Below, in pieces: positions 1 through 64,000 of a stretch of DNA of 64,000 nt (position 1 is its first letter; each line of letters opens with the position of its first letter). Both the position numbers and the translations under genes were made by a program. The stretch is from contig JALDZX010000039.1 in assembly GCA_022813865.1 (NCBI GenBank), positions 62,001-126,000 on the forward strand, read 5' to 3'. The notes under the pieces are model-generated. The model did no database searches. It was not told where the DNA came from and worked only from the letters and a program-made list of their open reading frames with translations. The DNA is from Xylographa opegraphella (Eukaryota).

Positions 1-1542
1 TTGAATGATGGTTTGTCGGTATGTACTGGCTTTCTTATCAGATAATATGTGGTGGCTAACAAAAAGTAGTACATTGGACGTATGCCAGCTGCTTATGCGC
101 AAGACTTCAAGCTACCTCCCGCAACAGAGGCAAACATTCGAAAATTCGCTGAGACTATACTACCACCACATATACGCAGCTCGTTCGAGGAGGACTTTGT
201 CGCCAAGAAGCCAACCATGTACGAGTATATTCACAAGCTTCGGAAGTGGAGAGACAAATTCGAAGAAAAGCTTGATCGACGTACACAGCATCACAGTCTT
301 GAAACTTACAGCCCGCACCTGAGCGAATTCCGGTTCCAAAAGTTTGATGAAGTTGAAGTGCCTGGCCAGTATTTACAACATCGCGACAAAAATCAAGACT
401 TCGTCAGAATCGAACGCTTTCTACCAGATGTTGATCTTGTCCGGAGTATTGGGTTTTCCCACCGCCGTCTCCGGATTCGTGGTCATGATGGAAGTGTTCA
501 TCCCTTCGCTATTCAGCACCCAGCTGCACGGCATTGTAGAAGAGAAGAGCGAACCTTGCAGCTGTTCCGCATATTCAACGGAGTGCTTGCCAAGAGGAAA
601 GAGAGTAGGCGACGAAACCTGAGCTTCTTCTTACCCCTTATGGTCCCATTGGCACCATCTATTCGTTTAGTCCAAGAAGATGCCGAATACATCTCCTTGC
701 AAGGAGTCTACGAGGATCACTGTAGAAGGCACGGACTCAACAAGGACGAGCCGGTGCTATTCACAATGGAGAAGCTGAGAGCAATGGCAGAGATGAGGAA
801 TAACGTGGGTCATTCAGCCTCTTACTATGGCAACTCTGTTACTGACTACCACTCGCAGAAGTATCCTGATCAAGCTCATAATTTGCGTATGGAAGCATTC
901 ACAGCAATACAGGAGAAATGGGTTCCGAGTATCATTGCTCTCGAATACTTCCAGCAGATCTATCCATCATTTGCGGACTTCTGGCTCTTCCGCCGTCAGT
1001 TCTCATATCAATACGCTGCTTTGACGTTCATGACATTCATCATGCACATGAACAACAGGTTCCCTCACAAGATGTCTATCGCCAAAGGTACGGGAAATAT
1101 CTGGGGATCGGAGCTTATACCTGCCATCAACCAAAACAAGCCAATCTTCAGCAACCCGGAGCCTGTACCCTTCCGATTGACGCCCAACATCCAGACCCTG
1201 ATGGGTCCCATCGCTACCGAGGGAATCTATACCTGCGCTATCATGGCGATCGCGAGATGCCTCACCGAGCCAGAGTTCGAGCTTGAGCAGCAGCTAAGCA
1301 TCTTCGTCCGAGACGAGATGATGTTCTGGTTCACGCAGCAGCATCGGAGTGTGCAGGAAGGGCAATTGAGGGAGACGGTGCAACACAACAGTGACCTGAT
1401 TGTACGGCGGGCTACCAGCCTGGCAGAGCCTCCTTCAGCAGGCAATCTACCAGCCAACCAGACCGTCATCGACTTCATCGCCAAAGCGGTGAATCCTATG
1501 TTTCTGGCCCAGAGCGATGCGTTGTGGATGCCATACTTGTAG
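1..1542 (+). CDS. TRA1: 3' end of transcription-associated protein 1 (Tra1/TRRAP, PIKK pseudokinase; SAGA/NuA4 subunit), 5'-truncated by the window
   Basis: Motifs [39 protein letters not shown] and the FATC terminus DALWMPYL*. Predicted introns 19-69 (GTATGT..CTAAC..TAG) and 805-858 (GTGGGT..CTGAC..CAG, 54 nt, in-frame). Confidence 0.95.
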
Positions 1543-3289
1543 GATTGGGCTTTTGGCCCACTGCATTGGGTTCGGGTGGTCGTCGAGGTGTCATTTGTGA
1601 CGGGCGTTGGGACATGTTGGCTTCAGCGAGGCGTCCGGCGACGGAGCGCTTTATTGCATGGGGGTTTGCGACTATGGATGAACGGTTACGGAGGATGACT
1701 TTCTTCACGGCAAAAAGTTGTAGAACAGGGAAATGATTCTCGGTACTTTTGTAATGTGGTACAGGCAATTCAACAGTGGATAGACTTTGGTCGGTGATGT
1801 GACAAGATCTGCCAAGATGAATGCGTAGAACTCCAGATAGTGGAAGGGTGCTCTTCGTGTCAGTGATGCTCCCTATGAACGAATGATGAATTTGGTTTGA
1901 TCGTGTATCGGTATGAATTCTCCGTGTCACACTCCCTAGAAAGCGGTCATCAAAGCCCCTGAAAGTCTCTACTCTGAGTGCCTTACGGGCCCCTAATTGG
2001 CCGCTGAACCAAAACGTTATTTCTGATTTCAGCAAGTGCCCTGGGGGCGGATTAGCGGCCGTTGAGACCGGTACTGTTACCCGTAAAACTGCGAACGTTG
2101 TGGGCCGGGTGACGTAATTCCGGGAAATCGCATGAAATGAGGTAGTTTCTTCCTTCCGTAGCAAAATCATCCTGATCCTAAATTTTTGTTATAAACTACA
2201 GGGCTTTCGTCCTACAACGTCATCCGAGGTCGACGCTCCATCCCTGGTAGAGCATGTGGTCCGCACCTGAACCTGCCAAGTCGGTGTGATACCTATTGTC
2301 GGGCGAGAGGATGCTACAGCTCGTGAGAGTGTCTCTCGCGGCTGTTTGCTGCAGGCATTGATGCCTGGAATCCGGAGGGTGCACTGCTCATGCGGGCCTG
2401 CGGTGGGGCCGGTGCTTGTACTCCGGACTCGTAGATCCGCAGTACTTGACAGTTGATATGGGGCATATATTGATCGTTTCTCTCTTTTTCCATCTGGATG
2501 TATGTGTGGTTCTTGGAATGCAATGATCGAAGTTGTTGTAGGTTGTTGCTGTGCTTGTCCATTGATTTGCAAGTGGAGACTGTCTGCTAGTTTCGTGGGT
2601 AATTAGACAATAAGAGCAGTGAGACCGCTATCTTTGACAGCGAGTGTATCGGTGAAGAGATTTGGTTTCTGACGATAACAATGGAGCTTTTGAGGAGTGA
2701 TTGCGACCTGCTCGATGAGTCTTCGAGTTCAGCAGAGGCCGTCAGTCTTTGATTTCAGCGGACCATCAGTCTGAGATCTCAGCAGAATATCGGTCTCCGG
2801 ACTCCCTACCCTTTCAGTCTTCACATGCGGTCCAAATTGACAGGTCACGGTCGTACCGATCGAAAACTTGGGAAGCCAATCAGAAAATGTCGAGTCATAG
2901 TTTCGAACAAGAGCGGATTAGCCAGAGAGTAAGAATACACCTTCCTGGTTGTTGTTTGGTTTAAAAAAGATGAATTACTGGGACTAAATCTTGCGTTTAG
3001 TGTTCGGAATGTCGCGCTGGAAAAGCTGAATGTAGTGGTCGTCAGCTAAATGGTAGTGGTTGTTTGAGATGTGGAGATCAGGGAATGGTTTGCGACTTTT
3101 CCACAACCACCCTCCTTACGAGACCGCTTTCAAGGAAATTGGAAGTCTGAATGCCTATTTTTAATTGAATTACATCTGGCAAGATTGCAAAATTTCGAGA
3201 CTGCCACCCACCGTACTTCTCCTCAAGGTTGTACCAAAGAAACAAAAGGTTACTATTCTCTAAAAATACGGAGTTTCAGCTCGTTGTCT

Positions 3290-3916
3290 ATGCTATCAGT
3301 ATTTCATAATATTACGAATACTAAGAGCCTTACAAACCCTGCTCCACTGCCTTTTCGCCTTGAATTCGTCCCTTCAGCTAGGAAAGTAAAGCCGCAATGC
3401 TTCAATCATAACTGCAATGGGAAACCGGTTTCAACGTCTAGCAGTTTGCTCCGACATCAGCGTCAGGAATCAGGACGGCCTTTAGTACACTATTGTTTCG
3501 ATTGCTCGGCCGAGTTTCACGGGCAGGTCGCTGCAATATATACCGAATACAAAGAAATCGGAACCACACCAACGAGTATAAACAATCACATATTTTCCAC
3601 GAGCATGGATGACCTTGGGGAGAATAAATTTCATCCTGATGAAGAACCATATGGCAGGACGATATCATCATGCTATGATTCCCATGAGCAAGAGCTGGAA
3701 TTTTACCGGATGCTTTATACTCAAACGACCAAAATCGGGTTGGAGCAGTCCCAGAGAGCTTCATACGTGGAGTTTTCACGCACGCATTACGGCCTTCCTT
3801 TTTCGAGTATAAATCATCCTCGAGATATTACAGCATCTTCAGCTGCGCGAAGGCATATATATAGCAATATCAGAGTTCGTCTCCTTCGCGGCCGTAACAT
3901 ACATGTACCTTCGTGA
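3290..3916 (+). pseudogene. Degenerate C2H2-like zinc-finger fragment, possibly the 5' part of the disrupted gene at 4312-5378
   Basis: KPQCFNHNCNGKPVSTSSSLLRHQRQESG...CFDCSAEF resembles a conserved ascomycete motif I recall as [32 protein letters not shown].CGAEF. Similarity is lost after AEF. Confidence 0.4.
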
Positions 3917-4311
3917 ACATTATCTTAATGAATGGGTTCTACAATGTGACGACACCAAATTTCTGCCGCGCACGATATACGAAGATATTCTGCTTAGTTT
4001 CATCGCTACCATACGAGTGATGCAGCCTTTTAAAGACTTACGCTTACAGTGGTTGTGCGATTGCGGAGAGCCTCGATATGTGCACTGGCAGATGTGGCAT
4101 TCACAGAGGCTTCTACGGCAGCACGTCGTTCCGGAAGAAGCTGTGTATGAGAACTCGACTCTTGAAGAGCGTTCTGATAAAGACCAGCATGACCGTAGAC
4201 TCGGCAGCCGTTTCATGTTTCTACGATACACTTGCATGATATTGTCGCTTTTGGCAACCGGAACACAGGATTCCATCATAACGCAAATCAAGAACGGCTA
4301 TAGGCTACTTC

Positions 4312-5378
4312 TTGGGGGGTTTGGGAAGCCCAATGACTGATGTATGCAAGATGGGGGGAATTTGTCATGGTGTAATTCCTTTTCTTAGAACCATCATGAT
4401 ACTCCGTCCTATACTACATCCCGACAAGAAGCGGCTCACTTGGTCCTGTAACTGCGGTCATACGTCGTTCAATGACTTCATCGAGCTGCAGCCAGGCGCG
4501 GTATCGAAGTACGAGGCCCAGCTCCAAAGTCGTTATAAGGGCCGTGCGTCCAGAGGCAGCCTGCGATGGTGCGTCCACGCACTCAGCTCAATTTCTCATG
4601 GACTGGGAATCTCCAAGAATATAGCCACATCGAACGACCATGATTCTGAGCACCAAGATGCATCTCCGTGGCAAACCACGGAGATACAGGACCAACAACC
4701 AGAATTCTCACAACCGCAAGCCTGCAGCAGCCTGTACCTGCTCCTCTGCCTCCCCTACATGTCCCGGGGCATCAAGCTCATTCAACCAGACCTCCGCGCC
4801 ATTGACTCCGACGCCTCCTTCTTCCGCCTCCTCCAAACAAGCTACACGGCGATAAAAGGCCCATCCGCTCCCGGCTCTCACTCAAAACCGTCGTCGGCAT
4901 CCGCTTCGTGCAGTTCGAGCTTCGCAAGTCCGAGCACGTCAACATTTGCAAGGAGCACGACCTACCGCCCGCAGAGCGCGAGGCCGAGTACAGCTACCGG
5001 CCCATGCCGGCCGAGCTGATCCCCCCGCTCGGCGAGAACTACATGATGCACCTGTACCGCCACCCGGACCACGCCGACGCCATTGCCGCCACCGACCTCG
5101 CGCAGATGCTGAAGAAGCTTGCGGACCGGCTGTGCGTCTGTCCCGTGGAGGGCAGGGGCGTTGGCTGGGGCGTGCTTTTCGTCGAGGGCTGGCATTACAA
5201 TGTCGTGTGCTTGCTCGCTTTCGCGCTGATCCTGCTCGCGAGTCTGGTTTTTCTCGGCTGCTGGGCTGTGTTGCAGCATGATGTGCAGGGTGCGTCGGGC
5301 ATCGCGGCGTATATGCTCACGCTGGCGACGCTGGCGCTGGGGTGCGTGCAGGCGGCGTTTGAGCTCGAGCTGTGGTGA
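4312..5378 (+). pseudogene. Uncharacterised fungal protein with WxCxCG motif and two C-terminal TM helices; frameshifted near 4860
   Basis: Frame 1 gives RLTWSCNCGH...LYLLLCLPY...IDSDASFFRLLQTSY..KG. The coherent continuation IRSRLSLKTVVGIRFVQFEL...PPLGENYMMHLY...GWGVLFVEGW plus 2 TM helices is in frame 3 (GGC CC ATC CGC, one base short), with no intron signals. The 5' end is uncertain. Confidence 0.6.
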
Positions 5379-6097
5379 AACGTGCGAAGCGCAATCGGAA
5401 AACGGATGTGCTGGAGGCAGGGCGATGTCGATGGCTCCCGCGGTTGCGTCCTCTTGGCATTGGTATGCTTCGATGCGCAGCGTGACGCGTACATCCTTTG
5501 CCTTCGCGGACCATACTACCCCGAAAGTAATACTATTTCACTAGCGGCTGACCGAGATCCATAGCCGTTGTTTGGACCAGCGCGCGGAGGGGGGAAGAGG
5601 CTGGCGGGAGGGAGTAGTGAACGGGGAGCTGGTCGGGAGGTTTTTGTACAGTCAGGAATGGGAGGGGTGCGCGCCGGGAATTGGAAGCGTATGACCACGT
5701 TGTAGCCAAGACATGTCTTGTGCTCCGCGAGCGTGTGGCAGCGCGTGGTGGTGGATATCACAGTAGTAGCCTGAGCTGATCAAACACGTTTCTACAATCA
5801 TATACCCGTGCCAGGACGGCCAGAGTGATTAGCTGGGGGGATAGATGTGCATCTGTTGCTTACGTATAGGCTGGAGGTGAGGAAATAGGGGGGAAGGGCT
5901 GTGCAAAACACGCCACCGCGGCATTTTGTACATTTCGAAGATATTTATATTAATTATTTACAACCGGCTTTTCATTATATACCATATCCGTAAATCGTTA
6001 CATTTCGTGCCTCGTGCATTCATAGCTTCGTAGTTATCCCCTGCTCGGCTGTGTGTGTCCGATATCGAGGCGGCTCGGCTGGAACATAGGATTGCTG

Positions 6098-6100
<3 letters not shown>

Positions 6101-6130
<30 letters not shown>
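6101..6130. repeat. (TG)15 microsatellite
   Basis: Perfect TG dinucleotide run just 3' of the DUF6594-like gene stop codon. Confidence 0.95.
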
Positions 6131-6131
<1 letters not shown>

Positions 6132-6156
6132 AGGTGGTGCCGAACGGCACACCAGG

Positions 6157-7778
6157 TCATGCCGGCGGGATGATATTGGAGAGGAAGACGGTCAGGACGG
6201 CGCAGTATCTGCAGCGGCGGGGGCAAGTGTCAGCAGAGGTTTATTAGAGGTTGGTGGATGAAACGAGGGCGGGAGCAAGGGAGATGAGAGGCGACACTGC
6301 TTCGTGGCTGAGAAAGTCATGCATCATTTGAGACGATCGGTTTTCAACCGCGTTGGCTGCGATGCAGCACGCGAGTAATGAGATAATTTTACAAAGAGGC
6401 GCAGGTAAGAGCGCTTTGATATGTGGAACGATTATGTTTGCAGAGCTGAGGGACAGAGTATCGTGGAAGAAGCATGATTATGGAATATACACAGAAACGG
6501 AATCATGCCGATATTGATACAAAGTATTACAAGAGGCTTTGTGTGGGCTCATGGGCTCCACGCACGCAGAAGCATGCTGAATGTGACGGGTAGAAAAAAA
6601 TCGTGCTCCACTCACGCGGCCGTGGCGCCAAAGACGTCGTGCCTTTTGGCGCGCGTGCAGGTGCTCAGCACCAAGCTGAAGAAGAGCGTGAACAGCACAA
6701 TGACCACGATCTTGATCGGGTTCAGCGCCGGCACCAGCAGCAGCAGCACGACGGGCACCATGAGCAGCAGCACCGCCAGCAGACAGACGACCAGCCGCAC
6801 GAGGATGTTGATGCGCGCCTTGCTGTACAGGTGCACGTACGCGTCCTGCGTGCTGTTTCGCTGCTCGGGCGATGTGAAGAGGAGGCGCGTGGCGCGGCAG
6901 GGGATTTTCGAGAGGCAGTCCTCGACGAAGCCGTCGAACCAGCTGCCCTCTTCGAGGTCTGTCAGGGCGATCAGGTCGGATTTGTGGTGGATGAACTCGC
7001 TCTCCTCGGTGCTGAGGGTGGCGTTGTTGGTGAGCCAGTTGCGGACGGACGTGTGGTCGCGCGTGGAGGCGCTTTTATAGGAGGAGAGGGACTTGATGCG
7101 CTCGACGACGTCGACTGTGTTCGGTGATACTTGATCAGCCGGCGGAAACGACGATCACTTTTGCAGTACGGAAAATCACAAACCGTATTCTTTGAGCTTC
7201 TCGTCGATCTGCTGGATCAGGCCCCGGCGATAGCTGCCTTCGCGGATATCGTCCAGTTTCCGGGATTTCAACGCCTTGGGCATCTCCTCCTTGTCTTCGT
7301 CGTCCAGCCGTATCAATTGGTCTTCCAGGTCTCGCAGCTCGTCTTGCCGATACAAGAGGACGCGTTGATGCAGGAAGCCGAACCGGCGGCACATGGCGAA
7401 GTTGTCATCGCTGTTGATGAATGCTGCGAGCTGTGGATAGCCCTCCGGGTGGCTGTCGATACGCTGGATGCGCTCCGCCTCGTCGCACGGCTCGATCGTC
7501 CGCCGGCGCCAGGGCTCGGGGAACTTTTCGGGCAGAGAGACTTTGCGGAGGTAGTCTGTTATACTGCGCTTGATACCCAGCTTTGGAGAGGCTGTCGTGC
7601 GTTAGCCGGTGTCTGGATTGGCAGGAGGGTGAAGCGCTCTACTTTGAGCCTGGAACTCGTCGGCAACGACAGTGGTTCCACCCTGAGACGGCGACTCGAA
7701 GACATCGTCCAGCTCCTGCTTCTCCAGGTCTGTGTCGAGACGTGGTGAAGGTCGTGGTGTCTCTGGTATTGAACCCAT
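6157..7778 (-). CDS. DUF6594-like protein with C-terminal transmembrane helices
   Basis: GYPQLAAFINSDDNFAMCRRFGFLHQRVLLYRQDELRDLE...KLKEY...VFGATAA|YCAVLTVFL is typical of this fungal family. Predicted exons 7778-7643, 7591-7184, 7114-6616, 6208-6157. The first intron has a weak GTAGAG donor. Confidence 0.8.
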
Positions 7779-8415
7779 TCTCACTCGAGTCTAATATGTA
7801 ACGACAGACTTTTTCACTCAATCAAACAATCTGCAATAGCGGAGGTGGTGAGAACTCAAAGAACACGCAACGGTAGATAGGCACCCTATATAGATAGAGC
7901 AAGGCAACATCATTCAGTGAGACAGCTGTCAGCCGGTGGTGCTGAATGCCCGCAGAGGTTTGTGTGAGACTAGCACACGAGATCGGGGCGCAGCAATTAG
8001 TCCGTACAGGGGTTAGTGCGCGTCCCCGGAGGAAGCCACGGCGGGTGCCGGTGAGGCATATTGTCCTCAGCCACATCTTGGCGGATTCTGGCCCGCCTGA
8101 AGCCTTCGTGTCAGCCCGGAAGCGCCCGATATGATGTTGTGCCAGCGTTCCTCACCTGTGAATGGTCGAGCGTGCGAATTGCTACATGGCATCTGATACC
8201 ACCATACTGAAGGTCTGCCAATGCATGAAGCATAGCAGTGGTTTGAGCTACGTTGGGTTCTTTTCGGTTCCTCCGTTGCCATTACTTCCAAGTGAGAAAT
8301 CCCAGTAGATAGCCACCGCCTTCCGACAGAAAGTGACATAAAACACCATTATACAGTACTCCTCTCCAATGCATCTCTGACCAGCTCGCCGTATCGCTCA
8401 CCGCCCTCCACAGTC

Positions 8416-8772
8416 CTATAACGGCTGCAAGTCTCGTTCCTTGGCGCCGTCCCGAAACAACTTCCCAGCCTCCGTTTCAAGTTGGTACGTCCCATCAGGA
8501 TTCACCTTCTTAACAATGAACGGGCCCTGTAAGCCCCGCGCCATCTTCAGGTACACCTGCTGGCCTTTGTCGTAAAGCGTCATTTTCTAAACATGTATGA
8601 GACTGAGTTTCCAGTAGTTGCTACGGGACATTGGGCATACCATGGCGGGATTGGGCCGAGAGCGAACATGAGCGCGGAATTCAGGACCGGACTGCTCATT
8701 CGTCTCGCCCTCGCTCTCTGGCCGCGCGGGCTCGGAGTGGATTTGGGCCTCATCAGCCTGGCTTGCGTCCAT
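8416..8772 (-). CDS. Small (100 aa) hypothetical protein with a C-terminal SH3/Tudor-like beta-barrel pattern
   Basis: Exons 8772-8641 and 8586-8416 (intron GTATGC..TTTAG). Exon 2 reads KMTLYDKGQQVYLKMARGLQGPFIVKKVNPDGTYQLETEAGKLFRDGAKERDLQPL*. Confidence 0.6.
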
Positions 8773-9410
8773 CGTTGCTTCGGGTTTCTGTGGAGGCTCA
8801 GCGTTGGTCTCACCCAGATAGGGATAGGATAGCGATGGGGTTATCGTACTTCAGCACTGTGATTCTGCTCGCTCATAGTGAATATTCCGATCTCTGTCAC
8901 ACTGAATGACCGGGAAATCCGAATGATTTTATCAAACAATGATCAAGTCCGACGCCGAGATAACCACAGTCATTTATATGATCCGGGTGCTGCTGTTTCG
9001 GACCCCACTTCTTTGGTGAGGCTACGGATGCTGCATGTCATCCCCACGCAAAGAGGCTGTGTAACTGGGCGGCTGTGCTTCTTCATAGTAGCACTTCATG
9101 ACAAACCGAGATACTGTGTTTACCGGCCATGACATAGTTCGTGAGCTGCTCGTCGAGCAGCAAGTGGTAGACGGGGCTGACTGTAAGCGGTCTCCTTGCA
9201 AATGGCTCCCGGGTGCTTAAAGTATCGAAAGTGACACGCCTAAGAACCACCGATCGTATACATGTCAGTGAAAGCAAGGCGAAACACCAGACTGCCTGAA
9301 GGCTCTGATTTATGATCAAGGCCAAATCCGTTCAGGCTCTGTGACGGTCTCACAAACAGTCCCTTGGGATCCAATCCTACACATTACGGAACAGCAGCCT
9401 TCGCAGTTCA

Positions 9411-11117
9411 TTATACTTCTTCGCCATTAATGTCTAGATACGGTCGCCACACTCCCGATGCATAGAATATACTACAAATGCTTACTGCAATGGAAAGCCA
9501 GAAGACTATCGTCCTTGCCAACGTCTGTTTCTTGCTATCTGCAATCCCTGTCTGTGTCATGGGCGAGAGCGCATGCTGTCGCTTGTGGTCCCCTTTATTC
9601 GTCAATGGTGGAGTGCCACCGAACTTACCTGTATATAACTTTGTCACCAGCGCTGGTAGTCCAGATGTAAGGTGTCTGGGCCGGCTAAATTCCAAGGACC
9701 ATGCAAAAGAAAAGTACTTCGAAAAGCTGTGCAACTTCAGTTCCGGAGGACGCTCAAATGGTGCTCGCAATTCTTTGTCCGGACTGCAAGGGGCCACTTT
9801 ACCCGTGGCCATATTCACCGGCAGCTTCGATCCGTCTCGGAGGATGGCTTCCGCATCACTCCAGTCTGGAGTTTGAAAATGGTGCGTAGCAACGTTAACG
9901 CGAAGACTTGGTCGCCGTCCTTCCGCATGGCTCGTCTCCTGTAATTCCTTTGCCAGTGCCTTTCGTTGCAGCCGGAGCCGGATTATTTTAATAAACTTTT
10001 TGATATGCATTGCCTTGCGCATGCAATAAAAAAACTCTTGAATTTCTTCAGCAGGTGCATGCAATTTTTCAAACTTGATTTCATCGACGTGGGGAAGATA
10101 TTGGAGGGCTCTGGCAAGCTCGTTGATTTTCGCAGGATCGGGCAACTCCGTCAAACGCAACGTCAAGTCGATAGTGACATGATGTTTGTCGCTAGGAGAA
10201 ACTGGCTCAGACAAAATCTTCAGCGGTCTCAGCCATATTTTACCGAAATCGAAATCAGATTGGTCAAACAGGAACGGTTTGATATCGTCTTTGGTCTGAT
10301 GGTATATGCGCCGGTATAATTCCGAGGTCGGAAACCCTTTAAGATACTTTGCTTGCGAAAGAACAGCCTCTAGTGTATCGCACAGTCGACGAGTGAAGGA
10401 GTCATTATGCTTGGCCGATGGGACTAGTTTGTCCGGTGGTGCTGATGCCATGAGCTCATACTTTCGCCTCCCCAGACCCTGGTTGTCAAAGGCGCAAGCG
10501 GCATAGCAGCAGTCGACAATGAGGAGGATGTCCGTATGCGGAAGTCGGAGACAGCTGAAAGTATCATTGAAGAAGGCCTTCGGATCTCCTTCACCGTCAG
10601 CTTCAAATTTGCTACCCATTGATGTGAGTATAAACAGCTTCATTACAAGGAGACAATTTTGACTAACGCAGCCAACTTAAACTGCTGGGTTTCGCTGCCT
10701 TTATAGCCATGGCCCCCGTAATACACTATCATCAGATTATCAGGACTGTTGTATTCATTCGCAAAATTTGTTACGGCGGCGAGCAATGCTGTGTCAGACT
10801 TGTTCGGGGGAATTTGAAAATGCTGTGTTTCGAAGTTGAACCGGTTTTCAAAGATTGCCTGTAATCGATCCACCTTTTTGATAAGTTAGTATGCAGCGGG
10901 TTGCAGTACAGGCAGTCCCACTCACCTCCGATTTCTTGAGATTCATATCATCGTTTTCCCAGGTAATGAGTAGCACACCCACGCGCGTGTACCCCGAAGG
11001 TCCGTTACGGTAATGGCCTGCAATTGTTTTATTGAAAATGAACCGCGCATCGTCCTTGCTTCTGCCGAAAGCCGTGCGGTGGGCTGGAGCTTCGATATGG
11101 AAATCGAGGGACGCCAT
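9411..11117 (-). CDS. Caspase-like (peptidase C14-type) protease with a C-terminal TM anchor, about 532 aa
   Basis: Exons 11117-10926, 10873-10668 and 10611-9411 join in frame (1599 nt). GYTRVGVLLITWENDD, catalytic His in LMIVYYGGHG, Cys in DILLIVDCCYAA, then ELMASA..SFTRRL. Hydrophobic IVFWLSIAVSICSIFYASGVW near the C-terminus. Confidence 0.85.
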
Positions 11118-12188
11118 ACGGGCTCATTGGTCCCGAGAACGACTGCCAGCGCAGAGGGATGAGTGCTGGATCGGTCATGGAGCTGGTTGATGAATGTCTA
11201 GCAAATCGGACTCTTTCAGCTCGTTAAGCCAAGCCTGGTCGGCCGCACCGCTTTTGTCGCCGCAATTGCATAATCTTGCATAAAGTTTATCCTTAGATCG
11301 AAATGTGGTTGAGTGCTTCCGCGCTAGGATGCTTCAGTCCCCGAGCCGCAATCATGTACACAGTACCTCAAGCCAAATCAAAGGCACGCGAGAAACACGT
11401 AGCCAGATGTTGCTGAGGGTTGTGCCCTAGCGAACTCAGAGAAAACCGTTATGATGGTGTTTATCTAGGATACGAACTATGAGTTCCTTATCCAGGTGAA
11501 TTCTGAAGCCCTATAGCACATTTCCACGATCGGGTTCCCGCCGTGTGAAATACATGGGATTTCGAGAACCCCGTATCAGGGCCGTACGTTTCATGGTCGA
11601 CGGTTGTTTTGATATCGAACTAGTACTTCAAGCAGGTCATGGTCCGAGAAGTGGACTGCTTGGTCTTATATACTGCCACCTTACTTAGACCACTCCGACC
11701 CCAACTTCGGATCATAGAAATAGTAGCTTCCTTCCGTCCCCTAACTCCTAGCAAAAAGCGAGCAGCGCAGTCCTTCGCATCAGGCGCTCGCGTTCGATGC
11801 AAGTCCGAAGAGAACTCGTCGAGAACTAAATGGCGCTAATTCTAGGTCAAGTATAGGGAATCGAGCGTTGCTGTAAGAGAAGTGCATCTGGAGTGCACTG
11901 GGACTGTAAAGCAAATAGTTGCACTGTCAGTTGGAAGATTGGAAATAACAGTCGCAGCATGGACGTATGTTGTCGAGCACCCCTATTAGAGCACTGTTCT
12001 TCTTCGAAACCTTCGAGTGCTTCGAGCTCTTCGGGCACTTTGTGAACACGTGCTGGAAAAGATTCTGCATCCGCGTGTTACAAGCCCGCTATTTGTCGAA
12101 GGGAATGGTCTTTGAAGATTCCTCCGGAAGATTTACGCTGCCACTGACCTCTCCATTATGATGTGACGGAGGGAACCAGTCTCGAATC

Positions 12189-14033
12189 CTAAAATTGTCC
12201 CGCGAGGTCGATTTCCGTCTCAGTTTCTGACAGCTCTGGGGTGGAACAAACAGGAGCTTCCTGCTTTCTGTTCATCGCTATCCTTTGTTCCAGCATGTCT
12301 GACAATACAAACGCTTGCTGCGTACCCATGGCGCGACCTATTTTGCAAAGCATTTCCGCGACCCATCTCTGCACAGGCTCGGTAGCGATGTTTGTGATGC
12401 CTGCAGTATAAAGTGGCCAGAGAAGAGCATATCCTTCCGACATGCGGATAAGTGGTAGATGAGACGAGGAAGATGAAGAGCCTGGGGCCGCAAGAGGATA
12501 AGGATGTTGGCTGCCGAAGTTTGACCAGAGCGATCGTTGAAACGACGAGGGTGAAGCATCAGGCTTGGAAGCATAGCCTATATATTGGGGGATACTGGCC
12601 AGAATGTCGGATTGCAACCGGTAAGTTGTTGACATCGACTTTTGAAACTGGACCGACAGAGCAGCGCCATTATTAGAGCCGTAGTCTATGTTGAGTGAGG
12701 ACGGATTGGTCAACGTGTCGAAATTTGATTCATCTGGGGACACCGTTGTGTACCAGTGCTGCACAGCACAATTTCTTTCCTCCTGGTACTTCGAAAAGGA
12801 TTGAGATTGTGCTAGAAGTGCACCCCGTACTATTTCGTGGAGCAGGATCCTGAAAGTTCGTATTCCATTCCAAATCTGGGCAATCATGAAATCACGGTAC
12901 ACATGGTAGTAGCCCGCATAAATAATGTCTGGGTCGGCATTGGTATATATTGTCTGATATTCCCAGCCAGGTGGTACGTTCGTGCATAGAGAAACAAACA
13001 TGCCATCGAGCTCTAATGCTCGTGCGAGTACAGTATGAAAGTCAGAGATTTTTCCGTGATCCACGTAGGCTTTAAAATTTGTAAATAAAATCATAATCTC
13101 AAAAAATTGCCATATTGGATCACTGGTAGGTTGAAACTTTACGCCTTCATTCCTGAGCTCTTGGATATGCTCAGGCACTTCTAACTGATGTTGTAAACAG
13201 GTAGTCACGAGGCTACTTGTGACCTGCGCAAACATGCGTCTGCCGGCTGGCGTGATCATCTGCTCTGGTCCGCGTATCTTTAGAAGAGCAGCAGCACCGT
13301 TGACATGGTGGGCCCAAGCTTCAATCGAGCGTTGAGTACGACCCGTGACTGTCTCGAACATACCCAGAATCATAATAGAAAGCAAAGTACTGTCCTTCTT
13401 GACGTCCCTAGGGGATTTTAGGGCAGCAGTCGTTAGGCGTATAGCTCTCAGATACTGCTCTCTCGCCTCGATCATGAGCTTAGGAGCTCGAGCGGCATGA
13501 GAAAATCCTGCAAGTCCCAGAGCTTTGATACTACTGGTCATGTTTTCATCGAGAATATGATCCCATAGGCCATCAGTACCAACGACATAATTACTAAAGA
13601 AGTACCCCATAGCACGTTCGTCTATCGTGGGTGCAAGATTGTGGGAGTAAGACAGGGGACCAAGCTCTGAAGAAGTCCGCACGTCTTTTGCGGCTGCCGT
13701 CGACGGTGGGCAAGTCAGATTAGGCGTGGTGGACTCCACGGATAGCCTCTGGATTCCGTTTTGTGTAGTGGCTTTAGCTTTCGCCTTAGCCTTGGCCTTC
13801 CTTGTCACTTCCTCGCTCTCATTTCGAAACATCAAGTCTAGTTGGTTACGATACCCGGGACATTGGCGCCGGGACTTTGCACAATTGGTGCATCCATCAG
13901 GGAGTTTATCACACTGCAACCAAGAAGTACGTTAGTTAACCCCGCATGAGGCTTGCTGATATATTCTACCCACACCTATCTTCCTTTCCCGACATGCTTG
14001 GCATCCATTGGAAGGTTTCCCGCAGTAAACCAT
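12189..14033 (-). CDS. Zn(II)2Cys6 fungal transcription factor
   Basis: Spliced N-terminus MVYCGKPSNGCQACRERKIG|CDKLPDGCTNCAKSRRQCPGYR (intron 13914-13973), followed by a fungal-specific TF region (W..HVNGAAALLKIRGPEQ). Confidence 0.93.
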
Positions 14034-15778
14034 TGTCGTCGTCGAATGTTCAGGGCCTATGAATTAGAATTCCGTGTGAAAGGACAGCGACAATGAAACA
14101 ACGTCGAATGACCATTGAAACTCATAATAGTGATTAGCTGGATCGAATCAACACAGCTGTAGCTATATGGCCAGGCTTGAGGACGAATCATCAGTATGAT
14201 ACCGAACTTGTCGACGCAAAGATCTGATGATGAGCGGAAGGGTGGTCCCAGAGGCAACTTCATCAAATTAGGCGTGATCTACAATGGCTCGAATGGATAG
14301 ACGTTGAACTGTGGTACAAGGTTGCCTTGCCGAAAGGAGTGATAGCGCAGGTCTAACTATATTTGGAAAGCTCTGCGATGACCAATGGGCTTCCTTGGGC
14401 TCGGATCTCGATCAACATGTAACATTCGGAGTATCCGGAGTACATCCTGGTGGAAGAGTCCAAGATTATACTAGAGATAAAGCATGACAGCTGTGACTCG
14501 AGATCGGGTGTAACGTATATACAATCCATTTCCTTACCATCAGAGGATCATAATTGATGAGGTTTTCATTGTCCGAGCTATTGTTCTTTCTCCATCTTCC
14601 CAGGGCTTGATATATTCTACCCTCCTTTTGCAAGGATGGATCCCCTAATAGTAGGACTATTAGTGGAGCCAGCCAGCAATAGCGTACATAGCTTTTGTCG
14701 GTAATGCAACTGTTTTGCCAGAAAACAGCTCCTCGAGTTCATCTTCAGAAGCCGCCCGGCCACCTTCTACGACTGCAAATATCAGACAGTCTGATAACCT
14801 TCCGACATCATGCATGAGATATGGAGGTACCCTCTCATGGTCAAGTAGAGAACTCAAAGAGAGAATCTAACTGTCAAAGGTTACGCGCTCGTTGCAAGAG
14901 ATCCGGAATGGAAACCCATTACAGCCCGAACTCCTGGTCAGAACCAGCGGCGCAATTGACCGTTTCAACAACTGCTCCTGACTATACTGTACACACGTGA
15001 AGAATTCAAACATAACACAGCGAAAGGGCAACCCGAACAGGCGAAACGTGAGGCGAAGGTAACACAACACGAGGAGAAACAAGCATAGACGAGGGGGCTA
15101 CCACAAGAGGTATAGAGGTTCAGCGTACCACATCGACCACTGAAACTAAGAGTGAAGAAAAAAAGAAGAATCAGTGGAACTAACAGCTTGTTCTATTAAC
15201 GACAACCTCAAAGATAGAACAAAATTAGACGATAAAACGTTTTGCTGATTTTATGCCTTCCAAACTGTTCAAATTCGATTACCGTCAAACTGTCTTCCAC
15301 AGCAGAGCTCATGGCGGATAGAGCTCGAGGGTAGAAGAAAGAGATGGAGTGATACTGCTGATCTAGCAAACAAATGAAGGATACAAACGATCAAATAACC
15401 GTGTAAGAGGAATGCTATTACAATTTTACCAATATTAACTTTCGGCTCTGCACCTCTACCTGCCTCCTCCAAAACTGAGGTTATCTAGTAATCTGCATTT
15501 AGGGTAATATTCCTTTGGAGAGTTTAAGCTCCATTTCAATGTACCAAGGCCTCTCAACCCGAGTATTCTCTTACCTGGGGCTCGGCTTCCTTGGCCTGAA
15601 CCACTCCCAAGCCCAATCCATGAACATGCTCACAAGACTGACTTGTCGCGTCGAGCTCTGATTCGAATTACCCTGTTATGCCCGATCGATCATTCGTATC
15701 ATCCCAGCTACGAGCAGTTTCCTTCTACTACAAAGGCCTCGTTTACCCTCTAAATCCTCCATTCTTATTTTTTCACGC

Positions 15779-16316
15779 TCATTTCCTCTCTCCTTGAATC
15801 GTCGCCACCACCTTTCTCGTATTCTTACTGTCCCTGAACTCCAAATACCATATCCCCTGCCACGTCCCTGTAGCCAGCTTCCCATCTGAAATTGGGATTG
15901 TGACACTGGCACCAATGAGTGCCGACTTAATGTGCGCCTATGTTACCAAAACAGTCAGCCCAAGCTCCATTCCCCAAAACCCAGCAATTCCCCTCTCTCT
16001 CCTTTCATCCCTACAGATGCCATCACTGCCCACGCACCGGCATATCATCCGCCCCCTCGGCATCGTGTCTGTACAGCCCCGTCCTCTTCTTGTCCTCGGG
16101 CACAATCCGATCGAGCGCATCGCTCATGTCCGCGCGCACATCCTCGTCCCAGTTCTCGTTCAGGCTCAGCGCGCAGCTGGTGTGCTGCACGAAGAGGTGT
16201 AGGATGCCGACTTTGAAGTCTTTGAGCTCCGGCAGGGAGGACACAATGTGTGGTGTGACGAGGTAGGAGCCACGGGCGCGGGTCGGCAGGGTGAAGGTCT
16301 TTTGGAAGAAGGACAT
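15779..16316 (-). CDS. UPF0047 / YjbQ family protein
   Basis: MSFFQKTFTLP..RGSYLVT, LHLFVQHTSCALSLNENWDEDVRADM, YRHDAEGADDMP|AHIKSALIG...GTWQGIWYLEFR. One intron at about 15938-16037. Confidence 0.92.
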
Positions 16317-16893
16317 GTTGGCAGAGGTGGTCAGAGGCAGGGGGACAATGGAGCGAGAATAGAGGAAGGATACGGGAAGGTAGAGCAGGGAGATGAAGGT
16401 GCTAGGGAAGAAGGCGAGGATGAAGACGGAGAGGAAGAGAAGAGTCGTTGGGAAGGTGATGGCAGATGGCATGCACGGCTTATAGTAGGTAGTCGAGAGT
16501 GAACAAATTCGAGGAAGAGCCTCGAGGATCGACGTCATGGTTATAACCCGGCATTTGCGGAGTTACAGATTCGGACTAAAAGATAGAATAGGCGAGCCAA
16601 GTCTCGACATCGTCCTAGTTGTGGTTCTCCCACCCTCTTGACTGCAGCCTCGTGTATCCTGACGAATCAGCAACGAGGCGCTCTTTATGATGTTCTACTG
16701 ATAGAAAACAAGGCGTAGCTACCTACTACCGTTTGAAAGCCTTTCCCGTCAGTTTGCGTTTTTCGTCCTTGTGCCTCTCCAACTGTCAATGCTCAGAATT
16801 AGTTTCCTCTATTGAGTCCGGAACTCTTTACGCAGAGTACCTACCGATTGTAGTCTCACTCCATAACTTGAATTCCTTCGCTTGTGATGAGAA

Positions 16894-18400
16894 ATGGACC
16901 CGGCCTCCAGTGTTGCAGGTCTTATCGGTCTTGCTGGACTCTTGTTAAAAAGCGTGTCATTTCTTTACAGCTTCTGTTCGAGCGTTAAGCATGTAAGTGA
17001 GGAAGTGAGCTCGCTTGTAGGAAGTATCGAGAATCTGCAAGCCCTACTCCGGTATATCGAGGATCTCCTCCGCCAAGATGCGGTAAGAGCATTGCAGTCC
17101 ACATGGTCCACTGCTGCGTGGGACGAACGGGTCAAAGAATGTGAGAAAGACTTAGGAGCCTGGCTTCAGGTCATGCAGCTCTTCCAGGCAGGCGATGCCA
17201 AAAGTTTCAAGAAGTATGTCCGGAACATGAAGGCAGCTGCAGACGAGGGGAAATTTCGCAAAATGAGACTTCGTCTTGATGCGCATCACCAGCACTTATC
17301 ATTGCACCTCAATATATTGAATGGGTCAGTAACCCAGACTCATCAGTTTAGGCAGCATAATAAATTCGGACAGAAACATTGGTCTGAAGAACACTCAAAT
17401 GCTCGTAGCTAATAGAGCAGCCGCAGATCGCAGTGATACGAGTCAGGGAGAGGCACAAAGATCGTTGGCTTATAGTCTGAAAAGTATTGCTGAAAGTACT
17501 AAGATAAATCAAACTCTAGGAGAAACCAGCATTGACTACATCCAAAGCGGGCTGAAAGAGTTTGGAGCTCAAGCTAGCACGAATCAATCTGATACCATCG
17601 CATACTTGGAACGAATTGAACAGCGGTGCTATGTTACACAAATGTGCCTGCTTCGATCGGTCAAAAAATCGAAAAGAGCCACTAGATGGCCATCGGTTCC
17701 GAAAATGCCGCCGAAATCACGGATCATTGATCAGGTACCGAGGCCTAATATCAACGAGCTTTTGAGGCAACGTCCCGACACATCCAATGAAAATGTAGAG
17801 ATTCATCATCTAGTGCAGGTTGTTAAGCCGGCAATTCTGATGTATGAGTCCTCCGGTTCTATATTACGAGCATTGCTGCCGCTCGAGGATTCGGTCTACA
17901 CGTCGGTCGGTCTAAGAGAAAAGATTGCCCTCGTGCAGCAACTCCAGAATATGCGCCTAGTGATTTGGCTTCTGCGCCGCGATCGTGTGTGCTCCTCCGT
18001 GCGTGCTGTCCCTGGATACCCTAGCGTATCGAAACTCGGCTTAGAAGGCAGTCTCATGTTCAATTACTTTCGAGATCGGGTGGGCCCACTACGTATCGTT
18101 CGTATGCTGAGAGAAAACGAGGAATTTAACTTGACTTGCTCTTGGCTATCATCTCCCAGAGCCTGCCAGATAGAATGTTACGACACTTCGTCGCACTGGA
18201 TGCTTCAAATGGCCAGGTCCCATTATATCCTTGACGCCCACCCAGACAGGATGTGTTACAGAACTGCGGTATGCAAAAACAACTGGCGAGTATTCTTCGG
18301 ACACCAGGGCGACAAAGATCGACCAGAAGTATCTGAAGAAATTGTCGAAGTCTTTGTAAGCCACATCAATTCAGAGGAAGTCACTGCTGACTGTACTTAG
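16894..18400 (+). CDS. Protein with a HeLo-like / fungal STAND N-terminal domain and no recognisable NTPase domain
   Basis: MDPASSVAGLIGLAGLLLKSVSFLYSFCSSVKHVSEEV..L..LQALL is the typical N-terminal helical domain. Intron 17325-17373 (GTCAGT..CAG) joins ORFs 16894 and 17399 in frame. Confidence 0.7.
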
Positions 18401-18904
18401 CGCAAACTCCTGAGTGACGACTATTGTTTAGAAGACCTTGTTGTTCAAGCGATGGCCAATCGTGGTCAAGTTTGAAAAAGAATTACAGTCGTTCATTCGT
18501 CCACGTTGAAACGTTCTAGCACAACGTTCGCCTTAGCTTACGACAATGAACTTATAGCAGAAGTTACGAATATCAGATGGGCAGCTGGAATCCGAGTACT
18601 GTGCATTTCCTGACTACGGTTCAGACGATTAACGGTACTACTGGGCTCGAGCGATTATAATGGCAATTCACAGCAACAAATGACTGTCAATCGTGGTGTT
18701 TCGGTCATTTTCTGCCATGACAACGCCTCTTGCACTCAATTCACATACGAAGTGATGCATCTTCGAGCAAGACTTTGTGACTTTAGCGTCTATGTTGCGA
18801 AATGAGATCTTTACCCTCAAACACCAGATACGTCAATTGAAAGCCAGAATCTACTCTAAATCTATCCTAGCTCAAGCTCCAACACAATCGTCAACTTCTG
18901 CGAC

Positions 18905-19822
18905 TCACTTCTTCGCCTTCCCATACATACTGCCCTCCGCCCACGTCGCGAAGTCCCGCAAGCCCTTCCCGGCCTGCATCCCCCTGAGTCTCTCGACATC
19001 AGCTCCAAACCCCCTCTCCCGGATGAAGCGAATCATCAGCCCGACATCCTTGACCGCCCACATCACAAAACTCGCCAAAAAGCCGAACGTCGTCGGTATG
19101 CTCTGGCCCGTCTTCTCCCGGAAGATCCTCTCCGCCTCGTCCCACGTCAGCTCGTCCCCGGCCAACGAGTAGGCCTTGTCCTTGTACTCTGGGTTCTCCG
19201 GCTCCATGAAGGCCGCCGCGCCGAACGTCCCAATGTCCGTCGTGGCGATGACCTGCATCTTCCTGCCATCCAGATGATCCCGCCACGCCGTCGCGGTGAT
19301 CTTGCCAACGAAGCCAGCCTCCAGGTTGTCGAGGAAGAACACGGGGCGCAGGATGGTGTAGCTCAGCTTGCCGCCGCTGGCCTGCGCGGCCTGCATCAGG
19401 TGCTGCTCGATGTGGTGCTTGGTGATGAAGTGCGGCACGTCGGTGGGGTCGTGCTCGCTCACATCGCCGTGCCGGTCTACGGACGCGTAGACGAATTTTC
19501 GGGCGCCGGCGCGCACGGCGGCGTCCACGAGTGCGTTGCCCTGCGCGACTTCGCCTTTGCCGGGGAGCTGCACGGAGAAGACGCCCCAGGGTGGGGAGGG
19601 CAGCGAGGAGAAGATGGCGGGCGCGTTGTTCATGTCGCCGGTGATGAGCTTGATGCCTGGGGAGAGGGCGGCGAGGCGGGTCGAGGACGCGGAGGAGGGG
19701 TTGCGCGTCACGGCGTAGATGGGGTGGGCGCTGGGGGAGTAGGAGGGGTGGGCGAGGAGGGCGCGGAGGACGGATCCGCCTTGCTTGCCTGTTGCGCCGG
19801 TGATGAGGATGGGCTTCGACAT
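18905..19822 (-). CDS. NmrA-like NAD(P)-binding Rossmann-fold protein
   Basis: MSKPILITGATGKQGGSV, AVTRNPSS, FVYASVDR, VPHFITKHHIE, TILRPVFFLDN; strong GC3 codon bias. Confidence 0.93.
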   Translation of the reverse strand: MSKPILITGATGKQGGSVLRALLAHPSYSPSAHPIYAVTRNPSSASSTRLAALSPGIKLITGDMNNAPAIFSSLPSPPWGVFSVQLPGKGEVAQGNALVDAAVRAGARKFVYASVDRHGDVSEHDPTDVPHFITKHHIEQHLMQAAQASGGKLSYTILRPVFFLDNLEAGFVGKITATAWRDHLDGRKMQVIATTDIGTFGAAAFMEPENPEYKDKAYSLAGDELTWDEAERIFREKTGQSIPTTFGFLASFVMWAVKDVGLMIRFIRERGFGADVERLRGMQAGKGLRDFATWAEGSMYGKAKK

Positions 19823-20722
19823 TGTGGGATGGGGGTGTGGGTGTCTCAGGGTTTTGGGAAGATGAGGCGGTATTGTAGGTATGTGGTAAAAGATGCTGAG
19901 CACAAGTACCGTTGAAGGTGATTGAGAATATGAAGACTGCGGACGAATTGGATTCTGTTAGCAGGACATATATATCACATTGAATGAACCGGTTTATATA
20001 TCTTCGCCGGCTCTCCTGCTGCTCGGATGTCCAGAGGACGGTCCGAGAGAGCAGCGACGGCGCATTGCTGGAGTTTCCGTGCCCATGGAGCTATGGGACG
20101 GGACCCCAGTCTTGCAGATGATATCACCACCGTATCGCGGGCCTTTCGGTTCTTCTCCTGCTTTCGATTGAAGGTTGGAGATTTGGCCTTGATGGGTACG
20201 GAACTGCTCGTCTTCCGGGACACTTGGCACGCTAGCTTTTGGAATGGCCGACCTTTCCTGTCTAGCGTTAGCGTCATTCGCCACTCGGAAGGACGTTCTG
20301 TGCGCTTTCCGAGTGGCCGTACTGTGGTACCTATCAACTATCTGTGCGGAGTGAGGTATCTACCCTACCCGGGTACTCTACTGGACAATCTGCGCCAGTT
20401 GAGAATGGATCTGGGTATCACGAAGGGCTGTGCCAGATTGGACGTGCTAATGATTACTCGGCCGCTTGGTATCTCCTCCGCCAATGTCTGGAGAGGTTAG
20501 TACCGTCCTCTTTTTGCAGCATGCGATTGGTCGCCTCAGGCAGACAGACATGCGCCTCCATTTGTGGGGCCTGGCACAAGGCTGGAGACCTCAATCCACT
20601 GCTGCATGTTGAGACTATTATACGGTGATTGAATTATGTATGATCGGTTTCTTGCCTTGTATTTCCTATTCATCTCGTTTTAAATTGGTTATCCATTTCT
20701 GATGTGAATTACCACAAGCAAA

Positions 20723-22939
20723 ATGCCGAAGCTACCCAATATCTGGTACTGTGGATGGTATGCTCATGGCCCTATGACTGTTGGCTTGGACGAATACTGT
20801 GTATGTCCTTCTTGCCAGAAACTTCGAGATAATTATGCGAGGTATCGAAACGAAATATTGAAATCAACAGAACTAAAGAGTGACAAGTCGAATGTGCCAC
20901 GATATCATGATTTGGTTTCACGTCCTCGGCGGGTTTGGACGATTGCCAGAGGCTCGTCCAATGAGGTTACTTTGACGACAGGTATTGGGAATCCATCAAA
21001 TGCAACAAATTCTATCACCAACCCGGTTTGTTGGTACTGTAGCCATTGTCAACATGGTCCTATGACTGATATAGATACATATTGTTACAACTGCGGAGCA
21101 AACAGCGGCAAGTTCTTAAAGCCCTTGAATGCAACATTTGATACTAGTGCTGAAAGTCCATCGGGTTCGTCTGCAACAGCAGCCGAAGGACAAAATGGGA
21201 CTCAATCGAACCTTTCTCCCGACATTTACCATACTTACAACACTTCGAATCAAACTCGGACTGGCCCTGAAATTGAAAACTTCAAGGGAAACGACATATC
21301 GATATCACCGCGGTCTGCTGACCTCCCTGACTCCGGCCTGCGATATCAAGTTGAACGCGGAATTTCTCAATTCGTCCGCAGTCGACAAACCAAAGTATCT
21401 AACAAGAATGTGGAAGACGACCCCTCAGGCGATGCGGTGGTAACTCCAATTTCAGAGGGTATGGTTTTAGCAAGGCGTGGTGAAAGAGACAGTTACGTGA
21501 GAACTCCGAGAGCGTACGAGCAAGATGTTTCTGCAAGGAAGACGCTTATTGAAATGCAAAATCCAACTCACATAGCCCACGAAAACATTGGGTCTCAAAA
21601 ACACTCAAACATATTGGAATCCAGTGGACAATTCGAGGAAAGCTGTGAACCTTTCACTGCTAAGCATGTTGAAGATATTATATATCATGATACACTTGAC
21701 CCATTTTCCTCTCCATCGCAGCACTCCCAGAGTTCCGAAACTAAGTTGACTGTTACATCAACGAGCAAAAGGCCATCCTTGACAGCCGAGGGTGTCAAAT
21801 TGGCTACTGCAAATAGGGGAGTCTCGCACTTAGGAGAAACTCAAAAAGCATTGAGCGAGAGTAAGTCGAAGACCGGCTCAGATGATGTAAAGCGCAATCG
21901 TTACGAGACGCTGCGACGGCACTGGAGTACGTGGTGCCGACCAAGCATTCGGCCAAGGTACCAAAGAATTGAGTGGACTTGTGTAAGTACGAAACGCTTC
22001 AGTAGAATAGCGAGACTGATTCATGCTAGGATTGTGGGGAGTTCCTTTATGGTGATTTTGAAACAAGCGACCAAGAAGGATTATCCAGGCTGGCGGCCAG
22101 ACTACGTAACCCTGGGCAAGCTGAAGCCGACGAGACGACTCACCAGCAGCCAATCGCCCCACCCCCAGCACCGTCGCCTGTTTCCGCCCAAAGTGATGGG
22201 CAAGTAAGGAAAAAGCACACGGCGGCCACAACGGTCAAGACTTTCAAAGGAAGCCGTTAGCGTAGGATGCAATATGGCCTTGCACCCTGAACCAGGTATC
22301 CCAAAGTTTGTTGAAGTTTGTGTCAACACGGGCAAATGGCACCGAAGCTTAGGAGAAGTGAATATCACCGATGTTAACTGCGACCGCGATCTGTTTGCAT
22401 TGATCAAACAACGCTATGATGAGGTTCGCGGCCACCGGACCAAGCTCTTCTTCCTCGAGCCGGTCAAGGTGGAATGGGTACAGTTCTCTCTCGAAGAGAG
22501 GCATCAAGTCGGTATCATGCTGCATCCGATGGCTGTTCCTCCCAAAAACGAGGTCGATAATCAAAACTACGACAACGCGCCGTGTCCGCTGGAACCACTG
22601 CCTCCTATCCCGGATAACGTCTTCATGCACCACCTACATAATCCAGGCCTGCATCGTCGTCCGATCTGGTTACGCCGTCTTCCCAAGAAGATGAACCACA
22701 GTCTCCTCAATTCAAACGAGGAGCTTGTCACTGGGTGGGGACTGCATATCATCGAGGGACCAAAGTGGAAGGCTATCTGGACTGTCGCTATTTGCCTCTT
22801 GTTTATCAGTGGTGTCGTTTCCACGCTGTGAGCTATTCTCCGCAATGATGTTTCTGGGGGCTTCGGCATTGGGAGCTGGCTAGTGAGTGCTTCGGCGTTG
22901 GGAATGATGGCCTATTTCAGCAAATGTAGTCAGGAGTGA
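20723..22939 (+). pseudogene. Paralog of the 4312-5378 family with N-terminal Cys/His motifs; frameshift at about 22207-22260 and premature TGA at 22829
   Basis: YQRIEWTC|DCGEFLYGDF across intron 21983-22029. That frame stops at 22258-22260, while the conserved part FVEVCVNTG...PPIPDNVFMHHL...RRLPKK...GWGLHIIEG is in another frame. The TM region reads VVSTL*AILRNDVSGGFGIGSWLV...QE*. Confidence 0.65.
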
Positions 22940-23475
22940 TTGGAACAATAATGGGGCAACTTGCAAGAGCGTGTCCTTGGAGAGTTTCTTCGACCGTCAA
23001 AGTACGGATACCGCTCAGCCGATCTTGACATCAAACAAAAGAAGTCACCTGGTAAGTTTTTATATCCGAACAAGATAACTTCACGCGTGTAGAAACATTA
23101 TCGTTGATACTTATTGTTAAAGGTACCTTCCTGCGATTATGACCTATCACTTCAGCTTGTACGCTGTCCCAGTCCTCGTAGTATAGAGGCTCTGCTGACT
23201 TCGAATGTTTCATGTATCAGCATGCAGCACCGTCAATCAGTTTTAATCGTGGCAAGCGAACTGGCCTCATGGTACGGCAAGCGTACAAAAGGAAATGTAT
23301 TTGTATTGGGGGGAAATATTCGATAAAAGAACCAAGCAGTTCATAATTATCGTCTTGATGATATACAAATGTGTCCAGGGATACCAAGCTGCTGTCCTAC
23401 AGTCACAAACAACGCAACACGGTGATGTCGTCAAACCATGAAAAGGCGCAACAAGATGTTTACCGTCAAGTATTA

Positions 23476-25142
23476 TCAAGCAATCGGCCAACTCCCCTTG
23501 ACAGCCTCCACCAAACCTGCCCTGGCAACCACTTCCTTACTCCTCTTCTCCGCCTCCAAGACGATCTCCGCCTCATCCATCGTCAACAGCTTCCCGCCTC
23601 TAACAAGCATCTTCCCATCCACAACCACTATATCCACGTCTCTGCCCGTCGCCGAATACACCACTGCGCTCGCGGGCGAAAACCACGGCTGCATCCCCAC
23701 ACTCCGCACATCGACTGCCACGAAGTCCGCCTTCTTGCCCACCTCCAGACTACCGATCGAACCCTCCAACCCCAACGCCCTCGCTCCGTTGATCGTCGCC
23801 ATTTCCAGCACGTTCTCCGCCGGCACCGCCGTCGGGTCGTAACTCACCGCTTTGTGGATGATCGCAGCGAGCTTCATCTCCTGCATCAGATCATTGCTGT
23901 TGTTGCAGGGCGCGCCATCGGTGCCGAGGCCCACGTTCACGCCCGCCGTTTGCAGATCTCGGACGCGGCAGATGCCGGAAGCGAGCTTCGCGTTCGAGGT
24001 TGGGCAGTGCGCGATGTGCGTCTTCGTCTCGGCTAGCTTGGCGATGTCCGCGTCGTCGAGATGCACCATGTGGACCAGCACGGTCTGCGGGCCCAGGAGG
24101 CCCACCTCTTCGCAGTACGACATGGGCGTGTGTCCGACGGAGGCGAAGAAGGCGCGGTCGGCTTTGACTTCGGCGCAGTGCATCGTGATGGAAATGCCGT
24201 GGGTGCGGGAGAGGGCGCTCATTTCTTTGTAGAGGGCGTCGGACACGCTGACGTTATTAGCGGGTACTAGGAGCGGAGACAGAGAAGGGATGCCTACCCT
24301 CCCGGCGTGCGCGGAGCGAACCACACCCTGATCCGATCATCGGCCGCCCCGTTCCATTTCTCCCACATCTTCACGGCGCCGAGGAGGGACATTTCTCGCG
24401 TCTCGACTAGGCCGGGGTGCATGCTCCATTTCGGGTTATCCGCGTACTTGGCTATGTCCATGACGATCTTGCCGAGGCAGCCGCGAATGCCACTTTCTTG
24501 GACGGCGACGCAGAGATTGTCGAAGTTGTAGCGGTCGGCGAACTACGTTGATTGTTGTGCCGAGCTTAGTGAAATGGTATCACAAAGAGGGGGGTGAGAT
24601 ACAGGGAGACATTCAGCGAACACATGGGAAGGCAACTATCGAAAACAACAAAGCACGCCAGAATTACTATTACTCGTAGCTTCCGAAACATAGTAATAAA
24701 CCTATCACCTACCATACTCTCCAAAAAACACGTCGTCCCCGTCTTCAGCATCTCCGCAATGCTCAACCGCACCGCCGCCAGCGAGTCCTGGTGCGTATAG
24801 TTCCCCTGGAGCACCCAGACGCGCTCGCAGAGCCAAGACACGAGCTCGAGATCATCGGCCGCGCCTGTGGTTTTCGAAAGTCAGCCGCTTTTTCCCCGGG
24901 ACCGTGTTTTTCGGTCGACTACCTCGGATCAACGTCTGCGCCGTATGCACATGCGTGGAGATCAGGCCGGGGATGACGATGCGTCCGGTCAGATCGGTCT
25001 CTTCTTCATGCGGGTGGGCGGCTTTGAGGGTCTGCGTCTTGCCAACGGCGCCGATGAGGTTGCCGCGTACGAGGAGGGCGCCGTCGAGGATGATCTCACG
25101 CGCGCGGTTGACGGTGATGATGGTGGCGTGTGTGTAGAGCAT
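23476..25142 (-). CDS. Metal-dependent amidohydrolase (MTA/SAH deaminase / AtzA-like)
   Basis: IVIPGLISTHVHTAQ metal motif, EMLKTGTTCFLESM, ITMHCAE, LVHMVHL, AHCPTSNAKLASG, GLGTDGAPCNN, GSLEVGKKADFV; three predicted introns. Confidence 0.92.
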
Positions 25143-26137
25143 GTTTGCGTCGATGAGTGTTCGTGTAAATTGGCCTTTTTGAATCACTGACGAGCACAAT
25201 GACAAGGTATATGTGCTTCCGGCAGGTCCTCAACCTTATAGCATTGATTGCAGTGTCTAGCTATGCTCCTATAGTTTTGCCAGACGTAGTGACTCTGTAA
25301 ATATTTTCAAATCGACTCGTACTCGAGTCTTGTTCCAGCGAGGATGAAACAGGGTCAATGCTCCAGTTTATATCTGTAAATCATTCATCCACTGCCTTGA
25401 ACATTCCAGACCTTCTTATCACCATCCCATGCCCCCAAAACGGGCTTGCGGAGGGCGCCGACGGCTAAGAACCCCGCGGTTCCGCGGCTGATCTGATGCA
25501 ATTAAATTGCAGTTGCTTGAACGCGGACTGTCTACCTGGATCAGTCCCCCTCACATTGGCTAGATTCTCCATATACGTTCGGATTTGGGGTTCTCGCTAT
25601 TCGCCATCGTCTGAGCGTGGTATATCTTCAGAAGGGTAGTTGGATGTTGATGAATAATGACTAGGAGTCCCCTCTCAGGGCATCACCTAAGCGGGGGTGA
25701 GTACCCTTATCGATAGGGGAGATGAGGTGCCTAGGAAATTAGCCCTCCGAAGGCGTTGATATACGCCTCTGGAATTGGTAGTAGCTGGCCTTAGTCTTGC
25801 TTTAACATGATAAAGTGCCTCAAATTGAACCGTTCTGTAAACTATTTGACCCGGGAGCGAGCGCTCCCGGGGAAGCCAGCCCCCTTTCCTGGCAATTCAA
25901 GTTAGCATCGGGCCTAGGTTTCTTATAATATTGAAATACTTTAGATATTTGCTTTTAAGTCTTTACAGAACAACTTATTATATGTAAAAATTGTATTTGT
26001 GCTCATTTTTAACATATTAATTTTATAGTTATTACGCCATTGAAAGTATTATCATTAACCTCTTTTTTTCGCGGTATTATGAGGAGATTTCCTTTCGCCC
26101 TAAGTGCGGCTTTTCACTTCAGTCGAATCAGGGTTCT

Positions 26138-29100
26138 CTACAGCTGGCCTACGGCTTCTGTCCCGAAACACTGCGTTTCCCACAGCTGCCGATACCTTCC
26201 CTCCGGTCTCTCGATCAACTCTTCCGGCACACCCTCTTCCACGACCCGGCCCTCCTCCAGTACAAGCACCCGATCATATCCCCGTAAAGCCCGCAGACGA
26301 TGCACCACGGCCAGGACCGTCCACCCCCTAAATTCTTCTTCCAACACCTGCAACATGTACGCTTCCGTCTCGACATCGACATCACTCGTCGCCTCATCCA
26401 GCAGCAGAACTCCGCAACCCCAATCTCCAAGCGCGGCCTTCCGACACAGCGCCCGCGCGACGCTGAACAATTGTTGCTGGCCTTGGCTCAGCTGCATGGC
26501 GTCCATGGGTGCATCGAGGCCTCCGCGCGCAGCGACGGCTTCCCACAGCCCGACTTTCCTTAGATGGACCTCAGCTACGGCGTCGGAGAGCGAGGAGAAG
26601 GGGTCCACATTGAAGCGGACGCTACCGGAGAGGAGGTGTGCTTCCTGTGGTATGGTGACGAGGGCGGCGCGGAGGGCTTGGCGGCGGAGGTCGGACAGCG
26701 GGACGTTGTCGATAGAAATGCTGCCGGCGGAAAGGTCGAGCATGCGAAGTAGAGTGAGAAGAAGGGAGGACTTGCCGCTGAGAGAGTGAGTGGGCTGAGG
26801 TGTTTAAAGGGGGAGAAGGGTGAATGTACCTTCCGGTACGGCCGACGATGCCGACTTTTTGGCCAGCTTCGATAACGAAGGAGATGTCTTGGAGGACGGG
26901 TGGGGTGGTGCGACTTGGACCATGTTAGTATGTGGGTCCCATGAGGGCTGGATATCAGTTTTCAGTTTGACATACTTGTATACTGCTGATACGTTTGTGA
27001 ACTCGATCTTTCCAGCCGAGGGCCATTGTTCTGGAGATGGCTCGATTTCGCTTTCCAGATGCTCCAAGATCGTATTTAGCTCAAAGTTCTTGACCCTCGA
27101 GACTGCGCCAATCGAGGTTTCTAACGCAGTCCACTTGTTGATAAGAAACGTTAGTGTAGTGTTAAAGTTCAAAACATTGACGAGCGCCACGCCTAGACCT
27201 CCGCCGCTGGTCGTTGCTCGCATTTGCGTTGCAAAGACCATGAGTAGTACCGCAATGCCGGCAACGATCAAATCCAAAACTAAACACAACCACCGTTGGG
27301 TGCAGTAAAGTAAATGGAACGGTCTTTGTGAGACATCTAGCAACTCGCGATTCCGTTGTGCAAGCACCTCCTGCCAGCCAAACGCGCGGATCGTGCTGAG
27401 GCCGGCCAGCGTTTCCATAAAGTTGGAGTATAACGGCGATTTAGTCTCGAGGTCAAGGAATCGGAGCTGCCGCGACGTACGTAGATAGATGCTCTGCAAA
27501 AGGTAAAGGATGGCGACGATGAATGGAAAGGCGAGGGCAGCCCATTTGGCCCCAATGACGATGAGGACTGCTTCAGCTGTGGCCATGAAGGTCCCGACCA
27601 CTGTATCGACCAGACAGACGAGAAGGTCCATATCGATCAGGCTCATGTCTTGGCTGAATCTGCAAGTCATCAGTAGACTCTCGTACACATGCAGGTGATT
27701 GTGAATACCTATTGAGTGTGACGCCACTATCCGTTGCCGTGAACCAGCAGTATGGAGCCGCCATTACAGTGTCAAGCAGTACCTTATGGAGCCGGATTGA
27801 CGATTTGGGGCATGCAAACAAGAGCATGACACAGAAAAGTCCCACCAGGCCCAGCACCGCAAGCCCAGCTAGTATGCCGTACAGGCCCAGATACATATCG
27901 GTATAGAGTCCGGGATGACTGGTTTCCGCTGCAGACCACAGCTCCAATAGCACCGCCTGCAGCTCGCTGGCCAAAACATAAAGCGCCACGGTACCGAAGA
28001 AAAGCACAATCAAGGGCCACCCAACCGATCGTGCGAGATATAAATAAATGCTCATGTCACCGCTCCGTCTGGTAAGGTCTATGGACTTCTTCGGAGGGGG
28101 TTCGGCTTTGAGAGCAGAATCTGCGGACGTCGAAGGCACATTCGCATCGCCTTGTAGCGATCGTTGGACCAGCAGCTCATGAATACGCCCTTTTCCGGAT
28201 CGCAATTGTTCAAAGTTACCCTGTTCAAGAATACTCCTGTCATTGCCCAGAACAATTATGTTTTCTGCGAACCCTAAGTGATGAGCTGTCATGATGTTAG
28301 CAAAAGCTTTATTGCACCCACATAAAGTAGGTTTTCTGAGTCATACCACGCGTACAATTGTGTGTGACAAGAACGACGCTGAAGCCATGTCTGGCGCATA
28401 GTCCATTCGGACCAAGGACTTGCTGAAACACTGCATTGTCTGTTCTGGCGTCAAGTCCACTTAGAACATTGTCGAGTAGAATAAGTTGCTTTCGCGCATA
28501 GATCGCTCGTGCTAAAGCCTGTAAAGCGTCAGTCGTTGCCTTCCGGGCTTGACGACCGGGCATCGCTTACCAGTCGCTGCTTCTGTCCTCCGCTAAGAGA
28601 ACCTCCTTTACTACCAACGATTGTTTGGTCACCATTTGAAAGCTTCAGTATATCCTGGTCGAGTGCACAAGCCCTGAAAATACTGTTGTACCACGTTTCA
28701 TCATACACAGATCCTCCAAGCACGATTTCGCGCAAGCTAATATTTGGTAGCCAAGCATCCTGGGCGCAGTATGCAATCTCCCTCATGCTTGTTTTGATTA
28801 AGCCCTTGTTCGTTGGTAGCTCTCCTAGTAATGCCTTCAAGAGAGTAGATTTGCCGCAGCCCACCAGGCCAGTGACCATTGTCAAGGAGCATGGACTAAT
28901 TTCCAGATTTATGTCGTTGAGCACATTAGCTCCCTGAAAGGTATAGCCGATAGATGCGTTTTCCATTATGGCAATACCTCGGGCACGATTACAGGTTTTC
29001 TCGAACGTGGATCTATTGTCTTGCGGCTCGATGATCCCTTCCTCGATCTCCCTAGCCACTGGAACTCTAGAGGTAACCGGTGGTTCATCGCTGTCAGACA

Positions 29101-30888
29101 TGAGTATTCTCTGATCTCCAAGGACATCAGTCTTGATATATGTCTGTATACGGTCAAAACATCCCATCGCAGCCGCAAATATCGGTATGGTCTGGACTAA
29201 CTCGGACACCGGAGTGCTGAGCAACGAGATCAGAGAAAGACTGGTAAAAGTTTGCGCTATATTGAGCGAGACCCCAGAAGTCGCTCGTGTTATAATGATA
29301 TACACCGCAAAGGTTAGCACAGGGCCACATAATGCAGTCACGTTAGAAACTCCGGCCGTAAAAATTATATTTCTCCGGAACCGCTTTGCATACTCCAGTT
29401 CCTGAATCCTAAGTGCTTGAAGATCGGATGAAATACGCTCAGTAAGTCCCTGCATCTTCAAACCTTGGATCGAGTTCAGAGTCGAGGCGGTCATGACGAT
29501 TCGTTTTTGAACCACTTCGACCCATTCCTTTTGAGAATTCTTAGCCCATTTCATGATCGAAAATGCGCCTGTCGTGCAGGCCATAGCGACAATAACCGGA
29601 GCTATACAGGCTGGTCCTAGTTGCAGCTCCAGAAGGTATATGGCAATGCCAGCCTCAATCGGCCCCGCCCACAGGCTATCAATGGAGATGAATCCAGCAC
29701 CGATTCTTTCGATATCAGTACTCATTAACGTGACAGCAGCTAGCTTTCCAGCCTCGATTGAGTCAATCTTGAGGGTGGTGTCATAGATAAGACAGACCAG
29801 ACCACCGTGTAGCATTGTAATGAGACGGTAAATCTTATGCTTGTACGTCGCGGTGGAGATTGCGAGGCCAACGTAGATAAGTCCCGTGGCTCCAATCAAG
29901 CCATAACCAATGTTTGCGTTGCTCGGATATTCAGGAGCTTCAATCATGGAAATGGCACGATTGATAAGAAGAGGCTGTGAGAAGCGAAACCCAATCAGAC
30001 AAAGCCGAGGAAATACGAGCGCAAGTAATGGCCTGTTGAAACTCAAAAGAATCGCACGGAGGAGTGCATAGCGTCCATTTCTTCCCTGACGAGCCCAGAC
30101 ACTAAGTAATGTCTTTCCCAACGTGTCGGAAGTCAGTGCTTCATCTGTGTCGAATAGATCGTCGACGACTATGACTGCGCGGTACCCCTTTCGAAGGAGG
30201 CTATTGATCCACCAGAAAATGGTAGTGTTTAGTACTCCGCCGAGTGCTTCAGGAGGGTAGGCACGATATGGCGCTCTGAGGAACGACCTCTTTTCAAAGG
30301 TTTCAAGTACAAGGATAAACGTTTTGAGTGCAACCCCGGCCGTGAAAAGTCCAGCGATAGTGGAACTCGCAGCTCGCAGCCACAAAGTGCGAGCTTGAGC
30401 AACGTCCAAGATGATAGAGAACAACAGGTATATGCTGATTAGCATGGATGGTCGTATCGCCCGCTTATGTTCTAAACCTGAGAGAACCGCCAGGCTACAA
30501 GCGTCGAGCACCGACAGGCAAGCCGCTGGAATGGAAGCTCGTGGCTGTTCGTCAGCCGAAGCGGCCCATAGTACCAGAAGAGTGACCTGCAAGCATCCAA
30601 AGACCGAAATCGATGCCTGCCGTTTGTATCAGTCCCTCCAACTCGTAATCTCGAGTTGCTGAGAACTACCAATTTCGCTGTATGCAGACGGTTGGGAAGA
30701 GTCTTGGGGCCTTGCTGGTAGAGCAGGACTGCTCTGACAGGGAGCAACAGCAGTAGGATCGCCGAAGGTCCAACGGAGAGAATGCTCTGCTCAAAGAGCA
30801 GCGTGAAATCGAAAGCCTGCCGGCAGCTCGCGGCTTGAGGACCAAAGACATTATCTGCCCACAGGGTACACGAGGCAGAGAAATCCAT
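26138..30888 (-). CDS. ABC transporter, ABCC/MRP subfamily (multi-exon)
   Basis: N-terminal FDFTLLFEQSIL; NBD1 GLVGCGKST, LSGGQKQR, ILLDNVLSGLD; TMD2 YLRTSRQLRFLDLETKSPLY; NBD2 GRTG-SGKSS, LSQGQQQL, LLLDEATSDVD. Canonical introns link the ORF pieces. Confidence 0.93.
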
Positions 30889-32532
30889 AGCTCAAGAGCC
30901 GGGCGAGTCGTTGCTAGTGATTGCAAAGTCACGATTTATCCTATGGGCTACATCATCAGTGTCGAGCATTGGGCGGCATGAGCGACTGTCCCAGACGGCG
31001 CATTGCAGAATACAAGCGCGGAAATAGTAGAAGATGTAGTTATCAGTGAGTAGAAGTTAAGGAGAGATAATGTTCCTTAATACAAATATGACCGAGAAGA
31101 TCGGCGCTGCAGGCAGCAACACCACCACCGCCACCCATCGCGTCGAAGTTTTGGCAACAAAGTGGCCATCGTGGCCTGCTCGTTGTCCACGCTTGCTCGG
31201 ACTTTTGCTGCTCAAGGCATAAACCCGATACTATGCTCGGACTCGCACCCGAATGACGAGGATGCTGGATTTGAAGCTGAAGAACCTGATCCGTGGATGC
31301 AATTTATCTCTGGTTTATGGGAGAGCGCAGGTTGAGAAAGCTGGACATCGCTGAGAGTTAACTCGGCGTTTAGTTGTGGTTATGAACTTTTGGATCTGTC
31401 ATTTGATTATATGTTGCGCTGTTCTTGCCATGTACTACTATCCTTATGGCATTGATTCAACAGATCATTGGAAGTCGATGCGAAATCTTAGATACCGTTT
31501 GCTGTTGGCCCGTTTGAGACGATGGAGGAGGCGTCACTGACCCGAACAGCATCGTCAACAGTACCGGCATCACGAATTTACCCGAGCATGGAGCGGCACA
31601 GGAGGCGGAGAATAAGATGTCTTCGATTCGTTGAAATCTCTATTCTCTGACGGACGTGAGAATTGACCGGAATAATAACACCCGCAGGATTCCCCTTGCC
31701 AGCAAGTATGCTTGAGCGCAGTCACCTCAGCAAGAACCTTCATTACTGCATCAGAGGTGTATCCTCACGGCCAACAGCACATGTCATGTGAATGCTAGCT
31801 GCCTACAAGGCTTCAAAAGGGGTGCAGTCCTCTTGGTGCAGCATATGGCCTTTGAGTGTGCGAAGCGTAAGATACGCTGCATTGCTATCGGCCCAGGACG
31901 TGGGTATTGGCTCCGATCAATTCACTCACCTCTCTCAATATCAGAAAGATCTACGAGAAGGGTTGCGAACGCCGATAACGCAATCGCAATTCGAGAGACG
32001 AGTCTCAGGTAACTGCAAACATGGTACTAACACCTTGGAGAAACAACTGAGATACTGTTAAAAAGGTTACAAGATGTGCCGTTTTTTTGCCAGTGATGAA
32101 GCTGCTTATGTGATGGGAGCATCGTTATTGTCCGATGATGTTTACACATCCCGGTGAAAAGGGAACTCCGCAAGATCTCAGACTGTTGAACGATTTGGTC
32201 GTTGGAGTACAGCTCCTCAATTGAAGAGCGTGACATTATGCTTATAGCTGGCAGCGAAAACTCACAGCATGACTACTGCATATCGAGCTTCAGATCAACA
32301 GTGCAAAATAGCTTACAGATATACAATTCTGTTCTTATACAGAAGAATTCCTTGTCATCTACAGCTATATTTTCCTTCCAACGGAGTTTACAACAACGCT
32401 CCCTCAATCATGGACACAGAACAGAAAGCTCAATCTCTCTTCTCACAAGCCCTCTCACCCTATACACCAAGCATACCCTCGATAATCCCTGACCACCAAC
32501 CACCCCCTTACCCCATCCTCCATCTCAATCCA

Positions 32533-32869
32533 TCACCGCCTTTCAAAGTTACAACCACCATAAGTCTCCCCGGGACAGCGCGCAAACGTCACGCACCCGT
32601 GCGTCTTATCTGCCGCGGAGCATACCTCGGTGCACGTTGGGACATAATTATTCGGGCATTCGCCTATGCGTCCACGAAACCATCAACCCCTGTACAATAC
32701 AGATAATCGGATTCCCAACCCCGACCTGACAAGGGGTCTCCAAGGGAACGAAGTATGCAGGAACGAGATACCTACAGTATGGTGGAGCGCCGGGACAGTT
32801 CCACGGCATGGGGTTGGCCTGGACGAGGAGAGCGGCGCACAGGAAAGTTAGGAGGGAAGTAATATGCAT
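32533..32869 (-). CDS. Small secreted cysteine-rich protein (74 aa, 8 Cys in the mature part)
   Basis: Signal peptide MHITSLLTFLCAALLVQA. Intron 32664-32775 (GTAGGT..TAG) gives NPMPWNCPGAPPYCECPNNYVPTCTEVCSAADKTHGCVTFARCPGETYGGCNFERR*. TATAAA about 120 nt upstream on the minus strand. Confidence 0.7.
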
Positions 32870-33363
32870 GGTTTGAGCGCGAAGGGTGAAAAGTTAGAGG
32901 GGAGTAGAGCTTGGTATTGAGAGGGGGGGTAATGGAATGGTGGTGGAAAGTTGGTAGTCGTGCGTCTCTGAGAGGGAGATGGGCGTGGATTTATAGATCT
33001 AGACCAAGCAATGCCACACGCACCCACCGACAGCCTGTTGCAAATATATTCCCCGCCTTTACTCACGGTGGGCTACCGAGTACTACCCTAGACACATGTT
33101 CTCTCCGAAGGTGGTATGCTCGATAGCACGCACCGGAAAGGTGCCTTCCTGTTGCATCCTGGGCGCATGTAAGTACGGAGAGAGACGGAAGTGATAATGC
33201 CAAGCCAATGAAGATGATTCCTTAGCGAGGCTTGAGCACCCTAGGCCATATTAGGGGTAGTAGCACTATCGGAACTAAGGCCGGCTGTGCAAAGAAAGGT
33301 AAGGTAGGTAGGTAGGCCTGCACAATTCCCTTCTTGCTCGATCTGAACTCGCGAGGCTGGTGC

Positions 33364-34778
<1,415 letters not shown>

Positions 34779-35651
34779 TCAGTTGTCAATGTCAGGAAAA
34801 TCCTGAAGAAGTTCGGTCAGCACTTTGTAGCATTGAACAATTTTGCGGCCAAATCTGCTTGTTATTTCAAGATAAAATCACAAGGATAGCAGCGATCAAC
34901 ATGAATAGAAAATGTGTTATTGACGAATTGGAAAGTGAACCATGGATTGTTGTTCAAAGTTCAAAAGTTTTCATTCACTGCGCGTCATACATTGTACGCG
35001 TAGAGATTGTCGTTCACAGTAGACAAACTTTGTATAACGACCCCACCGTGTTGATATGTTTATTGTTATCGACCCCCATCATCTACTAATCGCAGGGTCT
35101 TTGCCGTGGCTTAAGGACTGGCCACTGCCATGATCCTGACATGATGTTTTGCCCCTCGATAGGCCCTTGGAGAGCAAATGGTGGGGAAGTAGGGTTTCTT
35201 TACTTTCAGCCCAGATCAAAAGCAGCAGTTACGGAGGTGTACTTATGATGTACTTTATTTGTCTTGCTGTACTGATAATTACTGTCACTGACAGGGTGAG
35301 CGCGAACAGTCAAACAGTCTGAATAATCGAGACTGCGTTTTGTTGTTTACTTTACCAACGATCGAACCTGATTAGCGCCTTCGCTCGCTAAGATATTTCC
35401 GCTTTAAGCCATTTCTCACGACCCAAGCGTGAGGCTTTTTTAGCGGCATGTGCACACACTTTGTCCTTAGCGTGACGCGTCTCGTTGAAGGCGCGCTTGA
35501 AGCTACTTTGTATTTTTCCTCTTAGATCTTCAACGTCACTTCTCAATCTGAAATTAATTCCAGCTTGTAGCAGCCTTTACTACCTTACACTCTGACAGGA
35601 ATGACCAAGTACTATTCTCACATCTCCTACACCTAGTCTTCATCCACACCA

Positions 35652-36767
35652 ATGGCAGCGTCTAAGTCACCCAACCCTGCTGGGCAGAAGAAGCCGAAGA
35701 GAGAACGTCAGGTCCACTTACCCGAAGATGTCGACCCAGTCCGCAATGGCTACGATGACAGTGTGTGCTATCTGGCAAGCTCTCTAGACAAACACACCAT
35801 TAAGCAGCACATGCGACGGTGCAATAAAACCCACGTCCAGATGAGCAAACCGCGTAAACCAGCAAGATCATCCACCGTCATCGTTGATCTCGAGGAAAGT
35901 GGTTCGGAGCTGGAGAGGGCCTATGCTGCGGTCGAAGCCGCCAAAGCGCCTAAAATTCTAGAACCCGCTCGGCAGAAGAAGGCGAAGAAATCCCGCGTGA
36001 ACCATCCATCTGAAGGTTCGAAGGTGACAGTCGACCTAGTGGATAGTTGTATCTGCGACCTAGTTGATTCAGATGACAGTTCACGGAAGAATGGTTGGGA
36101 GTGGTGCGATGTGCGTGACCTGCTGCGAGGTATACCATGCAAATCCATACGAATTTTCGAACGCAAAAAAGCGCCGTCGTCAAGAGAGGTCGTTGACTAT
36201 GAAGAAAGTGATACAGAGTCGTCGATGGATCGGGATGTCAGTGTAAGGAAATTTCCAGTGTCAGTATCAGGAAGGTCAATAAATAAGAAGGAGGTGCAAG
36301 GGAAGAAACGGAAGCTTGAGGGCAATATCTCGAAGCCGGATTCGCAAGGGAAGAAACGAAAGCTTGAGGCAAACATTCCGAAGCCTGATCCGCTTAGGGC
36401 GCAACGGAAGTCCGAAGCAAACATCCCGAAGACGGACTCACCAGGGAAGAAACGGAAGCTTGAGGGTCAGAACATCCCGAAGCCGAATCCGCAAGAAAAG
36501 AAACGGAAGTCTGAAGCAAAAGCCGCGGAACCAGGTTTGCAAGGAGAAGTCGCAGGCCTTACTCGACGACACAAACCATCCGCTACTGTGGCCAAACCAC
36601 CAAAAACATTCACCTACGATCCTCGCACCCTCGCCTCCGACATCCTTCGTGCCGCTGGCAAACATCCAACCTTGCCTCCGCTGAACTGGGAACTGATGAA
36701 ACTGGATGCCAAGGTCAAAGCCAAAGCATCTCGCCATGCGGAAAGCCTTGGTAGGAAGCTGTACTAG
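35652..36767 (+). CDS. Lys-rich hypothetical, probably nuclear, protein with internal peptide repeats
   Basis: Uninterrupted 371-aa ORF with repeated GKKRKLE.NI.KPD units and a C-terminal YDPRTLASDILRAAGKHPTLPPLN motif. Confidence 0.65.
   Translation: MAASKSPNPAGQKKPKRERQVHLPEDVDPVRNGYDDSVCYLASSLDKHTIKQHMRRCNKTHVQMSKPRKPARSSTVIVDLEESGSELERAYAAVEAAKAPKILEPARQKKAKKSRVNHPSEGSKVTVDLVDSCICDLVDSDDSSRKNGWEWCDVRDLLRGIPCKSIRIFERKKAPSSREVVDYEESDTESSMDRDVSVRKFPVSVSGRSINKKEVQGKKRKLEGNISKPDSQGKKRKLEANIPKPDPLRAQRKSEANIPKTDSPGKKRKLEGQNIPKPNPQEKKRKSEAKAAEPGLQGEVAGLTRRHKPSATVAKPPKTFTYDPRTLASDILRAAGKHPTLPPLNWELMKLDAKVKAKASRHAESLGRKLY
36295..36520 (+). repeat. Imperfect coding tandem repeat, about 48-bp unit, about 5 copies
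   Basis: Recurring CAAGGGAAGAAACGGAAGCTTGAGG..AACAT.CCGAAGCCGGA.TC encoding QGKKRKLE(G/A)NI(S/P)KPDS variants. Confidence 0.8.
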
Positions 36768-38044
36768 AGCTTCAGCTGGCTACCGCTTTGGAGGTCGATG
36801 ATGATGGCTCTGATCTGCTCATGGAGAGTCCATCAACATCGACATCTGGCCCCGCTTCTCCACTCTCAAATCTTCCTAGATGGATCCGGGCATAATGTTC
36901 TCTGCTTTTTAGACCTGGTTGGGCGATTTTGTTTTGGTCTACGGACCCGGTGCATGCAATTGTGGAGTGCTGGTAGTGCTATTCTGCCTCCTTGCTTCAG
37001 AGCTTCTGGTCATACCTTGCGAAAGTGCACTTTGTAGCTAGCACAGAAGAACCTTTGCACAATAATAAAGAATATTTTCAATGCTCCGAGCCCACGAGTA
37101 GACCACCCAAGCATCTCTCCACCCAGGCACCCAAACATCTCTCTACCTAGGCACCTAGGCTTTCTTCCTCCCATACCGACCTTCCGCTTTGATGATCTGT
37201 AAAAGCGTATGTGGCAGGGCACGGCCTGTCCAACGAAGTCGCGACGCAGACCGACGTTTCAGAAAAACGGCCAAAACTTACATGTTCATGAGACCGATCC
37301 AGCATAACAGCCATCATGCACCCTACCCTCCGTCAGCAAGTCCCGTTGCCTCGTAACCGCCCTCTCGTCCGCCCACCCTCCAAGTCGCACCACAGGACCC
37401 GACAGTCCAAACCCATACCGATGTTACTCCCCCCGAGTACTCCCCACCCACCACCACCATCCCACCATCCCTCCCTCCCCCAACTCCCCTCCCCATCCTC
37501 CAAACCCGCCTCGCCCTCCCCCCAAGTGAGCGCCGAGCATCCCAGAATGCCATCCCTTGGGGCACAAAGCCCTCAAAGAAGGCCATATACAGCATCAACT
37601 GCGAGGAAGCCCGGATGCCATTGCGCGAAAGCAGGCGAGCACTTTTCTGACAGGGCTGACGCCGTTGCAGGCGGCCAGGTTTCGAAGATGATGGTAGGTC
37701 TTGGGCGCTGGGAGTGTGTGTTCGGGTTTTGTGATGCTATTTGGTGGGATATTGATAACATGGATGGGATTTGCTTTGGTGGTGGAATTGTGATGTTTGG
37801 ATAGGGTTATTTGTGTAAAGGTGATATGTGTAGAGGTGATATGTGTAGAGGTCAGGAGCCAAGAGACAGCTACGAACAAGAGCTCGTGTTCCACGACTGC
37901 TTGCGCGTCACCAGTTCAAAGATTCGGAAACCTATGCTGAAGAAGGTACGTAAAGAAGGATACACGTAGATCAGAAACAGTTATGAATGCTACGAGAAGT
38001 CGATAAACGATTGGTATAAAGAAGAACCATCCCACCTAGTATCC

Positions 38045-41000
38045 TCAATTCGCGAAGCACACCCAGCTCGCCCAGTCCATCGGCTTCCACATATTCCCCT
38101 CCCCTCTCCAATCACATACGGCACGATGCAATGCCCTTGGAAAGACATCCGCATCCGGCTCATCCTGTCCCACCTTCCACTCCTTCGCTACCTGGGCATA
38201 GAAGCCAGCCGCGATTTCCAGCGCACTCGCCTGATACGCCTGCCATAGCGTGCCAATCACAGTGGGGAATCCGGCTAGGAGAAAGGCCTTGGCGAGATGG
38301 GTGATCTCGTCCGTCTCGTTGGCTTGAGGATCGATGGCAGAGTGGCAAGCGGAGAGGAAGAGAAGTAGCGGATTCGCGATGTCCATCTCTCGGATCTGCG
38401 CGACCGTGCACGGGTCTTTGTCGTCGCGAAGAAGGACCAGTCTGCTCTTGGACGGATCGATGGGGTGTGGGAGCCCGTGGCAGGTGAAATGGACGATGCG
38501 TGCCCAATGCATCATGTCGCGCGCCACGCCGAGATTGCACCTGTTGATGGTGTTTTTGGTGAACGACTCTCCAAGACTTGCACAGATACGTCGATTTTCC
38601 TCTGCGACGGCCAGGTCGACAAGTTTACCTTCAGGGACATCGGGCGAGGTGGACATTCCAAAGAGTGTGAAATCGCGATTGGCGTTGCGGTAGTACCGGA
38701 TCGACGGTTTGCGTTGCTGTGAAGCCATACTGGCGCGAATTGATGATAGATAGGATGACACAGCATGTTGGTCCATGTAGTCGCTCGACTCTTCAGAGTA
38801 TATCCCAGCGGCGTGGATCGGTAGCTGACTGAAAACACCACATGCAACCCATTTGATGCGTGGTAGGTTAGTGCTTCGCTTTTTGAGATTGAGGAACTGG
38901 ACAATCGGTTTACCGACTGTCTTCCATAACCATGTGAGCATTGAGCGAAGTTTCTCGTTAGCCATTCCCTTTTGGGCTTCGTGACGTTGACAGGTTTCTA
39001 TTGCGTTCCTGAGCACAGAAGTGCGAGTAAGGAGCTGCTCATGGGTACAACGATGGAGTTGTAGCTTCTGGAAGCCATCACAAGTGGTGACGAGCGCATA
39101 AGTGCCAAGTCTTGAGGCGATCAAATGGATAATATAGCTATTACGGGCTTCCCACATACATCGTTGCTGGCTGAAAGGTTGAGCAAGAATTCCAACGTCG
39201 ACGATTTCTTTCACGAGCCTGATGAGGTCCATAGACTTATTTGCAAATTTCTCACCTATGGAAATATTGTCTTCATAGTCAGCTGTAGGCTGCTTTTGAA
39301 GCTGGCTTCGAATAAGCCGAATCTGAGGTAATAGCTCTTGTTCAGGGTCAAATGCATAGCTTCTTACTGTATTCATTCCATGGCGACTGCCCAGCTCCCT
39401 ACCATTTTCAAGCGCAAGGATGGATGTCCAAGGATCTCGACCTCGTGTCAGCCAAATACATGCTATCGTGATGGCAAGATTTGATGCATGAGACAGTTCA
39501 GACAAGTATTCATCAGGCTCCAGTAGGAAGAGTTCCAAATGCCCCAAAATTACTGCCGCCATGTCCGCAAGCTCCAAGGCAGTCTCAAGGTCATCCAGTA
39601 CGATAAACTCGGTGAGAGCTCTCTGATAAGTCTCAGCACGTTTGAGCGACGCGCCTGCACGCCAGTAGAGTCTGTTCCACGTGCTCCATATAATCGTCGT
39701 CTCTGGCCTTCCTGGGTCAAGCTTTAATAGTAGCTCGTCAATCCGTAGGTCGAACCGAAAGAGCACACACTGAGTGTGCTCAGCAGATGTAACAATATCT
39801 GAGTCCTGAATTCTTGGTGTGTCGGTTGAGAGTTGCAGGTCGTAAAGGTAAGATCCTCTCGGTGGCACGGCTTGCTGTGACTAATTATTAAATGACCCTA
39901 TATTTAGTGCACTAGAGGTGCATTTGCTCCTGGCAAGAGGAGCAAATGCATCGTTTTCCCCCACATGATCAGATCGAAAGCGATTACGAAACTCTCTCAA
40001 ATACGGCATCCACATAGGTAAGTGACTTGAGCGACGAAAAAAGTTTTCAATCTGCAAAGGATTCGCTTTATTCAAGCTTCGTATCTGCTCGATTAACGCT
40101 TGGTAGAGCTTGAAGAGTAACTGAGGTTTTTTAATACTCCATCCATGAGTACCTTGGATGCTCATTCGTAAGGCCACGACAGCTACTGCGAGATCTTGTG
40201 AATCTCGAGCGCTTGCATAACGAGAAAGAAGCACGTCTGCGCTGGTTTCCAAAGTTTGCACAACCCAGCGCTGATAACGTCGCTGTGTTATCCGTGACTG
40301 ATTACTAGAAGGAGTCATACCAGATATAACAACATTATTGGATAGTGTGTTGCCTGTGCTATTGCCCGTAATCCTGATCCCACTAAGACTTTTGGAGATC
40401 CCAGTTCGCGTGAGCAGAGTGTCTGACAAATTCAGGGCGAAGATAATAAGCTGGACTGCTAACGGTAACGAGTCTGGAAGTGAAGTGCCTAGGTAGACTT
40501 GCAAGCCTGTACTAGCAGCATTATTGAAGCACAATAGCCTTCCAGGGTCTATCTCTTTGATCCCTGAAATAGCATTCGAGGCATACACCATGGCCATATG
40601 CAGGTGCTTTTTAGCATTCCGAACTCGACCTCTCTGCCGAATGAAAGTCTGACAATGAATTTGAGATGAAAGTTCAAGTGCAACGGGATAGAATGAGCCG
40701 CGGCTAGGAGTTACCCCGGTATTCTCGACTTCCCAGGTTCGGCCTTGAATTACCTGATTTATATACTCAATAGCAACATCCGACTCATCTGGCTGGTCTT
40801 CAAACCGGGAGAAAAGCGAAGTCCGTGCAGCCTGCTTGGTATACGACTGAAATCGGCATTCTGAAGACATGGAACCAATCAGCAAGACAGCCTGCGTGTT
40901 GAGCGCTAGAGCGTCGTCAAGATCTCCGGTTCTTCCAAAATATATGTAGCGCGTCATGTACAGGTTTCCAAGGTTATCAGCTGTATATCTTGCTTCTGCG

Positions 41001-41461
41001 TTGTTATTGCGTAAATTAGCCCAGGCTTGTTTTGCATATGCGATGGATGCATTTAATGTATTGAGATATTCATAATCCCAAAAATCATCTTCCAAACGAG
41101 CAGATAAGTTGCGCATAATACAGTAATAGTCCTTTTGTGTGGCTAAGTACCACGCACGGTGTGTATCATTAGGTTGACATCGATCCACGGCAGGGTTCAC
41201 TCTTGAGCCGATGATCCTCAACAGCTCCCGGTCTCGCTTTTTATCGGCGTTTGTCTTCTGCCATGTGATGAAGAGGCAGTTCGCAAGGCAACAAGAGCAT
41301 ACTGAGAACAGTGGTGATGTCACCGGTAGCACTTGTAGCAGATTTTGGCCAAGTATAATGGCTTGCGCTGTGTTCTCCGAGTTTTTGTTTGCGTTTAAAG
41401 TGCGATAGGCGCCTATAAAGCGATCGATATGATCTTCCGAGGCTTGCTCCGAAGTAGCCAT
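38045..41461 (-). CDS. Helical-repeat (TPR-like) + CHAT-domain caspase-like protease, interrupted by one in-frame TAG at 39881-39883
   Basis: ORFs 41461-39881 and 39868-38045 are in the same frame, separated only by TAG plus 4 codons. TPR-like NLGNLYMTRY..GRTGDLDDALAL. CHAT motifs LTWLWKTVGKPI, LPRIKWVACGVFSQLPIHAAG, VSSY, catalytic IVHFTCHG and LFLSACHSA, AGFPTVIGTLW, WASWVCF. Confidence 0.88.
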
Positions 41462-42055
41462 CCGTCTTGGACCACTGTCAGAACAAAAAACAAATCAGTG
41501 GCTGGCGGTGGAACAAAGCTGTCATGCGGCTTGCCCTTTCCACACACAATGTCGAAGTCAGATAGGTCTGCACTATCAGAAAGCAGTGCTCTGCGATAGG
41601 ATATTCATAGGTCACTGCTATCAAATTGAGGAGCTGAAGTGGAATAGGCTCAACCCCGCGTTTCGATATTGAACAAACCCCACTAAACCATTGGGGGCGA
41701 AATCGTAACTTTTCATTTTAGTATTTCGAGCAGGATCCCGTTATTCGAACCTGTATTGATTACTTGATGGAAGAGCAAGTATTCGTTAGCGGGTGTAAGT
41801 ATTCTTAAGATAACAGCAATGTCTCAGTGAACTTCATGACGTTGCACAAGTAAAAACCGTTCAGGTTCACAATAGCATATTCAGGAGTAGACACAAAGAG
41901 AATGATCTGGACATGGCAAAGAAGCATCGTTTTGCAAGACCGGATCCTAGATCGGGCCGGTATGTAATACTCATGGTTCGGTACCTACAGCAGATGAAGA
42001 CTTCGTAGATGAAAAGGGCTGTTCGAGTACAGCCTCGTCACCCAGAAAACTGCAT

Positions 42056-42135
42056 CATCAACCAGCTCATCAAACAGCTCATCAAACAGCTCATCAAACA
42101 GCTCATCAAACAGCTCATCAAACAGCTCATCAAAC
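42056..42135 (+). repeat. 12-bp tandem repeat (CATCAAACAGCT) x about 6.7
   Basis: One variant unit (CATCAACCAGCT), five perfect units and a partial CATCAAAC. Confidence 0.95.
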
Positions 42136-42218
42136 TTTGTTCTCATCCACAAGTGAAGATTGGTATTTCAGGCAAGGAAGAACTGACATTCGCAGTGTTA
42201 TAAAGCGACCACATTGTC

Positions 42219-43064
42219 ATGGCTCGAAACCGCGGTCGGTGACTTGCGCAGCCCATGCCACTTCCTAAGGGGACGGTTGTTTGTGGAGACCTGACTCTTG
42301 ATCCGAGTCAGCCCCATAACAATGTTCGTTCATTCCCCAGCAATCTGCCACTTGATGTCCGCTCGACGACTTTCGAGAACGTTCATAATACTCAAAGTTC
42401 TGGATTTGGCGCGGAATTTGGGATTCAGCTGATGACCTTCTTGAATGCGCAAGCTCATGCCCTGCACCTGGATCATGTCAACATCGTTGTTCCGCAAGGC
42501 ACAAAATACCTTGTGCGTAACTCCGAGCCCTCCTTTAAGAAGGCATGCGGTGAGCCAGACGTTCGAGCCTGGCTGAAAGAGCACGTCATAGATGAAGGCC
42601 GGAAGGCGGCAATGCTCGTCGGCATATACACGTACTGTAACGCGTCCTACACCCTCATCCACCAAAACCAGTTGAAGGGGCACCTTTCGGCATCGGACCC
42701 CACAGCCACGGGGAGCGCCAATTTAGGTGCTGGTATTGGCACTCTTGGTCATCAGACGTTCAACAGTCCTGAAGAGCAGATCTTTGCAGTCGAGTATAAG
42801 CCAATCAAGTTCAAACCGTGGTCAAAGAAAAAGATTGAAGAGGCAAAATTGGAGGAAGGCCCAAATCGTTGGGAGGTCTTCTTTGGTGATCGGACCAAAG
42901 GAACCGCAGCAGAGGAGGAGGAGAACATCTTCGAATTCAATTTGGACGACAACGATGACAGCGATGACAGCGATGAGAAAGATGAAGAAGACGTGGACGA
43001 TGAGGCAGGACAGAGCACTACCACATCGATGAAGTTCGAGGGAAGCAACGTTGATGAAGTCTGA
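42219..43064 (+). CDS. Fungal gasdermin-like protein (HET-Q1/RCD-1-like); in-frame TGA at codon 8, alternative ATG at 42255
   Basis: About 270-280 aa. VVCGDLTLDPSQP, DVRAWL, AMLVGIYTYCNA, Gly/Ser-rich predicted beta-hairpins (SSGFGAEFGIQL; GSANLGAGIG), SPEEQIFAVEYKPIKF, NRW, then an acidic tail of about 50 aa. Adjacent to a CHAT protease gene. Confidence 0.75.
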
Positions 43065-44369
43065 AGGAGGTTCGGAGTAATATCAGAAATCAGTCGGTCG
43101 TTGGAGATGACATTAACGTTCTTAGTTCTTAGGCGAGCTGACCCCTAAAAGCTTATTACTGTTAGCTCAAATTCTAGCGTGTGGCCGCCAACGATGGGGA
43201 ACAAATGCGCCTAGAGCTTAGGGGCGTAACAGTGGTCCGGAGACCTAAGGTAGGTATGATAGAAACCTACGTGAATTCAATCGCATTTGCTCTTTCATCT
43301 ACTGAATGAGCTGGTATCACAACTCGCACAACGACAAAGCTCAAGACAAAGTTGGGCTTCAGTATCACCCATCATACGAGAAGATCATTTCTCGAATCCT
43401 GCTGTCTACGAGTCCAGTGGCCGTGAACACATCTGGTCCGGCTGCTCAGAACGAGTCACCTCTCGCATTTCATGCTTATATACAGGTATCAATTGCGCTG
43501 GCTCTCAAGAACGGACATGATACTAGACATCTGCAAAACCCTGTGCTTTTGTGGTATTGCATTCCCGCTGGTCCAGACATCGTATCCCCAATGTTTGCAT
43601 ATCTCAAGCCTCTGGTATACACAGCCAGCTTCGGCATACAAAGCCAATTTCACAAGAATAGAACAATAAATCACACGACGAAGTCCTGAACCAGTATACG
43701 ATTTGCCAGCCACTTTTACTCCGTATAGTAAATTATCAGCGCTTGAATATTCGCCAATGAAGTCGAAATCTCGTCGAGCAAGCCCAACCTTCCCCGTTTG
43801 ATCTTACTCCCAGATTCGTGGAAAATCAAGAATAGCCCTGACCTCAGCCAGCGAGCACGGGCACATTTTCGAGGGTGTTCCATATAGATATACGGAAGAG
43901 GCGCGAGGAGACTGTGAGTGCACCGTGTGGCAGCTACGGAGTCGAAGTTAACGGCCGCAAATATTTTGCGTATTTAGGACTAGTTTCACTAGAACAGGAC
44001 CTAGCGCAGGCACGGACGTAGCCATCGGGGGATCGGGCGGTCATAAACCCGTGCGGAGTACCTGCTCAAAGTACATAGATAATGCCACGCCCCAGCGCCC
44101 CGATGAGCGCTCATCAGGCTCAAACTTGTTTCTTCGGACATCTATCCTCTTGTCGCTCGCGTATCGTATTGAGACCACCCTCCGGTCTACACCCTCCTCC
44201 AGACCGCAACTACCACCACCCCTAAGACCAACGCAGAGCAGAAGGGCTTCAAAGCTAGCATCCCCGCCCGTGTCGCTCGGCCCCAACTACCATCGGTCTT
44301 ACCCTTGCGCTCAAACTGGGGTTTCCGCACACCCAAGCCCCCTTCCCATTACCCAGCCAGCAACCCGCC

Positions 44370-44942
44370 ATGTCACGCCTCTTCCTCCACCCCGCCTACG
44401 CCGAAGACCAACCCCTCGCCCGCACCATCCTCACCACTCACGTCCTCTTCCGCGGTTTCCAATCCGGCGCCGCAGTCGGACTCCTCCTCGGCTCCGCACG
44501 ACACTCCCTCTGGCTCCTCCGCCAGCGCCGCTCCCCGTCCCCCATCGCCCAGCTCCAAGCCTCGACGCGCCTCGCCTTCCTCCCTGCCTCAATAGTCCGC
44601 TCTACCGCTGTCGGCGCCGTTGTCGGCACGGTGCTGATGGCTGTAGCTCTACCTGGCCGTATGTGGGGACGGGAAGAGATCGAGTGGAAGGATCGCAGCT
44701 GGCGGCTGTTGGAGAACAAGGGGCAGCAGGAGGTCGATACGTGGGGCGTTGTGGCCGCGGGAGTGGGAGCTCTGGTGGGGATTGGAGGGGGGAGGGGCTT
44801 AGTGCAGAGGGCGTTGTGGAATGGAGTTGTTGGAGGAGCGGGCGTGGGGACGACGGTGGGGTGGGTGGGATATATGGTTTGGAGGTACGGCGTTCACGGA
44901 GGGAAATGGCCGGATGAGGGGGTCCCGGGAATGGGGTCCTGA
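44370..44942 (+). CDS. Conserved hypothetical small membrane protein
   Basis: 190-aa ORF with Gly-rich hydrophobic helices and motifs YAEDQP..RTILTTHV and GRMWGREEIEWKDRSWRLLENKGQ; strongly skewed codon usage. Confidence 0.7.
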   Translation: MSRLFLHPAYAEDQPLARTILTTHVLFRGFQSGAAVGLLLGSARHSLWLLRQRRSPSPIAQLQASTRLAFLPASIVRSTAVGAVVGTVLMAVALPGRMWGREEIEWKDRSWRLLENKGQQEVDTWGVVAAGVGALVGIGGGRGLVQRALWNGVVGGAGVGTTVGWVGYMVWRYGVHGGKWPDEGVPGMGS

Positions 44943-45338
44943 GGCTGGAAAGAGGCCGGTTCGAGGCTACGATCGGCATAATATTCTACTTTGGCGTGGT
45001 GAGGCCTATCATTATGGGTAACGGGGTGGAGTGGCGCCTTTCTCGAAAAAAGATACCTGGCGTTTTCTCTTGGATGACACAAAACGGCAATACGGGATGG
45101 GAGGTACGAAATCCTTGAGTTAGCCCCGAAATTTACATCGTTTTGTCTCAACATGCCATGCATTGTGAGATCTAACACAAAATATCAATTAAAAGACATC
45201 GAAGTCCAACATGATACACAGCATAATTTATGCAAGTCGACTGTATAGACTAGTCTTGTTTCGTGCTCCGACACAATTTGCATAAAATATCCCACCCCCA
45301 TCAAAAACATCTCCGCCACCTCCCCTCCCCACCAGCAA

Positions 45339-46119
45339 ATGCGCCTCTCCCACTCTCAGCTCCGCCGCACCCTCCCTGCTCTCACCCACTCCTCCCGCAG
45401 TACTCTTCTACCCTTGACCTCCCCCGCGACGCCCCCTCGCCTCATGAGCACCACCACGCACCCCTCCCCGCGGCTCCGCTCCGTCGTCTCTTCCTTCCTG
45501 TACGTCCCCGCTCCACCTACCTTCTCCGCCCCAACCACGCCCACTCCACCCTCCCCTTCCCCTCTCCCTCAAAAAACCTCCTCTAACCCCCTCCCCCCCT
45601 AGCTGCACCGGCACCGAAAACACGCCCACCTTCCACATCTCAATCTTCAAACGCTCCCCGGCCGTCCGAGTATACCAAAACCTCTGGGCGGCCTGCAGCG
45701 GCAGCATTGACGCTAGCGACGCCAGCCCACTGGCAGCCGCGCAGCGGGAAATCCTCGAAGAGACGGGCCTCGCGCCGCCGGCGATCGAGCTGCTGCGCGC
45801 GGGAGCCAGCTACGAGATCCTGGACGAGGAATTGGACACGCGCTGGACCATCTGGCCGTTCGCGTGGGTGCTGCGGGGCACGGATGGGGAGAGGGTGATG
45901 AGTGCGGAGGAGGGGAGGGCGATGGTGAGCTTGGATTGGGAGCATACGGATGTAAGGTTCGTGAGGCCCGAGGAGGTGAGGGGGATGAGGACGGTGGAGC
46001 ATTTGGAGTGGAGTTTGGGGAGGGTGGTGAGGTTGGGGGGTGGGGAGGTGGGGGAGGGAAGGGAGGGGGAAGGGGGGAGGGAGATGGGAGGTGAGGAGGA
46101 AGGGGGGAAGAGTGATTGA
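45339..46119 (+). CDS. Nudix hydrolase
   Basis: RSVVSSFL|(intron 45500-45602)..IFKRSPAVRVYQNLWAACSGSIDASDASPLAAAQREILEETGL (Nudix box), WTIWPF, LDWEHTD. Start at 45339 or 45444. Confidence 0.85.
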
Positions 46120-46655
46120 GATGGTTGGGGGAGGGCGGAGACTAGGTTGGGGTCCTGTGATGTCGTGAGTCGAGAATGGAGAGATTCGGTGGCACGGCGC
46201 GGCCATCGCCAAGGTCCTTATCCTGATCGAGTGGTGCAATACTTCCACGTTGACAGGGTACGTACCGACTCGCAGGAGACAAGCATCACGCATTTCTTGC
46301 CATTTAACGAAAGAGGGACGGAGGTAGCAGGGTAAGAATATCCTTGTCTTAAGTGTGCATTGGAAATAGAAGCAGCGTTATGGTGATACAACTCTGTCAT
46401 CGACTTTATGTATCTAGCTAGCTTCAAAAACTAAATTGCTACAGCCGCTAGTATCGTCTTCATCATTTTATCGAGCAGCCCTCATAGGGTCTCCTCTGCA
46501 CTGTAGCACCGAGAAAGCTTGGTCTACCGATGTGCAAACGCCCTCCGCTATGCACAGCCAAGAATCATGGCCCAAACACCACAGCCATGCGATCCGAAGC
46601 TGCGCATTCCGCAAATGCTCTAGATGGTGTATATGGAATGCAAATCGATTTGGTA

Positions 46656-49600
46656 TTAGCTGTCACTGAGAGAGATGATATGTCGGTGATCTTTGGGTAT
46701 CCTAGTTCCCTCTGTACCCTCAAATTTCCTCTTTGACGAAGTAGTTGTGTCCTTAAATTCTAGGTCTGGGGAAGGCTTACCACGCGTTGCCGGACGCGTT
46801 GGGGATTCAGGAATTTCCTTGGGCAGTTTGCCGGGTCCGTTCTCCGCACTTTCGGCTGCAAGTATGTCGGGTGAGCGCTCTTGGGCCACGGAATCCTGAC
46901 TATCTAGAACGATCGGAGCATTCGTTGTGATTACGGACGGGATAGCCGAAGGTTTATGCTGCTCTTCTGGCCTGTCATTGATCTGTTTTCGTTTCATCGG
47001 GACTCTGTGCGACAGTGGATCGGCTTCATCAATCGACAAAGCGGTCTCCAAAGCAGCGCGCCGAGAATTTGGAGGAGGATCTCCACGCTCAGCCGCTTCT
47101 GGTTCAAGGTCTTTCGTTGAAAGCATATCCTCCCCGGCACCATTGTTTACGGGTAGTTTCTGGTCTTTTGTCAGACGCGCGAAGGTTTCCTGACCCATCT
47201 TGGCTATCCCATCGCCAAGTTTTGCCGCTGCTTCTCTCTTCTGTTCACTTCTTTCATCCTCCTGCTGTGAATGCAGTCTCTGGACTAGATCTCGCACAGT
47301 TACACGCATCACTGAGGGGTTTAACTTCGGCCAATCCCTTTTAGAATCAAATTCTCGCTGCAAGACCTTTGTGACAAAGTCCCGTGGATCCTCAACGAAC
47401 TTTTCTATGTAACCAAGTAAGAAGAGCCCACAATCACAGAAATTGTCCTGTAAAGGAATCTGCTTCACAGTAATGCCCTTGATTTGGAGACCGTCAAATA
47501 CCATACCGCCCCGTTTGTCTTTGGCTTCTTCGCGCAAATAGTCCTTCAGTACACGAATAGTGGGAGAATGTGCTATACCGAGAGAATCGAGCGTTATGAT
47601 GGCGGGCTGCTCAGGATCGAAAACCCGCGGCGGTGGGATAGACTTTCGCTTGCCTTTCCTCTGAGATGCAGGAGTCGGCCCAGTCAAGTTTTCAGCCACG
47701 GCAACATTATTTGTCTCAGCCCCGAGAGCGTGTTGCTTGGGCTGCTGCAAGAGAGAATGGTTCGGATCATTCATAAAAACGTGCTTGAATAGACCTTTTG
47801 GTGACGAACTGCCTTCTGGATGTACATCCTTGACCTTCTCAGAAATCGATTTATCTTCCCTTTCGCTCAGCTGTAGATCCGCGAATGACTCGGTTGCATC
47901 CTCATCCTCAACCTTTTGGAGGTCATTACTTGCATCTTTATTTTGCTTATTATCTTCGTCCTCTGGAATGGCCGAACTGTCTTCTGGCGGCTCAGCCTCA
48001 AAGTCATCGAGAGCTTCAAACTTCTCTGACCGCGGCGAGTCAGATCTGTCATCACCTTCGATGTTGGGAACGCGATCTAGCGCACGCAAGTTGCAGATGA
48101 TTGCAACATACCAATGTGCAGATTCGTTAATTGGCACGACCGCATAGTCGTACGTAAAGACATCGATATTACGCGTCCATTTACGGACGGCTTCGTAGTT
48201 AATACCTCTCTTGCCCCTGACAGTTTGAGTGAGGCTCGCAAAGAAGTATGTGTTGAACCAGTAAACTTTTTTCGCCACGTCAGGTCTATGTAATTCCAGG
48301 TGGTATTCGAGATATCGCAGGTAGAAACCCAGCAGATTGTCGTTTAGGAATTGGCCATCATCTAGTCGTTCAAGGTCGTCATATTCTACTGTTGTCTTCT
48401 TCTTTCCAACTTTTGGAAAGACCAACGCTTTCTTCCACCTTGTTCCAAGTCCATGTGTTCTAGAGTATCGGAGCTCTTCTGGAAACTCTTCGGACAGGAG
48501 AGAAATCCCTTGGGGAGGACTGAAGAATCTTCCAGTGGATGCCTTCGATCTTGTGGCATGTGAACTGTTGCTAGTGTTGAGCGTGTTGTTAAGTATCCGA
48601 TCGATTCGCGTTTGTGGCCGTGAAATTGCAAGGTCCTCGTCGCTATAATTCAGCAGTTCGTGTGGCACATGGTGCTTTGACGTTGTAAGCGGATCTTCCA
48701 TCGCCAGTGGATCTAAGACAGTGTTCTTATTTCCCTGGAGATGACCAATGATCTTATAGTCTTTCCGTCTACGCTTCAAGTTCGCTTGTTCGGTGTCACT
48801 CGTGCGGGAGCCTTTGTCATCACGTCGCTGTTTCTTCTGCTCTAGAAGCTCGAGTTCATTGTCTCTATATTTGTGAGTATTATGCTTCACGTTTGCAAGA
48901 TTTTCGGCTTCCCTGATACTGTTGTCAAAGAGTTTTTCCATATGTGGGCTACCGAGAATATTAGACTACTAGAATTATCCTGTCCTGGTTGGAAGTACTT
49001 TACCTGTTTTGATTGACTTGACGAAAATTGGTTGGCACTTCCTGAATACTAATGAGGAATTCTGCGGCTATACGCTCTGATGCGAACTTCACGGCAACTT
49101 TTGACGGATATCCCTCGCCCCGTGAGAAGACAAGCTGCACTACAGGGGAGCCTGAGGACCAAATAACCCGGTTAGCTTTCAAAAGTGGTATATAACGGCT
49201 TGTATGTTTCTCCGATAGGTTTTGACCGTTGTGGTGAAGATCAAGGCTCTCGCCTTTGTCGTCAAAAACAAGGCCGAGACCGTATTGACCACTCTCGAGA
49301 TAGAAATCGTCAATGACAATCGCACGACATTCATAGCCATCAACTCGTCTTGCACGTGTTTTTTTACGCGGCTTTGTTACTTTTGCAGGCTTCGATGCGG
49401 AGTCTGTAAACTTTGTAGGTTTGATGTTGCTAGATTCCAGATCTGCAGACTTTGCGAGTGGTGAAACACTTCTTCTCTGCGCTCGCTCCTCTTGCGAAGG
49501 GCTAGCACGTCTGGGAACTCTTTGTGGCGACAACCTTGAAACTGAGGCATAGTCACGTATGGGAGATGTCGCAGCTAGTTCATCAGAACTTGTGGCACTG

Positions 49601-50466
49601 TGTGAATTGCGCCGTTTGCCATCCATAGCAACAAACGTATCGCTTAGATTGTGGGGTTCAATGCCAGCATAGACATCCAAAGGTTGTGGTGAGGTTTCAG
49701 AACGGCTCAGACCAGGATCGCCGTTCTGAGGGTGTGATGAATTCGCGAAGTATTTGGACTGCGTGTCAGACCGCGTATTGTTGTTGACCATTCGCTTGAA
49801 CGATTGGCTATGTGCCTGTCCGCTTCCTCCACTCGGTTGAGCTGTTCCCTTATATGGTTGTCTTGGCACCGAATCGCTTCCTGTAAGGTCGATTGACACT
49901 GTTTCTTTACTGCGAGGTTGCAATTTCGCAGCCATCTTTGGAGGACGACCACGGGATCGAGCATATTTATCACTGTTCATCCGCTTCTCTAACATTTCGT
50001 GGCTGTCAAACGCCTGCCGGAGGACTATAGGTCGATCCGTAATGGTAGAAGACGTGAGACTCGTTGACGCATTCGGTTTTCGTGGAATTTCCACTCTTAC
50101 GGAATTCCTGCCGAGCAGGTCATCACCATCATCATTGGACTCGTTCTCCTCCACCAGCCGTAAATTCTGGGTTTGTGTCTTGTGTGCGATCTTCTGCCGC
50201 TTTGAAGCGCGAGTTTCCACAAGGACTTCGGAGAGAGGCTCCCTAGGCTGAGCGTACTCGACGTTGTTTCCGGAGATGGCTGATGTAAAGAGACTGCCGA
50301 ATTTTCCAACCGCCCTACCAGCTCCATTCCTCATAACCGTCAGAGTGCTCTGTTGTGGGTTGTGCTGCGCCACGAGCGTGTTCATAGGGCGCGGCCCTCC
50401 ACCAGGAATCTCCCAAGACGTTAGCTAAGGTATAGACCATCAGTACAGAATACAGCGTACTGGCAT
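46656..50466 (-). CDS. Ulp-family SUMO protease (C48), Ulp2-like
   Basis: DLERLDDGQFLNDNLLGFYL, FNTYFF, VRKWTRNIDVF, VPINESAHWY, ITLDSL, QDNFCDCGLF. Long N-terminal exon 50385-49003. The start (MP|IPGGG) is uncertain. Confidence 0.88.
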
Positions 50467-51476
50467 GGCCTCTACTCTCGATCTTGAGGTTGGAGGAATT
50501 ATGGATACCCCATTAGGATCAATCCTATAGCATACGCCAATTAGCTAACAGTATTTTCTAAATATGTCAAAAGACGACTGTACTCATTGGCACTGAATCC
50601 CAGAAGCTGCTTCTCATCCTCACTTCTTCTAGGTTTCCTAGAGGATGCGGAATATTGTGAAGAGTTGGATCCCACAGTAGCTTTGCTTGGACAAAGGTCA
50701 GCCACGAAGCTGACAAGGCTGCTGCAGACCAACCTGTGAATCGTAGATCCCAGCAACGAAGCTTGAACGCTTAAACCAGGATCCGGAATTTCTTGCTGTG
50801 TGTGTTTGCTTGAGTTAGTGACTTTCACCTTTCCAGACAGCGGATCTAGCCGAACATTGCCCGGAGATATGCCCTATCACCGGGCAAGTGACGCTGAAGA
50901 TACTTACAACATCACTTGACGTGACCGATGCGGACATATTTGTTCATAGTCGATAGTCATGAATCGAGATAATGTGCTATAGAGCCCAATGATGAAAGGA
51001 GGGGGAAGTGTTGTGAAGCATGAAAGGCAGTTAATCTCAATTTCGCGCCTGGAGTAAGAGTTCAAGCTGTCACGTGTCGGTCCCGTGCATGAACATGTTG
51101 TTACCCTAATGATGACCCAATGTTTGCGACTAATAGGGTTAGATATGCAGTATACGGCGCGGACTTGAAGTCGGAAAAGACTATGAATGGGTCATCGCAC
51201 TTGAGGCTTGTCACCTGGAAATCAAGTTGCATTGTATGAGGGAGTGGGCATGGCTATTTTTTGAACATTGAAATCATGTGAGACAACCGTCTCCTGAAAT
51301 GCCTTGATCATGGAGTACGCACTATCCTAGATGCGAATTTTACATATGACACAAGGCCACGAAGATGCTTACAAGTCACGTAATCAGAAGACGCGCCCAG
51401 CAGGCAATGCCAATACAATCCGCCGGTTCCAGTCGTCAAGTATCGTACATATAACATTGAAGCTCTCCCAGAAAGA

Positions 51477-52613
51477 TCACGAATTCCGGGTTCTTTCCGG
51501 AGTGAGTTCCTCCGCTAGGGTATCACGACGCTTCCCAGAGTGGAGACCCGAGCCTATCCCCTTGTCCTGGCGTGCATGATCAATAGCCGAGCGCTGAGCG
51601 ATGCTATCATCATGGCTCTTCCAGACGATTATAGTGTCCTGTGGGAAGGCCAAAAGACGCTTGATGGTCTCGCTGAACACTCATAAGCGTATATTCATGG
51701 AAATTGTGCATCCACTTACCGTATCTTTATGTTCCTTCCGCCATCGATTCGTGTCCAGACACTAAGTACATCCTCACCACTTCTGACGCTGAGTACTGCC
51801 CCACAGACCTCCTCACCAGCTTCAGCGAATTGATCGCCCACAATGGCAAGAAGTAGATCCTCCCAGTATCGGTCTGCTACCCCCTTCTTTAGTCTAACAA
51901 TCCACTTGCCACCTCGTTTGTTTTCCTCATCTTCCCAGACAGGTCGAATGCCTTTCTTGAAGATGTGGTAGTCGGAAACCGAGGGCAGCGCTGAAGGTCG
52001 CTTCAGGTGTGTATAGACGATCCAAAAGGCCTCGACGGTAGAGAAAGATGCCAAAGCAATAGTAGACTTTTCGTAATCGGAGTATTTCGAGGTTGGGGGT
52101 CGGTACCAAACAACCCAGGTAGACTTTATAGGATGTTCGGGGTTCGTAGAGGATGACTTGCTCGCAAGTGACGAGACCGAGGCCTTCGGCTTGACGGTTG
52201 TGTCCTTGTGGTTCTCTTTCTCCTGTTTCTCACTGGGGAGATGTGGAGAGTCCAAGTTTGTGCCTGGGGTCTTGGGCACCTTGTTTGAAGTACCGAAAGA
52301 CGCAAAGGCACCAGACCCTAGCCCAAACGCTGAAGAGGCACCTGCTGTCGGGGAAGCAACGGCGGCACCGGAGGAGGATGTTATGGAATTGAAGGGATTG
52401 GACTTGCCCCCGTGAGCCGATGTGTCGCCTCCGAAGCGCTTTGTGGCGGAAAAGGTCCGGGGAGAGTCGGATTTGGAGTTGTCCCGGGTACCGTTAGGGC
52501 TCGAGGTGGACAACGAGAGCTTGCTAGAGCTTGATGTACGAGGTCAGTCAACCCTAATTAGGGCAACGGATGGAAGTCTCTCACTTCGATCGACGCTGCC
52601 ATAGATTATCCAT
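51477..52613 (-). CDS. Translation initiation factor eIF4E-family protein
   Basis: MDNLWQRRS, HPIKSTWVVWYR, FSTVEAFW, DYHIFKKGIRPVWED..NKRGGKW, WEDLLLAIVG, CGAVLSVR, IR|ETIKRLL..WKSHDDS; two introns. Confidence 0.93.
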
Positions 52614-53749
52614 TGACAGTAGTGGGCAGGATTGGCGTTATGAAAAGGCTTCACGAAATTGAACGTGCATAAATTCTCACAAGGATTTGCGGGGAAGTAG
52701 CGCAAATTTAATGGCGAACGGATTAGGTGTAAGTTAAAGAAGGTGATCGTCGAATATGGGTCTCATGGAGATATTCTGTAAATCTGTATCCAGAGTATGT
52801 AGTATAATTGAGAGTGCGGGCAAAGGTATTTCGGGAATGGGCGATAAATGACGGTATTTCAGGAACACAAGCACTCCTGGTATTGTGCTTTGTAGCGCGG
52901 CTAGGATAAAGAGACGCCATTAGTGCCGATAAACAAACGCCATTAGTGCTGACAAACAAGCGCCGCTAGTGCCTTTCCCCGTCACATCACATCACATCCC
53001 GCAAAATTTCCTGTGCTCTACACCAAGACCACCAACTCAAATCACCGTCAGCTTGTAGACAACCCCCCCGTTGAGCTGTCGGTTCCGATGCGTCGGTCGA
53101 GAATACGCTCCTTCCGTTTCTAAAACCGTCATCACGAGGGCCTCATTTGATGGCAACCCATGATGCGGTGACGACCTGAATATCGGGACATTTCCAGTTC
53201 ATGCAAATACTCGACATGACTCAAATTCCTCCGTCTTACTCACGGTAAGTCACCCCCAAATCCCGCTGATCTCATCCGCCATATGAAGAAACCACTCAGC
53301 TCTGGTAAACCGAGAACCTCAGCCGCGTAATTACACTCTTGCATTCCTGCTTGGCGCTGGTTGAGCATGAGGTGCAAGGCAAAGACTGATGCCCCGTCAT
53401 CGCAGCTGTTTTATCCACTACTGTCATATAATTTGCTCCCGCTGACCACCCTTGTCTAGGTTTCCCATGACCCGACCCCGATTCCCAGTCTCGTGTATAC
53501 ATGATCTGCTGCAACTGTACCATGGAGGTCATGATCATAGGATCTGTAGCCGATAGTATCTGTGGAGCTCCTCCCATTATGGGGATACTCGTCAAGCTGT
53601 ACAGCAATCATAGTCACTAGCTCCATCAATGCATTCTCTTGATCTTCATCACAAAGTTGAACTTTAGCATCCATGATCCCCACTCCCCTCACGTAATCCA
53701 AAAGCCACGACCAACCCCCTTCCCCACTCCCCTCCTACCACCCCCTCCC

Positions 53750-54184
53750 TTACAACCCCCCCCTCCCCCACCTCACCCTCCCCCCCTCCCACCGCCCCGC
53801 ACACCTCACACAAACCACCCTCCAACACCCCCCCACGACACAGCACCTCACCTGCAACTCGCTCTTCAGCGCCCGACAGCCCTCGCAGCGGAAGCTACGA
53901 TCGGCAATCCCGAGCACCGCGCCCGAGGGCGCCGTTAGCGGCGGGATCGGCTCCAGGATGTGTCCGTCGATGAGGCAGTGGCGGCGGCGGGTGGGGGGGG
54001 GGGCGGGGGGTGTGGATGGTGGTGAAGGGGCGCGGGGTGTGGATGGCCAGGTGGGGTTGAGGGTGGAGCGGAGGGCGGAGAGGGGGTGGGAGAAAAGGGT
54101 GAGGGGTGTGGTGGTTGGGGTGGTGGGGTTGGTGGGATTGGTGGGATTGGTAGGTTTGGTGAGTTCGGTGGGTTCGGTGGACAT
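53750..54184 (-). CDS. Small hypothetical protein with a Pro/Thr-rich N-terminus and a Cys-rich C-terminal domain
   Basis: MSTEPTEL(TNP)n...RRRHCLIDGH...FRCEGC...RCCVVGGCWRVVCVRC; ATG in ATCATG context at 54184. Confidence 0.5.
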   Translation of the reverse strand: MSTEPTELTKPTNPTNPTNPTTPTTTPLTLFSHPLSALRSTLNPTWPSTPRAPSPPSTPPAPPPTRRRHCLIDGHILEPIPPLTAPSGAVLGIADRSFRCEGCRALKSELQVRCCVVGGCWRVVCVRCAGRWEGGRVRWGRGGL

Positions 54185-54725
54185 GATGAGCGGAGATCTG
54201 TGGGCGGGAAGTTGCAAGCTGGGTATTTTTTCTTTTTTTTTTGGCGCCGGCTGTGGTGGTGTGGTGTGGTGAGATGGTGGTCTCTCTCTCTGCCTTTCTT
54301 CCTTTCTTTCTTGCTTGCTTGCAGGGAGCCTAAGCAGAGGGAGGAGAAAGACAGTTAGAGGCCTCTTCTGCTGAGTTTGTAGGTTTTGGAGAATCTTAGT
54401 TTTGAGAATGCAGCTTTGTGGGATCTGGTTTGGACGAGGTTGAAACAAAGATCGTGAGAGTGAGAGGAATGGGGGAGAAGAAAAGACAGACGAGAGAAAG
54501 GGCAAACGAGCTAGCGGGTAGCGGTCAGACAGCAGGACGTGAAGGCAATTGTTGTGGGAATTCACTGGAGCGAAATCAACGCCGGTTCGGAATTGCGAAG
54601 CCGGGCCCCTGAGTTGACCTCACTGGCACTCACTACCTATGGATCTAAACTACCTCGCTATGCGCACAATAGGACCGCGAGTCTCGTTCCCCGTCATCAG
54701 CATGCCAAAAGGGCAGGAGAGAAAA

Positions 54726-57700
54726 TCACAAAACCTTGTCATCAGCGTACATAGTCCCATCCCTCAACTGGTGGATACTGTTCATATCCGCCCCGCCATC
54801 GGTGTACTTGGTCCCGTCTCGCAGCTCGTGCACAACCTCGGACATTCGTTTCTCTTTCTTCTTCCCCTTCGGTCTGCCCCTGTTGCTTGGTTCGGGCTGC
54901 GGGACGCTGCTCAGGAGCTGACTTTGAACCTCGGAGCTGAGACTATGCCACCATTCGGTCAAGGTCTCGGCAAAGCCAGCCTCCTCGTCTCCAAATTCGA
55001 CGTGTGGACCATGGATCTGCACGTCTGTGTCCTTACGGAATACCGCCCATGCACTGTATTCGGTGCTAAGCAGCATCGGTTCATGCTTTTGCATCTGCAC
55101 CTTGAAGTTTCGGAGTAGGAGGGCGTCGCCGGTTTGGAGAACAGGCAATGCTTGTTTGTAAGGCCGAAAGATTTGTGCTGTGGTATAAGAAGGGATACTG
55201 TCGCCTAAGGATGAAGAAGAATCCGTTATATAGACAGTCTGATTGTAGTCACGAGGACCTTTGATTGCTCGCGAAGCTTTGGTGCTTGATACAACAGTAG
55301 CAAGGACATCAACTGTGGAGTTGTAATGCTGCTCAATCGTGGACAAGGGTGCAAAGTATGAAAACTGAGTACGGAACCCTAGCTGGGATGCCTGGCGAAG
55401 TGTTTCATCCGTGGAATGCTTAGACTGATCTCCCGCAACGTTAGTCGAATCGGAGACATCATGTTGAGAAGGACGCTTTTGTGACTTTGCGTCTGTGTGC
55501 TCGTCATAGTCCACCGAGCTTTCAATCCTTTCGCTTTCGGGGGTTGAGCTTCGGTCTTCTTTCTGAAGGCTCTGTTTACTTGCTCCAGCATCAGACCATA
55601 GTTCAGTATGTCCCGAAATATCATCATTGCCAGACTTCGCGGTCCTGACTTCAGACGAAGGACCTAAATTCCTCAGTATCCCTACCAAGGGACGCGAAGC
55701 GGCGGTAGTGATCGGTAGAGGTAGCGATGCAGTGTCATCTTCAACCAGATGATCCACATTTCCATTGCTTATTTCATCGTCGAAGTCTAGGTCTACTTGA
55801 GACTTCATTTCATCATCATCGTCTTCTTCTTGTTGTGGTTCAGCATTCTGGGTTGCCATGGGAGTGATAAGCTGCTCCCCGAGCGGTGTATTAAGATCCC
55901 CCGGGACAGAGTCGTAATCAGGCAAGCTGAATGATGATGTCGGATTCACAATCACGCCCTCAGATGGCCCATGACGACCCACTAATGTCCCTTCAGGGTA
56001 TAGTACGGATAATCCTGACGGTTGTGGAGTGAAAGGGAATGGAATTTTCTCTTGTGGACCATCCGAATAATCCTGATGGACCATACGGTCGTCTGGGGGA
56101 CTTGAAGGGTTTTCTGGCGGTAATTGTAGTGATTCGTCCATCGTAATACCCTCTTGTAATTCGGCTTGCTGAATTGCATTCCTGGCAAGTGCTGAGTAAG
56201 ATGAATTATCAGGTTGACCTTCACGGCCGTCATCAGCCATGAATCTTATTGACTCCGCTATGGACACAACTTCCTCTGCATCAGATGAGGATATCTCCTC
56301 GGGTACTGTAGTTGAAGATATAATAGAGCTGTGTACGTCGATATGGCGTTTGTCTCCAAGATTTGTTAATTTCCCATCCACATCGGAACCTAATTCTTCA
56401 TCATTCCCATCTGTCCGATCGTGCTCATTTAGAGATGTAGCTGCTCTAGCGAATTTCGTAGCTTGGTCGATTTTTAATGGGACCGATATGTCAATTGCCT
56501 TGTTCGATGTTTCCTCAGGATATCGTGATAGATTCATTGGCATTTCGTCTTCCAGGTCCTCGATGACTAAATCCTCGTCCGTTTCAGCAACAACTACCTC
56601 ATCTATGTGTACATGTTCCTCTCCGGTTTCAGATATTGTCGGTTTGACAAGTGAGAAAGCTTCAGCACTGTCAGAACGCCGCGAACTATCGGGCTGCTCT
56701 TTTAGTAATTCATCAGAAGAGATTGATATACTGATCTGGTCATCGTTTCCTGATTTGACAAGTTCCATGTCCTCATTTGAGTCGTGCTCTATTCCTTGTT
56801 CCCCGGCAGTGTGATCATGCTCGGCTATGGAATCTGATGCGTCGACAAATGACATAAAATGATCCTGAACGGGAGGTTGTGATCCTTCGCATTCCTCTAA
56901 ATCTTCATTTGGTGGTAGCGTAAGATATTCAAGTTTGCTCTTTTGGCTGTGGGCTTCGGCATGTTCGATTTCAGCAGCTTCATCAGACTCAGACTCAAAC
57001 TCAGACTCTCTTTCGCTTTCCTCTTCTCCGTCCAGATGTTCGGACCCAGATCTTGTGACTTGGGCAACTGAAGCTACCGAATCATTACCAGGTTCGTAAG
57101 ATTCTTCAGAGCCCTCGGATCCTTTGCTCAACACTTTAGCAGGATATTCCAGTAAGTCAACCCGCTCGTCATCAGTATTCACCGATTCGTCGTCCTCCTC
57201 ATCAAGCACGGCCTCTACTTGATCATCTCCACTATCAATATCGACAACCTCGATGTTTTTACCCTCTTTATCAAGAGCTGTGGCGCCGACATCAACGGAG
57301 TCTTCACAACGGACTTCAACCAGCGAATCCACAGTATACTCTCTTTCGCCTGCTTCTCCATCGAAGTAGTCGGCCTCTTCCTCTGTCCTGACAGAAGAAG
57401 CTTTGTCTACTTCGTGATCGTTATCCGAATCATTGCTTTTGTCCTCTAGTACTGAGACAGTTCCCCGCATATCCAGTATGGCGGCGGCATCTTGGATTCC
57501 GCTTCCCGACAATTCATCTGAACGAGCACCGGTACCGAGGATCCCGGGTGCACTCGTCAATCCTCCGTCCAAAATAGTAGCATTGAGAGGAGAAGTAACG
57601 CGGGTGTCTTCATCCACTTTGAATCCGCGCAAATCCAGATTTTCATGATCCTTAGTTTCGAGAGATATTTGTTGCTCTTGGTCAACCTCATCGTTAACTT

Positions 57701-58914
57701 TAGCGTTTTGCTCTTCGTATGCATTGAACTGCAAGGAAAGCGCTTCCTCTGATCCGTCAGCTTCTACTGGTTGTTTGGAGGCCTCATCATTGCCGCTTGC
57801 AGACAAAGCGATGCCGCCGATGTCTAGTTTGTTCTGCTCGCTGTCCTCGCGGAGAGGCACATTTTCCGCCCCGCCACGCTCGAGCAACAGATTTCCTGTA
57901 GGGAGCCCAGAAAACGCAGGCGGAATACCGTTAGCGTTTTGCCGTGTATCACTATAATCAACAGTTGCGATTGCCGTCGGTGGTTCGATGTGGCCTCGGT
58001 TGTCTGGCGAGCCAGGATGCTGTGTGACTACCACATCATTGATGGTTTCCGACAAGTCGGTATTCCGTACGGAGGCAGAATGTACACCATTGAGGATCAC
58101 CTGTTCCTCATCTCCATGTTTCTGCACTGACTGATTCCTGGACTCAGAATCCTCCGGCTCTGACTCCACCTCGGGGCTTGGGGTACGCTCCAAGAACGTC
58201 CATTGATCACTACGACGCCCAAACCTTGCTTTCTTCCTGGGACGGTCATCCTCATCTTCGCCGTCACCGATGAACGGGTCGCACACGGCATCGAAGAATG
58301 ATGTTTCCGCTAAGCTCTTTCTCTTTAGGAACGCTGGTGACGACCATGTCTTCGCGGCATCCTGTGACTCGTTTGTGATGTGTAAAGGTAATGGATACCT
58401 GCTTTCTAGTGGAGACTGAGGAGGAGTCCGTACCACATCCTGCGGAGCTAGGATTGGGCTGCTTGAGTCCACTTTGACAAGAAATGGTTCTCTAGCTTCT
58501 TGGGAGATCTGAGGAATTTGTCAGCGGATGATGCTGTGTCGTTGATACCGGTATTACCTGAAGAGTCAAGCTTTGTCCATACTGCAGCTGCCAGCGTGTG
58601 CCTCTGCCCAACGCTGTCCCACCTGTACCTTCGGGCAGCCAGACTGCAGCTGTCAGACGCACTGACAGTCTGTCGCCACCGGTCAAACCAGACTTCGCGA
58701 TGGCCTGGGCACTTGCGCCTGTGAAGGATATTCGGACCTGGCCGCCATTCGGCCGCAGCCGGAAGTCTGGCTCCACCAGAAGGATGCTGGTCGATCGATC
58801 GGATGACGAATAGGGCCAGATCAGAGTCACCAGGCCTTCGACAAAGGCGTCGGATGAATCAAGGGATGGCTGGAGTTGCGCGATAGGCACCCGCGCGTCG
58901 GGAGGAAAGTTCAT
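54726..58914 (-). CDS. POT1/Cdc13-like OB-fold (telomere ssDNA-binding domain) protein with a long acidic linker
   Basis: N-terminal OB fold (GLVTLIWPYSSS...LLVEPDFRLR..GQVRISFTGASA), intron 58509-58557, C-terminal OB fold (YFAPLS...VDVLATV...GPRDY...ITDSS..AQIFRPYKQALP..GDALLLRNFKV). Confidence 0.75.
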
Positions 58915-61574
58915 GAGGGGGATGGGATACCTTGCCTCAAGGTTCCGGCATCTGTGCTACTGAAGAACGTGACATGACACGTTGGCTGAGCCAGCAAAGG
59001 AGTGCAGTAAGATACCACCTCAATCAGTGGCTAGGACCTGGACCACGACTCAGGTGCTGGTGTCGGCCGCGCAAAGACAACTTACTTTCCCTTGCTGGAG
59101 TTCAGGCTCCATACTTTCCCCGTCGGACTTTCTTTCGCTTGAGTGGTAGTGGTTTAAACCACTCGATGCTGGAGAAGCAGCCAATCACGGAAGGCGGCTG
59201 CCGTCGTCTGATCCGCACACGAAGCGACCAGGGTCCAGCTGGGCACTTATGCACGACTTATGCAGTCATGGCTCAGCACGAACTGACCGCAACGGCCATC
59301 ATCAGACTCAACCCAATTATATGGAGGTATTCAAGAACTGGGCCCCCGAAACGACAGATTATTGTCTTGCCGTACAGACGCCAAAAAGGATTGCCCATCA
59401 GCTGATTCAGCCATGCATGAGGTCCTGGGACAGTCCGATACGAAGAATGCGATGCGACCATCCATCCACGCCCCGCGTCGTTGCACGGCAGCCATCAAGC
59501 ACGCTCCATCGCTCGACGCTCGTGCAGTTCTAGAACTCAATCTGCTGTTGCCCATCGCCAAAACTGTCCGAACGGGGAACATTTTGACGAGAGCTGAGCT
59601 GCACCTTCTGTTCCACTCCGTTTCAAATGGCATTCAAGGGGCTCATTGACTCAGTCTCTGGGCGGTATACCGCAAGCCCGCAACGATACGGGCAAGATCC
59701 GTCAAGAAAGACGTGTGGAACAAGGCAATTCGGCGCGATATCAGACCGCATGAGAAGGAATGGGACTGATGCAGCTGACTCAGCAGGCGAATACGCGCAT
59801 TGGCCGAAATTAAGGTTACTTTCTGCTCTGACGTCTCACTTCGCCCTTCTCAGGTAAGGTAGGGAGGGAGGAATGAATGGTCGAGCCTCTGGAACTCGGC
59901 ACTGTGCAGCATTGACCCCCTAACGCAAGGCTTGCACACCTTTCATTGTTTCTCTGTTTCCTCTTGTTTTTTCTCCTTCTCCATCCGTGTCCCGCCGCCG
60001 TGGTTGCAGCGTGGGAGGGAGATGAAGAGGTTCAGGGGCTGGCCCGTGAAAAAGAGCCCCGCCTACGAGCCGGAGTCGCTAACTTTTCTTAGTGCATCTT
60101 CCGCGAATGCCCCCCACCAAGCTGCTGCCGCTGACTGCTACGTAAAGGTGGTCGACTAAGTACGTAGATACGCAGAAGCCACCCAGCAAGACCACCCTTG
60201 CTCGTGCCATGGCATGATTATTATTAGGACGCCTGAGCGGAGAAACAGTACCGTTTCGACTCCTTCTCCCTATCACGCCGTCAGCACGCCACAACGGCCC
60301 ACAAGCCGCGTCCGCAAATCCAGAAAATCCCTCCACCAACCCCGGCTCCACTGCCACCGATACCGTGGGGATGGTGTGAACACCGCGATTGTGATGGAGC
60401 CCCCCGTTGCGCGCGTCGTGTGATTCCACTGTTGCTCCTCCAAACAATCCTGTCAATATTGGATAATACTATCGTTATTGGATTTTAGGTCGTCCTGACC
60501 AGAAAGTACGAGCGGCACCGTGAGGCGCAGCTGGGCCATGACCCCTTTTGCTATCGGCCCAAGGCCTGGATGTGTATCGCAGTCATGGACTCTACCTTAG
60601 GGACCTGATGATCACCAGAACTAAGAAACGGCTAGCAGCACAATTCCAAGATCTGAAGGTTGCGTCGGAGCCTGATGCGGGAACCAGGCGATTTGCTGCG
60701 GATATTTATCACGCAAGCTTGTGGTCGATGCTACCTAGAGAGCCCAGGCTAGCGAGAGGGCATTTGTACCCTCTCCAACAGATGCAAAGCTCAGCGACCT
60801 GCTTAAAGTTCGAGCCCTGCAGCTCGCTGGATGGACCTCCCCGGATTGCATCGTCCGTTGTTTGCGCGACGCTTGTGTCGTCTGCGGTCATGGTGGACCT
60901 GCACCGCGGTGCATATATTTCCCTGGCAATATGACTCGTCGATACTTTGGGGGATCGTGGAGAACCCCGTACGGTGCATGCAACCACTTGGCAAAGTTGA
61001 CCCACCTCCCTCCCTTGGGGGCTGGCAGAGCATTCTTGTCATCGAACACACCCACTTCCCCCCCCCTTCCTTGTGCCTTGTTGAGCCTCAGCGATACCCT
61101 GTCCAAACAACTGCGAGCGCCACGCCGCGCATCTGGTTCTGATCCACTTCGAGGTGGTCCGCTCAACTGGGACATGTGGAAATTGGGGGTTCTCCTGGTC
61201 TTTCACCGTGCTTGACCTTCGACCAGCGGGTCGTGTTTCGACGCGCTTAGTGCTCGCCCGTTTCGGGCAAGTATAGCAATGGGCCCGGCTCGACCGCTGA
61301 CGCTGCCACCTTCCACGCATCGTAGGGCTTGGGACTCACAGGAATACGAGGTTCAGCAAACAAAGAGGCCTCCTGAAGGCGCTTGGCTCGACACGCAATG
61401 GCGATTGTCAGGTGTTCCATCGTCGAGCTTAAAGATGCGGTGAACGGACCGTGTCTTTCCATCCTATCCATTCACTCGCCAGCCTCTTGGGCAATCCCAC
61501 CTTCGTTTACTCTTTTCTCCCTCGTGGAGTATATCACTTTCGTTCAATTTGTCACTTGCTGATTATTGTCAACA

Positions 61575-64000
61575 ATGGCACCTACATTCGTTAACACTGC
61601 CCTTCTCACGATCCTTTCTCTCTCTTCCGTATGTTACACTTCGGCGCGCCCCCACCCTTCTTGAACTGGTAGACTAATGAGATCTTGCCAATCAGTTCAC
61701 CTTCTCCAATGCCGACGGCCTCCACGATGGAGCTGCCTTGGAAGCTCGCGCGCTCCTACCCAAGCGGCAAGCCTTGGTCGAGCCGTCGAGCTACACCGGG
61801 AATTGGAAGTTCACAGGCTGCTATACGTACGGGATTGGACGTGTCCTTCCATCAGGGCCATCATCTGACATTTTGCTTCGTTCTCTAGTGAAGGCACCAA
61901 TGCTCGCGCTCTAAGTGGTGCCTCAACCACCTCGAACACCATGACTGATGAGTCTTGCATTTCATATTGTGGCGGGTTGAATTACTTCTACGCCGGGACC
62001 GAGTATTCGTCCGAATGTTGTAGGTTATTCATTGTCTCCTTCCTCTATGTCCTTTATACAGAAAGAACTCGTCATGTGCTCTCAGACTGCATGATGGTCT
62101 TCGGCTAAATCCGTCGTCGTTGTGTCGTGTCATGTCACTGACTTTTGCTCGTAGATTGCGGCAACTCTCTTGGAGGAGGCTCTGCGATGGCCACCTCAAC
62201 AGACTGTAACATGGCATGTTCCGGCAATTCGACCGAGGCCTGTGGAGGCCCTAATCGGCTGACTCTCTTTCAAAACGGTGGAACTGCTCCAGCTGGTCCT
62301 GTGCAAGATCCCGGCCCTCCAGGGTGGTCGTTACTTGGTTGCTACACGTAAGTTTACATCAATCGTCCTGCATCGTCTGTAGCATTCATATGTTCCCTGC
62401 TTGTTTCCCAGCATCTCCACACATTGTTCCGCCAAGACATTCTTCGTTATTACGTCGTTGAACGCCAAGAATCACGAAGCGAAAACTTTAAAATACATGC
62501 CGGTGCAGGTATCCCCCTGAATCACAAACCGTGAAGACTATCAATCTAGCTTTCTAGGAAATCTACATGTTGTGCTTTCATGCTGATCACGTTGGAAATA
62601 CAGGGACGGCGGTACTCGAACGCTCCCTGTAGGCATGTCTACGCCTGGTGGATCCGGAAGCTTGACCGTTGCATTATGCACTACTGCTTGCAAGAACTCC
62701 GGCTACACTTATGCTGGCGTCGAGTATGCCGGTGAATGCTACTGCGGAAATGCAATTGCAAGTGGCGGCCCGGCTGCGGATGGTTTCTCGGGCTGCAATA
62801 TGCTTTGCAATGGGAACTCATCTGAGTATTGCGGTGGACCGAATAGACTCGATCTGTACAAACTCGGTGCTGCGGCTACTTCGTCCACGGCCACTTCTGC
62901 TCCGACTGTTCCACCAGGCAATCCTGTACCTCCTGCATCGACCACTACCAGCCCCGTAGCAACCGGTACAGGTTCCGCAACAGGGCTTCCTACCGGTTGG
63001 TCATATCAAGGTTGTTACGTCGACGGTGCCAACGGACGCATCATTGCCAACCAGGAGCCCGATAGCCAATCAAACACCATCGAAACGTGTGTTTCCACAT
63101 GTGTGGGTCTCGGGTACTCGGTTGCGGGTATGGAATACGGGGTGCAGTGCTTCTGTGGTAACAAACTTGTCAACGGTGGAGTACTTGCACCCGCAGATAC
63201 CGACTGTAATGTTGCATGTGCCGGCAATTCGAAGGAAATGTGTGGTGGTGGGAACAGAATGAGCATATACTCAAAGGGGCCAGTTCAAGTTCAACAAGCA
63301 CCTGGTCCTCAGAAGACAGGCTTGCCCGGCTCCTGGACATACTCGGGATGCGTCACGTAAGTTCACCTACCTCCTCGCTCATGTTGAATCAGCTGAGCAC
63401 CGATCACTAACGAGTGCAGAGAAAATGCCACGCAACGGGTTTTCAAGTACCAAATCATTAATACCAACAATAACACTGCAACGAATTGCCTCACCCAATG
63501 TTCAAACTTCGGGTTTGGTGCTGGCGGTATGGAGTATGGCGAGGAATGCTGTATGTGTAGTGCTTTGCCTCAATACGCTGTTTCTATTGCTGACCTCAAT
63601 GATTAGATTGTGGTGATTCCCGCGATCTTATAGCTGCTGGATCTACAGTCCAACCTGATGCATCTTGCAATGTACCTTGCTCTGGCGACTCCTCATACCT
63701 TTGTGGTGGAGGCAATCTGATCAGTTATTACACATGGACTGGTGCTAACCTCCAAACCTGGAATTACCCCACTGGCAACGCTGCGGGTCAATACGAACAA
63801 CTGGTTGGCGGTGTCTGCATTCCTCTTCTTACCACGTCAAGTGTAAATGGAAAGTACACATTCGTGGAAAAGTTCGGTACAGGCGAAGCAAACTCGACTG
63901 GTGCATACGAGCTGGATCTTGCCGAGATCAATAATCCTGCTGCACTTTGGCGGACCATGCACGTCAAGACCGATGTGTTCTGTTCGGCAAGTATCACAAT
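61575..64000 (+). CDS. Secreted multi-WSC-domain copper radical oxidase (glyoxal oxidase-like, AA5), 3'-truncated by the window
   Basis: Signal peptide MAPTFVNTALLTILSLSS. Repeated WSC units (W...GCY..AG.EY..EC.CG..CNM.C.GN..E.CGG.NR) across several exons. Start of the oxidase domain NSTGAYELDL..WRTMHVKTDVFCSA. Confidence 0.9.

Follow-up and report, generated by a model that had tools for sequence, protein, structure and literature searches.

The 64,000-nucleotide stretch of Xylographa opegraphella DNA analysed here (the window) carries, head to head, a gene for a het-Q2-like protease with a TPR-like helical region and a CHAT domain and a gene for a gasdermin-like protein, each of which is interrupted by one in-frame stop codon. 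We think it likely that this is a TPR-CHAT/gasdermin module that would act as the homologous Podospora pairs do, and one that has recently been inactivated or is hypomorphic in this genome. Gasdermin/protease clusters of fungi are regarded as an old system of pyroptosis-like immunity or of allorecognition. CHAT-protease/gasdermin pairs have already been described in fungi, and the Xylographa pair belongs to that type. According to Clavé et al. 2022 (PMC8851545), 353 of 1,884 fungal gasdermin genes adjoin CHAT protease genes, and the Podospora Q1-6 gasdermin is processed by the CHAT domain (residues 701–1005) of its neighbour Q2L-6, with a cell-death (barrage) reaction; a review (PMC12881547) is a further source of precedent for the mechanism. 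The novelty that the initial annotation implied for fungal pairs of this kind is thereby lost, and the known principle of gasdermin/protease modules is unchanged by the Xylographa locus. What the locus does is carry the CHAT-type gasdermin cluster into the lichen-forming Lecanoromycetes, a class represented in file 3 of Clavé et al. 2022 (PMC8851545) by just two genomes, both Lasallia, with 0 gasdermins each.

The two genes and their linkage

The pair and its parts are as follows.

38045..41461, minus strand: het-Q2-like TPR-CHAT protease gene, a single frame with one internal TAG
39182..41461, minus strand: TPR-like helical N-terminal region, codons 1 to about 760 (AF2 and Foldseek)
38054..38941, minus strand: CHAT protease domain, caspase-like, clan CD (Pfam PF12770)
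38477..38479, minus strand: catalytic His995 in HFTCHG, residues 991–996 (alignment)
38345..38347, minus strand: catalytic Cys1039 in LSACHS, residues 1036–1041 (alignment)
41462..42218, no strand: divergent intergenic region of 757 bp, the gap between both start codons
42219..43064, plus strand: gasdermin-like gene (het-Q1/rcd-1 family), ancestral frame (281 codons) interrupted by TGA at codon 8
42255..42902, plus strand: gasdermin-fold core from the second ATG (AF2 and fold searches)
42885..42902, plus strand: GDRTKG (within FGDRTKG), candidate cleavage region at the core/tail border (conservation)
42903..43061, plus strand: acidic C-terminal tail of 53 residues with the motif ENIFEFNL (composition and conservation)

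Both frames are real genes and not chance ORFs, because 174 homologues were found for the large protein and 20 for the small one (E <= 0.001, best 7e-181). The protease frame runs over 1138 codons to its terminal stop and is broken only once on the way, by a TAG; its orthologues are 1118–1141 aa long and 48–80% identical to it. Residues 841–1136 match the CHAT model PF12770 at E 1.1e-26 (96.1 bits and E 3.3e-27 in a separate run, above the gathering threshold of 24), as do 12/12 rows of the orthologue alignment, and the domain aligns to the solved TPR-CHAT chain 7zoq_A (Csx29) with an E of 3.6e-6. H995, G996, and C1039 are invariant across all 12 rows; in the alignment to solved TPR-CHAT chains, H995 falls on the His of CHG and C1039 on the Cys of GAC, the positions of the catalytic residues H585 and C627 of Csx29. 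Judged by alignment, the His-Cys dyad of the CHAT protease is intact and occupies caspase-like positions.

The AF2 model of the protease has confident helix pairs at residues 1–350 and more helices up to about residue 760. The best Foldseek matches of this N-terminal part in the PDB are all TPR superhelices (Ctr9, Ski3, consensus TPR, OGT, and LGN; E 3.8e-6 to 1e-3), and TPR Pfam models match 0/12 orthologue rows. The protease partner has a repeat domain beside CHAT that is TPR-like by predicted fold, and this helical region is presumably a sensor or regulatory part. The gene as initially annotated, a frame of about 1,138 codons with helical repeats and a CHAT domain with intact His and Cys, was recovered in every element.

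The two start codons lie 757 bp apart, in agreement with the roughly 760 bp and the head-to-head orientation given before, and the pair falls under the definition of a cluster as a gasdermin homologue no more than 10 kb from an S8 or CHAT protease gene. We presume that the intergenic region is a shared promoter of both genes. It contains six copies of the 12-nt unit CAGCTCATCAAA (42063–42134), and the re-assembled Logan contigs break at this repeat. The head-to-head CHAT/gasdermin pairing is kept in related lichen fungi. The initial annotation had proposed a survey of whether homologues are linked to CHAT genes, and they are: the pair has adjacent locus tags in three annotated genomes (X. pallens 008359/008360, X. 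soralifera 003869/003870, and Trapelia coarctata 001163/001164), and in 7/9 metagenome loci (L001–L006 and L009) the gasdermin gene is immediately preceded, on the other strand, by a complete or fragmentary CHAT-type gene, the other two having just 1240 and 0 nt of upstream sequence.

The small protein, described beforehand as about 280 aa long with gasdermin-like motifs, is gasdermin-like both by predicted fold and by a sequence-profile link to RCD-1. Its AF2 model reaches a pLDDT of 73–91 at residues 10–135 and 168–210 and matches the gasdermin N-domain fold, a twisted beta-sheet core flanked by helices. The top Foldseek rows against the PDB are gasdermins in 10/10 cases (RCD-1-2 8jyy, E 1.1e-4, prob 1.00; bacterial gasdermin 7n50, E 4.8e-4), with low TM-scores of 0.24–0.47. 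After VIA re-alignment, gasdermins fill ranks 1–22, headed by 8jyy_G with a moderate Z of 8.7 (rmsd 4.2, 149 residues), and a search of 48,161 chains made independently of Foldseek gave 13 with Z >= 5, every one a gasdermin, the next unrelated ones having Z <= 4.3. Among PDB sequences, a profile of 99 family members matches RCD-1-1 (E 4.1e-5) and RCD-1-2 (E 0.013). The HET-Q1 pore chain 9uv9 has an E of 3.5 with this profile, which is not significant, the profile of the 18 orthologues alone has no match among PDB sequences, and curated gasdermin Pfam models match neither the small protein nor any of the 99 family members. The wider family counts 615 representatives at E <= 1e-3, most of them 250–300 aa long.

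The predicted product would consist of a core of about 215 residues, a conserved Arg-containing linker (GDR[ST]KG), and a tail that is acidic and some 55 residues long. In 17/17 homologues, the N-terminus reads M-x-R-N-R-G-R-R-L-A or a near variant. Where the core meets the tail, conservation among 18 orthologues reaches 90% or more at G211, R213, K215, and G216; across the 99 family members, residue 206 is W in all 99, and at residue 213 there is R in 85 members and K in 7. The cut region suggested earlier, near FGDRTKG, overlaps the strongly conserved R213, and its conservation makes GDRTKG a candidate cleavage region. The tail is acidic as previously stated (23 D/E and 2 K/R in the last 53 residues), carries a motif conserved over the 99 family members ([VI][VLI]E[AV]xL), and is left undocked in the AF2 model, with a pLDDT < 50; we presume that it is an inhibitory peptide. 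The locus thus marks out a conserved clade, and the clade's distinct candidate cut site region and tail motif could help in mapping cleavage.

Stops in both partners and lesions in related lineages

Each gene of the window has one premature stop.

39881..39883, minus strand: in-frame TAG at protease codon 527 (sequence)
42240..42242, plus strand: in-frame TGA at gasdermin codon 8 (sequence)

The initial annotation had spoken of stop-repaired ORFs in passing and underplayed that both genes are interrupted. Every homologue has a sense codon at these two positions: gasdermin codon 8 is Arg in 17/17 of them, and column 527 of the protease reads Y, Y, N, H, A, T, F, S, H, and S in 10 orthologues. 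The TAG sits in a low-confidence, poorly conserved linker of the AF2 model (residues 491–563). The independently assembled Logan contigs of run X1, which is probably the same sample as the source assembly and hence not independent DNA, reproduce both stops with 0 differences at a word depth of about 153–163, and an assembly artefact is therefore excluded for both. Apart from the stops, neither ORF shows decay, and private changes at otherwise invariant columns number 1/49 in the gasdermin and 8/286 in the protease (3–4 in the two closest species). A working module would have intact ORFs, and the TAG and TGA found here bear on function, not on family membership. With one premature stop per partner, the module is therefore probably non-working in this genome; we infer loss of function, probably in a recently inactivated allele that would at best be hypomorphic.

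Each orthologous lineage with readable DNA bears lesions of its own, namely the window, L001/L002/L004, L005, and L003. In L001, L002, and L004 alike, codon 797 of the protease is TAG and the gasdermin has lost 1 nt; L002 has a later TAA at codon 110 as well. The L001 and L002 protease genes differ at 49/3420 nt (20, 11, and 18 at the three codon positions), of which 34 are non-synonymous and 15 synonymous, a substitution pattern that reads as neutral. The gasdermin of L005 carries a TAA, and L003 is a deletion relic. Tentatively, lichen-forming Ostropomycetidae may be losing the module again and again in separate lineages, in many cases through damage to both partners, though we regard this as somewhat doubtful. 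If true, null alleles could segregate as at het loci or, alternatively, a stable symbiotic life may weaken or even invert the selection that acts on pyroptosis-like immunity, with the co-inactivation of protease and pore-former as the safe route of loss. Should population data confirm the repeated lesions, they would provide a natural data set on the dismantling of dangerous two-part death modules.

Proposed mechanism and alternatives

By homology with the Podospora pairs Q2L-6/Q1-6 and HET-Q2/HET-Q1, we infer that a trigger acting on the TPR-like helical region would release the CHAT domain. The protease would then cleave its partner somewhere after the invariant Trp/Arg region and before the conserved hydrophobic-acidic tail motif, and the core set free in this way would form oligomers and membrane pores, leading to cell death.

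The module might still be functional in this genome if the following segment, which includes the TAG, were spliced out and the gasdermin were made from the ATG at 42255 or by leaky TGA-C read-through.

39875..39964, minus strand: 90-nt in-frame GTGGGG...TCACAG segment, codons 500–529, absent from P0021

We judge this unlikely, although the database protein P0021 (1108 aa) has been modelled exactly so and lacks precisely these 30 residues, as if they were intron-encoded. The segment has GT/AG ends and a length divisible by three and falls in a modelled-disordered linker, a new ATG follows 4 codons past the TGA, and the ORFs are otherwise free of decay. However, the 10 protease orthologues encode protein throughout the segment, with near-invariant P508, L509, and R511 within the 30 skipped codons, and the donor GTGGGG fits poorly to GTRAGT, the usual fungal consensus. 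The ATG at 42255 is lineage-specific, with Leu or Phe in homologues, and a start there would yield a 269-aa product without the 12 basic N-terminal residues (MARNRGRRLAxP), which are conserved in 17/17 homologues. The same pair is, moreover, unambiguously decayed in related lineages. A recently inactivated or hypomorphic module remains our preferred reading.

It is improbable that the gasdermin-like protein is not CHAT-activated and responds instead to an RCD-1-like allelic interaction or another protease, with a different substrate for the CHAT domain. RCD-1, rather than HET-Q1, gives the top matches in sequence and in structure, and RCD-1 kills when two antagonistic alleles, from highly divergent haplogroups of one species, are expressed together, with neither a protease nor an acidic tail involved. 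Yet RCD-1-type allorecognition is argued against because linkage to the protease gene is conserved: the strict head-to-head pairing extends to relatives at 26–38% identity, one of which is paired with a CHAT-NB-ARC/NACHT-TPR-ANK gene. The tail and Arg linker are conserved, the window and L001/L002/L004 are independent lineages that each have lesions in both partners, and there is direct experimental precedent for a TPR-CHAT/gasdermin pair (PMC8851545). That both stops are sequencing or assembly errors, with genes intact in the organism, is very improbable, since the Logan assembly of run X1 matches both, probably from the same reads and with a systematic read error possible, even though there is a single-base lesion per gene in ORFs that are otherwise clean.

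Comparison with known systems

The Podospora anserina genes for Q2L-6 (Pa_6_6610) and Q1-6 (Pa_6_6615) are likewise an adjacent TPR-CHAT and gasdermin pair, a likeness in described architecture. Common to both pairs are a protease of about 1000–1140 aa and a gasdermin of about 280–300 aa with a short C-terminal extension. In contrast to Q2L-6, the repeats of the Xylographa protease are TPR-like by fold alone and not by Pfam; the Xylographa pair also differs in its host, a lichen-forming Lecanoromycete, and in the stop in each gene. HET-Q1 of Podospora anserina becomes active once about 5 kDa has been removed from its C-terminus, and its truncations 1–233 and 1–238 are toxic and 1–247 is non-toxic, the toxic ends lying just upstream of an inhibitory stretch (PMC8851545). 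The presumed counterpart of the removed part in Xylographa is a tail of 53 residues past the conserved linker.

Neurospora crassa RCD-1 (RCD-1-1 and RCD-1-2; PDB 8jyx, 8jyy, 8jyz) is the closest solved structure, with Z values of 8.7 (8jyy), 7.7, and 7.6, and the sole solved relative found by sequence profile, with 13–14% identity in the structural alignments. Bacterial gasdermin operons such as those of Runella zeae and Bradyrhizobium (7n50–7n52) encode proteins of about 250–270 aa with a short inhibitory C-terminal peptide next to a caspase-like or CHAT protease, and the small protein matches the fold of these gasdermins with a Z of 6.4–7.1. These operons are co-directional, whereas the Xylographa genes are divergent. 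Bacterial gasdermins are palmitoylated at an N-terminal Cys, unlike the Xylographa protein, whose N-terminus is a basic stretch. For the protease, the closest solved CHAT by sequence is Csx29 of Craspase (type III-E CRISPR; 7zoq, 7x8a, 8d9f), in which TPR is likewise followed by CHAT; Csx29 is bacterial and RNA-guided, and it cleaves Csx30 rather than a gasdermin.

The gene pair, its setting and its linkage

The window holds fungal, eukaryotic sequence, in which two genes stand head to head, with 757 bp between the gasdermin-side ATG at 42219 and the protease start codon.

Genes of the pair (window coordinates)
38045-41461, minus strand: protease gene; a single 1138-codon frame closed by its terminal stop, with a TAG at 39881-39883 (codon 527) as the sole internal break
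42219-43064, plus strand: gasdermin-like gene; ATG 42219, M-A-R-N-R-G-R, TGA 42240-42242, L-A-Q-P, ATG 42255, open to 43064

The motifs from which the initial annotation had built a candidate proteolytically triggered cell-death module (HFTCHG, LSACHS, FGDRTKG and an acidic tail) were all found in the window sequence. The pair is set among ordinary housekeeping genes, with no obvious island: its neighbours encode a fungal transcription factor, a FATC-domain PI3/PI4-kinase, an ABC transporter, a protein kinase, eIF4E, POT1, a Ulp1 protease and a WSC protein. A lysine-rich 371-aa ORF (35652-36767, plus strand) with GKKRKLE.NIPKP-like repeat units and without a Pfam match adjoins the protease gene. 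The presumed shared promoter region contains six copies of a 12-nt unit, CAGCTCATCAAA, at 42063-42134, about 85 nt 5' of the ancestral gasdermin ATG. The Logan contigs re-assembled from sequencing run X1 end exactly at this repeat, and its copy number could vary among isolates.

The best match of the large protein is an X. opegraphella "hypothetical protein" of 1108 aa (97% identity over the alignment). Both proteins have orthologues with consecutive locus tags in X. pallens (008359/008360), X. soralifera (003869/003870) and Trapelia coarctata (001163/001164), and the small protein has further orthologues in X. bjoerkii and on several metagenome contigs; none of the orthologues carries a functional name. 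The X. bjoerkii gasdermin orthologue (P0004) has 72% identity, but the 120 matches listed for the large protein include none of 625-1992 aa from this species, where the partner may be absent, split or left without annotation. The annotated T. coarctata protease (P0026) lacks 19 residues (columns 175-193 of the 12-row protease alignment) in the highly conserved stretch YMSRY.YLGR.GDLDDAL, and this gene model may hide a lesion, as in the X. opegraphella annotation.

Scanning metagenome contigs with the orthologue alignment gave nine loci. Seven of them have, directly upstream and on the opposite strand, a relative of the window protease or a Pfam-CHAT gene; the other two offer just 1240 and 0 nt of upstream sequence. 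By these loci and the consecutive locus tags in three annotated species, the head-to-head pairing first seen in the window is conserved.

Partners of the gasdermin-like gene in metagenome loci
L001, L002, L004: upstream protease relative, opposite strand, 61-63% identity
L005: upstream protease relative, opposite strand, 27% identity and a Pfam CHAT match
L006: upstream protease, opposite strand, cut off by the contig end after its N-terminal part
L003: upstream protease fragment, opposite strand
L009: distant gasdermin relative, 26% identical (5794-6729), head to head with a CHAT-NB-ARC/NACHT-TPR-ANK gene

The large gene of L009 (1-5618, minus strand), whose pieces match CHAT, NB-ARC/NACHT, TPR and ankyrin, is a partner of protease-NLR type, and a second NACHT-ankyrin gene lies downstream (8709-11780, plus strand).

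Predicted folds of the two proteins

AlphaFold2, given 18 orthologues, modelled the core of the small protein with confidence (residues 10-135 and 168-210, pLDDT 73-91) and left a Gly/Ala/Ser-rich segment (138-167) and the tail (212-269) unmodelled. Gasdermins fill all of the first ten rows of a Foldseek search against the PDB, the best being RCD-1-2 (8jyy, E = 1.1e-4) and a Bradyrhizobium gasdermin (7n50, E = 4.8e-4), with the RCD-1 pore (8jyz) also among the ten. Re-alignment with VIA placed exclusively gasdermins at ranks 1-22 (Z 8.7 to 5.3; best 8jyy_G, rmsd 4.2, 149 aligned residues), followed by cholesterol-dependent cytolysins at Z ≤ 5.0. A Foldseek-independent search of 48,161 representative chains gave Z ≥ 5 for 13 chains, every one a gasdermin, and the next unrelated rows reached at most 4.3. 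With moderate Z and low TM-scores (0.24-0.47), the fold match draws its weight from the exclusivity of the gasdermin match list.

A profile of the 18 orthologues had no match among PDB sequences. It recruits 615 representatives at E ≤ 1e-3 and 266 at E ≤ 1e-10, a large family whose members mostly have 250-300 aa, and a profile of 99 of these members reached RCD-1-1 at E = 4.1e-5, RCD-1-2 at 0.013 and HET-Q1 only at 3.5. In Pfam scans neither the window protein nor any of the 99 members matched a gasdermin model, a single member matching DUF6437 (0.0029), and a word-indexed homologue search with the wide profile found nothing beyond the near orthologues already known. In a language-model atlas, unnamed Ascomycota clusters come first, and a cluster at rank 19 has Bact_GSDM in 13% of its members, which we treat as a lead only. 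By its modelled fold and family profile, the small protein is gasdermin-like, as the initial annotation had predicted.

The C-terminal part of the large protein (residues 841-1136) matches Pfam CHAT (PF12770; E = 3.3e-27 for the ORF downstream of the TAG); the N-terminal 526-aa ORF has no match in the Pfam scan. H995, G996 and C1039 are unchanged throughout the 12-row alignment, and alignment with solved TPR-CHAT (Csx29) chains (7zoq_A, E = 3.6e-6) pairs them with the CHG and GAC motifs there. The full-length model is weak overall (pLDDT 56.6), with confident paired helices over residues 1-350, more helices to about residue 760 and a disordered linker at 491-563. TPR superhelices (Ctr9, Ski3, consensus TPR, OGT and LGN) occupy the top of its Foldseek list throughout, and TPR Pfam models matched none of the 12 alignment rows. 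Sequence motifs and model agree on a TPR-like CHAT protease, in line with the helical-repeat and CHAT reading made from the sequence alone. A predicted complex of the CHAT domain (790-1138) with the 269-aa gasdermin, run without controls, gave ipSAE values of 0.01 and 0.00, which are evidence neither way.

Premature stops in the window and lesions in related loci

The protease TAG stands where the two closest species have Tyr and others a variable residue, and the gasdermin TGA takes the place of an Arg found in all 17 homologues. Logan contigs of run X1 span 38000-42092 and 42106-43100 with zero differing letters at a word depth of about 153-163; X1 is probably the source sample of the assembly, so an assembly artefact is ruled out, yet the reads are not independent DNA. 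Private changes at otherwise invariant columns number 1 of 49 in the gasdermin and 8 of 286 in the protease, compared with 3-4 of about 281 in each of the two sister species. Of the eight protease changes, three lie no more than ten columns from the TAG if alignment columns 533 and 539 are included. Beyond the stops, the ORFs, as judged from their sequence, show no sign of long decay, and both partners were probably inactivated recently in the window genome, which would make this a freshly inactivated allele.

The main rival reading is that the protease is spliced, or the gasdermin re-initiated, and that the module is still active. The database protease model skips the TAG by dropping 30 codons (39875-39964, GTGGGG...TCACAG), and the database entry for the small protein begins at the new ATG. 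Orthologues code through the 30 codons, which include three nearly invariant residues, and homologues have Leu or Phe in place of the new Met. An ordinary intron over the TAG was rejected, since collinear orthologues code through this position, and for the TGA the surrounding GT...AG stretches are far too short. Whether the assembly might be generally rich in in-frame stops was considered as well. Two same-frame long ORFs (20708-22207 and 22208-22831) are parted by one stop (22205-22207) in a GTAAGG splice-donor context, which makes this case an ordinary intron and no nonsense mutation.

Recent inactivation, the reading that we prefer for the window, is accompanied by lesions in related loci. 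L001 and L004 are identical over 3132 compared protease nt, and they have in common with L002 a TAG at codon 797 of the protease (Gln in homologues) and a 1-nt deletion that cuts the gasdermin short immediately ahead of the conserved AKLEDGPNRW stretch; L002 additionally has a TAA at codon 110. These lesions are matched by truncated, recurring database proteins (P0035, 796 aa, 15 member sequences; P0017, 210 aa, 7). The two haplotypes of this already broken protease (L001:153-3572 and L002:2133-5552) differ at 49 of 3420 nt, distributed 20/11/18 by codon position, with 34 non-synonymous and 15 synonymous differences, a pattern that fits neutral drift of a pseudogene. L005 has an in-frame TAA in the gasdermin and a protease frame that is open across the matched part; the gasdermin of L006 is intact. 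In L003 (positions 1-900 of a 1390-bp contig), a frameshifted mid-protease segment (residues ~523-615) abuts gasdermin codon 58, and the gasdermin has a stop near its end; either a deletion has left this relic of the pair, or the contig is chimeric. Because the lesion counts cover this gene pair only, their recurrence is an observation and not a statistical excess.

Putative cut region and known CHAT-gasdermin clusters

Across the 99 family members, W206 is invariant (99/99), R213 is shared by 85 and replaced by K in 7, and L199 is L in 97. The members have a short variable stretch, an acidic run, a conserved [VI][VLI]E[AV]xL motif (ENIFEFNL at 223-230 in the window protein) and then further acidic residues. 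The tail carries 23 D/E and 2 K/R over 53 residues; the core is balanced (22/22). If the small protein behaves like HET-Q1, its inhibitory element would lie just downstream of the cut, which would place cleavage by the CHAT domain between R213 and the hydrophobic motif and would release a core of about 215 residues. Mammalian gasdermins have a basic first helix, and by the same kind of analogy the conserved basic N-terminus of the small protein, MARNRGRRLA, is a candidate lipid-binding element.

Processing of HET-Q1 removes about 5 kDa, and its truncations 1-233 and 1-238 are toxic, whereas 1-218, 1-247 and 1-261 are non-toxic (PMC8851545); a HET-Q1 pore structure was reported in 2026 (PMC13475620). 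Literature searches returned, among the matches listed, only lichen-planus and unrelated papers for gasdermin in lichens, and nothing for decay of fungal CHAT-gasdermin clusters. In three supplements to Clavé et al. 2022 (PMC8851545), Xylographa, Trapelia and Cladonia are absent, and the only two Lecanoromycetes rows are both Lasallia, with 0 gasdermins.

Of 1,884 het-Q1 homologues counted in fungi, 1,187 have an S8 protease gene nearby and 353 (19%) a CHAT-type gene, and many gasdermin-linked proteases carry TPR, ANK or WD40 repeats (Clavé et al. 2022, PMC8851545). In Podospora, the CHAT domain (701-1005) of the TPR-CHAT protein Q2L-6 processed the neighbouring gasdermin Q1-6 and produced a barrage reaction (PMC8851545), and a 2025 review repeats the same picture (PMC12881547). 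Given these counts and this experiment, the window pair is of a described, once-tested kind. The suggestion that the CHAT type is barely studied has to be tempered accordingly: 353 CHAT-linked genes have been counted and processing has been shown, although in one test, in Podospora. The proposed interpretation as a CHAT-cleaved gasdermin module is correct in kind, the kind itself being already established, and the locus adds a lichen-fungus pair to it.
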